DNA of 43,172 bases from Acidobacteriota bacterium (GTDB lineage: Bacteria; Acidobacteriota; UBA6911), in NCBI GenBank assembly GCA_013388445.1, contig JACADW010000255.1, positions 1 to 43,172 on the forward strand. Direction: 5' to 3'. Under the pieces are notes generated by a model. It did no database searches. It had not been told where the DNA came from and saw only the letters and a program-made list of their open reading frames with translations. This document shows, in pieces, positions 1-43,172 of the stretch. The position numbers and the translations under genes are program-made. Each line of letters starts with the position of its first letter. Position 1 is the stretch's first letter.

Positions 1-2331
1 CTCTTCAAGAACGCGCTCTTGGGACAGCTGTATCCGGAATGTGACCCGGCGAACTTCGCGACATGCCAGAAGCTGCCGGCATCCGCCATCGACTCGCCGG
101 CGGTCAAGGTCGCAAACCTTTATCCGTTGCCCAACATCCCCGGGACTTTCGTCCAGGGGCTCGGCACCTTCAACAACTACATCGCCTCGGGATCATCCAA
201 GAACGACAGCCACGCCTTCAATGTCAAGATCGACTTGGCTGCCCGATCGCAGGACGCCCTCTCATTCCGATACTCTTTTGCAGACAGCAAGAGCAAGACG
301 CCGGCGGCGTTCGGCAACGGCAGTGTGGGTCCCTGTATCAATTGCGGCGTGGTGCTGGATCTTCTCGCGGGAGATCCGAGGGGACGGAGCCAGAATGCGG
401 GTGCGAGCTGGGTCCACACATTGGGTCCGAAGCTGGTGAACGAGTTTCGAGCGGGACTCACCCGCACCTCCTCGTTCTTCGGGACTGCCGACGGGGGTAA
501 GAACCTCGCCGAGGAATTCGGCATTCCCAACGTGAACGTGAGCGACCAGACCACCGGCCTTCCTTGGTTTTTCTTCTCCCCCATGCCGAGCTGGACGGGC
601 ACATCACCCTTTACGCCCGCCGTCGGCGGCTACACGGTCTATCAGTTCACCGACAACTTTTCGTATATCCCCGGAAAGCACCGGCTGAAATTGGGGACGG
701 ACATACGGCGGAGGCTCAACAACGGCGCGGGCAACTTCTTCGGGAAGGGAGCCTACATTTTTGTTCCCTTCTTTACAGGCCACGCTTTCGCCGACTTCAT
801 GACTGGCCGGGCACTCGTGATCCAGCAGGACCTGACTCCGGGCACGACGGGCATCCGCGGCGTCGACTATGGCTTCTATTTCCAGGACGACTACAAGGTA
901 TCCCGCACCTTTACGCTGAACATGGGAATCCGCTATGAGCTCTTCCCCGGCTATGTGGAAGTTGCCGACCGCATTTCCAACCTGGACCCCGCCGCCGGCC
1001 TCGTGCGTCTGGCGGGCAAGGATGGCCAGCCGCGGCAGTTCACGCCGCTGGATAAGAACAACTGGGCCCCCCGGTTCGGGTTCGCGTGGTCGATGCGGGG
1101 TGACAAGACGGTCGTTCGTGGAGGCTACGGTTTGTCTTATTTTAACTCCTCCAACTTTGTCAGCTACTCCGGGTTAAACGCCCCGTACACCGGGGCATTC
1201 AATTTCACCAACCTCAATTTCACAACCTTCGACGCCGCCTATCGGCTGAGCGACGGCCTGCCGATCCACCTCCGCCCCACCCCGAAGAACTTCGACCCGA
1301 AGAGTCCGGCCGGCTCGTGGAGGCAGAACGATCCCGAACAGCGAATCCCATACTCGCAGTATTTCACCCTGGGGATTCAGAATTCCCTCGGCTGGGACAC
1401 GGTGATCGAGGCCGCCTACGTGGGTACACGCGGCGTGAAACTGCCGGGTGAGACTGAGGGGAATCCCGCTCCCCCGGGCCCTACCACGACCACGGATCAG
1501 CGGCGCATTTATCACAGTACGGTCCCGAATGTGCAGGGGATCACGCTTTACTCTAACGTCTTCAACTCTATCTACCACGCCATGCAGTTCAAGGCGCAGA
1601 AGCGGTTCTCCGACGGGCTGCAGTTCCTGGCCACCTACACATTCGGTCGCTCGATCGACGACAAGAGCGGCAGTGCGGTTACGGGCGGAGGCGATTCGAA
1701 CCCCAACTCCAAGCCACAGGATCCCTTCAACCGGGCCGGCGACCGCGGCAGGTCATCTTTCGACATCACCCACCGCTTCGTACTTTCCTTCAACTATGAG
1801 ATTCCACTGGGCCGCGGCCATAAGGTGGGACAGAACTTCAACAGCGTTCTCGAGGGCTTACTGGGCGGCTGGCAGATCAACGGCATCCTGACATTGGCCA
1901 CAGGCATGCCTTTCACCGTCTTCGCCACCTCCAACGCCAACTGCGGATGCACTGCAAACGACATGCGCGCCGATCGTATCGGGGACGGCAACCTGCCCGA
2001 GCAGAAGCGCTCGGTCAATGGCTGGTTTGACAAGACCGCGTTCAAAGATCCCCCGAGCTCGACGCCGACCGAAGGTGGAGGGCGCGTCGGAAATGCTGGG
2101 CGCAACATCATTTGCGGTCCGGACCTGAGACTAATGGACTTTTCGCTGTTCAAGAAGTTCAAGCTCACCGAGAGAGTCCAGATGCAGTTCCGGGCGGAGT
2201 TCTTCAATATCTTCAACAACACAAATTTCCTATACCCTAAGCCGGAGAATGCCACTTGGCAGGCGGGCGGATTGATCACCCAGGCCAGGGATCCCCGGAT
2301 AGGACAGTTGGCGATCAAACTGATCTTCTGA
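1..2331 (+). CDS. TonB-dependent receptor, Oar/Acidobacteria type (5' end outside window)
   Basis: Frame is open from base 1. Barrel motifs YFQDDYKVSRTFTLNMGIRYE, DKNNWAPRFGFAW, QFRAEFFNIFN and C-terminal RIGQLAIKLIF ending in Phe. Confidence 0.95.
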   Translation, partial: LFKNALLGQLYPECDPANFATCQKLPASAIDSPAVKVANLYPLPNIPGTFVQGLGTFNNYIASGSSKNDSHAFNVKIDLAARSQDALSFRYSFADSKSKTPAAFGNGSVGPCINCGVVLDLLAGDPRGRSQNAGASWVHTLGPKLVNEFRAGLTRTSSFFGTADGGKNLAEEFGIPNVNVSDQTTGLPWFFFSPMPSWTGTSPFTPAVGGYTVYQFTDNFSYIPGKHRLKLGTDIRRRLNNGAGNFFGKGAYIFVPFFTGHAFADFMTGRALVIQQDLTPGTTGIRGVDYGFYFQDDYKVSRTFTLNMGIRYELFPGYVEVADRISNLDPAAGLVRLAGKDGQPRQFTPLDKNNWAPRFGFAWSMRGDKTVVRGGYGLSYFNSSNFVSYSGLNAPYTGAFNFTNLNFTTFDAAYRLSDGLPIHLRPTPKNFDPKSPAGSWRQNDPEQRIPYSQYFTLGIQNSLGWDTVIEAAYVGTRGVKLPGETEGNPAPPGPTTTTDQRRIYHSTVPNVQGITLYSNVFNSIYHAMQFKAQKRFSDGLQFLATYTFGRSIDDKSGSAVTGGGDSNPNSKPQDPFNRAGDRGRSSFDITHRFVLSFNYEIPLGRGHKVGQNFNSVLEGLLGGWQINGILTLATGMPFTVFATSNANCGCTANDMRADRIGDGNLPEQKRSVNGWFDKTAFKDPPSSTPTEGGGRVGNAGRNIICGPDLRLMDFSLFKKFKLTERVQMQFRAEFFNIFNNTNFLYPKPENATWQAGGLITQARDPRIGQLAIKLIF

Positions 2332-2495
2332 TCGCTTTCGCATTTGCCAAGCCAGGCGGCGGGAGGCGCGGAGCCAGCCGCCGGTAATTTCATAAGCGCG
2401 CGCATAAGCGCGCGCCCTTATGCAGGCGCACTCCCCTGTCAACCGGGCGGTACGAATAGTCGCTCGCTTCCAAGTTCAGCTTTCGGAGGTCTGCC

Positions 2496-3623
2496 ATGAG
2501 CCGATCACGCTTTGCCCTAGCGGTAGTTGCTTCACTCTCAGCCGGAGCGCTGCTGTCGCCCCCGCCCGTGCTTAGCGCCGAGAACCGGGCTTTCCGAATG
2601 GGCTTCACGCCCTTCGTCTTCGACATGACGCTGGAAGCCGTCGCCGAGACCGACAAATTCATCGGAGAGAACGGGGACATCGTGGCCCAGCACATGGAGA
2701 GCGTTCCGTGGAGCGAAGCCCTCTCGGGCGCGCCCCTGCATCCCGAGTTCATGAAAGACTGGGAGCGGCGCAAGAAAATGGCGCGTCCCGGCATGGCGGT
2801 CTACGTGGCCGTGTCGCCTCTCGACATGGGGCGGGCCAAGATCGCCGCCTACCGCGGCGAGAAGGAAGGCATGCCGCTGCCTCCGCAGTTCGAAGGCAAG
2901 GAATTGGACGACGATCTGGTCAAACGGGCCTATCTCGCTTACTGCCGCCGCGCAGTCGAGTACTTCAAGCCCGAATTCCTGGGCATCGGCATCGAGGTGA
3001 ACGAGTTGTTTCACAACTCGCCGGGGAAGTGGCCCTCCTATGTTGCGCTGCACAAGTATGTCTACGAGGCCCTGAAGAAGGACCACCCCGCGCTGATGGT
3101 GTTCTCCTCGTTCACCCTTCACAACATGGTGAATCCTGGCTGGAAGGACCGGGCCGAGATGCTGGAGGCCTATAAGGGTCTCATGCCTTACAACGACCTG
3201 GTGGCGCTCAGTTTCTATCCGTTCATGTGCGGCATTTCCAACCCGAGCAAGCTGGATGAGCCGCTGGCCTGGCTTACGGCCAATTTCGATTCCTTAGGCA
3301 AGCCTTACGCAGTGGCCGAAACGGGTGAAGCGACCGAGAACATCACCCTTAAAACGGGCGCTGCGGAAGTGACCATCTATGGAAGCCTGGAGCTCCAGAA
3401 AGCCTATTACGAAAAGCTGCTGGAGCTCGCCCAGGAAAAGAAGTTCAAGTTCGTGGTTTCCTTCCTGCACCGCGACTACGACGCCCTGTGGGAAAAGATC
3501 AAGTCCGCTTCCCCTTCCTTCTTCATCGCCTGGCGTGACTGCGGCCTGCTGGACGAGAACGGCCAGAAGCGGCCGGCCTATGAGGTGTGGCGCAGGTTCC
3601 TGGCGATGCCACTGGCCCGCTGA
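2496..3623 (+). CDS. Secreted TIM-barrel glycoside hydrolase-like protein (clan GH-A, GH53-like)
   Basis: GGAGG RBS and signal peptide. GIGIEVNE (candidate acid/base), LSFYP and VAETG (candidate nucleophile), C-terminal GLLDENGQKRPAYEVW. Confidence 0.65.
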   Translation: MSRSRFALAVVASLSAGALLSPPPVLSAENRAFRMGFTPFVFDMTLEAVAETDKFIGENGDIVAQHMESVPWSEALSGAPLHPEFMKDWERRKKMARPGMAVYVAVSPLDMGRAKIAAYRGEKEGMPLPPQFEGKELDDDLVKRAYLAYCRRAVEYFKPEFLGIGIEVNELFHNSPGKWPSYVALHKYVYEALKKDHPALMVFSSFTLHNMVNPGWKDRAEMLEAYKGLMPYNDLVALSFYPFMCGISNPSKLDEPLAWLTANFDSLGKPYAVAETGEATENITLKTGAAEVTIYGSLELQKAYYEKLLELAQEKKFKFVVSFLHRDYDALWEKIKSASPSFFIAWRDCGLLDENGQKRPAYEVWRRFLAMPLAR

Positions 3624-3650
3624 GCAGCCGTGTGGAGACGAGGGGATCCC

Positions 3651-4865
3651 ATGCCCGAAAACACCATCGAAACGGCAGGACATACGGTTTGTTCGCGCCG
3701 CGCCTTTGGCCGAGTGCTGTTGGGAACAGCAGGCGCGGCCGGCGCGCTGTCGGAGATTGTCCCCGGGCGGCCTGCTCCTTACGCCTTTGCGAGGGGTTCG
3801 AGCTCACCGGAACCGCTGGCAACGACAGCTGTGATTTACTACTCCGACCTCCTCCACCCCCCCGGAGACCCCGACGATCATGTAGATCTTGCGACGCTGT
3901 TCTCGCTCCCGGAACTGGATATCCGAGCGATTGTCTTGGACCTGGGTGAAAAACAGGGATCCCAGCCCGGGTCCGTTCCGATGAGCCAAATGATGAAAAT
4001 GACGGGCCGCAAGGTCCCGTTCGCCGTCGGCCTGGGTCAGCCGCTCCGATATCCGGAAGACAAGGGGCTCAACCAGTTCCGCTTCTACCAGAGTGGGGTG
4101 GAGCTCCTGCAGAAGGCCTTGGAGGAGGCCGAAGGAGAGGTATTCGTCATCGCCACCGGCAGCCTTCGCGACATTGCGGCAGCCTACAATCGAAGTCCCG
4201 ATCTGATTCGGCGGAAGGTGATCCGCGTGTATATCAACGCCGGCAGCGCCTCCGGCGGCGACCTCTATTGGAATCCCGGCCTCGATCCGCAGGCCTATCC
4301 CCGCATCATGCGCTCCGACTTGCCCATCTACTGGTGCCCTTGCTTCGGAGGCAGGGAGACGCTCGAAGATCTTGCGGCAGGCTGGCTTGGAATGCTTCAG
4401 TACCAGACCTTCTGGAAGTTTAGCCAAGGGGAGATCTTCGGGGCGCTTCCACGGCCACTGCAGAACTTCTTTCTGTATGCCCTTAGCCGGCAGGTGCCGT
4501 TGCAGGTCGAGCCGATCGCTTATCTGAGGCGCGAACCGCAGGAGGAGTTGCGGAAGGAACAGTGGCGGCAGGTCCGCAACATGTGGAGCACCGCGTCCCT
4601 GGTCCACGCGGCCGGGCGCCGGCTCTTTCGCAGCGGGAACTCCTGGGCCGCGCTCCATCAGCCGCCCGCCGGCTTCACCCGAGCGGATGTGTTCGACTTC
4701 TCCCCCGCCAAGATCGAGATCGATGCCGACCTGAATGTGCGGCTGGAGCTGACAGCAGCGGATCGGTCCTTCCGCGTCTTCCGCCTTCTTGATCTGGCCA
4801 ATTACCAGGAGGCCATGACTTCATCGCTCCGCAGGCTGCTGAGCGAGATGACGTTGCGAAATTAG
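3651..4865 (+). CDS. Tat-exported nucleoside hydrolase-fold protein
   Basis: ATG 3651 after GAGGGG. Twin-arginine signal SRRAFGRVLL, Asp-rich DLLHPPGDPDDHVD, IATGSLRDIAAA, WNPGLDP. Confidence 0.7.
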   Translation: MPENTIETAGHTVCSRRAFGRVLLGTAGAAGALSEIVPGRPAPYAFARGSSSPEPLATTAVIYYSDLLHPPGDPDDHVDLATLFSLPELDIRAIVLDLGEKQGSQPGSVPMSQMMKMTGRKVPFAVGLGQPLRYPEDKGLNQFRFYQSGVELLQKALEEAEGEVFVIATGSLRDIAAAYNRSPDLIRRKVIRVYINAGSASGGDLYWNPGLDPQAYPRIMRSDLPIYWCPCFGGRETLEDLAAGWLGMLQYQTFWKFSQGEIFGALPRPLQNFFLYALSRQVPLQVEPIAYLRREPQEELRKEQWRQVRNMWSTASLVHAAGRRLFRSGNSWAALHQPPAGFTRADVFDFSPAKIEIDADLNVRLELTAADRSFRVFRLLDLANYQEAMTSSLRRLLSEMTLRN

Positions 4866-4935
4866 AGTCTTCGAGTGGATCATGCATGAGTTCCAAGACT
4901 CGAAGAAGACACGGTCTTGCCGAGTGGAGGCTTTG

Positions 4936-7530
4936 ATGCGGGTGAGCCGAAAGGGCCGGATGACTCTCATCAGTGCCGCAATCTGTCTGCTGGCGACGGG
5001 CTTCCTGCCCTGCCAGACGAGAAGGGCTCCGATCAGGGAAGTCTATGTCTTCTCCGCGTCCCATCTCGACCCGACCTTCACCGGCCCTCCCCCTTTTTCC
5101 TACGGCCGCTTCCACCGGATCTTCGATGCAGCCCTGAAACTCGTCGGCGAGCAGCCGGATTTCCGCTTTGTCGTCGAAAACATCTTCGCTTTTGACCAAT
5201 ACCTGCGCACCCATCCGGACCGGCAAGCGGCGTTTCAGGCTCCGGTCAAGAACGGCCATGTGGAATTTGCCGGCCAAGTTAGCATCGTGCTGCAGAATGT
5301 GGCGACCGGCGAAGACTTGGTCCGGAACGTCCTTCTTGCGCGCGAGTTCATCCGCGATCGATTCGGCGTCTTGCCCAAGGTGCAGACGCTCAGCGACGCG
5401 CCGGGACAAACCCCTCAGGTGCCGCAGATCCTTGCCAGGTCCGGGCTCGGCGGCCTGATTATCACACGCGCAGGTCCTAGGGACGCCCACCTGTTCGATT
5501 GGGAGGGGCTCGACGGATCAAGGGTTCGTGTCGCTTCTCTGCCGCTCGGTTACGCCGGCGGGTACCTGATGGGAATGGCGGCCTCCCTCGAGGCCATGGA
5601 AGGCACCCGCCTGGTCGAATTCGAGTTGAGCGACATCAGCCCGGAGATCTTCACCAACAAATTGAAACAGCCGGCGGCGATGGAGCCCATGCTGCAGACC
5701 GCCTACGCGTCGGAGAGCGGGCGCGCGCTGGTGGAGGTGGGATGGGACAACGCCATCCCGCAGGCGGAGGTCGCCAAGAACATCGTCGCCTGGAACACGA
5801 AGCACGGGAATCGGCTCCGCCTCATTCCCTCCTCCCCCGGCGATTTCTTCGAAAAGCACTGGCCGGAAAAGGTGCCGGTCAAGAAGGGGGAGATTTCCAG
5901 CGTCTGGGGCAACGGTTGGTGGAGCTTGATCGGCGGCTATGCGCAGCATTTCCGCACCACCCACAAGCTCCTGCGCGCTGAAAAGTGGGCCAGCATGGCC
6001 GAGGTCCTTACTGGCAGCCGATACCCCGGGGAGGACCTGCGCCGCAGCTGGTGGGACCATCTGCTATCGCTGGATCATGAGAGCGCAGAACTCACGCAAC
6101 CGCGCGTTTTCTCGGAGTCCCTGGCTAGCCGTGCACTTCAGGACGCGCAGCAGGCGATCGCGTCTCACGTCGCGATTCCGCAGAAAATGGACGTCGCGCT
6201 CGTGGTGTTCAACCCGATGAACTGGAGCCGTAGCGAGATCGTGACCGCCCAGGTCTATTTCGTTGGGGATCCGTTCGCCTTCTTCACGCGCCCCTTTCAC
6301 AAGCTGAAGATGGTGGGGCCTGACGGGAAGCCAGTGCCGTTCGAGGTGGTTTCCACCCAATCGACCATTGTACGTTCGGCCTGGATCCGTTTCCGAGCCG
6401 ACAGCGTGCCGCCGCTGGGCTGGAAGACCTACTTCCTCCGCCCCGCGGAGAAGAACGAGGCGCGCACGTTCCCCAAACCGACCGATCTGACGGGCGAGAG
6501 CACCATTCGGAGCGGGAGCCTGGAGATTGCCTATAGACCGGACGGGGGTTCATTCATTCTCAGAAACGGCCCCGACTCTGCCGCCGCGGAGCTGAGCTAC
6601 CACCATCAGCCCGAGGAGACCTCGTCGCAGCCCGGATTCTTCAGGCAGAAGGACAAGGGTGATCCGGTGCGTGTTTCCTGGAAGCGCGTCGCGGTCGGAG
6701 AGAATCTTGGCGGGCCTTACTTCGAAGCCGAAGGCGAGATTCAGGGCGCCGAGCTGAGAGCCAATCTGCAGCTTGCCGACACCGGGCAGGTGACGGTCTC
6801 GGAGACCGTTCGTACGGGCGGCGGGAAGCAGGTGAAGCTCATCCGTCAGGTCGAGTTGCCGGAGAAGGGTCAGTTTTACTACGGCGTGCCGTTCGGCACC
6901 GTGCGTCTCGGCGACTCCATGGAAAGCGCCGGCCCTTCGGAACAGGGAGGTGGCGACGAGATCCCGCGGGCGATGTGGATCACCGCCAAGGAATTCGACG
7001 GCTGGGTTGCCTGGCGCGGGAACGGACAGCAGGTGACGATCGCCGGCGAGGCGCGCGGCGGCAGGTTCACCGACCGCAGTCTGAAGGTGACCCTGCTCTA
7101 CTCGGACGGCAAGCCCATGCTGGCCGACACTATGATCCACCCAGTGCCCAATGAGTTCGTGACACGTTTGCTGATTGGATTCAGCCCTCGCCCGGAAGAC
7201 GCCCCAAGATTGGGCTGGGAGCTATACAACCCGCTCGAAACCATGGTTTCGGTCCGCTATCAAAAAGGCAGCCTGCCGGCAGAGTACGCCGGCACGGAGG
7301 AGAGCGCCGGAACGGTTCTCAGCGCCCTCAAGAAGAGCGAGGACGGCAAGGGATGGATCGCGCGTGCCTATGCCTCGGAGAGCGAAGCTTCTTTCCCCCC
7401 CGTTTTGGCGGCTCGGGCGCGGGTGGTCGGCGAGGTGGATCTAGTCGAGCAAATCGATCCCGGCCGGGTTGCGGGCGCTGGTCTGAAGCCGTTTGAAATC
7501 CGGACTGTCCTGCTGGAGGAAAAACGATGA
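4936..7530 (+). CDS. GH38 alpha-mannosidase-like glycoside hydrolase (divergent)
   Basis: GGAGG 4926-4930 before ATG 4936. SHLDP Zn motif, SDAPGQTPQVPQIL, FDWEGLDGSRV, VVFNPMNWSR, VPPLGWKTY, LKPFEIRT. Confidence 0.8.
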   Translation: MRVSRKGRMTLISAAICLLATGFLPCQTRRAPIREVYVFSASHLDPTFTGPPPFSYGRFHRIFDAALKLVGEQPDFRFVVENIFAFDQYLRTHPDRQAAFQAPVKNGHVEFAGQVSIVLQNVATGEDLVRNVLLAREFIRDRFGVLPKVQTLSDAPGQTPQVPQILARSGLGGLIITRAGPRDAHLFDWEGLDGSRVRVASLPLGYAGGYLMGMAASLEAMEGTRLVEFELSDISPEIFTNKLKQPAAMEPMLQTAYASESGRALVEVGWDNAIPQAEVAKNIVAWNTKHGNRLRLIPSSPGDFFEKHWPEKVPVKKGEISSVWGNGWWSLIGGYAQHFRTTHKLLRAEKWASMAEVLTGSRYPGEDLRRSWWDHLLSLDHESAELTQPRVFSESLASRALQDAQQAIASHVAIPQKMDVALVVFNPMNWSRSEIVTAQVYFVGDPFAFFTRPFHKLKMVGPDGKPVPFEVVSTQSTIVRSAWIRFRADSVPPLGWKTYFLRPAEKNEARTFPKPTDLTGESTIRSGSLEIAYRPDGGSFILRNGPDSAAAELSYHHQPEETSSQPGFFRQKDKGDPVRVSWKRVAVGENLGGPYFEAEGEIQGAELRANLQLADTGQVTVSETVRTGGGKQVKLIRQVELPEKGQFYYGVPFGTVRLGDSMESAGPSEQGGGDEIPRAMWITAKEFDGWVAWRGNGQQVTIAGEARGGRFTDRSLKVTLLYSDGKPMLADTMIHPVPNEFVTRLLIGFSPRPEDAPRLGWELYNPLETMVSVRYQKGSLPAEYAGTEESAGTVLSALKKSEDGKGWIARAYASESEASFPPVLAARARVVGEVDLVEQIDPGRVAGAGLKPFEIRTVLLEEKR

Positions 7531-9734
7531 TGTACAGGCCGCAAGAAGCCGTGCGCAGTCGTTGGTGGTGCCCGCAAGCTGCTGCGCGCGCGTGCCAGTC
7601 GGAGGCACAACGGAGGGAGACCTCTACGAGCTTGCTTTCCCGGCCTCACGCGGTGCGCGTTTCCCCGAAATGCCTCCTGGCGGCGGCCTGCCTCACGTTG
7701 TGGCTCGGCCCCGTCTCCCGGGCCCAGATGACGGCTGAGGTCCGGGTGGATGCACGAGCACCGCTTCACACTGTCGATCCGCGGATTTACGGGCAGTTCG
7801 TCGAGCATTTTGGCAGGATCATCAACGGCGGCCTGTGGGCCGAGCTACTCCGAAACCGCAAGTTCTACCCCATCGACACCCAGCGCAGGCAGGTGGCCGA
7901 TCCCTGGATGCCCGAAACCGATCGGAGCAACGTCAGTTACGCGGTCGATCGCTGGGTTTCCCTGAACGGGATCTCCGCCCAACGGGTGCTGCCCCACGGC
8001 AACAGCCGGTCCTGGCGCGGAATCAGCCAGACCGGATTCGATGTCCTGGGCGGCAGGGAATACGCGGCCTATGCCTGGATCAAGGCGGACCGCGGTGACC
8101 AGAACGTCGCCTTCCGGTTGGAAGCTGCCGACGGAGCCGTGGCCGCGCACGCCGAGGCCCCGCTTCGGCACGGAGACTGGCAAAAGGTTGAAGCACGGCT
8201 GACGCCGGATCGCAGCCTGCGCCCGGCGGTCTTCCGCATCGCCTTTAACGCCGTCGGGATTAAGTGGATTGGAGCTGCGTCCCTCATGCCCGCCGACAAC
8301 GTGGAGGGGCTGCGCCGCGATGTCCTCGAACTCGTGAAGTCCATGGGCCCACCGGTCATACGCTGGCCCGGCGGCGGTTATGCGGATTGCTACGACTGGA
8401 GGCGCGCGGTGGGCGACCGCGACCGTCGGCAGCCGCAGCCCATCCTTCCTTTCGGGCAGCCTTATGGATACGACCACGGCATGGATCCGAACGATTTCGG
8501 CACCGACGAGTACCTGCGCTTCTGCGCCCGGATTGGCGCTGATCCCTATATCACGGCCAATTTCGGGTCCGGTACGCCGGAGATGGCGGCCTCTTGGGTT
8601 GAATACTGCAACGGGGCCGCGGACTCAAAGTGGGGCGCGGTGCGCGCGGTAAACGGCCGAAGGGAGCCTTACCGGGTCAAACACTGGTCGATCGGCAACG
8701 AGATCTGGCTGGATCCGGCGCAGGTCGGTCATACCACGGCCGAAGGGTACGCCACCTACTATGTGCCCATAGCCAAAGCCATGAAGGCGACCGACCCCAC
8801 CATCGCCATCACCGCCGTGGGGCAGTTCGACAACGTCTCGGCCACCGAGCGCAACTGGAATGACATCGTCCTGAGCGCTGCGTGGGAGCACATCGATATG
8901 CTCTCGCTCCATCATTACTACCCCACGGGATACTGGCCGGAGGCGCTGGTGAACCGGCCGATCCCTGCATACCTCGCGGTGGTCGCCGACCCGATCCGGG
9001 TGGAGCGTTCCTTAAAAAGCCTAATTGCGCAAGCAGATAGAATCACCCAAGGGAAAAAAAAGATCCAGATCGCATTCGACGAATGGAACGAGTGGGACTG
9101 GGACTACCCCCGGCCCGTCGATTCCCCCGAGCGCTCTTTCGTCAACCAGTTCATCGACACGCTCAACAAGAGCGGCCTCGAGTTCAACCACACCCTCCGG
9201 GACGCCCTGTTCGGCGCCCGCATGTTGCACGTCTTCATGCGCAACTGTGAACGCCTGCCGATCGCCGCGCGCACGCACATGATCAACAGCCTCGGCGCCA
9301 TCCGGACCGACAGCACGCGCGCCTTCGTCACCGCTTCCGGCAAAATCATGGAGCTGTATCGGAAGCACGCGGGTACCGCGCTGCTGAGTGTGGAGCAGCG
9401 GGCCCCGAGCTACGAGGTCCCGGAAGAAGGGTGGCGCGACATCCCCTACCTGGATGCTGCCGCAACCATATCGCCGGACGGTCGCACGCTTTTCCTCCAC
9501 CTGATCAACCTCCACCCGAAGCAGAGCCTCAACGTGCAGGTCCACATCGACGGGCGTGTGCCCCGCCCGCAGGGACGCATCTGGGAGGTTGCCGCCGAAG
9601 ACTTCATGTCCCGGAACGATTTCGGCCGGGAGACCGTGACTATCAGGCAACGCAGGGCCGACGGCTTCGGATCGGCGTTTCTGCAGGTGCTGCCGAGACA
9701 TTCGGCGACGACATTAGAAATAGGGTTGCAATGA
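7527..9734 (+). CDS. GH51 alpha-L-arabinofuranosidase family protein with CBM4-like insert
   Basis: IYGQFVEH, IRWPGG, FGTDEY, WSIGNE (acid/base), IAFDEWN (nucleophile). True start may lie further downstream. Confidence 0.92.
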   Translation: MMYRPQEAVRSRWWCPQAAARACQSEAQRRETSTSLLSRPHAVRVSPKCLLAAACLTLWLGPVSRAQMTAEVRVDARAPLHTVDPRIYGQFVEHFGRIINGGLWAELLRNRKFYPIDTQRRQVADPWMPETDRSNVSYAVDRWVSLNGISAQRVLPHGNSRSWRGISQTGFDVLGGREYAAYAWIKADRGDQNVAFRLEAADGAVAAHAEAPLRHGDWQKVEARLTPDRSLRPAVFRIAFNAVGIKWIGAASLMPADNVEGLRRDVLELVKSMGPPVIRWPGGGYADCYDWRRAVGDRDRRQPQPILPFGQPYGYDHGMDPNDFGTDEYLRFCARIGADPYITANFGSGTPEMAASWVEYCNGAADSKWGAVRAVNGRREPYRVKHWSIGNEIWLDPAQVGHTTAEGYATYYVPIAKAMKATDPTIAITAVGQFDNVSATERNWNDIVLSAAWEHIDMLSLHHYYPTGYWPEALVNRPIPAYLAVVADPIRVERSLKSLIAQADRITQGKKKIQIAFDEWNEWDWDYPRPVDSPERSFVNQFIDTLNKSGLEFNHTLRDALFGARMLHVFMRNCERLPIAARTHMINSLGAIRTDSTRAFVTASGKIMELYRKHAGTALLSVEQRAPSYEVPEEGWRDIPYLDAAATISPDGRTLFLHLINLHPKQSLNVQVHIDGRVPRPQGRIWEVAAEDFMSRNDFGRETVTIRQRRADGFGSAFLQVLPRHSATTLEIGLQ

Positions 9735-10963
9735 ACAGGAGAGACCAGAAGGCCGATCCGGCGCGCGTCGCTGTTTTCTTCGGCCTCTTCGCCGCGCTGA
9801 CGGCTTTCCCGGCCGTCTCCGGGGCGCAGAACGGCTCGACTGCAAGGCCAGATTGGTCAAGGATACGCGGCGTCAATTACATCCCCTCGTATGCGCGAAG
9901 CTCCAGCGACATGTGGCAAAACTACGACGCCGACACGGTGGATCGGGAGCTCGGATTCGTGAAGGGACTCGGCTTGAACAGTGTCCGCGTCTTCCTGCAT
10001 TTCTACCCCTATGAGAAGAATCCCGCCGGAGCCCTGGCGGTATTCGGCGACTTTCTCAACCGCTGCCGGCGGCACGGCCTAACCGTCCTCCCCGTGTTTT
10101 TCGACTCCTGCGGCCTCGACCCCCGGCCCGACGCCGTGGAAATGTCCGCCGCTGATGCCTACGCCCATTTCATCCAAGACCCTGCCCTGCCTAGTCAGAC
10201 AAGGAAGCGGCTAGAAGCAGTCTACCGGGAATTTGCCTTGGGACGCGGCAAGGCGGTCCGAGTCCCCATCGGGAAAACCACGCCGGTCGACGTCTTCATC
10301 TGGCGCTGGTGGAGCCCGAGTCCCGGATATGCCTCGCTGGGGCGGGAGCACTGGCCGGCGCTGGAGAGATACGTCGCAGCCGCGCTGGCGCGCGGTGCCG
10401 GAAGCCCCGAAATCATCGCCTGGGAGATAATGAACGAGCCCGGAACGCTCATGGATTTGCCGGCCGGAGTCTGCCGGCAGGAAGCCGAATCCCGCTTGGA
10501 CGGTTTCCTGGCACACTTCAGTGATTTTATCCGCAAGCGCGCCGGCCCGGTGCCGATGACCATTGGTGCGGAGAACCTCGATCGGATGAAACGCCATGAG
10601 GCCCTCGTCGAGCTGCTTTCGATTCATTCGTATGACGAGCCCGCGGAACTTAAGGCGGAACTCGAGGCGGCGACGGAGTGGGCGAATCAGAAACGCAAGC
10701 CGTTGCTGATCACGGAATGCCTGGCCAACACCCGCAACTGGCTCACTGTTTTTGCGGAAGAGCGGCTGGCGACCGATGAGGGCCAGCTGGACCATTACCG
10801 CCGGATCCTGCCTCTGCTCATGGACTCCGGGCTGGGGTGGTACTCCTGGGGATTTGTTTCGGGCCAGATGTTCGGCACCTTCACCCACATCGTGCACCCG
10901 GATGGCTACCGCCGTCCCGCAGCGATGTTTCTGGAGGAGACGCTGAGGGCAGCTCAACGGTGA
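9731..10963 (+). CDS. GH5-like (clan GH-A) secreted glycoside hydrolase
   Basis: ATGA overlap with the GH51 stop, signal peptide, RGVNYIP, GLNSVRVFL, WEIMNEP, SIHSY, ITEC. Confidence 0.8.
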   Translation: MNRRDQKADPARVAVFFGLFAALTAFPAVSGAQNGSTARPDWSRIRGVNYIPSYARSSSDMWQNYDADTVDRELGFVKGLGLNSVRVFLHFYPYEKNPAGALAVFGDFLNRCRRHGLTVLPVFFDSCGLDPRPDAVEMSAADAYAHFIQDPALPSQTRKRLEAVYREFALGRGKAVRVPIGKTTPVDVFIWRWWSPSPGYASLGREHWPALERYVAAALARGAGSPEIIAWEIMNEPGTLMDLPAGVCRQEAESRLDGFLAHFSDFIRKRAGPVPMTIGAENLDRMKRHEALVELLSIHSYDEPAELKAELEAATEWANQKRKPLLITECLANTRNWLTVFAEERLATDEGQLDHYRRILPLLMDSGLGWYSWGFVSGQMFGTFTHIVHPDGYRRPAAMFLEETLRAAQR

Positions 10964-10999
10964 GTGCAGGCCCGTCAGGGGGAAAGCGACGGTTCAAGC

Positions 11000-11632
11000 A
11001 TGCAAGCTGACCTGATAAACTCAGCCCGGATCAACCGGCGTGATTTTCTGTCCGGCTGCGCCGGCATCGGAACGTTGGGAACGTTGCCTTCCATCACCAA
11101 CCTCGGCGGCGCTGAGCCGGAGGGTAACATCTACCCCGCGCTTGGCTAAAAGCGCATGAACCTGGACTACCATTTTTTCGAGTTCAAGCTGCACACGCTC
11201 GAGAGAGCCGGCTCCAAGCAGATCATCGAGGTCATGACCGACCTCGGCATCGATTCTCTCTGGCTCTGCAGCGAGGACCACTGGGGAGGGATGCAGCAGG
11301 TGTATGAACCGCAGGTCTGGGTCGATGCTCCGGATCGGGTCGGGGCCGTTTGCAGCCGGCGCGGGAACGAGATCCGGGTTGTGCTGATCCACGGCATCCA
11401 CAGCAAAGTGATCGCTGGCGACCCCTGGGGCGCTGAAGCCGCAAGACGCGGCCGCAGCACGCCTTCCAGCGTGGTCCCAGTCCGCGACCTGACCGTAAAG
11501 GTTCGGGGGCTCCGGGATGCGCGAGCGTCCGATTTGAAAGGGATGAGGTTGAAGACGAGCCACAGCGGCGCAGTGACGGCGATCTCCGTGCCGGCGGTCG
11601 ATCAATACGAACTCGTGCGGATACGCCGGTAA
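11000..11632 (+). pseudogene. Internally deleted Tat-exported GHL6-like hydrolase
   Basis: Tat signal NRRDFL, in-frame TAA 11147-11149, then RMNLDYH...GIDSLWLCSEDHWG (GHL6-like N-terminus) joined directly to a C-terminal beta domain (VPVRDLTVKV...VPAVDQYELV). Confidence 0.6.
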
Positions 11633-11661
11633 CCGGTCAGGCGCTGCCGCAGAGGAATGGC

Positions 11662-12579
11662 ATGCTTATTGGAACCAGCCTGCTGATGCGCAGGGCCTGG
11701 CAGGAGGGATTAGCGGTTCCCGCTTTCAACATCCCGTACCTGCCGATGATGGAACCGGTGGTCAGGGCGGTCCGGGATACACAGTCTTTCGCCCTCATCG
11801 CCGTGGCACGCCTCGAGTGGATGAAATTCGAGGCCGGGAGCCCCGAGGCGGTCCGCAACGAATTCGAGCGGGTGAAAGACGATCGGTACGTGCGCCTGCA
11901 CCTCGACCATGTGCCGGTGATCGACGAGGACGGACTGGAGGTGGATTACCGTCGGATTATTGGTAAGGCGCTCGATCTGGGATACCAATCCGTGATGGTG
12001 GACGGATCGAGGCTCTCCTTGGATCGGAACATCGCCGCAACTCGCGAAGTGGCTGAGATGGCGCGCACAGCCGGAGTGCCGGTGGAAGCCGAACTGGGCG
12101 CCGTCCTCGGCCATGAAACAGGGCCGCTGCCTCCCTACGAGGAATTGTTCCTTTCGGGCAGGGGTTTCACCGATGCCGACGAGGCGCGGCGCTTCGTCGA
12201 GGAAACTCGGGTGGACTGGCTCTCCGTCGCGATCGGGAACATTCACGGGGCGATCTCCGGTGCAGCGCGCCGGGGGTCCAAGATCCGGGCGCGGCTCAAT
12301 ATCGACCATCTGGAGCGCATCCGCCAGGCCGCAGGGATTCCGCTGGTGCTGCACGGCGGTACCGGGATCGAGAAGCGATGCCTCTTGGAGGCGGTCCGGC
12401 ATGGTATCGCCAAGATCAACATCGGCATGGCCATCCGGCAGCCCTTTGAAGCCGTCCGGGCTGATTCGGTGCCGCGGGCTCAGGAGGCCGTCTACGCGGC
12501 AACCGTGCGCGTCATCCGTGAGGAGCTGGAGTTGGAAGGATCTGCGAGGCGCATCGACCCTGGGGATACGCCCGGCTGA
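11662..12579 (+). CDS. Class II ketose-(bis)phosphate aldolase
   Basis: AVPAFN, LHLDH, SVMVDGS, VEAELG, AIGNIHG, LVLHGGTG, KINIG. Confidence 0.93.
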   Translation: MLIGTSLLMRRAWQEGLAVPAFNIPYLPMMEPVVRAVRDTQSFALIAVARLEWMKFEAGSPEAVRNEFERVKDDRYVRLHLDHVPVIDEDGLEVDYRRIIGKALDLGYQSVMVDGSRLSLDRNIAATREVAEMARTAGVPVEAELGAVLGHETGPLPPYEELFLSGRGFTDADEARRFVEETRVDWLSVAIGNIHGAISGAARRGSKIRARLNIDHLERIRQAAGIPLVLHGGTGIEKRCLLEAVRHGIAKINIGMAIRQPFEAVRADSVPRAQEAVYAATVRVIREELELEGSARRIDPGDTPG

Positions 12580-12646
12580 ATCCGCTGACAGATCGGGCTA
12601 TCAGAGGTGCAGCGGGCAAGCAGCATTCATCGAGAAGGAGGAAAGC

Positions 12647-14053
12647 ATGATCGGCACCAAGTCATCGTTTGCCGTATTCTTCGGCAATCGCGGTTTCTTC
12701 CCGGCGTCGTTCATGGCCGACGCGCGCGCGGAGATGACCGAGACACTTGCAAACCTGGGTCACGAGTTTCTCATGCTCGAGGAGTCTGCCACGCGATTTG
12801 GGGCAGTTGAAACGCCCGCCGAGGGGGAGATTTATGCCAATTTCCTGAAAAGGAGCCGCGGCCGTTACGATGGCGTTATCCTGTGCCTGCCCAACTTCGG
12901 GGATGAGACGGGAGCCGTGGCCGCTCTCGCGGAGGCAGGCGTGCCTATCCTCATACAGGCCTATCCGGACGAGCTCGACAAGATGCGGCCCGAGCGGCGC
13001 CGCGACTCCTTCTGCGGAAAATTCTCCATCATGGACATCTTTTGCCAGTATGGGGTGAAATTTACTGCTCTGAAGCCGCATACTGTCCATCCGCGCAGCC
13101 CTCGTTTTGCGGAGAACCTCGAATACTTCGACCGCCTATGCCGTGTGGTGAAGAAGATGAAGGCCCTTACCGTCGGGGCCATCGGGGCGAGGACCACCGC
13201 CTTCAAGACCGTGCGCGTCGACGAGCTCGCGCTCCAGCGCCACGGCATCACGGTCGAGACCATGGACCTTTCCGACCTGTTTGCGCGCATGTCGGCGCTC
13301 GGCGGCGACGACGACGGGGTGAAAGCCAAAGTTGAGAGGCTGCGCCAATACACAGACTGGGATGGGGTGCCGGATCAGGCGCTCGGCAAGCTCGCGAGGA
13401 TGGGAGTTGCGATCGACCAGGTGATCTCCGAGTACCGGATGGATGCCATTGCTGTCCGCTGCTGGATTGAAATGCAGCGTCAGCTGGGCATCTCCCCGTG
13501 CATCCTGCTCAGTGAAATGAATGACCGCGGCATGGTGGCCGCCTGCGAAGTCGACATCGGCAACGCCGTGTCCATGGTCGGGCTCAGCAGCGCCTCCGGC
13601 GACGTGGCCACCTGCCTGGATTGGAACAACAATTACGGTGAGGACGACGACAAGTGCATCCTGTTTCACTGCGGTCCGGTTCCCCAGCGGCTCATGACCA
13701 GAAGGGGCCGGGTGACCGATCATGCCATCCTGGCAAACGCCGTGGGCCATGGATGCAGCTACGGGTGCAACACGGGACGCATCCGCGCCGAACAAATCAC
13801 ATTCAGCAGCATGATCACCGAGAGCGGCAACCTGAAGTTCTACCTAGGGGAGGGCGAGTTTACCAAAGATCCGATTCCCGCCGACTATTTCGGTTGTGCT
13901 GGCGTCGCGAGGATACCGCGGCTCCAAGACGTGCTTCAGACCGTCGGTTACGCTGGACACCGGCACCATGTCAGCGTGACGCCGGGACACGTTGCCGCCC
14001 CTGTGTATGAAGCGTTTGTCAAATACCTTGGATATGAGGTAACCCGGGTTTGA
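12647..14053 (+). CDS. L-fucose/L-arabinose isomerase family protein
   Basis: AGGAGG RBS. GNRGFFP, LPNFGDE, RRDSFCGK, AVRCW, ACEVD, LFHCG, HRHHV. Confidence 0.88.
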   Translation: MIGTKSSFAVFFGNRGFFPASFMADARAEMTETLANLGHEFLMLEESATRFGAVETPAEGEIYANFLKRSRGRYDGVILCLPNFGDETGAVAALAEAGVPILIQAYPDELDKMRPERRRDSFCGKFSIMDIFCQYGVKFTALKPHTVHPRSPRFAENLEYFDRLCRVVKKMKALTVGAIGARTTAFKTVRVDELALQRHGITVETMDLSDLFARMSALGGDDDGVKAKVERLRQYTDWDGVPDQALGKLARMGVAIDQVISEYRMDAIAVRCWIEMQRQLGISPCILLSEMNDRGMVAACEVDIGNAVSMVGLSSASGDVATCLDWNNNYGEDDDKCILFHCGPVPQRLMTRRGRVTDHAILANAVGHGCSYGCNTGRIRAEQITFSSMITESGNLKFYLGEGEFTKDPIPADYFGCAGVARIPRLQDVLQTVGYAGHRHHVSVTPGHVAAPVYEAFVKYLGYEVTRV

Positions 14054-15588
14054 GCCTTCTTGGAATCGATGTCGGGACCACCGGCTGCAAGGCGGCCGCC
14101 TTCAGCGAGAGGGGGGATTGCCTGGCCGCCGCATACCGGGAGTACCCCACTCTGCGCCCGCACGAAGGCTGGGCTGAACTCGACAGCCGCCATGTCTGGG
14201 CGCAGGTACGTGCTGTGATCGCCGAGGTGGCAGGGAAAGCTCACGCGGATCCCGTGCGTGCACTCAGCGTCAGCACCTTGGGGGAAGCCGTCACCCCGGT
14301 CTCTCGCGGCCGGGAGATCCTCGGTCCGTGCATTCTGTCGTCCGACCTTCGCGGCTCGGAGTTCATCGAGGAGCTCCGGGAGAGCGTCAGCCAGGACGAG
14401 TTTTACGCGATCAATCCCAATCTCTTGGGACCCCAGTATTCGCTGCCCAAGCTCCTCTGGCTCAAGCGTTACAGACCCGAGCTCTACGAGCGGGCGGACC
14501 TATTTCTTTTGTGGGGGGACCTGGTCACATTCCTGCTCGGCTGCGATCCCCTCACCAGCTATTCACACGCCAACCGCACCCTCCTGTTCGATATTCGGCG
14601 GGAGGACTGGTCGGACCGGCTCCTCGCCTTGACAGGCATACCCCGGGACAAACTCGCGGCTCCGGTCCCCAGCGGGACCGTAGCCGGGACTGTCGCCGAC
14701 GGCGTCGCCTCCGAGTTGAACTTGCCGCGCGGGGTTGCGGTCGTGGTCGGCGGCCACGACCAGTGCTGCAATTCGCTGGGGGCCGGCATTTTTCGCACGG
14801 GCAGCGCAGTGTGCGGCATCGGCACCTTCGAATGCATCACGCCGACATTCGACCGCATCCCGGATCCGGCCTTGATGCTGGCTCAGGGGCTGAACATCGA
14901 GCACCACGTGCTCCCGGGCCTCTTCGTTTCCTTCATCTATAACCAAGCCGGCTCGCTGGTGCGCTGGTTCCGAGACACGTTCGCCTCGGCGGATCAAGCC
15001 AATGCGGGCGCGCCGCAGGACTTCTACAACCGCCTCTCCCGCGAGATGCCGCCGGAACCAACCCGGCTTTTCGTGTTGCCGTACTTCGAGATCACGGGGC
15101 CGCCTTCCTTCGTCGTCGACGCGTCCGGGGTTATCCTCGGCCTCAAGACCAGCACGACGCGGGGCGAGATCCTCAAAGCCATCATGGAATGTACCACGCT
15201 TTACTTTGTCGACAGCATCCGCGCCCTGCAGGAAATGGGCATGGATATGTCGGAATTCATCGCCACCGGCGGCGGCGCAAGGTCGGACCAGTGGCTGCAA
15301 ATCAAGGCCGATATCTTCGGCCTCCCCTTTGTGCGCCCGAGAGTCATCGAGGGGAGCGTGCTGGGAGCCGCCGTTCTCGCGGGGATCGCAACGGGCGCAT
15401 TCGAAGGTACGGCCGGAGGGGTGTCCCGTTTCGTCCGTCGCGATCGTGTCTTCGAACCCGATGCTGCGCGGCACAGACTCTATCGCGAGAAGCTGGAAGA
15501 ATACCGCCGGCTGTTTCCCCTGCTGCGGGATTTCCTCGCCCATCAGGAGAGGGCGAAGCGGAGTGCGGATTCGAGTGGACGAGGTTGA
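14050..15588 (+). CDS. FGGY-family carbohydrate kinase (xylulokinase-like)
   Basis: LGIDVGTTGCK, GGHDQ, GTFE, TGGGARSDQWLQIKADI. TTG start overlaps the upstream stop. Confidence 0.93.
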   Translation: MSLLGIDVGTTGCKAAAFSERGDCLAAAYREYPTLRPHEGWAELDSRHVWAQVRAVIAEVAGKAHADPVRALSVSTLGEAVTPVSRGREILGPCILSSDLRGSEFIEELRESVSQDEFYAINPNLLGPQYSLPKLLWLKRYRPELYERADLFLLWGDLVTFLLGCDPLTSYSHANRTLLFDIRREDWSDRLLALTGIPRDKLAAPVPSGTVAGTVADGVASELNLPRGVAVVVGGHDQCCNSLGAGIFRTGSAVCGIGTFECITPTFDRIPDPALMLAQGLNIEHHVLPGLFVSFIYNQAGSLVRWFRDTFASADQANAGAPQDFYNRLSREMPPEPTRLFVLPYFEITGPPSFVVDASGVILGLKTSTTRGEILKAIMECTTLYFVDSIRALQEMGMDMSEFIATGGGARSDQWLQIKADIFGLPFVRPRVIEGSVLGAAVLAGIATGAFEGTAGGVSRFVRRDRVFEPDAARHRLYREKLEEYRRLFPLLRDFLAHQERAKRSADSSGRG

Positions 15589-15592
15589 CCCG

Positions 15593-16771
15593 ATGAACGC
15601 GCGTGAACGATTCCTGGAGGCCATGGAATTCCAGGATGTTGCTCCGCCCAAGTGGGAATTCGGATACTGAGCCGGCGATGTGCGCCGATGGTATCGCGAA
15701 GGTCTGATTCGGCAGGCCAGCATCCCCGAGTCCTGGCCGGACGGCAACGGCGTTTGTGGAGGCTGTGGAGCCTGGGCGCTGGGTCGCGTCGCCGACAGCG
15801 CCGTGCATATGGCTCTCGGCCTGGATGAGGGGATGCAGCGCATCTCGATGAACAACTATCTCTGTCCGAAATTCGAGGAGACGGTGCTCGAGCAGCACGC
15901 CGACTGGTCGCTGTTGCGCGATGAAAACGGGATGATCATCAAGCGCCTGCGCGACCGCGATCCCTGCCGCACTTCGTGCGCGGCCCGGTGGTAACGCGAA
16001 GGGATTGGGAGGAGCTGAAGGCCGAAAGGCTGCGTCCGGTCTTGGAGGGACGGCTGCCCGGAAACTGGAACGAGATCGCCGAAGGGAACCGCAGGCGCAC
16101 TTACCCGCTTGCCATCGGCGGCAGCCAGGGTTTCTACGGCACCCCGCGCCTTCTCTTCGGCGAGGTGCAGATGCTGACCGCCTACCACGATTCCCCCGGA
16201 CCTGATGCGCGACATCATGAACGACCTGGCCGATTTCTGGATCGAGCTCTATGGCCGGGTCCTGGATCAGGTCGATGTGGATCTTGCCCTGCTTCGGGAG
16301 GACATGGCCTACAAGAGCGGGCCGCTCATCTCGCCGGGTCTTTTCACCAGTTTCATGCTCCCGGCTTACAGGAAGATCACGGTGTTTTCCCGCGATTGCG
16401 GCATACGCCTGATCCTCGTGGACAGCGACGGCAATATCTGGAGGCGCGTGCCCCTCTGCATTGAAGGCGGCGTCGCGAGTGTTTTCCCCTTCCAGGTTAT
16501 GGCGGGGATGAATGTCGTCGAACTGTGCATGGCTTTCGCCGCCCTGAAAATTCTCGGCGGCTTGGACAAGACGGCGCTGGCAAGGGGATCGGGGGAGATC
16601 GAATCAGCCCTGGATGGAGTGACTTGGATGTTGGGTCAACGGGGCTATATTCGCTATGCTGACCACTTCGTGCCGCCGGACGTGCCCTGGCAGAACTCCG
16701 TCTACTACCGGCGGCGGCTTAACGGGCTGATTGACGAAATCATTTCAGGACCTGCGGAGGCAGCCGAGTGA
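15593..16771 (+). pseudogene. UroD/MtaA-like (uroporphyrinogen decarboxylase family) pseudogene
   Basis: MNARERFL...EFGY, TGA 15668-15670 where Trp is expected, frameshifts near 15960 and 16195 (C5 run), then EDMAYKSGPLISP, VDSDGN, LGGLDK, DHFVPPDVPW. Confidence 0.85.
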
Positions 16772-17300
16772 TCGCCGCCGCGGACTCTATCCGCCGCCGT
16801 CCCGGGCCTGGACCTGGATCCGGAGGTGGACCAATGTGAGCCGGAGAAAGAGGGGATAGAAATAGCCCGAACATGGCAGCTTCGGCCGATCCAGGGTGCC
16901 AAAGCCCGCGACCAATCCCGGCGGATGTGCCGGGATTTTGACCGGAACACCGGCTTAGGATTCGCACAAGAACGAGGCTGCCGGTCGGCGCGAGCGACGG
17001 GCGGGCCGATCCAAGCCGCTGCGGCGCAGGCCATGGGGGGATCGTCGACGAGTGGCAACGCAGCAGATGGCCGCTCTCCGGAAGGCGGCGTCATGGATCC
17101 ATCTCGGAGCCGCTACTGCGATCTCCTGCATGCCGGGAGCCCCGCATAGATACCGAGTCACGAACGTGTTGGACGCACGTCCCAAAATGCCAGGCAATTC
17201 TCGAGCGAGCGCTTGGTGCGCGCCTGCCTGGTGAGCTTGTTTCGACAGGATTCAAAGGCCCTGAAGCTCAGAGTCTCCAATCCTGTTTGGAGAGTGCGAC

Positions 17301-18860
17301 ATGCCGCTAACGCCATTGCGAAAAATCCCGGCCGGGGTCGTCGCGGTCCTGCTGACGGCCGCAGCCCTGCTGTTCGGAGCTCCGCCGCAGCATCCTCCCG
17401 GGAAAAACCCCTTCGGCGAGGGGCCCGGCTACTGGCCGCTCGACGGAGCCATCTATGAAGTCAACCTGGAGTATTTTCCCAACCACTCCCTCAAGGAACT
17501 GACGGCCGCAATGCCCCGCCTGCAGAAACTGGGGATCCGCGTCATCTACATGACGCCGGTTTTTCAGTGCTTCGGCACGGCGCAATACCTGATCATCAAC
17601 CACTTCGAGATCAATCCTCGGTACGGCACGCCGGAAGACCTCAAGACGCTGGTGGAAACGGCACACCGGCACGGTGTCCGCCTGCTCCTCGATCTTGTCA
17701 CGTCGCTCACCTACGACGGAACCGACATATTCAAAAACCACCCGGATTTCATACTGAGGGGAAAAGACGGGAGCATGCAGAGATATTATCCCTTCGCGGT
17801 CTGGGGTTGGGCGCTGGACTGTGCGAATCCGAACGTCATTGAATACTTCAGCAAGCTTGCCCGGCACTACATCGAAAAGTACGGTACAGACGGCTGGCGG
17901 AAGGACTCGCCGCTCAATAACTACGATCCGGAGAAGGTCGACGGGGACCACAGCCTCATCAAGATCATGCGCGCGATCAAGACCGCGATCACGACGGCCA
18001 GGAAAGACGCTATCATGGTCTCCGAGTGCACAAGTCCGTCGTTCCTGTGGGGACCGGACGACAACACGGAGGAACCGCTGTTCGACGAGATGTGCGAAGC
18101 TTCCTATGATTTTGAGTTCTGCGGCTTTCTGGGAGGAAACGATAAGGACGGCTTCGGATACGCGGTGTTCGACGGTTCCCCGGTCTACCGGCCGCTGAAG
18201 CCGACGCCCATGAACCGTGTGGTAAAGAACCAGATCACCTCGAAGGAACTTGCCGGCCTGGTGAACAGCCGGCCCATCCGGTACAAACGGCTCCGGGTCT
18301 ATTTCATAGAGAACCACGATACGGAGCGCGTACAGCGGGCTTTTCCCCGCCAGCACCGAACGCTCTTCGCGCTGGCAGCCTCCCTGCCGGGAATCCCTGT
18401 CGTCCACGCGGGCCAGGAAATCGGGTCGACCGTGCATCCCAACAACACCGACTCCGACAAGAAGCCGCCGATCGTGGATTGGGCCAGAGGCGACTCCAGC
18501 CTGGAGGCGTTCTACGCCAAGATTCTGAAAATCCGATCCGGCAATCCCGCGATCTTGCACGGTGATTTTAAAGATGTGTGGAAGAGCGGCGACAAGGCGA
18601 TCGTCTTCCAGAGAACACACAAAGAAAACTCAGTGCTTGTTGCGCTTAACTTCGATGACAAGGCGGTCAAGTTCACGGCGGGGATCGTGGCGGGCAAACC
18701 CGGTGCGGATCCTGGCCGGAATTACCTTCTAACGGATGAGATCACAGAGGAAGAGACCATGTACGAGGGCAAGGCCCTGGAGAATCTGGCACTGGAGCTG
18801 CCGCCCTTCGGCCACCGCATGATCAGAATCTCGGAGAGAGGCCGAGCAACCCCTAAGTAG
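17301..18860 (+). CDS. Secreted alpha-amylase family (GH13) glycoside hydrolase
   Basis: IYEVN, YGTPEDLKTLVETAH, LLDLV, DGWRKD, MVSE, FIENHD, GIPVVHAGQE. Confidence 0.92.
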   Translation: MPLTPLRKIPAGVVAVLLTAAALLFGAPPQHPPGKNPFGEGPGYWPLDGAIYEVNLEYFPNHSLKELTAAMPRLQKLGIRVIYMTPVFQCFGTAQYLIINHFEINPRYGTPEDLKTLVETAHRHGVRLLLDLVTSLTYDGTDIFKNHPDFILRGKDGSMQRYYPFAVWGWALDCANPNVIEYFSKLARHYIEKYGTDGWRKDSPLNNYDPEKVDGDHSLIKIMRAIKTAITTARKDAIMVSECTSPSFLWGPDDNTEEPLFDEMCEASYDFEFCGFLGGNDKDGFGYAVFDGSPVYRPLKPTPMNRVVKNQITSKELAGLVNSRPIRYKRLRVYFIENHDTERVQRAFPRQHRTLFALAASLPGIPVVHAGQEIGSTVHPNNTDSDKKPPIVDWARGDSSLEAFYAKILKIRSGNPAILHGDFKDVWKSGDKAIVFQRTHKENSVLVALNFDDKAVKFTAGIVAGKPGADPGRNYLLTDEITEEETMYEGKALENLALELPPFGHRMIRISERGRATPK

Positions 18861-18943
18861 GGGCTCGGCCCAACCGATCTCAGTTGATGGCCGCTTCCCG
18901 CGGGGACGGAGGCGGCAGCTCTCCGGCCCCAGTCGCCCGCTGA

Positions 18944-19775
18944 TCGGGGCACGAGGCGGAAGGCAACCCCTCCGCCGAGCGCAAAGCGGAGCCTGAGCGA
19001 CTCGCCGCGCGTCAGCGCACTTTCCCAGCGGGCGAGGTCGGTAGCCTGGGTCGCAGCCTCCGGGCCATCCTGCCACAGCGTCACCGTCCATTGTCCGGGC
19101 TCCAGGAAGTCCAGCGGGAGGTCGAGCGTCCGCCCGTCCAGTCGGTCATGGCGCCAATCCACCACTCGCTTCCGTGGCGGCGCGCCACGGCCACGAATTG
19201 GCCGACTTCTCCGGCAAGGCCACGCGTTTCGTCCCAGGTCGTCGGTGCCGCGATGACGAAGTCGGTCCCGGGCTGGCCCCGCAGCCCGGCCCGATGGTCG
19301 GCCACCATCGGCAACGGGCTGTCGAAGACCACGTACTTCCCGAGCTCGTGGGCGCGCGTACCCTGCACCATCGGCTCGTCGTAATCGACGAAGAACTGCC
19401 CGCGCGCCGTGTTGTGGAAGCCACCCGGGTTGTAGTCCATCGGCCTCGCCGGCATCTGCGTGAGGGTGAGGGTCAGGTCATGCTAGGGCATCACCTGCTC
19501 CGACCACTTGCTGTACTCGGCGCCCATGACGCCCTCCTGCGCCATCAAGTTGAGCCAGACCCTCCGGAGCCCGGTAGGCTTCAAGGCCCCGTGGAACGTG
19601 ACAAGGAGCCAGCGCGCGGCGGCTTCCCGCCCGTTCCGTTCGTAGAGCGCGACCATCTGCTGGTCGTCGCGGTCCATGAAATCGACCTTGATGCCCGCGG
19701 CGCCCCATTTGGCGTAGAGGTCAAGCGCCCCCTCGAACCGGTCCATGAGGCTCTTCCGGCATACCCGGACCCGCT
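18944..19775 (-). pseudogene. GH97 alpha-glucosidase/galactosidase, C-terminal relic
   Basis: GIKVDFMDRDDQ, FHGALKPTGL, EGVMGAE, PMDYNPG, GTRAHEL, PTTWDET. In-frame TAG 19483-19485, frameshift near 19132, 5' half missing. Confidence 0.9.
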
Positions 19776-19799
19776 GAGACGGTGCCCGACCGCAGCCGG

Positions 19800-19808
19800 T
19801 GCTATAAT
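19800..19808 (+). promoter_or_regulatory. Extended -10 promoter element for the MNT-HEPN pair
   Basis: TGCTATAAT lies 23 nt upstream of ATG 19832. Confidence 0.65.
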
Positions 19809-19831
19809 CCGTCGATGCCCGGGGAGTACTG

Positions 19832-20191
19832 ATGAAACGGAATAAACCATCCAACTTGAGAGATGTCCTGCCACCGGTGGGCGCTGATGATATCGCCCGG
19901 CTGGCACGGCCCGTATTCGAGCGCCACACGGTCGAGAAGGCGATTCTGTTCGGCTCCTTTGCAACCGGGCGCCAGAGCCGAAGGAGCGATGTGGACCTGA
20001 TCCTCATTCAGAATACGCCGAGGCGCTACTTCGAGCGATTCGATGGATTGCTGCAGGACCTTTACCGGGCGATTCCGGGCAGGGAGATCGAGTGCTTCAT
20101 ATACACGCCTGAGGAGCTTGCCGCGATTTCACACAGGTTTTTCATCCGAAGGGCTCTGAAGGAGGGAATCGTCATCTATGAGCGTGGATAA
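19832..20191 (+). CDS. Minimal nucleotidyltransferase (MNT), putative antitoxin
   Basis: LFGSFATG...SDVDL Pol-beta superfamily motif; overlaps the HEPN gene. Confidence 0.9.
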   Translation: MKRNKPSNLRDVLPPVGADDIARLARPVFERHTVEKAILFGSFATGRQSRRSDVDLILIQNTPRRYFERFDGLLQDLYRAIPGREIECFIYTPEELAAISHRFFIRRALKEGIVIYERG

Positions 20192-20594
20192 GGAACATTA
20201 TGAGGCGAGCCGGTGGATCGAGACTGCGCGGGAAGACCTGGACGCGGCGCGGAGCCTGATGGAGGCCGGCAAGCATTCCCACTCGTGTTTCTTCAGCCAG
20301 CAAGCGGGAGAAAAGGCGGTCAAGGCCCTGTGGTATTTCATCGGAGAGGACCCCTGGGGCCATTCGATTCAAAAGCTGATCGCCGAGCTTCCCGATCCGG
20401 TCGCTCATGAACGGTTGAGGCCGCTCCTGGAAGCCGGCGCCCTGCTTGACCGCTATTACATTCCCACCCGCTATCCCAACGGCCTCCCCGATCTCACGCC
20501 GGGGCAGGTCTACTTCAGGAAGGACGCCGAGACCTGCCTGGAGGTGTCGGGCAAGTTGCTGGCTGTGGTAGGGGAATTCATTCGACCGGGATGA
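20178..20594 (+). CDS. HEPN domain protein, putative toxin
   Basis: AREDL, CFFSQQAGEKAVKA, WGHS, LDRYYIPTRYP. Confidence 0.92.
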   Translation: MSVDKEHYEASRWIETAREDLDAARSLMEAGKHSHSCFFSQQAGEKAVKALWYFIGEDPWGHSIQKLIAELPDPVAHERLRPLLEAGALLDRYYIPTRYPNGLPDLTPGQVYFRKDAETCLEVSGKLLAVVGEFIRPG

Positions 20595-20738
20595 TCCCGG
20601 GGTTTTTTCGGCACACCCGATCATTGGCGCCCGCAGCCGCCGCCCTGCGCTGCCGTCGAAAACCGCCGGAGGTTTTCCTGTGTCAGACTTCCTGCCCCGC
20701 AGCCGGGCGGCCTGGAGGAAGCCGATTGCCTGAGAGCC

Positions 20739-21158
20739 TCAGGACTTTGAGTCGGGACCTGGACTGGTCAGGACCAGCCTGCCGTGCTTCACACCCCTGA
20801 GGCTCAAGAGGCGGTCCGCAAATCTCTTGACCTCCGTTCCCCGTCCTTTCAGGATGATGACCTCAAGACAGTTGCGACGGTCCAGGTGCACGTGAGTCGT
20901 GGCCAGAACTCTGCCCTTATAGTCATGCTGGGCGTCGATCAACTGTTCGGACAGCCTGGGCTGATGATGGTCGTAGACAAGGGTGAGGCTTGCCACGATC
21001 ACCTTGTCCGATGCGACATCTTCCTCGACGAAGTGATTTCTCACCAGGTCTCGAATCGCCTCCGACCGGCTTCCGTAACCCTTCCTCTCGATCAGCCGAT
21101 CGAACTTCTCGAGCAGCTCGCGGTCGAGGGCGATCCCGGTTCTGATCAAGGATGACAT
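20739..21158 (-). CDS. nikR: Nickel-responsive transcriptional regulator NikR
   Basis: RHH domain (RTGIALD...SRSEAIRDL), YDHH, QH and HVHL...NCLE Ni-ligand motifs, GVKHG. Confidence 0.95.
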   Translation of the reverse strand: MSSLIRTGIALDRELLEKFDRLIERKGYGSRSEAIRDLVRNHFVEEDVASDKVIVASLTLVYDHHQPRLSEQLIDAQHDYKGRVLATTHVHLDRRNCLEVIILKGRGTEVKRFADRLLSLRGVKHGRLVLTSPGPDSKS

Positions 21159-21388
21159 GAGCGGCCTCTCGCCGACAGCCGGCGCGAAACACCGCCATTC
21201 TACACCAACGCCCGCAAGAGCGGCAGCCGCGGCGCGAGTGGCGGGACTCCAGAAGCGCACGGGCGCCGGTCGAACGGGTTCCCGGTCGCGCGCAGGATCC
21301 CATCGCCCGGCTTGCCGGAGCGCGGCCGCCGCACCTGCGCCATCCCAGGCTGGCGACCGGAGCTGCGCGCCCCACAGGACTATTTGGG

Positions 21389-21417
21389 TTGAAAACGCGC
21401 AGGCATTCTGCTAGTGT
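21389..21417 (+). promoter_or_regulatory. Sigma70-type promoter of the TBDR gene
   Basis: TTGAAA (21389-21394), 17-bp spacer, TAGTGT (21412-21417) preceded by TG at 21409-21410 (extended -10). Confidence 0.6.
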
Positions 21418-21440
21418 TACGAATTTAAAAAACGTAATAC
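21414..21440. promoter_or_regulatory. Putative NikR operator
   Basis: GTGTTACG-AATTTAAAAAA-CGTAATAC inverted repeat (GTGTTA-N15-TAATAC), AT-rich spacer, overlaps the -10 box, next to nikR. Confidence 0.8.
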
Positions 21441-21463
21441 CGACCATTTCGAGGAAGACCCAG

Positions 21464-23488
21464 ATGACACACAAGCCCCCTCTCCTGTCGGCTCTCCTTT
21501 GCCTCATGCCTGCCTGGTGCTTCGCCGGGGACCTGTCCCTCCGGTTCCTGGGCCCCAGCGAGTCTCCGGTGTCCGGAGCTACCGTGGAATTTCGGCTCGG
21601 CGCGGCAACCAGGCAGCCTCCTTCGGCGGTGACCGACAGTGACGGGCGCGTCAAGGTATCCGTGCCGCTGCCCGTCACAGTCCGGGCACAGGCTCCCGGG
21701 TTCGAAACGCTCGTCCTGAAGATCAGCAAGACGGACGGCGGGGAGGTCGTCCTCCACATGGTCCCCGCGGTATTCCACACGTCCGTCGAGGTGATGGTCA
21801 AGGAGGATCCCGCCTCTGAAAGCTCGGTTGAGCGAAGCGCTCTGCTGATCGACCGCAGCGGCGCCAGGACGGTCTATGACGCCGTCGACAGACTGATTCC
21901 CAGCGCCTACGTGCCCAGCAGGGGGGTCCTGGGGCACGGCCTGGGTATTTCCAATTCCATTACCCTGCGGGGACTGGGCGGGTCCCCGACGACCCAGCTG
22001 CTGGTGGTCGTGGACGGCCGCCCGGACGTGATGGGATTGATGGGGCACCCGATCCCCGACTTCTATTCTCTGACCGATGTGGGAAGCGTCAACGTGACTG
22101 CGGGGCCCGCTTCTGTGCTGTACGGCAATAGGGCGATGGCCGGGGCCATAGAAATCAAGCCCTCTCCCGCCGAACCGGGATTCCACACTGAATTGGCCAC
22201 CAGCCTGGGTTCTTACTACACCGGGCAGGATCGCCTGTCGCATGGCGGCAGGCTCGGCCGGTTTCATTATCGGGTGGCCGGGGGCATCGAACACACCAAC
22301 GGTCACCGCGAGAATTCCTCGTTTCGAAACCAGGACGGGACAATGCGCCTGTCCTATGACCTGACGCCGGTCTGGAGAGTCTCTGCCGACAGCCGCTACG
22401 GGCATTTCAACGTCGAGGATCCCGGGAGTGTCCAGACCCCAGCTCCCGGACGCTGGTCTCGCGTAGGAAGGGGCGGATACACCATCGCTATTGTGAACCG
22501 CGCCGAACAGGCGTGGGGATCCATGCGCTTCTTCGGCAGTCATGGCCGTCACATGATTCATGACGGATTTCGCTCGGTGGACAGCAACACAGGGTTCCGG
22601 GCGCAGGAAACAGTCTCCCCGATGAGGAATTTTGAATTCGACCTGGGCGCCGATTTCGCGCAATACGGAGGGAGGGCCAGAAACATCTCCACGGGCCTGG
22701 ACTATGGCGAACACGAGGTGCGCGAGGGCGGCGGATTTACCCGAGCCCGCTGCACTGTTTCGCCGAAGCTGCGGCTCAACGCAGGCTTCCGTTACGACCA
22801 TAATTCCATCTTCGGGGGCGTTACCGCCGGGGAATTCGGCGCTTCTTACCACTTGTCGGCCGACTATGCATTGTCCCTCGCCGTAGCCAAGGGGTTCAGG
22901 AACCCGACCATCCGCGAGCTCTATCTTTTCCCGGCCCCGACGCCGACCTTGCAGCCGGAGCGGCTCTGGAATTACCAGGCCACCTTCCAGCTGCGCCCGG
23001 TCTCCCGCCTGTTGGCATGGGTGACGGGATACTATTCGGATGCGAGCAACCTGATCGTGACCACCGGCCGGTTTCCCAGCCTGAAACTGGAGAATATCGG
23101 GCGCTCTTCCAACCGCGGGCTGGAAGCCAACGCGCGCCTGCGTCTTGCGCGCCGTGTCAACCTCTCTTCCGGCTACGCTCATCTCAGTTCCACCAACTTG
23201 GCGCCTTACGCCCCGGAAAACAGGCTCCTCTATTCCCTGGATGTCGACCTGCAGCGCGCCTTCGTCTCCCTCGGCGGGAGCACCGTCGGGCGGACGTGGG
23301 CGAATTCCGCAAGGACCCTGCGTGTGGGCGGATACACCGCAATGACGCTGAAATGGATGATTCCCGCGGGGAGACACTGGAGTTTCTTCGCGCTGGTCGA
23401 CAACCTGTTCAACCGGGACTACGAGGAACTCGCCGGCTACCCGATGCCGGGGACCAACGTGGCCGCAGGCGCGAAGGTCAAGTTCTGA
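21464..23488 (+). CDS. TonB-dependent receptor, probable nickel uptake
   Basis: Signal peptide, plug motifs TLRGLG, VVVDGRP, GPASVLYG; KGFRNPT, DNLFNRDY, terminal KVKF. NikR context. Confidence 0.92.
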   Translation: MTHKPPLLSALLCLMPAWCFAGDLSLRFLGPSESPVSGATVEFRLGAATRQPPSAVTDSDGRVKVSVPLPVTVRAQAPGFETLVLKISKTDGGEVVLHMVPAVFHTSVEVMVKEDPASESSVERSALLIDRSGARTVYDAVDRLIPSAYVPSRGVLGHGLGISNSITLRGLGGSPTTQLLVVVDGRPDVMGLMGHPIPDFYSLTDVGSVNVTAGPASVLYGNRAMAGAIEIKPSPAEPGFHTELATSLGSYYTGQDRLSHGGRLGRFHYRVAGGIEHTNGHRENSSFRNQDGTMRLSYDLTPVWRVSADSRYGHFNVEDPGSVQTPAPGRWSRVGRGGYTIAIVNRAEQAWGSMRFFGSHGRHMIHDGFRSVDSNTGFRAQETVSPMRNFEFDLGADFAQYGGRARNISTGLDYGEHEVREGGGFTRARCTVSPKLRLNAGFRYDHNSIFGGVTAGEFGASYHLSADYALSLAVAKGFRNPTIRELYLFPAPTPTLQPERLWNYQATFQLRPVSRLLAWVTGYYSDASNLIVTTGRFPSLKLENIGRSSNRGLEANARLRLARRVNLSSGYAHLSSTNLAPYAPENRLLYSLDVDLQRAFVSLGGSTVGRTWANSARTLRVGGYTAMTLKWMIPAGRHWSFFALVDNLFNRDYEELAGYPMPGTNVAAGAKVKF

Positions 23489-23705
23489 CGGCTCTCCGGC
23501 GGAAACGGGTTCGATAGGGACAGCGGATCTCGGGCACGCACGACCCGTGTCCGGCTCGAAGTCAAAGCGTCCGGACGTGCAGTTCGATTTGACAGGCCGC
23601 CCTTGCGGGAGGTGCCGTCCCGGCAACTTGCCGCTTGCTTCACCGGCGCCGCCGGACTAGAAATGGGGGGAATCAGCCACAAGCAACCACCTTTGAGGAA
23701 CCGCC

Positions 23706-24197
23706 ATGAACAAGCGTGATTTCATCGAGCAGATGCGCACGACCCAGGATCCCCTGATGAAGATGGTCGAGATGGTCCCGGAGGGTCAGATCGGCTGGGC
23801 ACCCGCCGTGGGTTTCATGACCCTGGGGCAGCTCTTGTATCATCTCGGCCAGAACTGGTGCATCGTAAGGATGATGGTCACGGACTGCTGGCCCGACTCG
23901 AATCCGGAAGCGATGGCGGAAGCCATGAAACTGAAGAACATGCCATCGTGCTCGAAGAGCGAGGCGATCGAGGCCATGCGAAAGGACTTCGCTGATGCTG
24001 CCGCCTATATCGAGAACGAGCTCAGCGAAGAGGACTTCTTCTCCCGAACCGTCTCAGCGCCGTGGGGATTCAAGGGAGAGATCTGGAAGGCGGTGCTGAT
24101 GGCGAGGGACCACCAGATGCACCACAAAATGCAGCTTCACATCTACCTGAAGCTGCTCAAACTCCCCGTCAACACCCAAACACTCTACGGGATGTAG
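23706..24197 (+). CDS. DinB/YfiT superfamily metalloprotein
   Basis: MTLGQLLYH...DHQMHHKMQLHIYLK His-triad pattern; GAGG RBS. Confidence 0.85.
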   Translation: MNKRDFIEQMRTTQDPLMKMVEMVPEGQIGWAPAVGFMTLGQLLYHLGQNWCIVRMMVTDCWPDSNPEAMAEAMKLKNMPSCSKSEAIEAMRKDFADAAAYIENELSEEDFFSRTVSAPWGFKGEIWKAVLMARDHQMHHKMQLHIYLKLLKLPVNTQTLYGM

Positions 24198-24224
24198 AAG
24201 CAGGGACGTTTCCCTGTTTCCTTT
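24197..24224 (+). terminator. Probable intrinsic terminator after the DinB gene
   Basis: GAAGCAGGGA-CGTT-TCCCTGTTTC hairpin with one G-U pair and a weak T tail. Confidence 0.5.
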
Positions 24225-24264
24225 GAGTCAAGGCTGCCAAGCGGGCTCCGGCGCAGTAGGCGCC

Positions 24265-24400
24265 GCTTGCCAGGCCGATCAGGCCCACAACGGACCTGCC
24301 GACGAAAGAAGCCCGGTCTTCGATCATCTTTGGGATCGTGCCCACCGCGGCTGCCACAAACGCCCACTGCAGAATGTTCCCTCGCGCCGCCACGCCAGCC
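24265..24400 (-). pseudogene. Fragment of a DUF6159-like membrane protein
   Basis: ILQWAFVAAAVGTIPKMIEDRASFVGRSVVGLIGLA resembles the conserved core of that family as recalled; no recognisable start or end. Confidence 0.45.
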
Positions 24401-24491
24401 GCAACCCGTCCGGCGACACAAAGTCCGTGACTCCGATCCGTTTCGGTCCACGAGTGTCATCATCAATCATCTCTGATACTTTTTATTCCAT

Positions 24492-24523
24492 TTGACATCA
24501 TATGGGACCTATTGCATCATATG
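24492..24523 (+). promoter_or_regulatory. vapBC promoter with two operator-like repeats
   Basis: TTGACA 24492-24497, 17-bp spacer, CATCAT 24515-24520. CATCATATG occurs at 24496-24504 and 24515-24523. Confidence 0.6.
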
Positions 24524-24526
24524 ACC

Positions 24527-24754
24527 ATGAGAACCACCATAACCTTGGATGATGACATTCTACATGAGGCCGCCAAGCGGGCCCGGATTCTGAAGATCTC
24601 GCTCGGCAAAGCCGTCTCGGACTTGGCCCGCCGCGGAATGCAGGCAACACCACCTGTGAAGCACGCAGACGGCCTGGTTGCATTCGACCCGCCGCAAGGC
24701 TCGCCCAAGATTACGATGCCCAAGGTTCGCGAGGCGCTCAGCGATTTCCCATGA
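24527..24754 (+). CDS. vapB: VapB-type antitoxin
   Basis: MRTTITLDDDIL...SLGKAVSDLARRG; ATGA overlap with the PIN gene. Confidence 0.85.
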   Translation: MRTTITLDDDILHEAAKRARILKISLGKAVSDLARRGMQATPPVKHADGLVAFDPPQGSPKITMPKVREALSDFP

Positions 24755-25197
24755 ACGTTTTCTTGCTGGACACCAATCTGCTCGTGGCGCTCCTCTGGAC
24801 CAACCACGAGCAGCACGAAGCCGCCAGATACTGGTTCCGCTCGCAGCGCAGGTCCGAATGGGCCACTTGCCCCTTCACTCAAGCCGGATTCGTCCGCATC
24901 AGCTCCAATCCACGCGTCTTCCCCGAAGCGCCGTCACCAGCCAAAGCCATCGAGGTACTCGAGGCAAACTTGCGCCATCCAAGGCACAGATTCTGGGAGG
25001 ATGATGTTTCGTTTGCGCAGGCAGTCGCTCCCTTTGCCGGCCTTCTTAGAGGGTACCAGCAGGTCACGGATGCCTACCTTCTCGGACTGGCGATGCATAG
25101 AGGAGGCATACTGGCAACCTTCGATGCGAGCATCGCAAACCTCGTCGGGCCGAAGTCGAGCTTCTCAGGATCAGTGGAAATCCTGAAATCCGAGTAA
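24751..25197 (+). CDS. vapC: VapC PIN-domain ribonuclease toxin
   Basis: LLDTNLLVAL, WATCPFTQAGFVRISSNP, QVTDAYLLGLA, LATFD. Confidence 0.93.
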   Translation: MNVFLLDTNLLVALLWTNHEQHEAARYWFRSQRRSEWATCPFTQAGFVRISSNPRVFPEAPSPAKAIEVLEANLRHPRHRFWEDDVSFAQAVAPFAGLLRGYQQVTDAYLLGLAMHRGGILATFDASIANLVGPKSSFSGSVEILKSE

Positions 25198-25251
25198 CGA
25201 GCTTCGGTCACCTACGAAAGCCTCTTCCGAAAATAGCGTCGTAAGAGTCCT

Positions 25252-25307
25252 GTGCATCGGGCTTCAGTCCGCCGGCCAAGCGTCGCCCGGCCTGAAGGCC
25301 GGGCCAC
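25252..25307. repeat. Inverted pair of REP-like palindromic units
   Basis: GTGCATCGGGCTTCAGTCCG (25252-25271) and CGGCCTGAAGGCCGGGCCAC (25288-25307) are imperfect reverse complements, each with an internal hairpin. Confidence 0.55.
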
Positions 25308-25551
25308 ATGACTTTGCGCAATGCACTGATTTTCAAGCGCTTGGGTGTGCCCCAGCGCATGAGAAACTGCCCCGAAGAGAAGCCAAGAGCCGGGTCCCAG
25401 GCGGGCGCGGGCTGCCTGGCGGACATGGCGCACTGGCGGCGCCAAGGGCGCGGATCAGCCTGGCCGGATGTGGTTATGTATGGCATCGGCGGGCAACCTC
25501 GACCGGGCAGACTCTCTGTTTTCATCCGTTGGGTGGGGCCGGCCTGGTTGC

Positions 25552-25700
25552 CTATCGTTCGAGCCTCCCCAGGAGATCCCGGGCCTCCGCGTAGTCCGGC
25601 CGCAGCCTGAGAGCTTCGCGCAACTCCGCGGCCGCCTCACCCGTCTTCTGCTGCATGGCCAACGCGGCGGCGCCCATAGCGTTGCGGTCCATGAATGACA
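25552..25700 (-). pseudogene. 3' relic of a TPR protein
   Basis: Minus-strand frame absent from the ORF track reads LAMQQKTGEAAAELREALRLRPDYAEARDLLGRLER* (one TPR unit). Confidence 0.55.
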
Positions 25701-25899
25701 CCCGTTTCGCCGGCTTGTCGGCCGCCGGATATCGGAAAACGATGGTATCCGCGGATCAGCCGTCGTCCCGCAACCTGTCCGCAACCTCCAGGCACGCCGA
25801 CATTGTGCATCTGAGGGCCAGCATCCGCTTGCGCGGAGGGCCGCCGCCCCATAGACTCGCTCTTCATCACCGCAAATGAAATGTCCGGGAGGATCTGCC

Positions 25900-28800
25900 A
25901 TGAAACGAAGCCCTTGGGCAGCGCTTCTGATCTTGTTAAACATGACAGTCTGTCTCCGCGCCCAGCAGGCGACGGTCCAGGAGGAAAAGAGGGTCTTCAA
26001 GACCTATCCCTTCTCCGGACCCGATCCGGCCCCCATCATGACGAGATCCAGCATATGGGGCAAAGGTCCGAGGCTCTATCCATACTTCTTCTTCGACAAA
26101 CTCAGCTATTCGGGCACGGACCAGCCCTGGGAAGTCGTGCGAATGGAAAACCCCTACATCCAGGTGTTCGTCCTGCCGGCTGAGGGAGGCAAGCTGCTCG
26201 GCGCCGTCGAAAAGAGCACGCAGAAGCAGTTCATTTACTTCAACCACGCCCGCAAGTTCCGGCAAATCGCCCTGCGCGGGCCCTGGACATCCGGAGGCAT
26301 CGAGCTGAACTTCGGCATCGTCGGCCACACGCCGGCGACGGCCACACCGGTCGATTACCTCTTCCGCAACAACCCGGACGGGAGCGTGAGCTGTTTTGTC
26401 GGGGCCCTGGACCTTCCCTCCCGAACTCAATGGCGGGTTGAGTTCATCCTGCCCCCCGACAAGGCTTATTTCGAATCCCGCGCGCTCTGGTACAACCCGC
26501 AACCCCTCAACCAGTCCTATTACGTCTGGATGAACGCCGCGAACAAACTCAGCAAGGACCTCGAGTTCATTTTCCCCGGGACGATGTACATCGGGCACAA
26601 CTACGCCGTCCCGGAGCGTCCCTGGCCGATGAAGGAAGGCAGGAACTTGGCCCTCTACAAGGAACATGACGACAGCGACGAGGGGAGCTTCTTCATCCAT
26701 GGCGCCTTCAACGATTCCTCCGGCGGCTACTGGCACGATTCCCAGTTCGGCTACGGGCACTGGGCCTTTCACGAGGACGTGCCGGGGCAGAAGTTCTTCC
26801 GCTGGCCGCTCTCGCGCGCCGGGGCGATCTGGGAGAGCTTGCTGACCGACACCGACGGTCCGTACTTCGAGCCGCAGAACGGACGGCTCCTCGATCAGAA
26901 CGACCATGAGTTCTTCGCGCCCTACACCACGGACCGATGGCGCGAAGTGTGGTTCCCTTACAAGAAGATCGGCCCGATGGTGAAGGCGACGCCCTACGGA
27001 GCGCTCAATGCCCGGAACACGGACGACAAGGTCGTGATCGCTCTCTGCGCCCTGCAGAAGATCGACGAGGAGCTGGTGGTGCGCGCCGGCGCCAGGGAGA
27101 TCTACCGGGAGAAGCTGAAGCTCAAACCGATGGAGGTCTATGAGAAGAAGCTGGCGGCAACCGTGAAGAAGGGCGACCTCCGCGTCGACATCGGCGACAA
27201 GCTGTCCTACGCGGACGATCCCGCGGCGGAACTCCTGAAGCGCCCGCTGAATTTCCGCAACTACGAGGAGGACACCCTCGAAGGCCTCTACCAGAACGCG
27301 GAGCGCGAGGAAAAGGCGCGCAATTATGACCTCGCGCTCCAGAAATACCTCGAGTGCCTTAAGCGGGAGCCCATGCACATGCGTGCACTGACGAGGGTGG
27401 CCGAGCTCTACTGCCGCAGGGCCGAGTACGAGAAGGCGCTGGAGTATGCGTCCAGGGCGCTCGACTACGTCATGTACGACCCCGACGCGAACTACATTTA
27501 CGGCGTCATCGCGAGGCGGATGGGGAACCTCGTCGACGCCAAAGAGACCCTCGGCTGGGCGGCGTGATCGATGAAGTACCGCTCCAGCGCCAACTGCCAG
27601 CTCGGCGAGGTCTACATGATGGAGGGCAAGCCCGGCCGGGCGCTGGAATTCCTGCGGCGCGCGCTGGACTACGACGTGCACAGTATCAAGGCCCAGCAGG
27701 TGCTTGCCACCGCCTGTCGCCTGTTCAAGCAGCCGGACGATGCGAGGAAGGCCCTTAACCGGATCCTGGAAATCGATCCGCTCAACCATCTTGCCCGGTT
27801 TGAACACTATCTCCTCGAGCCGGAACCCCAAAAACTCGACGTCTTCAAGTCGCTCATCCGGAACGAGATCCCACACGAGACCTACCTCGAAATCGCGATG
27901 TACTACGTCAGCCTAGGCCTGGAGGAGGACGCGCTCCGCCTGCTGGAAGTGGCGCCGGAGCAGCCGGCCATCCGCTACTGGCAGGCGTATCTGTTGAGAG
28001 ACAGATTGCCGCAGCGGAGCCGCGAGATCTTGAGGAAGGCGTCGTCGCTTTCGCCGTACCTGGTCTTCCCCTTCCGCGGGGAATCGATCCCGGTCTTCCA
28101 GTGGGCCGACAGGTCGCTGCCGGGCGACTGGAAGGCGAAATACTACCTGGGCCTGATCTACTGGGGGCTCCGGAGGCAGGAGGACGCACTGAAGGCGCTC
28201 GCCGACTGCGGAGACCGACCGGACTTCGCGCCCGCATACATATGCCGCGCCTGGCTCGAGAGAGACTCCGACCCGAAGAAGGCGCTTGCGGATTTCGAGC
28301 GTGCCCACGCCGTGGACCCGAACGACTGGCGAAACTGGCGCCGCCTGGCCAACTTCTGCAGCGAGCAGGGCATGCACGAGCGGGCTATGACTCTCGCCGT
28401 GGAGGCTTCCCGGCGCTTCCCCGACGAGGACCTCATCAGGATCCTGCTGGCGAGGACGTACCTGAACAACGGCCGCTACCGGGACTGCTATACGGTGCTT
28501 GAGAAAGCGACCATCCTCCCCTTCGAAGGGCAGCGCGACGTGCATGACCTGTTCGTCCAGTGCCAGATCTGTCTGGCGATGGAAGCCATGAAGAAAGGCC
28601 GGTTCGGCGAAGCCATCCGGCATCTGGAAGATTCCAAGGAGTATCCGGAAAGGCTGGGGACGGGCAAGCCTCAAGACCCGGATTACAGGGTCCAGGACTA
28701 CTTGATGATGCTGGCCTATGGCGAGATGGGTGAGAGCGCCGGGGCGGAAGAAGCCCGCGGGCGGATCGCGGAATACGCGTCACGCAATCCACGGAGAGCG

Positions 28801-28923
28801 GCGGAGGGTTCTGAAGCCGCTGTGGACCAGTGGTACCGCATGAGCTTCAAGTCCCAGAGCGAGCTGGAGGCGCTCAGAGCGCTCACGCGGCTGGTCCAGG
28901 CCAGCAGGCCGAGGCGGAACTAG
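25900..28923 (+). pseudogene. DUF5107 + TPR protein split by one in-frame TGA
   Basis: GGAGG RBS, signal peptide, MENPYIQVFVLPAEGGKL, WTSGGIELNF. TGA 27565-27567 in LGWAA*SMKY, after which the same frame continues with TPRs to 28923. Confidence 0.85.
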
Positions 28924-29832
28924 GCAATGGGGGTCGGACCAACGCAAGATAAATCCCATCAGCACATTGGCGGCAAAAAGGGTTCCAAAAGCCGGTTGAT
29001 TCCCTTTTTCCGCAGGTCGCGCCCGCAATTTCCTACACGACAATGCGATTATCTTAATGTTTCTCTGTAATTTATCCGCCCATAGGTCCGTTCATTGACG
29101 TATTGGGCAAGAAGTGCACTGAGATGTAGCCGATTTGCGCCGGTGCTGTCAGCCATCAGCGGTATAGCTACTCCGTAGTCTGAATGAAATGGAAGATATC
29201 CACAGGCGTCCTAGAAACGTCTTGCTCTGGAAATCTCCGGAGGCGATCGCGGTGGCGCTAGGTGCCGCAGGTTGGTTCGGTGTAGGGTTACCCGCGCGGC
29301 GGGGAGACTGGCGTAGACTGTCAGTGGTGGAGCCTCCTGATGCCCCTTTGAAAGTTCTGCCGCCTCCGTCCGCGCGGGCGTCGTGATTAAGGCGATTGGT
29401 GCCGCGGCTTGCGTCCCGCGGCCCGCAAACACGAACCGTTCCGTTGAAACGACCCTACGTCGGACCGCGTGCAACTGGAGAATCTTCCCACCTGATTTCG
29501 ATCGGACCTTCGGAGGCACCATCTCGGTTCCTCAAATCACCGAACCTGGGATCAACGCCGGAAAGTGGCTGCCCCGTCGAGCAACAGGGCCGTCACCCCC
29601 TCCCGGTCGTCCTTTTTGTGACAGATAGCGGCGTATGATTGCAATAAGCGGTGCCTCCGCTCTATGAGGTAGGAGTCAATAGGGGACGATGAACCTTGTG
29701 TCCATCCCCTTCCGACAAACACGCTATGCGGTCACGGTACAGGCGTGCTCACGATACTTCCTCCGGAACACATCTTCACGCAGGTTGAGACCGGAGCCCG
29801 GCAGTCGGGCACTCGCACTTTCCCCTCCCTGA

Positions 29833-30740
29833 GCGGAGTTTGCCGCCAAAGATCTGACCGAAGCGGCGCGGCTCTACCGGGAGGCGGCCGTAGCGGCCCG
29901 AGGCGAAACGAAGCGCGCCGCAGCGATCAACGGCCTGGCGCGCGCTGGCGAAGAGCCGCCAGGTGGAACAGGCTACAGCTCAGCAAGAAATCCTGCTCGA
30001 CCGCCACGGCAGCCTCAATGATGAAAATGGCGTGCCCTTCGCGCGCTATGCCCTGCACTAATTGGTGGAGATCTGCTCATCCGATCCGGAGGGACTTCTC
30101 CGCAGGATCTCCGGTCTTTTGTCCCGCCTCCAGAGCGGGGAAACGCCGCATACCGGCAAGACCGAATCGCTTCTCCAGGAGTTGAGCAGTGGCTGAACCG
30201 CAACACTGGGACGGTGGCCTCCAGCGATCCCGTACGCCGACGGTTGAGCTTGCTTCGACACCAATTGGATTTTGTGGCCAAGGAGAGCCGGACTATCGCT
30301 TCGATCATGGGGGTTGATCCTGAACGGAGCCTCTCGCTCAGGTTGGGGGCGTTTGAAGCTGTCGCCGCCCAGGATGAGGGCAGTCCCCGGCTCTTCGTGA
30401 TCCGCCGGCATGCCAACCGGCCTGAGATCCTCGGATATCAGGTCGATCTTGATCATTTGAGAGGCACACTGCTGGAACGCGGCGGCCAAATACCCGCTTC
30501 GGTCGGGATGGAAATAACGATAGCCCCGGGAAACGAAATCTCCACGCCGGACGATCCTACGGTTCTGGTACAGGATCTGAGCCCTTTTACGCCCTGGTGG
30601 CGCGCAAGCATCCGGCCTCAGGACAAGGAGATAATCTCGAGGTATATCGCCCGCCGTCGCTGGATCTACGGAACAACATCGGCCCTGCTCGCGGCAGGCA
30701 TGTTTCTGGGAGTTGCCCTTGTGCTGCGCGACCTCTCGCG
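29833..30740 (+). pseudogene. Relic of a sensor histidine kinase (periplasmic TPR-like sensor plus TM2, kinase domain lost)
   Basis: AEFAAKDLTEAARLYRE...INGLARA, frameshift, LAKS...PFARYALH*, frameshift, ...RRRWIYGTTSALLAAGMFLGVALVLRDLSR. No H-box follows. Confidence 0.6.
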
Positions 30741-30809
30741 GGGATTCGACCCGGCGATGACAACGGCATCCCGGCAAACGGCTATCCTCACCTCAGCACG
30801 AAAACATTG

Positions 30810-31630
30810 ATGAGGGAGGGAAACACGACGAGTCGAATCCGTAACGTCGCTTTGATCTGCATGGTTTGCCTGCCGGGCTTTTCCGGGCTGCTGCTTTCCC
30901 AAAGCGCCTCGGCACTCTTTGAGCAGGGTCTGCTCAAGGAAAATGGTGAGGGAGACAGGAAGAGCCGCATGGGATGCACATCTGGACGCTTCCCGTCCTC
31001 GGAGGAACACCCCGGCAACTAACCGACGCTCCGGCGAGGTTTAGAGACTGGTATCCCTGCTGGTCAACGGACGGAGAGACCATCGCCTTTATGCGCTCGA
31101 CCTCGGGCGAGAATTGGGCAGAGGCCGGAGAGGGAAATATCTCTGTCGTGTCCGCCGACGGCTGCGAGCCAAGGCGGATCACCTCGGAATCAGACAGAAT
31201 TTTCGACGCGGCCCCTGTGATGTGGTCGCCGGACGGAAAGCTCCTGGCGTATTTCTCGAGAGATAAGCGCGACGCTCCCGATGGAACAATCAAGGTCATT
31301 CCGGCGACGGGCGGCGAACCGAGGATTGTGACCAAAGTCCGGGGCGCATTCGCCAATAAGGAGATGGCCTGGTCTCCGGGCAACCGGCGAATTGCCTACA
31401 ATGAGCTTCGCGGAGATACGACCAGAATCGTCTCCAATATGATCAAGGTTGTTTCCCTCGACGATGGAAGCACCGAAGAAATCGTGCCGGATCTGAAGGA
31501 CGTCAAGGAGATTTATCATCTCGATTGGTCGCCGGATGGCAAGACTCTCGTTTTCGCCGGCTATACCGGAGGCTGGCCGGAATTCTGGACCGTGGGGAAC
31601 TTCCTGCCGCTCGCGAGAACCGAGAGATAG
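30810..31630 (+). pseudogene. Internally deleted TPR/PD40 (TolB-like) protein
   Basis: Signal peptide plus SASALFEQGLLKENGEGD joined out of frame near 30956 to PD40 repeats (WSTDG, WSPDGK, WSPGN, WSPDGK). Confidence 0.75.
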
Positions 31631-31769
31631 AACCTGGAAGTTGCCGTGTAGTGTCACGGCGCATACCGGAGGAAAGACCCCACGATAGGCGTAGCTATCT
31701 GCCGGACGCCCGACCACGCTGAAGTGCAGGGCTTGGTTTTGTCCACGGGCTGGGGCAATCCCGCCGATA

Positions 31770-33431
31770 CTATCGCGACGCCGCCTCCGGCAACCTTCGG
31801 TGGGCCGCGTCAAACCCGGCCACCGTTGCATCGTAGTCCGTGAATCCCCGGACCAACCGGGTACAGATCTCGTCGGCCAGCTTCGCGTCGCGCGCGGCGA
31901 CCAGCCGCAGCAGTTCGTAGTCTTCGATCCCCGCTCCCATCGCCTCGAAGCGGACGCTCGACCAGGGCCCGTCCTTTCCGGGATACAGGATGTGCGAATC
32001 GCCCGGCGGAAGATGGAAATAGCGGTACGGCCCGTGCGGCGGGCAGGTGTCCTCGAACGGGTTCTGTTCGGGGATGACTTGGTTCAATCCCCAGTGCAGG
32101 TAACCTTCGAGCCGGTAGCGCCAGTTCGCCCAGTGCAGTAGTCGGGTGCGGAGAAGCTCCGTGTCGATGAAACGGTTCAAATGGCGGCCGCTCGGAGCGC
32201 AACAGGTATAGAACCAGATCACATCGCCGCGGCGCCGGTGCGCTTCGAACGCCTCTCTCTCTTGCTCGTAGCTTTCGCTCAGCGGCACCCAGATATCGAC
32301 CGCACCATCGAGTTCGGGATTCCCCAGCGCGTCGATCAGCGGGATACCCGGCAGGAACTTGCGCACCGTCCCTGCCATGATGCGGTAGGCGTCGAAATCC
32401 TTCGGCGAGGGCTCGTCGACGACGTGCTGGGTTGCGAGGCCGTACCAGCCGTTGCGGCGCAGCAGATCGGCCCAGGCGCGCAGGTACTGCGCCAGGTACT
32501 CGTACGCCTCATGCGACGTGCCGGACACCGGCTTCCCGTCGATGCTTACCACAAATCGTGCCACCGCATCCCGCCTCCGGTCGTGCCCGGCGATATGCGG
32601 AAGCTCGATGTTGGTGAATCCCTCGCTGAGGAACATTCGAATCATCCGCTCGGTTCTCGAAAAGTCGAACTCCCAGACCCCCGGACCGGTGTTCTTGATT
32701 TCAGGCCTGACGGGGATGAAGTCGGTCTGGCGCCCGCGGCGCATCATGCGGGCATACTTCAGGAGAAGGTTCCAGTGCTCCTCCGACCAGGGCTCAACCC
32801 CATGAAGGCGCGCCATGTGGCCGGTGCTGAACCAGTTCGTCACCCTCAGATGGCCTCTTTCAGGGACGCGGGCGGCATAAACCTTCAGCACGACCGCGAT
32901 GTCGGAGGTCCCGCTGCCGGTTTGGACTCGGAGGCGCCCGCCGTGTTGTCCCGGCGCGGCATCCGCCGGAATCCTGAAAGACACATAAAGTGCGTCGGTG
33001 CTGCCACGGGCCGGCTCGCCGCGGCGCAGTGGGCGAAGGGCCTCGAACACGCGGTAGGGGGCCTTCCGGATCACGTAGTCGGGCGTCGGCCTGTCCGGCG
33101 GGATCGCGCTGCACGGCGGGCCGGAGTTTTCCGGGACCCGGACGTCGACAAGCTGGTAAAGCTCCGGAGCGACGCGGCCCTCGTATCTGCAGGTTATGGG
33201 CTCACCCGCCTTCAGGCCGCGCAGGAGTACTTGAAATCCCGTGCGGCCGCCCCGTGCCGCGTGAAGATCGGCCGAGCGGACGGGCGAAGCCGGGATGGGA
33301 GTGTCCGGATAAAGCCACTCATTGGCGCTCACGACATGAAGCTGAATGGATTGCGCGAAGCCGCAAATGCTTATGCAGAACAGAGCAGCGGCCAACAGCA
33401 GACATCCGGAAAACAGGCGGCAACAAGTCAT
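31770..33431 (-). CDS. DUF4091 domain protein (GH123-like glycoside hydrolase)
   Basis: GGAGG RBS, signal peptide, VTNWF, VVDEP, WFYTCC, GYLHWGLN, PGDSHILYPG, SSVRFEAMGAGIEDYELL. Confidence 0.85.
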   Translation of the reverse strand: MTCCRLFSGCLLLAAALFCISICGFAQSIQLHVVSANEWLYPDTPIPASPVRSADLHAARGGRTGFQVLLRGLKAGEPITCRYEGRVAPELYQLVDVRVPENSGPPCSAIPPDRPTPDYVIRKAPYRVFEALRPLRRGEPARGSTDALYVSFRIPADAAPGQHGGRLRVQTGSGTSDIAVVLKVYAARVPERGHLRVTNWFSTGHMARLHGVEPWSEEHWNLLLKYARMMRRGRQTDFIPVRPEIKNTGPGVWEFDFSRTERMIRMFLSEGFTNIELPHIAGHDRRRDAVARFVVSIDGKPVSGTSHEAYEYLAQYLRAWADLLRRNGWYGLATQHVVDEPSPKDFDAYRIMAGTVRKFLPGIPLIDALGNPELDGAVDIWVPLSESYEQEREAFEAHRRRGDVIWFYTCCAPSGRHLNRFIDTELLRTRLLHWANWRYRLEGYLHWGLNQVIPEQNPFEDTCPPHGPYRYFHLPPGDSHILYPGKDGPWSSVRFEAMGAGIEDYELLRLVAARDAKLADEICTRLVRGFTDYDATVAGFDAAHRRLPEAASR

Positions 33432-33499
33432 AGTGTCCTCCGTCATTCGGGGCGGGATAGTAATGCGGATCGGGCCCAATCTCAAGCCGGTCCGTCCGC

Positions 33500-33727
33500 G
33501 GCGCAGCCGACGTGCGGGACTGGATTGCCGGCTGCGAGGCGCTCCCGTTTCTCCGCTTTGTGCCGGTCGACAACGCCATTTTCGCACGTTCTGTTTTCCT
33601 GCCCGGTCTCTTCCACCCAGATCCGGCGCACCGGATCATCACGGCGACCGCCCTCATGAGGGATATTCCCATCGTCACGAAGGACCAGAGAATCCGAAAC
33701 TATCCGGGAGTCCAGTCCGTCCGGTAA
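33500..33727 (+). pseudogene. C-terminal relic of a PIN/VapC toxin
   Basis: LPFLRFVPVDNAIF...HPDPAHRIITATA...IVTKDQRIRNY. N-terminal DT motif missing and conserved DPAD changed to DPAH. Confidence 0.75.
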
Positions 33728-33851
33728 GTACCGGATGGCGGACCGAGCGATTGTCCATAATGACGGACCAGGGCCGCCGCACGCGATGAGCAGGCGGACC
33801 TGATGTGCGCCTGCGATCCCGGGGGAACGCCCGACGACGGGGCAAGGGGCC

Positions 33852-35414
33852 TTAGACTTCCGCGCCGTAGGAAATCTGCATGCGGCGGACGGCAATGGAG
33901 GAGAGCCACAGCACCAGGGCTGTAACCGCAAGCAGGCCGAGGATGGCTCCGACGCGCGAGGCCGGAGCGGCCGGAGCGAGCAGCAGTTGAACGAGCGGAG
34001 GCGCCTCCTTGTCCATGGGCGCGGGCACCGGGCACAACGACTGCAGGTAATACAGCACGCTCAGCTTCTGCAGCATCTGGGGGAGGAATCCGTTGATGCT
34101 CTCCCACCCGAGCAGCAACGCCGCAGGAATGATCGGATTGCGGAGCAGCAAACCGGCGGCGAGAAAAACGCTCCCGTATCCGACGCACCCGAGCACTGCC
34201 GCAATGGCATACCAGAAGACGTGCGTCATTCCCGCGCCCTCCCAGTAGGCCTGCACCTCGGCGGGATCGTGCGGCCAGATCATCACCGCGAAGCACAACA
34301 GGGCGCCGCCCGCAAAGATCGCGGTCGAGGCGATCAGTCCGGCGCCGAACTTCCCGGCGAGTAGCACTTCGCGCCTGGCGGGAGCGAGCAGCCAGAAATG
34401 CAGGGTCCTGTCGAGCATCTCGCCCCGGAATAGGTTCATGAAAATGCCGAGGCAGCCGAAGAAGATTGCCAGCCGCAGATAGAAATACTGGAACACCCCG
34501 GCGAAGACCTGCCGGTCCTCTTCGAAATCCAGCAGAGGGCGGACCTGTTTCGACACGAGTCTGCCGTCCTCGAAGCGAAGGTACGCCTGGCGCCGCCCGT
34601 CAAAATAGACGAGCATGCGGTAGGAGGTCCGTTCCTCCACGAATCGGGCTCCTGTTACGTTCACGACGGTCGTGAACATCTTGCCGTCTTTACTCACCTG
34701 GATGTTGAATTCCCGGGTGTCCCACTCCTCGTCCTCCCCGCCGGCGCCCGCATGTTTCAACACAAAACGCCTCACCCGCAAGATCGAGCCGAGATCCACC
34801 TGGAGGAAGGCGTTCCATGTCTCATGTGTACACCACTTGTCGCTGCGGCCGCCGGAGACGCTGCCGTTGAAAGCCTTCTCCGGCCCCTCCTCGGGAGTGC
34901 ATGGATCACTCCCCGTCGCGGGCCGCTTGAGGGCGAGATTTGCCGTCCCATCAGGGCCGTAGACCTCGAACTCGTAAATCCTCGCCGTCGGCTCGCCGCT
35001 GTAGACCGGCCGGGTGATGTTCAGCCGCACATAGCGCGCCTCCGTTGCCGGCTCGATCGCGTGGGACGTGACGCTGGCGGATTCGCCGTCGGCGCGGACG
35101 CGCTTGCGCCTTTCCCATTTCTGGTCGTCAGCCGGCCGGCCGAGGCGTTCGAGCACGTCTTCGACAGTCTCGCCTTTGCTGACACGGTCGACCAGCGCCG
35201 CCGGAGTGAGGCCGCCTGCGGACAGGCGGTTGCGGCGGACCTTCACCTCGACGCCGTGACCCAGGAAGATCAGCGACGGGAGCAGCGCCAGCCCGTACAC
35301 CCAGAATCCGCGTTTCGAGAGGAACGCGCGACGCAACTCGATTCTGGCGATGGTCCATGCCTGCTTCAGAGGACCGGGGGGCCGGGGGCCGGAGCCTGGG
35401 GAATCATGAATCAT
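33852..35414 (-). CDS. ABC-2-type permease with inserted SmpA/BamE-like and discoidin (F5/8 type C) domains
   Basis: TM1 near the N-terminus, large extracytoplasmic insert, then FRGEMLDRTLHFWLLAPARREVLLAGKF and several TM helices. Confidence 0.88.
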   Translation of the reverse strand: MIHDSPGSGPRPPGPLKQAWTIARIELRRAFLSKRGFWVYGLALLPSLIFLGHGVEVKVRRNRLSAGGLTPAALVDRVSKGETVEDVLERLGRPADDQKWERRKRVRADGESASVTSHAIEPATEARYVRLNITRPVYSGEPTARIYEFEVYGPDGTANLALKRPATGSDPCTPEEGPEKAFNGSVSGGRSDKWCTHETWNAFLQVDLGSILRVRRFVLKHAGAGGEDEEWDTREFNIQVSKDGKMFTTVVNVTGARFVEERTSYRMLVYFDGRRQAYLRFEDGRLVSKQVRPLLDFEEDRQVFAGVFQYFYLRLAIFFGCLGIFMNLFRGEMLDRTLHFWLLAPARREVLLAGKFGAGLIASTAIFAGGALLCFAVMIWPHDPAEVQAYWEGAGMTHVFWYAIAAVLGCVGYGSVFLAAGLLLRNPIIPAALLLGWESINGFLPQMLQKLSVLYYLQSLCPVPAPMDKEAPPLVQLLLAPAAPASRVGAILGLLAVTALVLWLSSIAVRRMQISYGAEV

Positions 35415-35752
35415 GGCAGCCACCTTCCGAGGCGCCCCGATGCGCCCGAGAATGTCTCACAGGGGCGCAGCGTCGTCCAAATGCAGATAGCGATCTCATG
35501 ATCTCCGCTCCGAAAATCGGATGCCAAGCGGGCATGGGCGGCCGAGTAGGCACCCGCGGCCGGATGGCGCCAGTAGGCTCCGACTGCCAGACGGGGCCAA
35601 GATCGGCAGGACCTCAGCTTGGCCCCTTCCGGTCGCGCCTGGCACTCGCGACCTACTGCCGCGTCGGGCCGCCGCGGCCTACTCCGCCCGGGCATGCTTT
35701 CATGCGTCACCGGGCGCGTCACAGGCCCAGGAGTGGCTGCTCCGATCTTCAT
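35411..35752 (-). CDS. Hypothetical ORF spanning a long hairpin and coupled to the permease
   Basis: GGAGG 8 nt before ATG 35752; its TGA overlaps the permease ATG (ATGA). The protein has no recognisable motif. Confidence 0.35.
   Translation of the reverse strand: MKIGAATPGPVTRPVTHESMPGRSRPRRPDAAVGRECQARPEGAKLRSCRSWPRLAVGAYWRHPAAGAYSAAHARLASDFRSGDHEIAICIWTTLRPCETFSGASGRLGRWLP
35532..35697. repeat. ~165-nt imperfect inverted repeat
   Basis: Arms share GCATG, GAGTAGGC, GCGGCC, CAGTAGG and TGCCAG in inverted order; inner stem GGGGCCAAG/CTTGGCCCC. Confidence 0.8.
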
Positions 35753-35767
35753 AGTCATGGCCTCCGG

Positions 35768-36697
35768 CTACTTGCCTCCGATCAAATACTCGTACAGGGC
35801 ATCGACGTTCTCGTCGGCCGGAATGACTCCCTCGATCTTGTGACCGCCCAGGGCGATGCGGCTGAGAGCGCGCGAGAACTGCTCGCGGTCGCGGGTCATC
35901 ACGAGCAGTCCCTGCTGGTCCTCGTTGAGCCTGATCTCCGTGATGTGGTCTTCGTTGAACAGCAACGCGGCGATCCTCGACGCGTCGCGGCAGCGGAGGA
36001 TGAACTGGCTCGGATGCTCGTGTATCTCCTCCCGCACGTTGCGTATCTCGCCTTCGGCCACGATCATGCCGTTGGCGATGAGCACGACCTGGTCGCTGAT
36101 CACGTCGACCTCCTGCAGGACGTGGCTCGACAGGATCACATGCCTGCCCTGGGCGGCCCACGTGCGGAACAGGTCAATGGTCCGGGCGCGCACCAGCGGA
36201 TCGAGGCCATTGAGTGGTTCGTCGAGCACCAGGATCTCGGGGTCGTGGGCGATCGCCTGAGCCAGGCGCACGCGCTGCCTCATACCCTTGGAATAGGCGG
36301 CCACTTTCCGGTTTGCCGCGTCCGTCAGGCTCAGGCGCTCGAGGGCTTTCCAGGCTCTCTCCTCCGCCTCGGCACGGCCGTAGCCATGGAGGAGAAGGCT
36401 GGTGGTGACGAAACTGAAGCCGGTCGCCCAGCGCGGGGCTGCATCATACTGCGTCGCGTAGCCTGTGACGCGCATCAGGTGCTCCGGGTTGCGCGGTGAA
36501 ATACCCCGCACGCTGATCGAGCCATGGTCCGGGTGGATCAGGCCCGTCATCAGGTTCATGAGCGTCGTCTTGCCGCTTCCGTTCGGCCCGACGAGGCTGG
36601 TAATCCCCGGAGGAATGTTCAGAGTGACGCGGTTAACCCCTAGCACCTCGCCGTAGAATTTCGAGACCTCGTCGAAAACGACTGCGCGTGTGTTCAC
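35768..36697 (-). CDS. ABC transporter ATP-binding protein
   Basis: GPNGSGKT, YSKGMRQR, LVLDEP, SSH. Confidence 0.96.
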   Translation of the reverse strand: MNTRAVVFDEVSKFYGEVLGVNRVTLNIPPGITSLVGPNGSGKTTLMNLMTGLIHPDHGSISVRGISPRNPEHLMRVTGYATQYDAAPRWATGFSFVTTSLLLHGYGRAEAEERAWKALERLSLTDAANRKVAAYSKGMRQRVRLAQAIAHDPEILVLDEPLNGLDPLVRARTIDLFRTWAAQGRHVILSSHVLQEVDVISDQVVLIANGMIVAEGEIRNVREEIHEHPSQFILRCRDASRIAALLFNEDHITEIRLNEDQQGLLVMTRDREQFSRALSRIALGGHKIEGVIPADENVDALYEYLIGGK

Positions 36698-37554
36698 GTG
36701 ATCACCTCCACCGGGCGCAGCCTGCGTTCAAGCACGAGCGCGAGCAGCGCGATGAGGGCCGCGAGGACCGACGCACAGGCAGCCACGCCGGGCCCGTCCG
36801 GAGGATCGACGCCCAGCATCGCGCACCATACCCGGTAGATCGCCCACGCCGGGTTCAAGGCGTAACCCCAGGTCACCCGAAAGATGCCGTTGACCATCTC
36901 CGACACGCCGGCGAGGATGAAAAAGAAGCCGAGCACGAGCGCCCCCGCCACAACCTTCCACCGTACGTACGCGGAGCTCGCCAGCGACACGGTGCTGACC
37001 AGCGCCACCCAGACCGCGAAGCCGGCTGCCATGCCGGCGGCGATATCCCAGTTTGCCTGGAACCACACCGTACCGGCCATCCCCGCCTGCATCCCGAACA
37101 GCAGCAGTCCGGGGATCCAGGTGACAGCGGAAAGCACGCCTGCCAGGACCACGAACCGGGCCAGGACGTAGCCGGCCCGGGTCAGCGGGCGGCTGAAGTA
37201 AAGAGGCAGCGCGTTGTTCGCAAGATCGGGCGCGATCAGACCGGGGCCGGTCAGCGCCGCCAGGAAGATCGCGAACGCCGCCTGGACGTTCATGAATATG
37301 AGGAAGAATTTGCCGTTGGCCTCGATGAAACTCTGAAACTCGCGATCCAGTCCTTTCAGCAGGTCGGCGTGGTTCGCGAGGTAGATGAAGCCTGCGCAGA
37401 GCAGCGGCCAGATCATGGCGAGGACCATGAGCAGGACCACCAGGCGCTGGCGGAACAGGCGGCGCCAGGCAAATCGCGGCAGCACCATGAACCGGCTCCA
37501 CTGCCCCGTCATCCGTCCCTGATATCGATGGTAGCCCCGCCGGTAGACCGCCAC
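36694..37554 (-). CDS. ABC-2-type permease
   Basis: About six hydrophobic helices and DLANNALPLYFSRPLTRAGYVLARF. Confidence 0.9.
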   Translation of the reverse strand: MAVYRRGYHRYQGRMTGQWSRFMVLPRFAWRRLFRQRLVVLLMVLAMIWPLLCAGFIYLANHADLLKGLDREFQSFIEANGKFFLIFMNVQAAFAIFLAALTGPGLIAPDLANNALPLYFSRPLTRAGYVLARFVVLAGVLSAVTWIPGLLLFGMQAGMAGTVWFQANWDIAAGMAAGFAVWVALVSTVSLASSAYVRWKVVAGALVLGFFFILAGVSEMVNGIFRVTWGYALNPAWAIYRVWCAMLGVDPPDGPGVAACASVLAALIALLALVLERRLRPVEVIT

Positions 37555-37555
37555 G

Positions 37556-38533
37556 TTAATCTCCTATTGGTCCGGGTTCCGCGCCTTCGCCCGGCGTGTG
37601 GGATATGTGACCCATGGCCTTCAGGAAAATCTCCTCGAGAGTGTCGCGGCGGTGCGTGAGCTTTCGGACTAGCAGATTCTGCCGCGCCACGAGATCCCAT
37701 ATCGCCTGCACCTCGACGTTTGGCGGTAGGACGATGCGCCAGCGTCCATCGCCTTCGGTGACGCCGTCGGCGCCGATCTCCGGAAGCGCGCCGCGCAAGC
37801 GCTCGTCGTTCCCTGTGACTTCGAGTTCGACGAAACACCTGTTGGAGCGACGCTCCTCCTCCAGGTTGCAGCCGCGCGCGATCATACCGTCCTTGAGAAT
37901 CACGACTTCGTCGCACACCTGCTCGACATCGCGCAGCAGGTGAGAGCAGAGGAACACGTTCATCCCGTGTGCTTCCTTCATTTCGCGGACCAGCGCGAGC
38001 ATGCGCTGACGAGCGGCAGGGTCGAGGCCGTTGGTGGGTTCGTCGAGGAGCACCAGTTCCGGGCCGTGAACGATCGCCTGCGCGAGCTTGGCCATCTGCT
38101 TCATTCCCTGCGAGTAGGTTCGCAGTTCACGGTAGCGCGCTTCCCCAAGTCCCACGTGGAAAAGGGTCTCGTGGGCCTTCTCCAGGGCAGTCTCGCCCGG
38201 GAGGCCGGAAAGCTCGGCCATCAGGCGCAGGAAGGTGACCGCGGTCATGTTGCCGACGAACGAGTCCGTCTCGGGCATGTAGCCGATACGGGAGCGCACC
38301 TGGCGCGTCTGCCGTCGACAGTCGAAGCCGAGAACGTAAGCTCGTCCGGAAGAGGGCTTGAGGAATCCGAGCAGGGTAAGGATCAGCGTCGATTTGCCCG
38401 CCCCGTTCGGTCCAAGCAAACCTATGGCTTTTCCGACGCCCGAAACGCCGAGACGGCAGGAGATGCCTCGAAGGATCTTCCGCCGTCCCAGTTCGACTTT
38501 CAGGTTGTCCAGTTCGATGACAGCCGATGCCAT
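37556..38533 (-). CDS. ABC transporter ATP-binding protein
   Basis: GPNGAGKS, YSQGMKQ, LLDEPT, CSH. Confidence 0.96.
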   Translation of the reverse strand: MASAVIELDNLKVELGRRKILRGISCRLGVSGVGKAIGLLGPNGAGKSTLILTLLGFLKPSSGRAYVLGFDCRRQTRQVRSRIGYMPETDSFVGNMTAVTFLRLMAELSGLPGETALEKAHETLFHVGLGEARYRELRTYSQGMKQMAKLAQAIVHGPELVLLDEPTNGLDPAARQRMLALVREMKEAHGMNVFLCSHLLRDVEQVCDEVVILKDGMIARGCNLEEERRSNRCFVELEVTGNDERLRGALPEIGADGVTEGDGRWRIVLPPNVEVQAIWDLVARQNLLVRKLTHRRDTLEEIFLKAMGHISHTPGEGAEPGPIGD

Positions 38534-38555
38534 TCGGCGCCTTTCCCTCGCGTCC

Positions 38556-41018
38556 CTACTGAAGAGCCGCTGACGGCGGCCCCGCTCCCACCCGGCTCAG
38601 GCTCTCCAGCAGCATCATGTCTACGATCAATCCCGATATCCTAGTACGGCTCGCGGCGTGAATTTGTTCGGTCGCTCCGCCGAAAACCACGAGGATCGGG
38701 TCCCGCTCGGCGACCAGTTTCTGGATCGCCGGGCTCGGCACGAGCGAGGCAAGGCCCTCCAACGCACCCTTTGTGTTCAACCACACGAATCCCGAAGGGT
38801 GCAGCCCGGCGGAGGACGGCAATTGCTGTCGGAAGGCCGGCGACCAGACCAGGGCTGAGCCCCCATTGCGGTTCGCAATGGCGCGCAGTACCACGCCCCG
38901 GTCGGATGCCGCCACCAGGTAGCCTCGATCATAGGTCCAGGTGATAGCCAGCGGGAACTGGCCCGACTTCAGCGTGGTCCAGCCCCGTCCGTCTTGGGTT
39001 TCCTGCTCCAGCGTGAGGCGCCTGGCCTGCTGGTCTTCCGGCAACTCGGCATTGAACACCTCCACCAACCTTCGGACTGAACCGTCGAGAGTGGCCGGGT
39101 CGTTCACAAGCGCGGCGACGACCCACACCGGGCCCGTCGCCGACAGGCCTTCCAGGGCAAACGCCGACTCGGTACCGAGCGCAGAAGCGAGATCACTGGC
39201 AAAACCTGGACCGAGTTTTGACTCCGCTTCCGCAAATCCCCCACCGGATGCGGGATCGATCTTCGCGAGATGGGCGGTCAGCTCGTCGAACAACTGGCGC
39301 GGCTCGCGCGTGGAGACGTAGACCGAAAAAGCGGCATCGCTCGAAAGATACTCGGCCGCGCCCCCGGAACCCGAGCTGGCAAGCCACGACGCCATCCCCA
39401 TGCGCGGACCTTTGAAGGTGAGCGTTACCTCGTTCTCTTCGAAGCCCTGAATGTCGCGTTGCTCAAGGAACAGGTGTTTCATTTGCCGGGCGCCCAGCAA
39501 CTCAGATCCAGCAGGTTCGCCAGTAGCTTCGGGCATTGCCGCGAATGCCAATTCCGTGTCCATCCCCAGCAGCCAACCGGCGCCGCGCTGGTAGCGGGCG
39601 GCGATCGCTGCCGCGAACGGCGAGGCTGCGCCGTCGCCCATGTGCGCGAGCACCCATTGCAGGTGTTCTTGCGAATCGGAAGCGACCAGGAGCGACCCGG
39701 TCGCCGAGTAGGGCAAGGCCGGCAGATTCGCCTCGCCGCGCAGCGCCTCCACGGCGCTGTTCAGGGCGTCCTGCTTGCCCGGCTGCACTTCGGCGGCGAC
39801 CATCGGGATCTTCTCCCCCGTCGCTCCAGCGCCGGTCACAAGAACGAAAACGACCTCGTCGCCGAGCAGCGGTGTAAAGGTCTGGATTCGGTCGATGATC
39901 TGCTTCACTTCCTGACCGGCGGCGGAGTTCCACCATTCGCGGAAGACAGGGTTTTCGGCTGCCTGCTGTTCCGCGAGAGTCACGGCCTGGCTGATCGTTC
40001 CCCCGATGTTCGGAATAGCCCCATAGACGGCTGCGTTTGCCGGCATGTACTGGAGCAGACGAGGCTGCGTTCGCAGGGCCGGCGACGGCAGCCCGGCAAT
40101 CTCCTTCTCGAGCTTTCCGAAGGACGCAAGCAGCGCCAGGTAATCCTCGACGTCGGAACTCCACGAGACCGCCTCCTCGACGGAATACGCGAGGACGGGG
40201 TTGGATGCGGCCTGCTCTCCGGGTTGCAGGAGAGTGTCGACGCCGGGCTGAGTGACCGCCACAGATCCTTCGATTACGGAGACGACCGTACCGGCGAGGC
40301 CTGAGGAAACGGCAAACACCGTTCCCTGCACCGCTGCAACCGAATCGCGGGTTTGCACGCGCAGCCGTCCACGGCGCTGCTTGGCCGCCTGGACGATGAC
40401 ATCTCCGCGTTCGAGTTGAATTGTCTGGCCGCTCCACGCGGCGCGCACAGACAGTTCCGTGCGCTCATTGATCTCGACCCGCGAGCCGTCGGCGAGGCGC
40501 AGCACGGCACGGGCTCCCGGTCCGGTGCGCACGACTTCGTCCTGGCCAATAGGGGAACCGGGCTGCAGCAATCCATCGGGCAGGCGGTACAGCGAGCCGC
40601 TGACGGATGCCACTGAAGCGCGTGGGCCGCCCGGCGCCAGCGTTGTGTCGATGCGATGGCGCCCGACATAGAGCGCCGCCAGCAGGATCGCGGCCGCCGC
40701 CGCCCATGCTCCCCACCTCGTCCACGCCGGCGCCCGGCGTTGCGGCATAGCCACGACCTTCCGCTCCCCCTTCAGCCCGGCGATCTCGTCACGGCACTGC
40801 GAACAACGGCCGAGGTGATCTTCGATCAGCAAGCGACGGTTAGCAGCCAGGCCGCCGTCCAAATAGTCGCGGTACTCCAGCCGGAACTCCGCACACGCAC
40901 TCAGGCCTGGATTTGCCAGCCTTGCCCGAACGCGATCCCGCGCGCCGGCGAGCTGCTCGGGGCTGGCACTTTCGTTTCTCATGGCTTCAAGGGCCTCTTC
41001 CAATCGATCTTCGGACAT
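38556..41018 (-). CDS. Anti-sigma factor: zf-HC2 + TM + FecR + large periplasmic domain
   Basis: C...HLGRCSQC ZAS motif, TM WAAAAAILLAAL, FecR motifs LADGSRVEINERTEL, VQGTVFAV, VSVIEGSVAV. Confidence 0.9.
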   Translation of the reverse strand: MSEDRLEEALEAMRNESASPEQLAGARDRVRARLANPGLSACAEFRLEYRDYLDGGLAANRRLLIEDHLGRCSQCRDEIAGLKGERKVVAMPQRRAPAWTRWGAWAAAAAILLAALYVGRHRIDTTLAPGGPRASVASVSGSLYRLPDGLLQPGSPIGQDEVVRTGPGARAVLRLADGSRVEINERTELSVRAAWSGQTIQLERGDVIVQAAKQRRGRLRVQTRDSVAAVQGTVFAVSSGLAGTVVSVIEGSVAVTQPGVDTLLQPGEQAASNPVLAYSVEEAVSWSSDVEDYLALLASFGKLEKEIAGLPSPALRTQPRLLQYMPANAAVYGAIPNIGGTISQAVTLAEQQAAENPVFREWWNSAAGQEVKQIIDRIQTFTPLLGDEVVFVLVTGAGATGEKIPMVAAEVQPGKQDALNSAVEALRGEANLPALPYSATGSLLVASDSQEHLQWVLAHMGDGAASPFAAAIAARYQRGAGWLLGMDTELAFAAMPEATGEPAGSELLGARQMKHLFLEQRDIQGFEENEVTLTFKGPRMGMASWLASSGSGGAAEYLSSDAAFSVYVSTREPRQLFDELTAHLAKIDPASGGGFAEAESKLGPGFASDLASALGTESAFALEGLSATGPVWVVAALVNDPATLDGSVRRLVEVFNAELPEDQQARRLTLEQETQDGRGWTTLKSGQFPLAITWTYDRGYLVAASDRGVVLRAIANRNGGSALVWSPAFRQQLPSSAGLHPSGFVWLNTKGALEGLASLVPSPAIQKLVAERDPILVVFGGATEQIHAASRTRISGLIVDMMLLESLSRVGAGPPSAALQ

Positions 41019-41032
41019 CGCCGACCTCCAGT

Positions 41033-41551
41033 CTATCGCTCCATCTCGGCCTGCAACGCTTGTCGCAGTCGGTGCAGCCGGACAGCAACATGGTTCTTTT
41101 CCAAGCCGAACAATTCGGCCAGTTCGCCGTTGGACAATCCCTCGACGTAGCGCAGGACGAACAGTACGGCATCGTTCTCCTGCAGCGTGGCCAAGGCGCG
41201 GCGCAGACGCTCCTTGAGCAGCGCCGGACGCTCGGCGGAAGTCAGCAGCGACGCGTCTTCGAGCTGCGACTCCGCGTGTACCGCCCTGCGGCGGAGCAGG
41301 TCCAGGGCAGCGTTGGCCGCCGCGCGCCTGAGATAGGCGCCGGGCATACGCGGGGGTTCCAGGCGGCCGCTCCGGCCGAGGACGCGGAGAAACACGGTCT
41401 GCAGCACATCCTCGGCGTCGGCCGGATTCCCGGTAACGCGCAGGGCTGTACGATAGACCGCGGCGTAATGCCGTTCGTACAACTCGGCAAACTCAGTTGG
41501 CGAGGTCATGAAGATGCATTGCGCGTCAAGTGCGTCGCTGGCCGTTCCCAT
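41033..41551 (-). CDS. ECF RNA polymerase sigma factor
   Basis: DAEDVLQTVFL, YLRRAAANAALD, LRYVEGLSNGELA...VRLHR. Confidence 0.95.
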   Translation of the reverse strand: MGTASDALDAQCIFMTSPTEFAELYERHYAAVYRTALRVTGNPADAEDVLQTVFLRVLGRSGRLEPPRMPGAYLRRAAANAALDLLRRRAVHAESQLEDASLLTSAERPALLKERLRRALATLQENDAVLFVLRYVEGLSNGELAELFGLEKNHVAVRLHRLRQALQAEMER

Positions 41552-41571
41552 ATCCGGTCGCCTCAACCACA

Positions 41572-41598
41572 AGACGCGCGAGCGCAGCAATTATTACA
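41572..41598 (-). promoter_or_regulatory. Putative autoregulatory ECF promoter
   Basis: TGTAAT-N16-CGTCT on the minus strand, 20 nt upstream of ATG 41551. Confidence 0.7.
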
Positions 41599-41962
41599 GC
41601 TTAGAGCTTAGGGGTCGGACCGGGACAAGTCTAGTGTTATGAGAAGTTAGAGAAAATTCAGGGCACAGAATGGGCTTAGAGCAGGATTTAGCCCTGTTTT
41701 TTTGATTTTGCCGCCCGCTTCTTTCGGAGCTTCGCCTCTTGAAATCCTCGCGCGCCATCCCCTTCATTCACAGGTGCGGATTCATCATACGCGCGGGGAT
41801 TCGAGAACTCAGGATCCTGAATTCAAGATGTTATTGAGACGCTCTCGCAGCAGCGGATCACGATCATCCGACAGCTTGGATCGCTGAGCGCCGCAATGGA
41901 GAAGCGGATTGTCGTAACGACGTCCAGAGCGGTCCTGCGCTTCAAAGACACGGCTGCATGCG

Positions 41963-42660
41963 CTATCTCTTCACCAGGGACGGAAAGTCCTCCATCAGCC
42001 ACAGATCCAAGTCTCCGCCAGTGGGTACGTTGAACGCGATGGTCTTGCCGTCGGGAGAGAGTGCGAACAGCAGAATGTTGCCGTCCACATCGGTCTTTAT
42101 TGCCTCGGGCTCTCCCCCGGCGGTGGAGACAGTCCACAGCATGCCCTTTGCGGTATATATCAGCCGGGACCCGTCCGGCGTCCAGGCAAGCGATCCCTGA
42201 TGGCTCTCGAGCACATCGGCCTTCAGCACGGTGCGGGGTTCGCCTCCGGTGGCAGGAATGATTCTGATCGTCTTGTGCGAGCATGCGCAGGCGATCGAGT
42301 CTCCCCGGGGAGACCAGGCTTCGAGTTCGCAGAAGCAATCGGTGTGATATGTGAGCTGTCGGGGCTCCCCTCCTTTGGAGGATATGACAGAGATATTTTC
42401 GCCGAGCTTCCGCTCGCCCGGCACGTCTCTTTCGGATTCGAAAGCGATCCATTTGCCGCCCGGCGACCAGCGCGGTTGCCAGGCATTCAGATCGGCTGTC
42501 ATAGGCAGTTGGACCGGCTGCCCGCCTGTGATGGGCATTGTCCAGAGGCGGGCGCTGGCGACTCCCTCCCTGTAGCCTGAAAACACAATCCGCTTGCCAT
42601 CGGGCGAGATGTGTTTTCCGCCGCCCGGCAATGTCTCAAAGATTTTCTCTCCTTCCTGCG
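41963..42660 (-). pseudogene. C-terminal part of a PD40 (TolB-like) protein
   Basis: ISPDGK, WSPGGK, WSPRGD, WTPDGS, LSPDGK repeats; no signal peptide, joined to unrelated sequence upstream. Confidence 0.75.
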
Positions 42661-42819
42661 AGACCACGATGATCGCGCCGCCCCCGGCCCGCACAAACGC
42701 AATGTCGCCCTGCCCCATGCGGAAGTGAACCTCGCTGGTATAACGCTCGAAGTTGTATGAGAACGCCAGGGCAGCGTCGCCGAGGGCGGATACCAGAGCG
42801 CCGCGATCGCCGTCGTGCC

Positions 42820-43172
42820 GGCCTTCGCGATGTAGACTCTCCTTGATGGTTGTGCCCGGTAGGCTCCGCGGTGAACCCGGCTGTGCAGGTCGGCAAGCCG
42901 CCCCTCCAGCCCAACTTCATACCCTTCCCACCCGACCCCGTCGACTCCTGCGGCCGCCTCCCGCTTCAGTGCGTAGAAACTGCCTCGCAACAGCTCCGGT
43001 GTTAGATGGTGGAGTAAAGCCGTGAACCGCTCTCCCTTTCTCTCTCGTGCTGCTTTTCGCACACCTGCCAGCCCCTGTGACACGTGTTTCTTCCCGCCCT
43101 GTGTCGGGTTCGTGTGGGTCTGACTGATGTTCTCCTCGGTCCGTGCCCTTCCCTCCCCAACCTCCGCACTCA
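42820..43172 (-). mobile_element. ltrA: Truncated group II intron (RNA 5' region plus N-terminus of the RT/maturase)
   Basis: GTG 43083: MSQGLAGVRKAARERKGERFTALLHH...AAAGVDG...YRAQPSRRVYIAK, then homology stops. Upstream GCGGAGGTTGGGGAGGGAAGGG resembles intron domain III. Confidence 0.9.

Follow-up and report, generated by a model that had tools for sequence, protein, structure and literature searches.

Evidence for a Circularly Permuted Discoidin/CBM32-like Module Nested in the Loop Domain of an Acidobacteriota ABC-2 Permease

Closest Described Systems and Significance

Tandem arrays of discoidin domains (e.g., P0142, P0135, P0131, and P0286) occur on secreted GH92 α-mannosidases, subtilases, and DUF1080/PA14 proteins, and the named sources of such relatives among the matches listed are mostly Micromonosporaceae, with one Roseiflexaceae. 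The module described here belongs to the same subfamily, since NLAL..PA, DKWC, HAGAGGE, RYVRLN, IYE.EVY, and a Cys pair are common to both. However, the array domains follow one another head to tail in normal order on soluble enzymes, whereas the window (the whole 43,172-nt stretch of DNA that was analyzed) encodes a single shifted period inside a permease domain. The best sequence match of solved structure is the CBM32 of Streptococcus pneumoniae endo-β-N-acetylglucosaminidase D (PDB 2xqx), which has the HAGAGGE loop; yet this domain is in normal order and appended to a GH85 enzyme, while its match to the window sequence is split and swapped. In 2010, Montanier et al. reportedly described a natural circular permutation linking the β-sandwich families CBM36 and CBM60, which was explained by tandem duplication. 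Those modules are of another fold family and are free-standing, appended units with no nested insertion; moreover, they are not known to have extant tandem relatives of more than 50% identity spanning the cut, whereas the window module does. A β-sandwich carbohydrate-binding domain is also fused to an ABC-2 transporter component in the Wzt ATPase of O-antigen ABC-2 exporters, but it is located at the C-terminus of a cytoplasmic ATPase. To our knowledge, the Wzt domain is neither permuted nor nested, and it is unrelated in sequence to the window module.

For the transmembrane part of the permease, the closest solved fold is that of NosY from NosDFY (7o0y_D, 7o0z_D, and 7qba_D; E-value of about 5e-3, 16–18% identity). 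We know of no nested BamE-like/discoidin loop domain in NosY, and NosD, with which it works in the periplasm, is a protein of its own. The domain that hosts the discoidin module resembles BamE (PF04355; 5wam_A, 9cmw_E, and 2pxg_A) in its G-M-S/T..V...LG.P signature and its helix-helix-strand order, and a profile built from insert-less orthologues can be aligned along almost the entire BamE domain, with all scores under the family thresholds. BamE itself is an outer-membrane lipoprotein of the BAM complex; the host domain is instead a loop in an inner-membrane permease, with one strand more than BamE and a 145-residue insert interrupting it.

A literature search found neither a permuted discoidin/CBM32 domain nor a discoidin-bearing ABC permease, and a survey of domain insertions (PMC13114784) makes no mention of discoidin, BamE, or ABC transporters. 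The known kinds of rearrangement concerned are circular permutation and domain insertion, and the module is a variant of both. Since the permuted domain, the insert-less host, and normal-order tandem relatives (49–60% identity) are all extant, the cut can be read to the residue, and the module is an exceptionally clear natural example of how a circular permutation comes about. Standard annotation hides this rearrangement under the names "discoidin domain-containing protein", "hypothetical protein", and multi-copper enzyme maturation permease subunit. In soil, the Acidobacteriota are a dominant phylum about which little is understood. The permease belongs to a conserved ECF-sigma-linked ABC cluster, and its loop, which can be expressed alone, offers a handle on what the system recognizes. 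Protein engineers could also take it as a natural model for placing a β-sandwich binding module in a hairpin by means of permutation.

Overall Organization of the Permease

The permease gene, of the ABC-2 type (NosY-like), lies on the minus strand at positions 33852–35423, as are all features given below on that strand. According to the list of open reading frames and its translation, the gene encodes 523 residues from a GTG codon. The database record has 520 residues and the ESM Atlas record begins at residue 4; thus, the true start is likely the ATG at 35414, giving a protein of 520 residues. In the AlphaFold2 (AF2) model, an N-terminal helix and TM1 (residues 18–69; 35217–35372) are formed by helices 18–35 and 37–69 with pLDDT values above 90, and TM helices 2–6 (residues 298–523; 33855–34532) follow from residue 300 on. 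The span singled out in the preliminary description, 34545–35192, corresponds to residues 78–293, i.e., the loop between TM1 and TM2.

The Pfam profile ABC2_membrane_2 matches the window permease with 22 bits, under its cut-off of 27.2, but this cut-off is passed by the orthologues P0124 (30.7 bits), P0127 (36.5 bits), and P0148 (32.1 bits). A Foldseek comparison of the transmembrane domain of the full-length model with NosY (7o0y_D) gave a probability of 1.00 and a TMt of 0.52. Across the NosY chains, the probability was 1.00 with TMt values of 0.49–0.53, and for ABCG2 and ABCG5/8 it was 0.99–1.00; the E-values of these matches are weak, from 5e-3 up. A search of NCBIfam returned no family for the discoidin-bearing permease. 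Taken as a whole, the best explanation, which we regard as quite probable, is that the gene product is an inner-membrane ABC-2 permease with a NosY-like fold, whose periplasmic TM1–TM2 loop consists of two nested modules.

Sequence Evidence for a Permuted Discoidin Module

The inner of the two modules consists of two segments in an order opposite to that of the canonical fold. Segment A (residues 114–156; 34956–35084) corresponds to the last third of the canonical discoidin/CBM32 fold, ends in ...EVYG, and is placed first; the assignment is based on positions 73–117 of the PF00754 profile, residues 95–149 of the 2xqx chain, and the C-terminal ends of tandem domains (e.g., P0142 646–691). Segment B (residues 162–258; 34650–34940) runs from NLAL through HAGAGGE to NVTG and represents the first two-thirds of the fold, as judged from positions 2–82 of PF00754, positions 1–69 of PF22633, and residues 25–89 of the 2xqx chain. 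Between them, a five-residue linker (residues 157–161; 34941–34955) joins the old C-terminus to the old N-terminus and is the counterpart of the linker between domains in the tandem arrays.

The whole permease matches PF00754 in two stretches (55.6 bits, cut-off 28.2; E-value 7.7e-15) and PF22633 with 54.2 bits (cut-off 27.8). When fragments were searched separately, residues 99–142 of the fragment 94–159 matched profile positions 73–117 of 127 of PF00754 (E-value 0.0014, 19.1 bits), and residues 169–255 of the fragment 160–269 matched positions 2–82 (E-value 2.4e-11). A phmmer search against the PDB with the loop fragment identified 2xqx_A as the best solved-structure match (E-value 7.2e-5): residues 120–183 of the fragment align with residues 25–89 of the chain and residues 42–97 with residues 95–149, the second piece being weak on its own (5.2 bits). 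Segment A is marginal against generic profiles, with an E-value of 0.0014 in Pfam and the 5.2 bits against 2xqx. That the observation goes beyond chance follows from contiguous blastp matches to tandem discoidin proteins, with E-values of 5e-51 to 1e-41. No collinear N-to-C match to the discoidin profile was obtained, the order being swapped both in Pfam and against 2xqx_A. An ESM Atlas query with residues 113–260 returned generic F5/8 type C clusters alone (score 0.94).

The reversed discoidin order claimed in the preliminary description is thus borne out, as the profile scan gave split PF00754 matches in swapped order and 2xqx_A showed the same. The motifs quoted in that description are indeed present where they had been placed, namely G-x-T...LG-x-P at residues 83–97, the stretch ending in ...EVYG at residues 118–156 (34956–35072), NLAL to NVTG at residues 162–258 (34650–34940), and YFDG...FEDGRL at residues 273–289. 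Together, these data strongly support the view that the loop module is a circular permutant of the PF00754/CBM32-like family and not a canonical member.

Predicted Structure of the Loop

AF2 produced confident models of both the full-length permease (pLDDT 92.4, pTM 0.79), in which the blocks of the insert have values of about 93–98, and the loop alone (pLDDT 93.3). In a two-piece fold test, residues 160–258 against residues 113–159 gave a score of 0.92, compared with 0.01 for the best of three controls. The mark for this test was attained in 58 of 80 solved complexes and in 2 of 110 mismatched pairs, counts that hold roughly here, as an own alignment was used; a pass may draw on the model's memory of discoidin folds and shows fold likeness, not stability. 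At least 96% of the contacts, about 247 in number, agree over three runs, and the pLDDT of the partner is at least 84. Strand 130–134 pairs with 207–211 and 241–244, strand 150–154 with 220–223, and residue 154 contacts residues 163–164. The two halves are therefore predicted to interdigitate strand against strand as one discoidin-like sandwich, which would be the arrangement that the preliminary description implies.

Searched against the PDB with Foldseek, whose alignment depends on chain order, neither the full-length nor the loop model gave a match at E ≤ 0.001. For the loop model, the sole high-probability match was 6eon (probability 1.00, TMq 0.44, 157 columns), and ordinary CBM32 entries were not recovered. 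This lack of matches fits a permuted topology, without being positive proof of the fold.

From the strand directions in the models, the new termini would be at the HAGAGGE-loop end of the sandwich, i.e., its canonical ligand end. Such a placement would put the binding face against the host domain, near the periplasmic mouth of the permease. Lying directly against the host domain in the models, the canonical binding end could be occluded.

Host Domain and Its Likeness to BamE

The discoidin module interrupts a second, smaller domain. Part 1 of this host domain (residues 70–113; 35085–35216) comprises two short helices (75–79 and 87–94 in the AF2 model) and strand β1 (99–110), and it contains the G-x-T...LG-x-P stretch. 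Part 2 (residues 259–297; 34533–34649) comprises three strands (261–274, 278–285, and 288–296) and contains YFDG...FEDGRL. In insert-less orthologues (P0124, with 58% identity, and others), the gap falls exactly over about residues 113–262, where they have a loop of variable length, and both flanking segments are contiguous, forming one small domain. It is clear from this comparison that the discoidin module is nested in the first β-hairpin of a small α-α-β...β-β-β host domain.

The relationship of the host domain to BamE/SmpA_OmlA is probable, although the likeness is weak and sub-threshold throughout. PF04355 was matched by 5 of 14 insert-less orthologues, with a best E-value of 1.6e-4, but below the cut-off wherever scores were shown (P0124, 18.4 bits against a cut-off of 23.2). 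A profile of the insert-less orthologues found BamE chains in the PDB by hmmsearch at E-values of 0.28, 0.48, and 1.7, and hhalign aligned it with a shallow enterobacterial BamE profile over 72 columns (BamE 30–110) with a probability of 47% and an E-value of 1.9e-4. BamE consists of two helices followed by a three-stranded sheet; both elements are present in the AF2 model of the host domain, along with one strand beyond this topology. In the window permease and its loop fragments, PF04355 gave no match at E ≤ 1 or E ≤ 10. Accordingly, of the nesting in a SmpA/BamE-like domain that had been put forward, the nesting stands, while the BamE homology is probable; likewise, of the two profile matches anticipated, the split and reversed F5_F8_type_C match was found and that of SmpA_OmlA was absent from the window permease. 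Whatever its fold ancestry, the host domain is an internal loop of a permease, not a BamE orthologue.

Tandem Relatives and Origin of the Permutation

In a blastp comparison, residues 114–258 align with residues 507–650 of P0142 with 57.5% identity over 146 columns and three gaps (E-value 5e-51), and this region of P0142 straddles the junction of two normal-order discoidin domains. The best HSP likewise spans a junction in P0131, P0135, P0126, P0149, P0208, P0172, and P0128, and in P0220 the second best does; hence, a junction-spanning match was found in all nine tandem discoidin proteins tested, with 49–60% identity to the module. Pfam places the domains of these relatives in normal order, each as one stretch over profile positions of about 2–126, and in a MAFFT alignment P0172, P0208, and P0220 run contiguously across the insert. 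A total of 326 longer proteins matched at E ≤ 1e-10; the 120 matches listed have 39–60% identity over 80–100% of the 146 residues, and most of these 120 have GH92 domains. All core discoidin elements are present once, so that residues 114–258 represent exactly one repeat period with nothing duplicated or missing.

The reversed order together with exactly one period in shifted phase makes a slice across the junction of two tandem repeats the most likely origin of the module, and the alignments support this reading at the sequence level. Such a slice would have been fixed in frame in the permease loop, with the turn between ...VTG and SVT.H... as the cut point of the permutation; direct capture of one shifted period could be the route, or two copies could have been inserted and later trimmed. 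The capture may have taken place once, early in a clade of Acidobacteriota. The unbroken alignment of residues 114–258 over array junctions agrees with the in-frame capture proposed in the preliminary description. A tblastn search of the window for a further discoidin gene as donor found none.

Conservation was considered together with the explanations that compete with such a capture. Among 8000 scored candidates, 3545 were homologues of the permease at E ≤ 0.001, and PF00754 is present in all 120 of those listed. In a one-genome-per-species collection, 433 genome stretches encode a relative, of which 80 were kept, all Acidobacteriota by title, and the module is present in each of these 80 loci. 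Mean identity to the window permease is about 70% for the insert, 51–62% for the host domain, 48% for the linker (residues 157–161), and 80% for the TM2–6 region; the linker is thus the least conserved part of the loop, and TM helices 2–6 are the most conserved part of the protein. HAGAGGE, DxWC, and R-V-R-L-N are invariant in 22 aligned family members, all of which keep the pair Cys175/Cys198. The insert, whose conservation among orthologous permeases the preliminary description had left to be seen, is therefore conserved. A chimera produced by the assembly or binning of one contig, which would have undone the original proposal, has a practically negligible probability given thousands of independent homologues, the presence of the insert in all 80 loci, which come from different MAGs and in some cases lie on contigs longer than 1 Mb, and an even GC content across the region. 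Apart from the unusual domain order, nothing was found that would point to such a chimera. It is also highly improbable that each discoidin-like piece is left over from a separate, decayed domain, which would make the loop a non-functional relic. The weakness of segment A against the generic Pfam profile and the scarcity of PDB matches in Foldseek would suit decay, but the module is better conserved than its host domain, keeps its core residues and Cys pair, occurs in every locus, and yields confident models in which the pieces pack far above the control. A more serious competitor, though we still rate it as unlikely, leads to the same architecture by another route: a normal-order domain, or two tandem copies, would have been inserted first and then permuted in situ by duplication and loss. 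Duplication followed by the loss of outer partial copies is the classical route to a permutation, contiguous alignment across tandem junctions is expected from both routes, and intermediates could hide beyond the 120 of 3545 family matches and the 150 of 1924 representative matches listed. Against it, no normal-order or double insert is present among those 120 family members (472–562 residues), those 150 representatives, or the 80 loci, and the boundaries of the insert enclose one exact period without remnants.

Six-Gene ECF Sigma/ABC Cluster

The discoidin-bearing permease is the last gene of a six-gene cluster. Immediately upstream is the gene for ABC ATPase 2 (309 residues; 35768–36697; PF00005, E-value 4.7e-28), which occupies this place in all 71 loci that have 1 kb of flank or more. 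It is preceded by a second ABC-2 permease of 286 residues (36694–37554), which has no large loop domain, gives weak ABC2_membrane_2 and ABC2_membrane_5 matches, and is not significantly similar by blastp to the permease with the discoidin module. ABC ATPase 1 (325 residues; 37556–38533) is DrrA-like (PF00005, E-value 2.7e-26; TIGR01188, E-value 4.6e-61, under its cut-off) and is 39% identical to ATPase 2. The cluster begins with an ECF sigma factor of 185 residues (41033–41590; Sigma70_r2, E-value 8.1e-16; Sigma70_r4_2, E-value 4.9e-11), followed by an anti-sigma factor of 820 residues (38556–41018) with Pfam zf-HC2 and FecR domains and a large DUF3352-like C-terminal region; the structural neighbors of the latter in the ESM Atlas are DUF3352/FecR/zf-HC2 proteins, most commonly from Acidobacteriota.

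The order ECF sigma, anti-sigma, ATPase, permease, ATPase, and permease, all on the same strand, is kept in 58 of the 60 loci that include 6.1 kb or more of upstream sequence. Beyond the six genes, the 80 loci have no conserved neighbors, the largest clusters covering 11 loci downstream and 7 upstream. A functional link to the adjacent GH123 gene was dropped, as GH123 occurs in none of the 80 loci. The cluster has no nos genes, Rfam gave no match over the whole window, and a promoter and terminator scan of 33400–42000 remained at chance level. In its accessible part, the ECF classification (PMC7826278) describes no group matching the six-gene cluster.

Possible Function of the Module

We tentatively propose, at less than even chances, that the module acts in the periplasm as the glycan-binding head of an ATP-driven ABC-2 machine of two ATPases and two permeases, with the ECF sigma/anti-sigma pair setting expression. 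A glycan that contains mannose or resembles an N-glycan is a candidate ligand, since GH92 enzymes carry the nearest relatives and the N-glycan enzyme EndoD carries the nearest one of solved structure. The face-down position of the sandwich would suit substrate handover or sensing rather than reaching outward. A somewhat less probable alternative is that the module, folded and permuted as described, is not a lectin but provides a surface for protein docking or lipid contact, for example one that links the ABC machine to an envelope partner or to the FecR/DUF3352 anti-sigma factor. Membrane binding is a property of the discoidin C domains of coagulation factors. NosY, to which the transmembrane domain is closest in structure, works with periplasmic NosD, which docks on it. 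Docking would also be in keeping with a canonical ligand end that, in the models, faces the host domain, with the constant presence in the cluster of an anti-sigma factor whose periplasmic part is large, and with the 80 loci, where no conserved glycan-related gene lies beside the cluster. What speaks for glycan binding instead is that the invariant HAGAGGE, DxWC, and R-V-R-L-N elements are common to CBM32 modules of carbohydrate enzymes, and that, among the matches listed, each of the nearest relatives is attached to a glycoside hydrolase or another secreted enzyme.

A bolder extension of the glycan-binding proposal, which we consider improbable, is that the six-gene cluster is an Acidobacteriota periplasmic glycan sensor. 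A mannose-containing or N-glycan-like oligosaccharide would bind at a composite site made by the permuted CBM32 head and its BamE-like host, ATP-driven motion of the permease would signal occupancy or flux to the FecR/DUF3352 anti-sigma factor, and the ECF sigma factor would be released. Flux-sensing transporters of the Bce type would offer an analogy, with an ECF system as the output in this case. If so, the permutation would have let the ligand-loop end of a lectin be grafted face-down onto a transporter.

Gene and Transmembrane Region

The discoidin-bearing ABC-2 permease is encoded on the minus strand at 33852–35423, as an ORF of 523 residues counted from GTG; public records of the permease start at residue 4, an ATG at 35414. 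The span 34545–35192 of the preliminary description corresponds to residues 78–293, and translation of the ORF recovered all motif strings quoted there at their given coordinates. GC content is even over the region (0.63–0.67). In Foldseek comparisons, the transmembrane part is similar in fold to NosY (probability 1.00, TMt about 0.5) and to ABCG-type permeases, with weak E-values.

Reversed Order of the Discoidin Segments

The discoidin module (residues 114–258) consists of segment A (114–156), a linker (157–161), and segment B (162–258). Pfam F5_F8_type_C matched the whole protein in two stretches with 55.6 bits (cut-off 28.2, E 7.7e-15), and F5_F8_type_C_2 matched it with 54.2 bits. When fragments were scanned alone with F5_F8_type_C, residues 94–159 aligned to profile positions 73–117 of 127 (E 0.0014) and residues 160–269 to positions 2–82 (E 2.4e-11); the split matches in reversed order predicted in the preliminary description were thus observed. 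The same swap was found in a PDB sequence search, with two exchanged pieces both aligning to a single structure, that of the pneumococcal EndoD CBM32 (2xqx_A, E 7.2e-5). The later part of the loop aligned to 2xqx_A residues 25–89, with the HAGAGGE motif common to both, and the earlier part aligned to residues 95–149, a match that is weak when taken by itself.

Predicted Fold of the Module

AlphaFold2 modeled the whole protein with a mean pLDDT of 92.4 and a pTM of 0.79 (67-row alignment), the blocks of the insert reaching about 93–98; the loop alone (residues 58–300, 51-row alignment) gave a pLDDT of 93.3. Failure of the two halves to form one β-sandwich had been named in the preliminary description as a refuting outcome. 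Supplied to a complex predictor as separate chains, the two segments were predicted together with a score of 0.92, versus 0.01 for the best of three controls. The score mark of this test was attained by 58 of 80 complexes with solved structures and by 2 of 110 mismatched pairs; as the alignment used here was author-built, these counts apply only roughly. Contact agreement between runs was at least 96%, and partner pLDDT was at least 84. The closest contacts, between residues 130–134 and both 207–211 and 241–244 and between 150–154 and 220–223, are in the prediction strand pairings typical of one sandwich, and the old N-terminus (163–164) contacts the old C-terminal strand (154). The two-chain result may come from the predictor’s memory of discoidin folds, and it speaks to likeness to that fold.

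A Foldseek search of the PDB returned no match at E ≤ 0.001 with either the full-length or the loop model, the only high-probability match of the latter being 6eon (TMq 0.44). With an ordinary discoidin domain that is confidently modeled, many CBM32 entries should appear among the matches. Their absence fits a changed strand order in the model; by itself, it proves nothing.

Probable Origin from Tandem Discoidin Arrays

In an exhaustive sequence search over 1.84 billion representatives, many long proteins matched residues about 113–258 as one contiguous stretch. Their own discoidin domains are in normal order, covering profile positions of about 2–126 in single stretches, and are arranged as head-to-tail repeats borne on GH92 mannosidases, a subtilase, CBM6 proteins, and others. 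For one such tandem protein, P0142, residues 114–258 of the permease aligned by blastp to residues 507–650 with 57.5% identity over 146 columns with three gaps (E 5e-51), a region made up of the final third of one domain, the linker, and the leading two-thirds of the domain after it. The halves also matched P0142 separately (162–246 to 410–494; 109–155 to 646–691). In blastp of the loop, the junction-spanning match was found in all nine tandem proteins compared, as the best HSP in eight and the second best in P0220, and in an independent MAFFT alignment three of them (P0172, P0208, and P0220) cover the insert without a break. Both analyses support the proposed capture of the module across the junction of tandem repeats. 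With its start at the turn whose sequence in the arrays is VTG-NTA-SVT.H and its end at NVTG, the insert amounts to precisely one period of the repeat, shifted in phase, and no part of the period is lost or present twice.

A search limited to proteins of 917–2615 residues yielded 326 proteins with E ≤ 1e-10. The best 120 of these share 39–60% identity with the insert over 80–100% of its 146 residues and, where named, are mostly GH92 α-mannosidases or “discoidin domain-containing” proteins of Micromonosporaceae, with one from Roseiflexaceae. No local donor discoidin gene was found elsewhere in the window. In the related locus L010, short second discoidin-module matches (62–64% identity, about 32 residues each) occur at 11432–11631, downstream of the permease by about 2 kb; part of a further discoidin gene may lie there.

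Host Domain and Nesting

The search of the 1.84 billion representatives also recovered orthologous permeases of about 340–376 residues without the insert (e.g., P0124, 58% identity), as well as versions of about 275–290 residues without any loop domain. Aligned jointly, the orthologues lacking the insert show a gap exactly over residues about 113–262, and their flanks form one small domain with a G-M-S/T..V...LG.P stretch, a basic strand, and then Y.DG....F..G. In the AlphaFold2 model, the corresponding elements of the host domain (residues 70–113 and 259–297) are helices 75–79 and 87–94 and strand 99–110, followed after the insert by strands 261–274, 278–285, and 288–296.

The loop between the first and second strands varies in length across the insert-less orthologues, and in P0136 (574 residues) the same hairpin accommodates another, different insert of some 220 residues (about 110–330) that has no Pfam match, in P0193 a Pro/Ala-rich stretch. 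The hairpin thus tolerates insertions and, judged from these sequences, looks like an accretion hot spot. In P0148, an acidic low-complexity extension follows the host domain.

Nesting of the module in a small domain, as first described, is upheld by the insert-less orthologues; the SmpA/BamE relationship of that domain is suggested, with every score below threshold. PF04355 was matched by 5 of 14 insert-less orthologues (best E 1.6e-4; P0124 scored 18.4 bits, under the cut-off of 23.2). A profile built from these orthologues aligned with three BamE/OmlA chains of the PDB along almost the full domain (E 0.28–1.7), and hhalign against an enterobacterial BamE profile gave a probability of 47% (E 1.9e-4). 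The window protein itself gave no BamE match in Pfam scans of the whole protein and loop fragments. The domain is hence called “BamE-like” and not assigned as a member; as the loop of an inner-membrane protein, it is no BamE orthologue.

Conservation and Novelty

Among 8000 scored candidates, 3545 proteins matched at E ≤ 0.001. The best 120 of these all carry PF00754, are 472–562 residues long and, the window’s own record aside, share 67–78% identity. With each species represented by a single genome, a relative is encoded in 433 stretches. The best 80 of them are all labeled as Acidobacteriota MAGs (Terriglobia, Vicinamibacterales, Solibacteraceae, and unclassified), and tblastn found the insert in all 80. 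These homologues and loci rule out an assembly artefact. In loci L079 (8229–8767) and L080 (8227–8768), the permease loop appears in several overlapping or adjacent tblastn pieces; frameshifts or misassembly in these two records may be the cause.

Across 22 aligned members, mean identity to the window protein is about 70% in the module segments, lower in the two parts of the host domain (51% and 62%), and 48% in the five-residue linker joining the old termini. Cys175 and Cys198 (within 34650–34940) are present in all 22. Since this pair is also kept in the tandem-array relatives and is missing from the EndoD CBM32 over the part that aligns, a subgroup-specific disulfide is suggested.

Circular permutation of carbohydrate-binding modules is already known, reportedly from CBM36/CBM60. 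NosDFY is a known kind of ABC-2 system with a periplasmic partner, and domain insertion is common (PMC13114784). No literature was found on a permuted discoidin/CBM32 domain or a discoidin-bearing ABC permease, and among the matches listed, source records name the family proteins only generically. What is unusual is that the permuted domain is a shifted one-period slice of an array, nested in a small domain, in one conserved family, and that close relatives of both parents, the tandem arrays and the insert-less host, survive alongside it.

Gene Cluster

The permease is the last of six genes on the minus strand, which in order encode an ECF sigma factor (41033–41590), an anti-sigma factor of 820 residues with zf-HC2, FecR, and a DUF3352-like C-terminal region (38556–41018), an ABC ATPase (37556–38533), an ABC-2 permease without the loop domain (36694–37554), a second ATPase (35768–36697), and the discoidin-bearing permease. 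Among the 60 Acidobacteriota loci whose upstream flank measures 6.1 kb or more, 58 have the complete set of six with order and strand kept, and only the sigma match is missing from the other two. Identity between the two ATPases is 39%, and no significant similarity was found between the two permeases. The consulted passages of the ECF classification paper PMC7826278 contain no description of the cluster.

The gap between the second ATPase and the permease (35424–35767, about 345 bp) contains no Rfam family; a sigma-70-like match at 35527–35498 (9/12) is of a kind found at chance level in the region. These genes nearly abut in many Vicinamibacterales loci and are about 700 bp apart in locus L013.

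Among the 80 loci, no other neighbor is conserved, the largest neighbor clusters occurring in 11 and 7. The GH123-like glycoside hydrolase gene directly downstream of the permease (31770–33587, minus strand; PF13320, E 1.2e-48) was absent from all 80 and is therefore probably not part of the system. Upstream of the region, the plus strand encodes at 25876–28923 and 30974–31630 a protein with DUF5107 and TPR (E 5e-103), another with TPR repeats, and a fragment of a PD40/WD40-like β-propeller, with no link to the discoidin permease seen.

Predicted Orientation and Proposed Function

In ABC-2/NosY-type permeases, the loop between TM1 and TM2 is exposed to the periplasm. By analogy, the loop studied here would be periplasmic, and the invariant Cys pair is in keeping with an oxidising compartment. 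In the model, strand 238–244 leaves the HAGAGGE loop and 251–257 returns, while 118–126 leaves the HAGAGGE end, 129–138 returns, and 147–155 heads away again to the old termini. These directions are consistent with the antiparallel two-chain contacts. The new termini would thus lie at the end bearing the HAGAGGE and 139–146 loops, opposite the old termini. This end holds the ligand site in discoidin/CBM32 domains, so the canonical binding face would adjoin the host domain, close to the permease.

Beyond the architecture, origin signature, conservation, and gene cluster established in this analysis, a function is proposed tentatively and by analogy: the module might serve as a glycan-binding head, capturing or sensing a glycan in the periplasm on behalf of an ATP-driven ABC-2 machine, whose expression would be set by the adjoining ECF sigma/anti-sigma pair. 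The main functional rival, in which the binding face is turned to protein or lipid contact, is considered somewhat less likely. For a glycan-binding head, the ligand may be mannose-containing or N-glycan-like, since relatives of the module are found on GH92 enzymes and EndoD.
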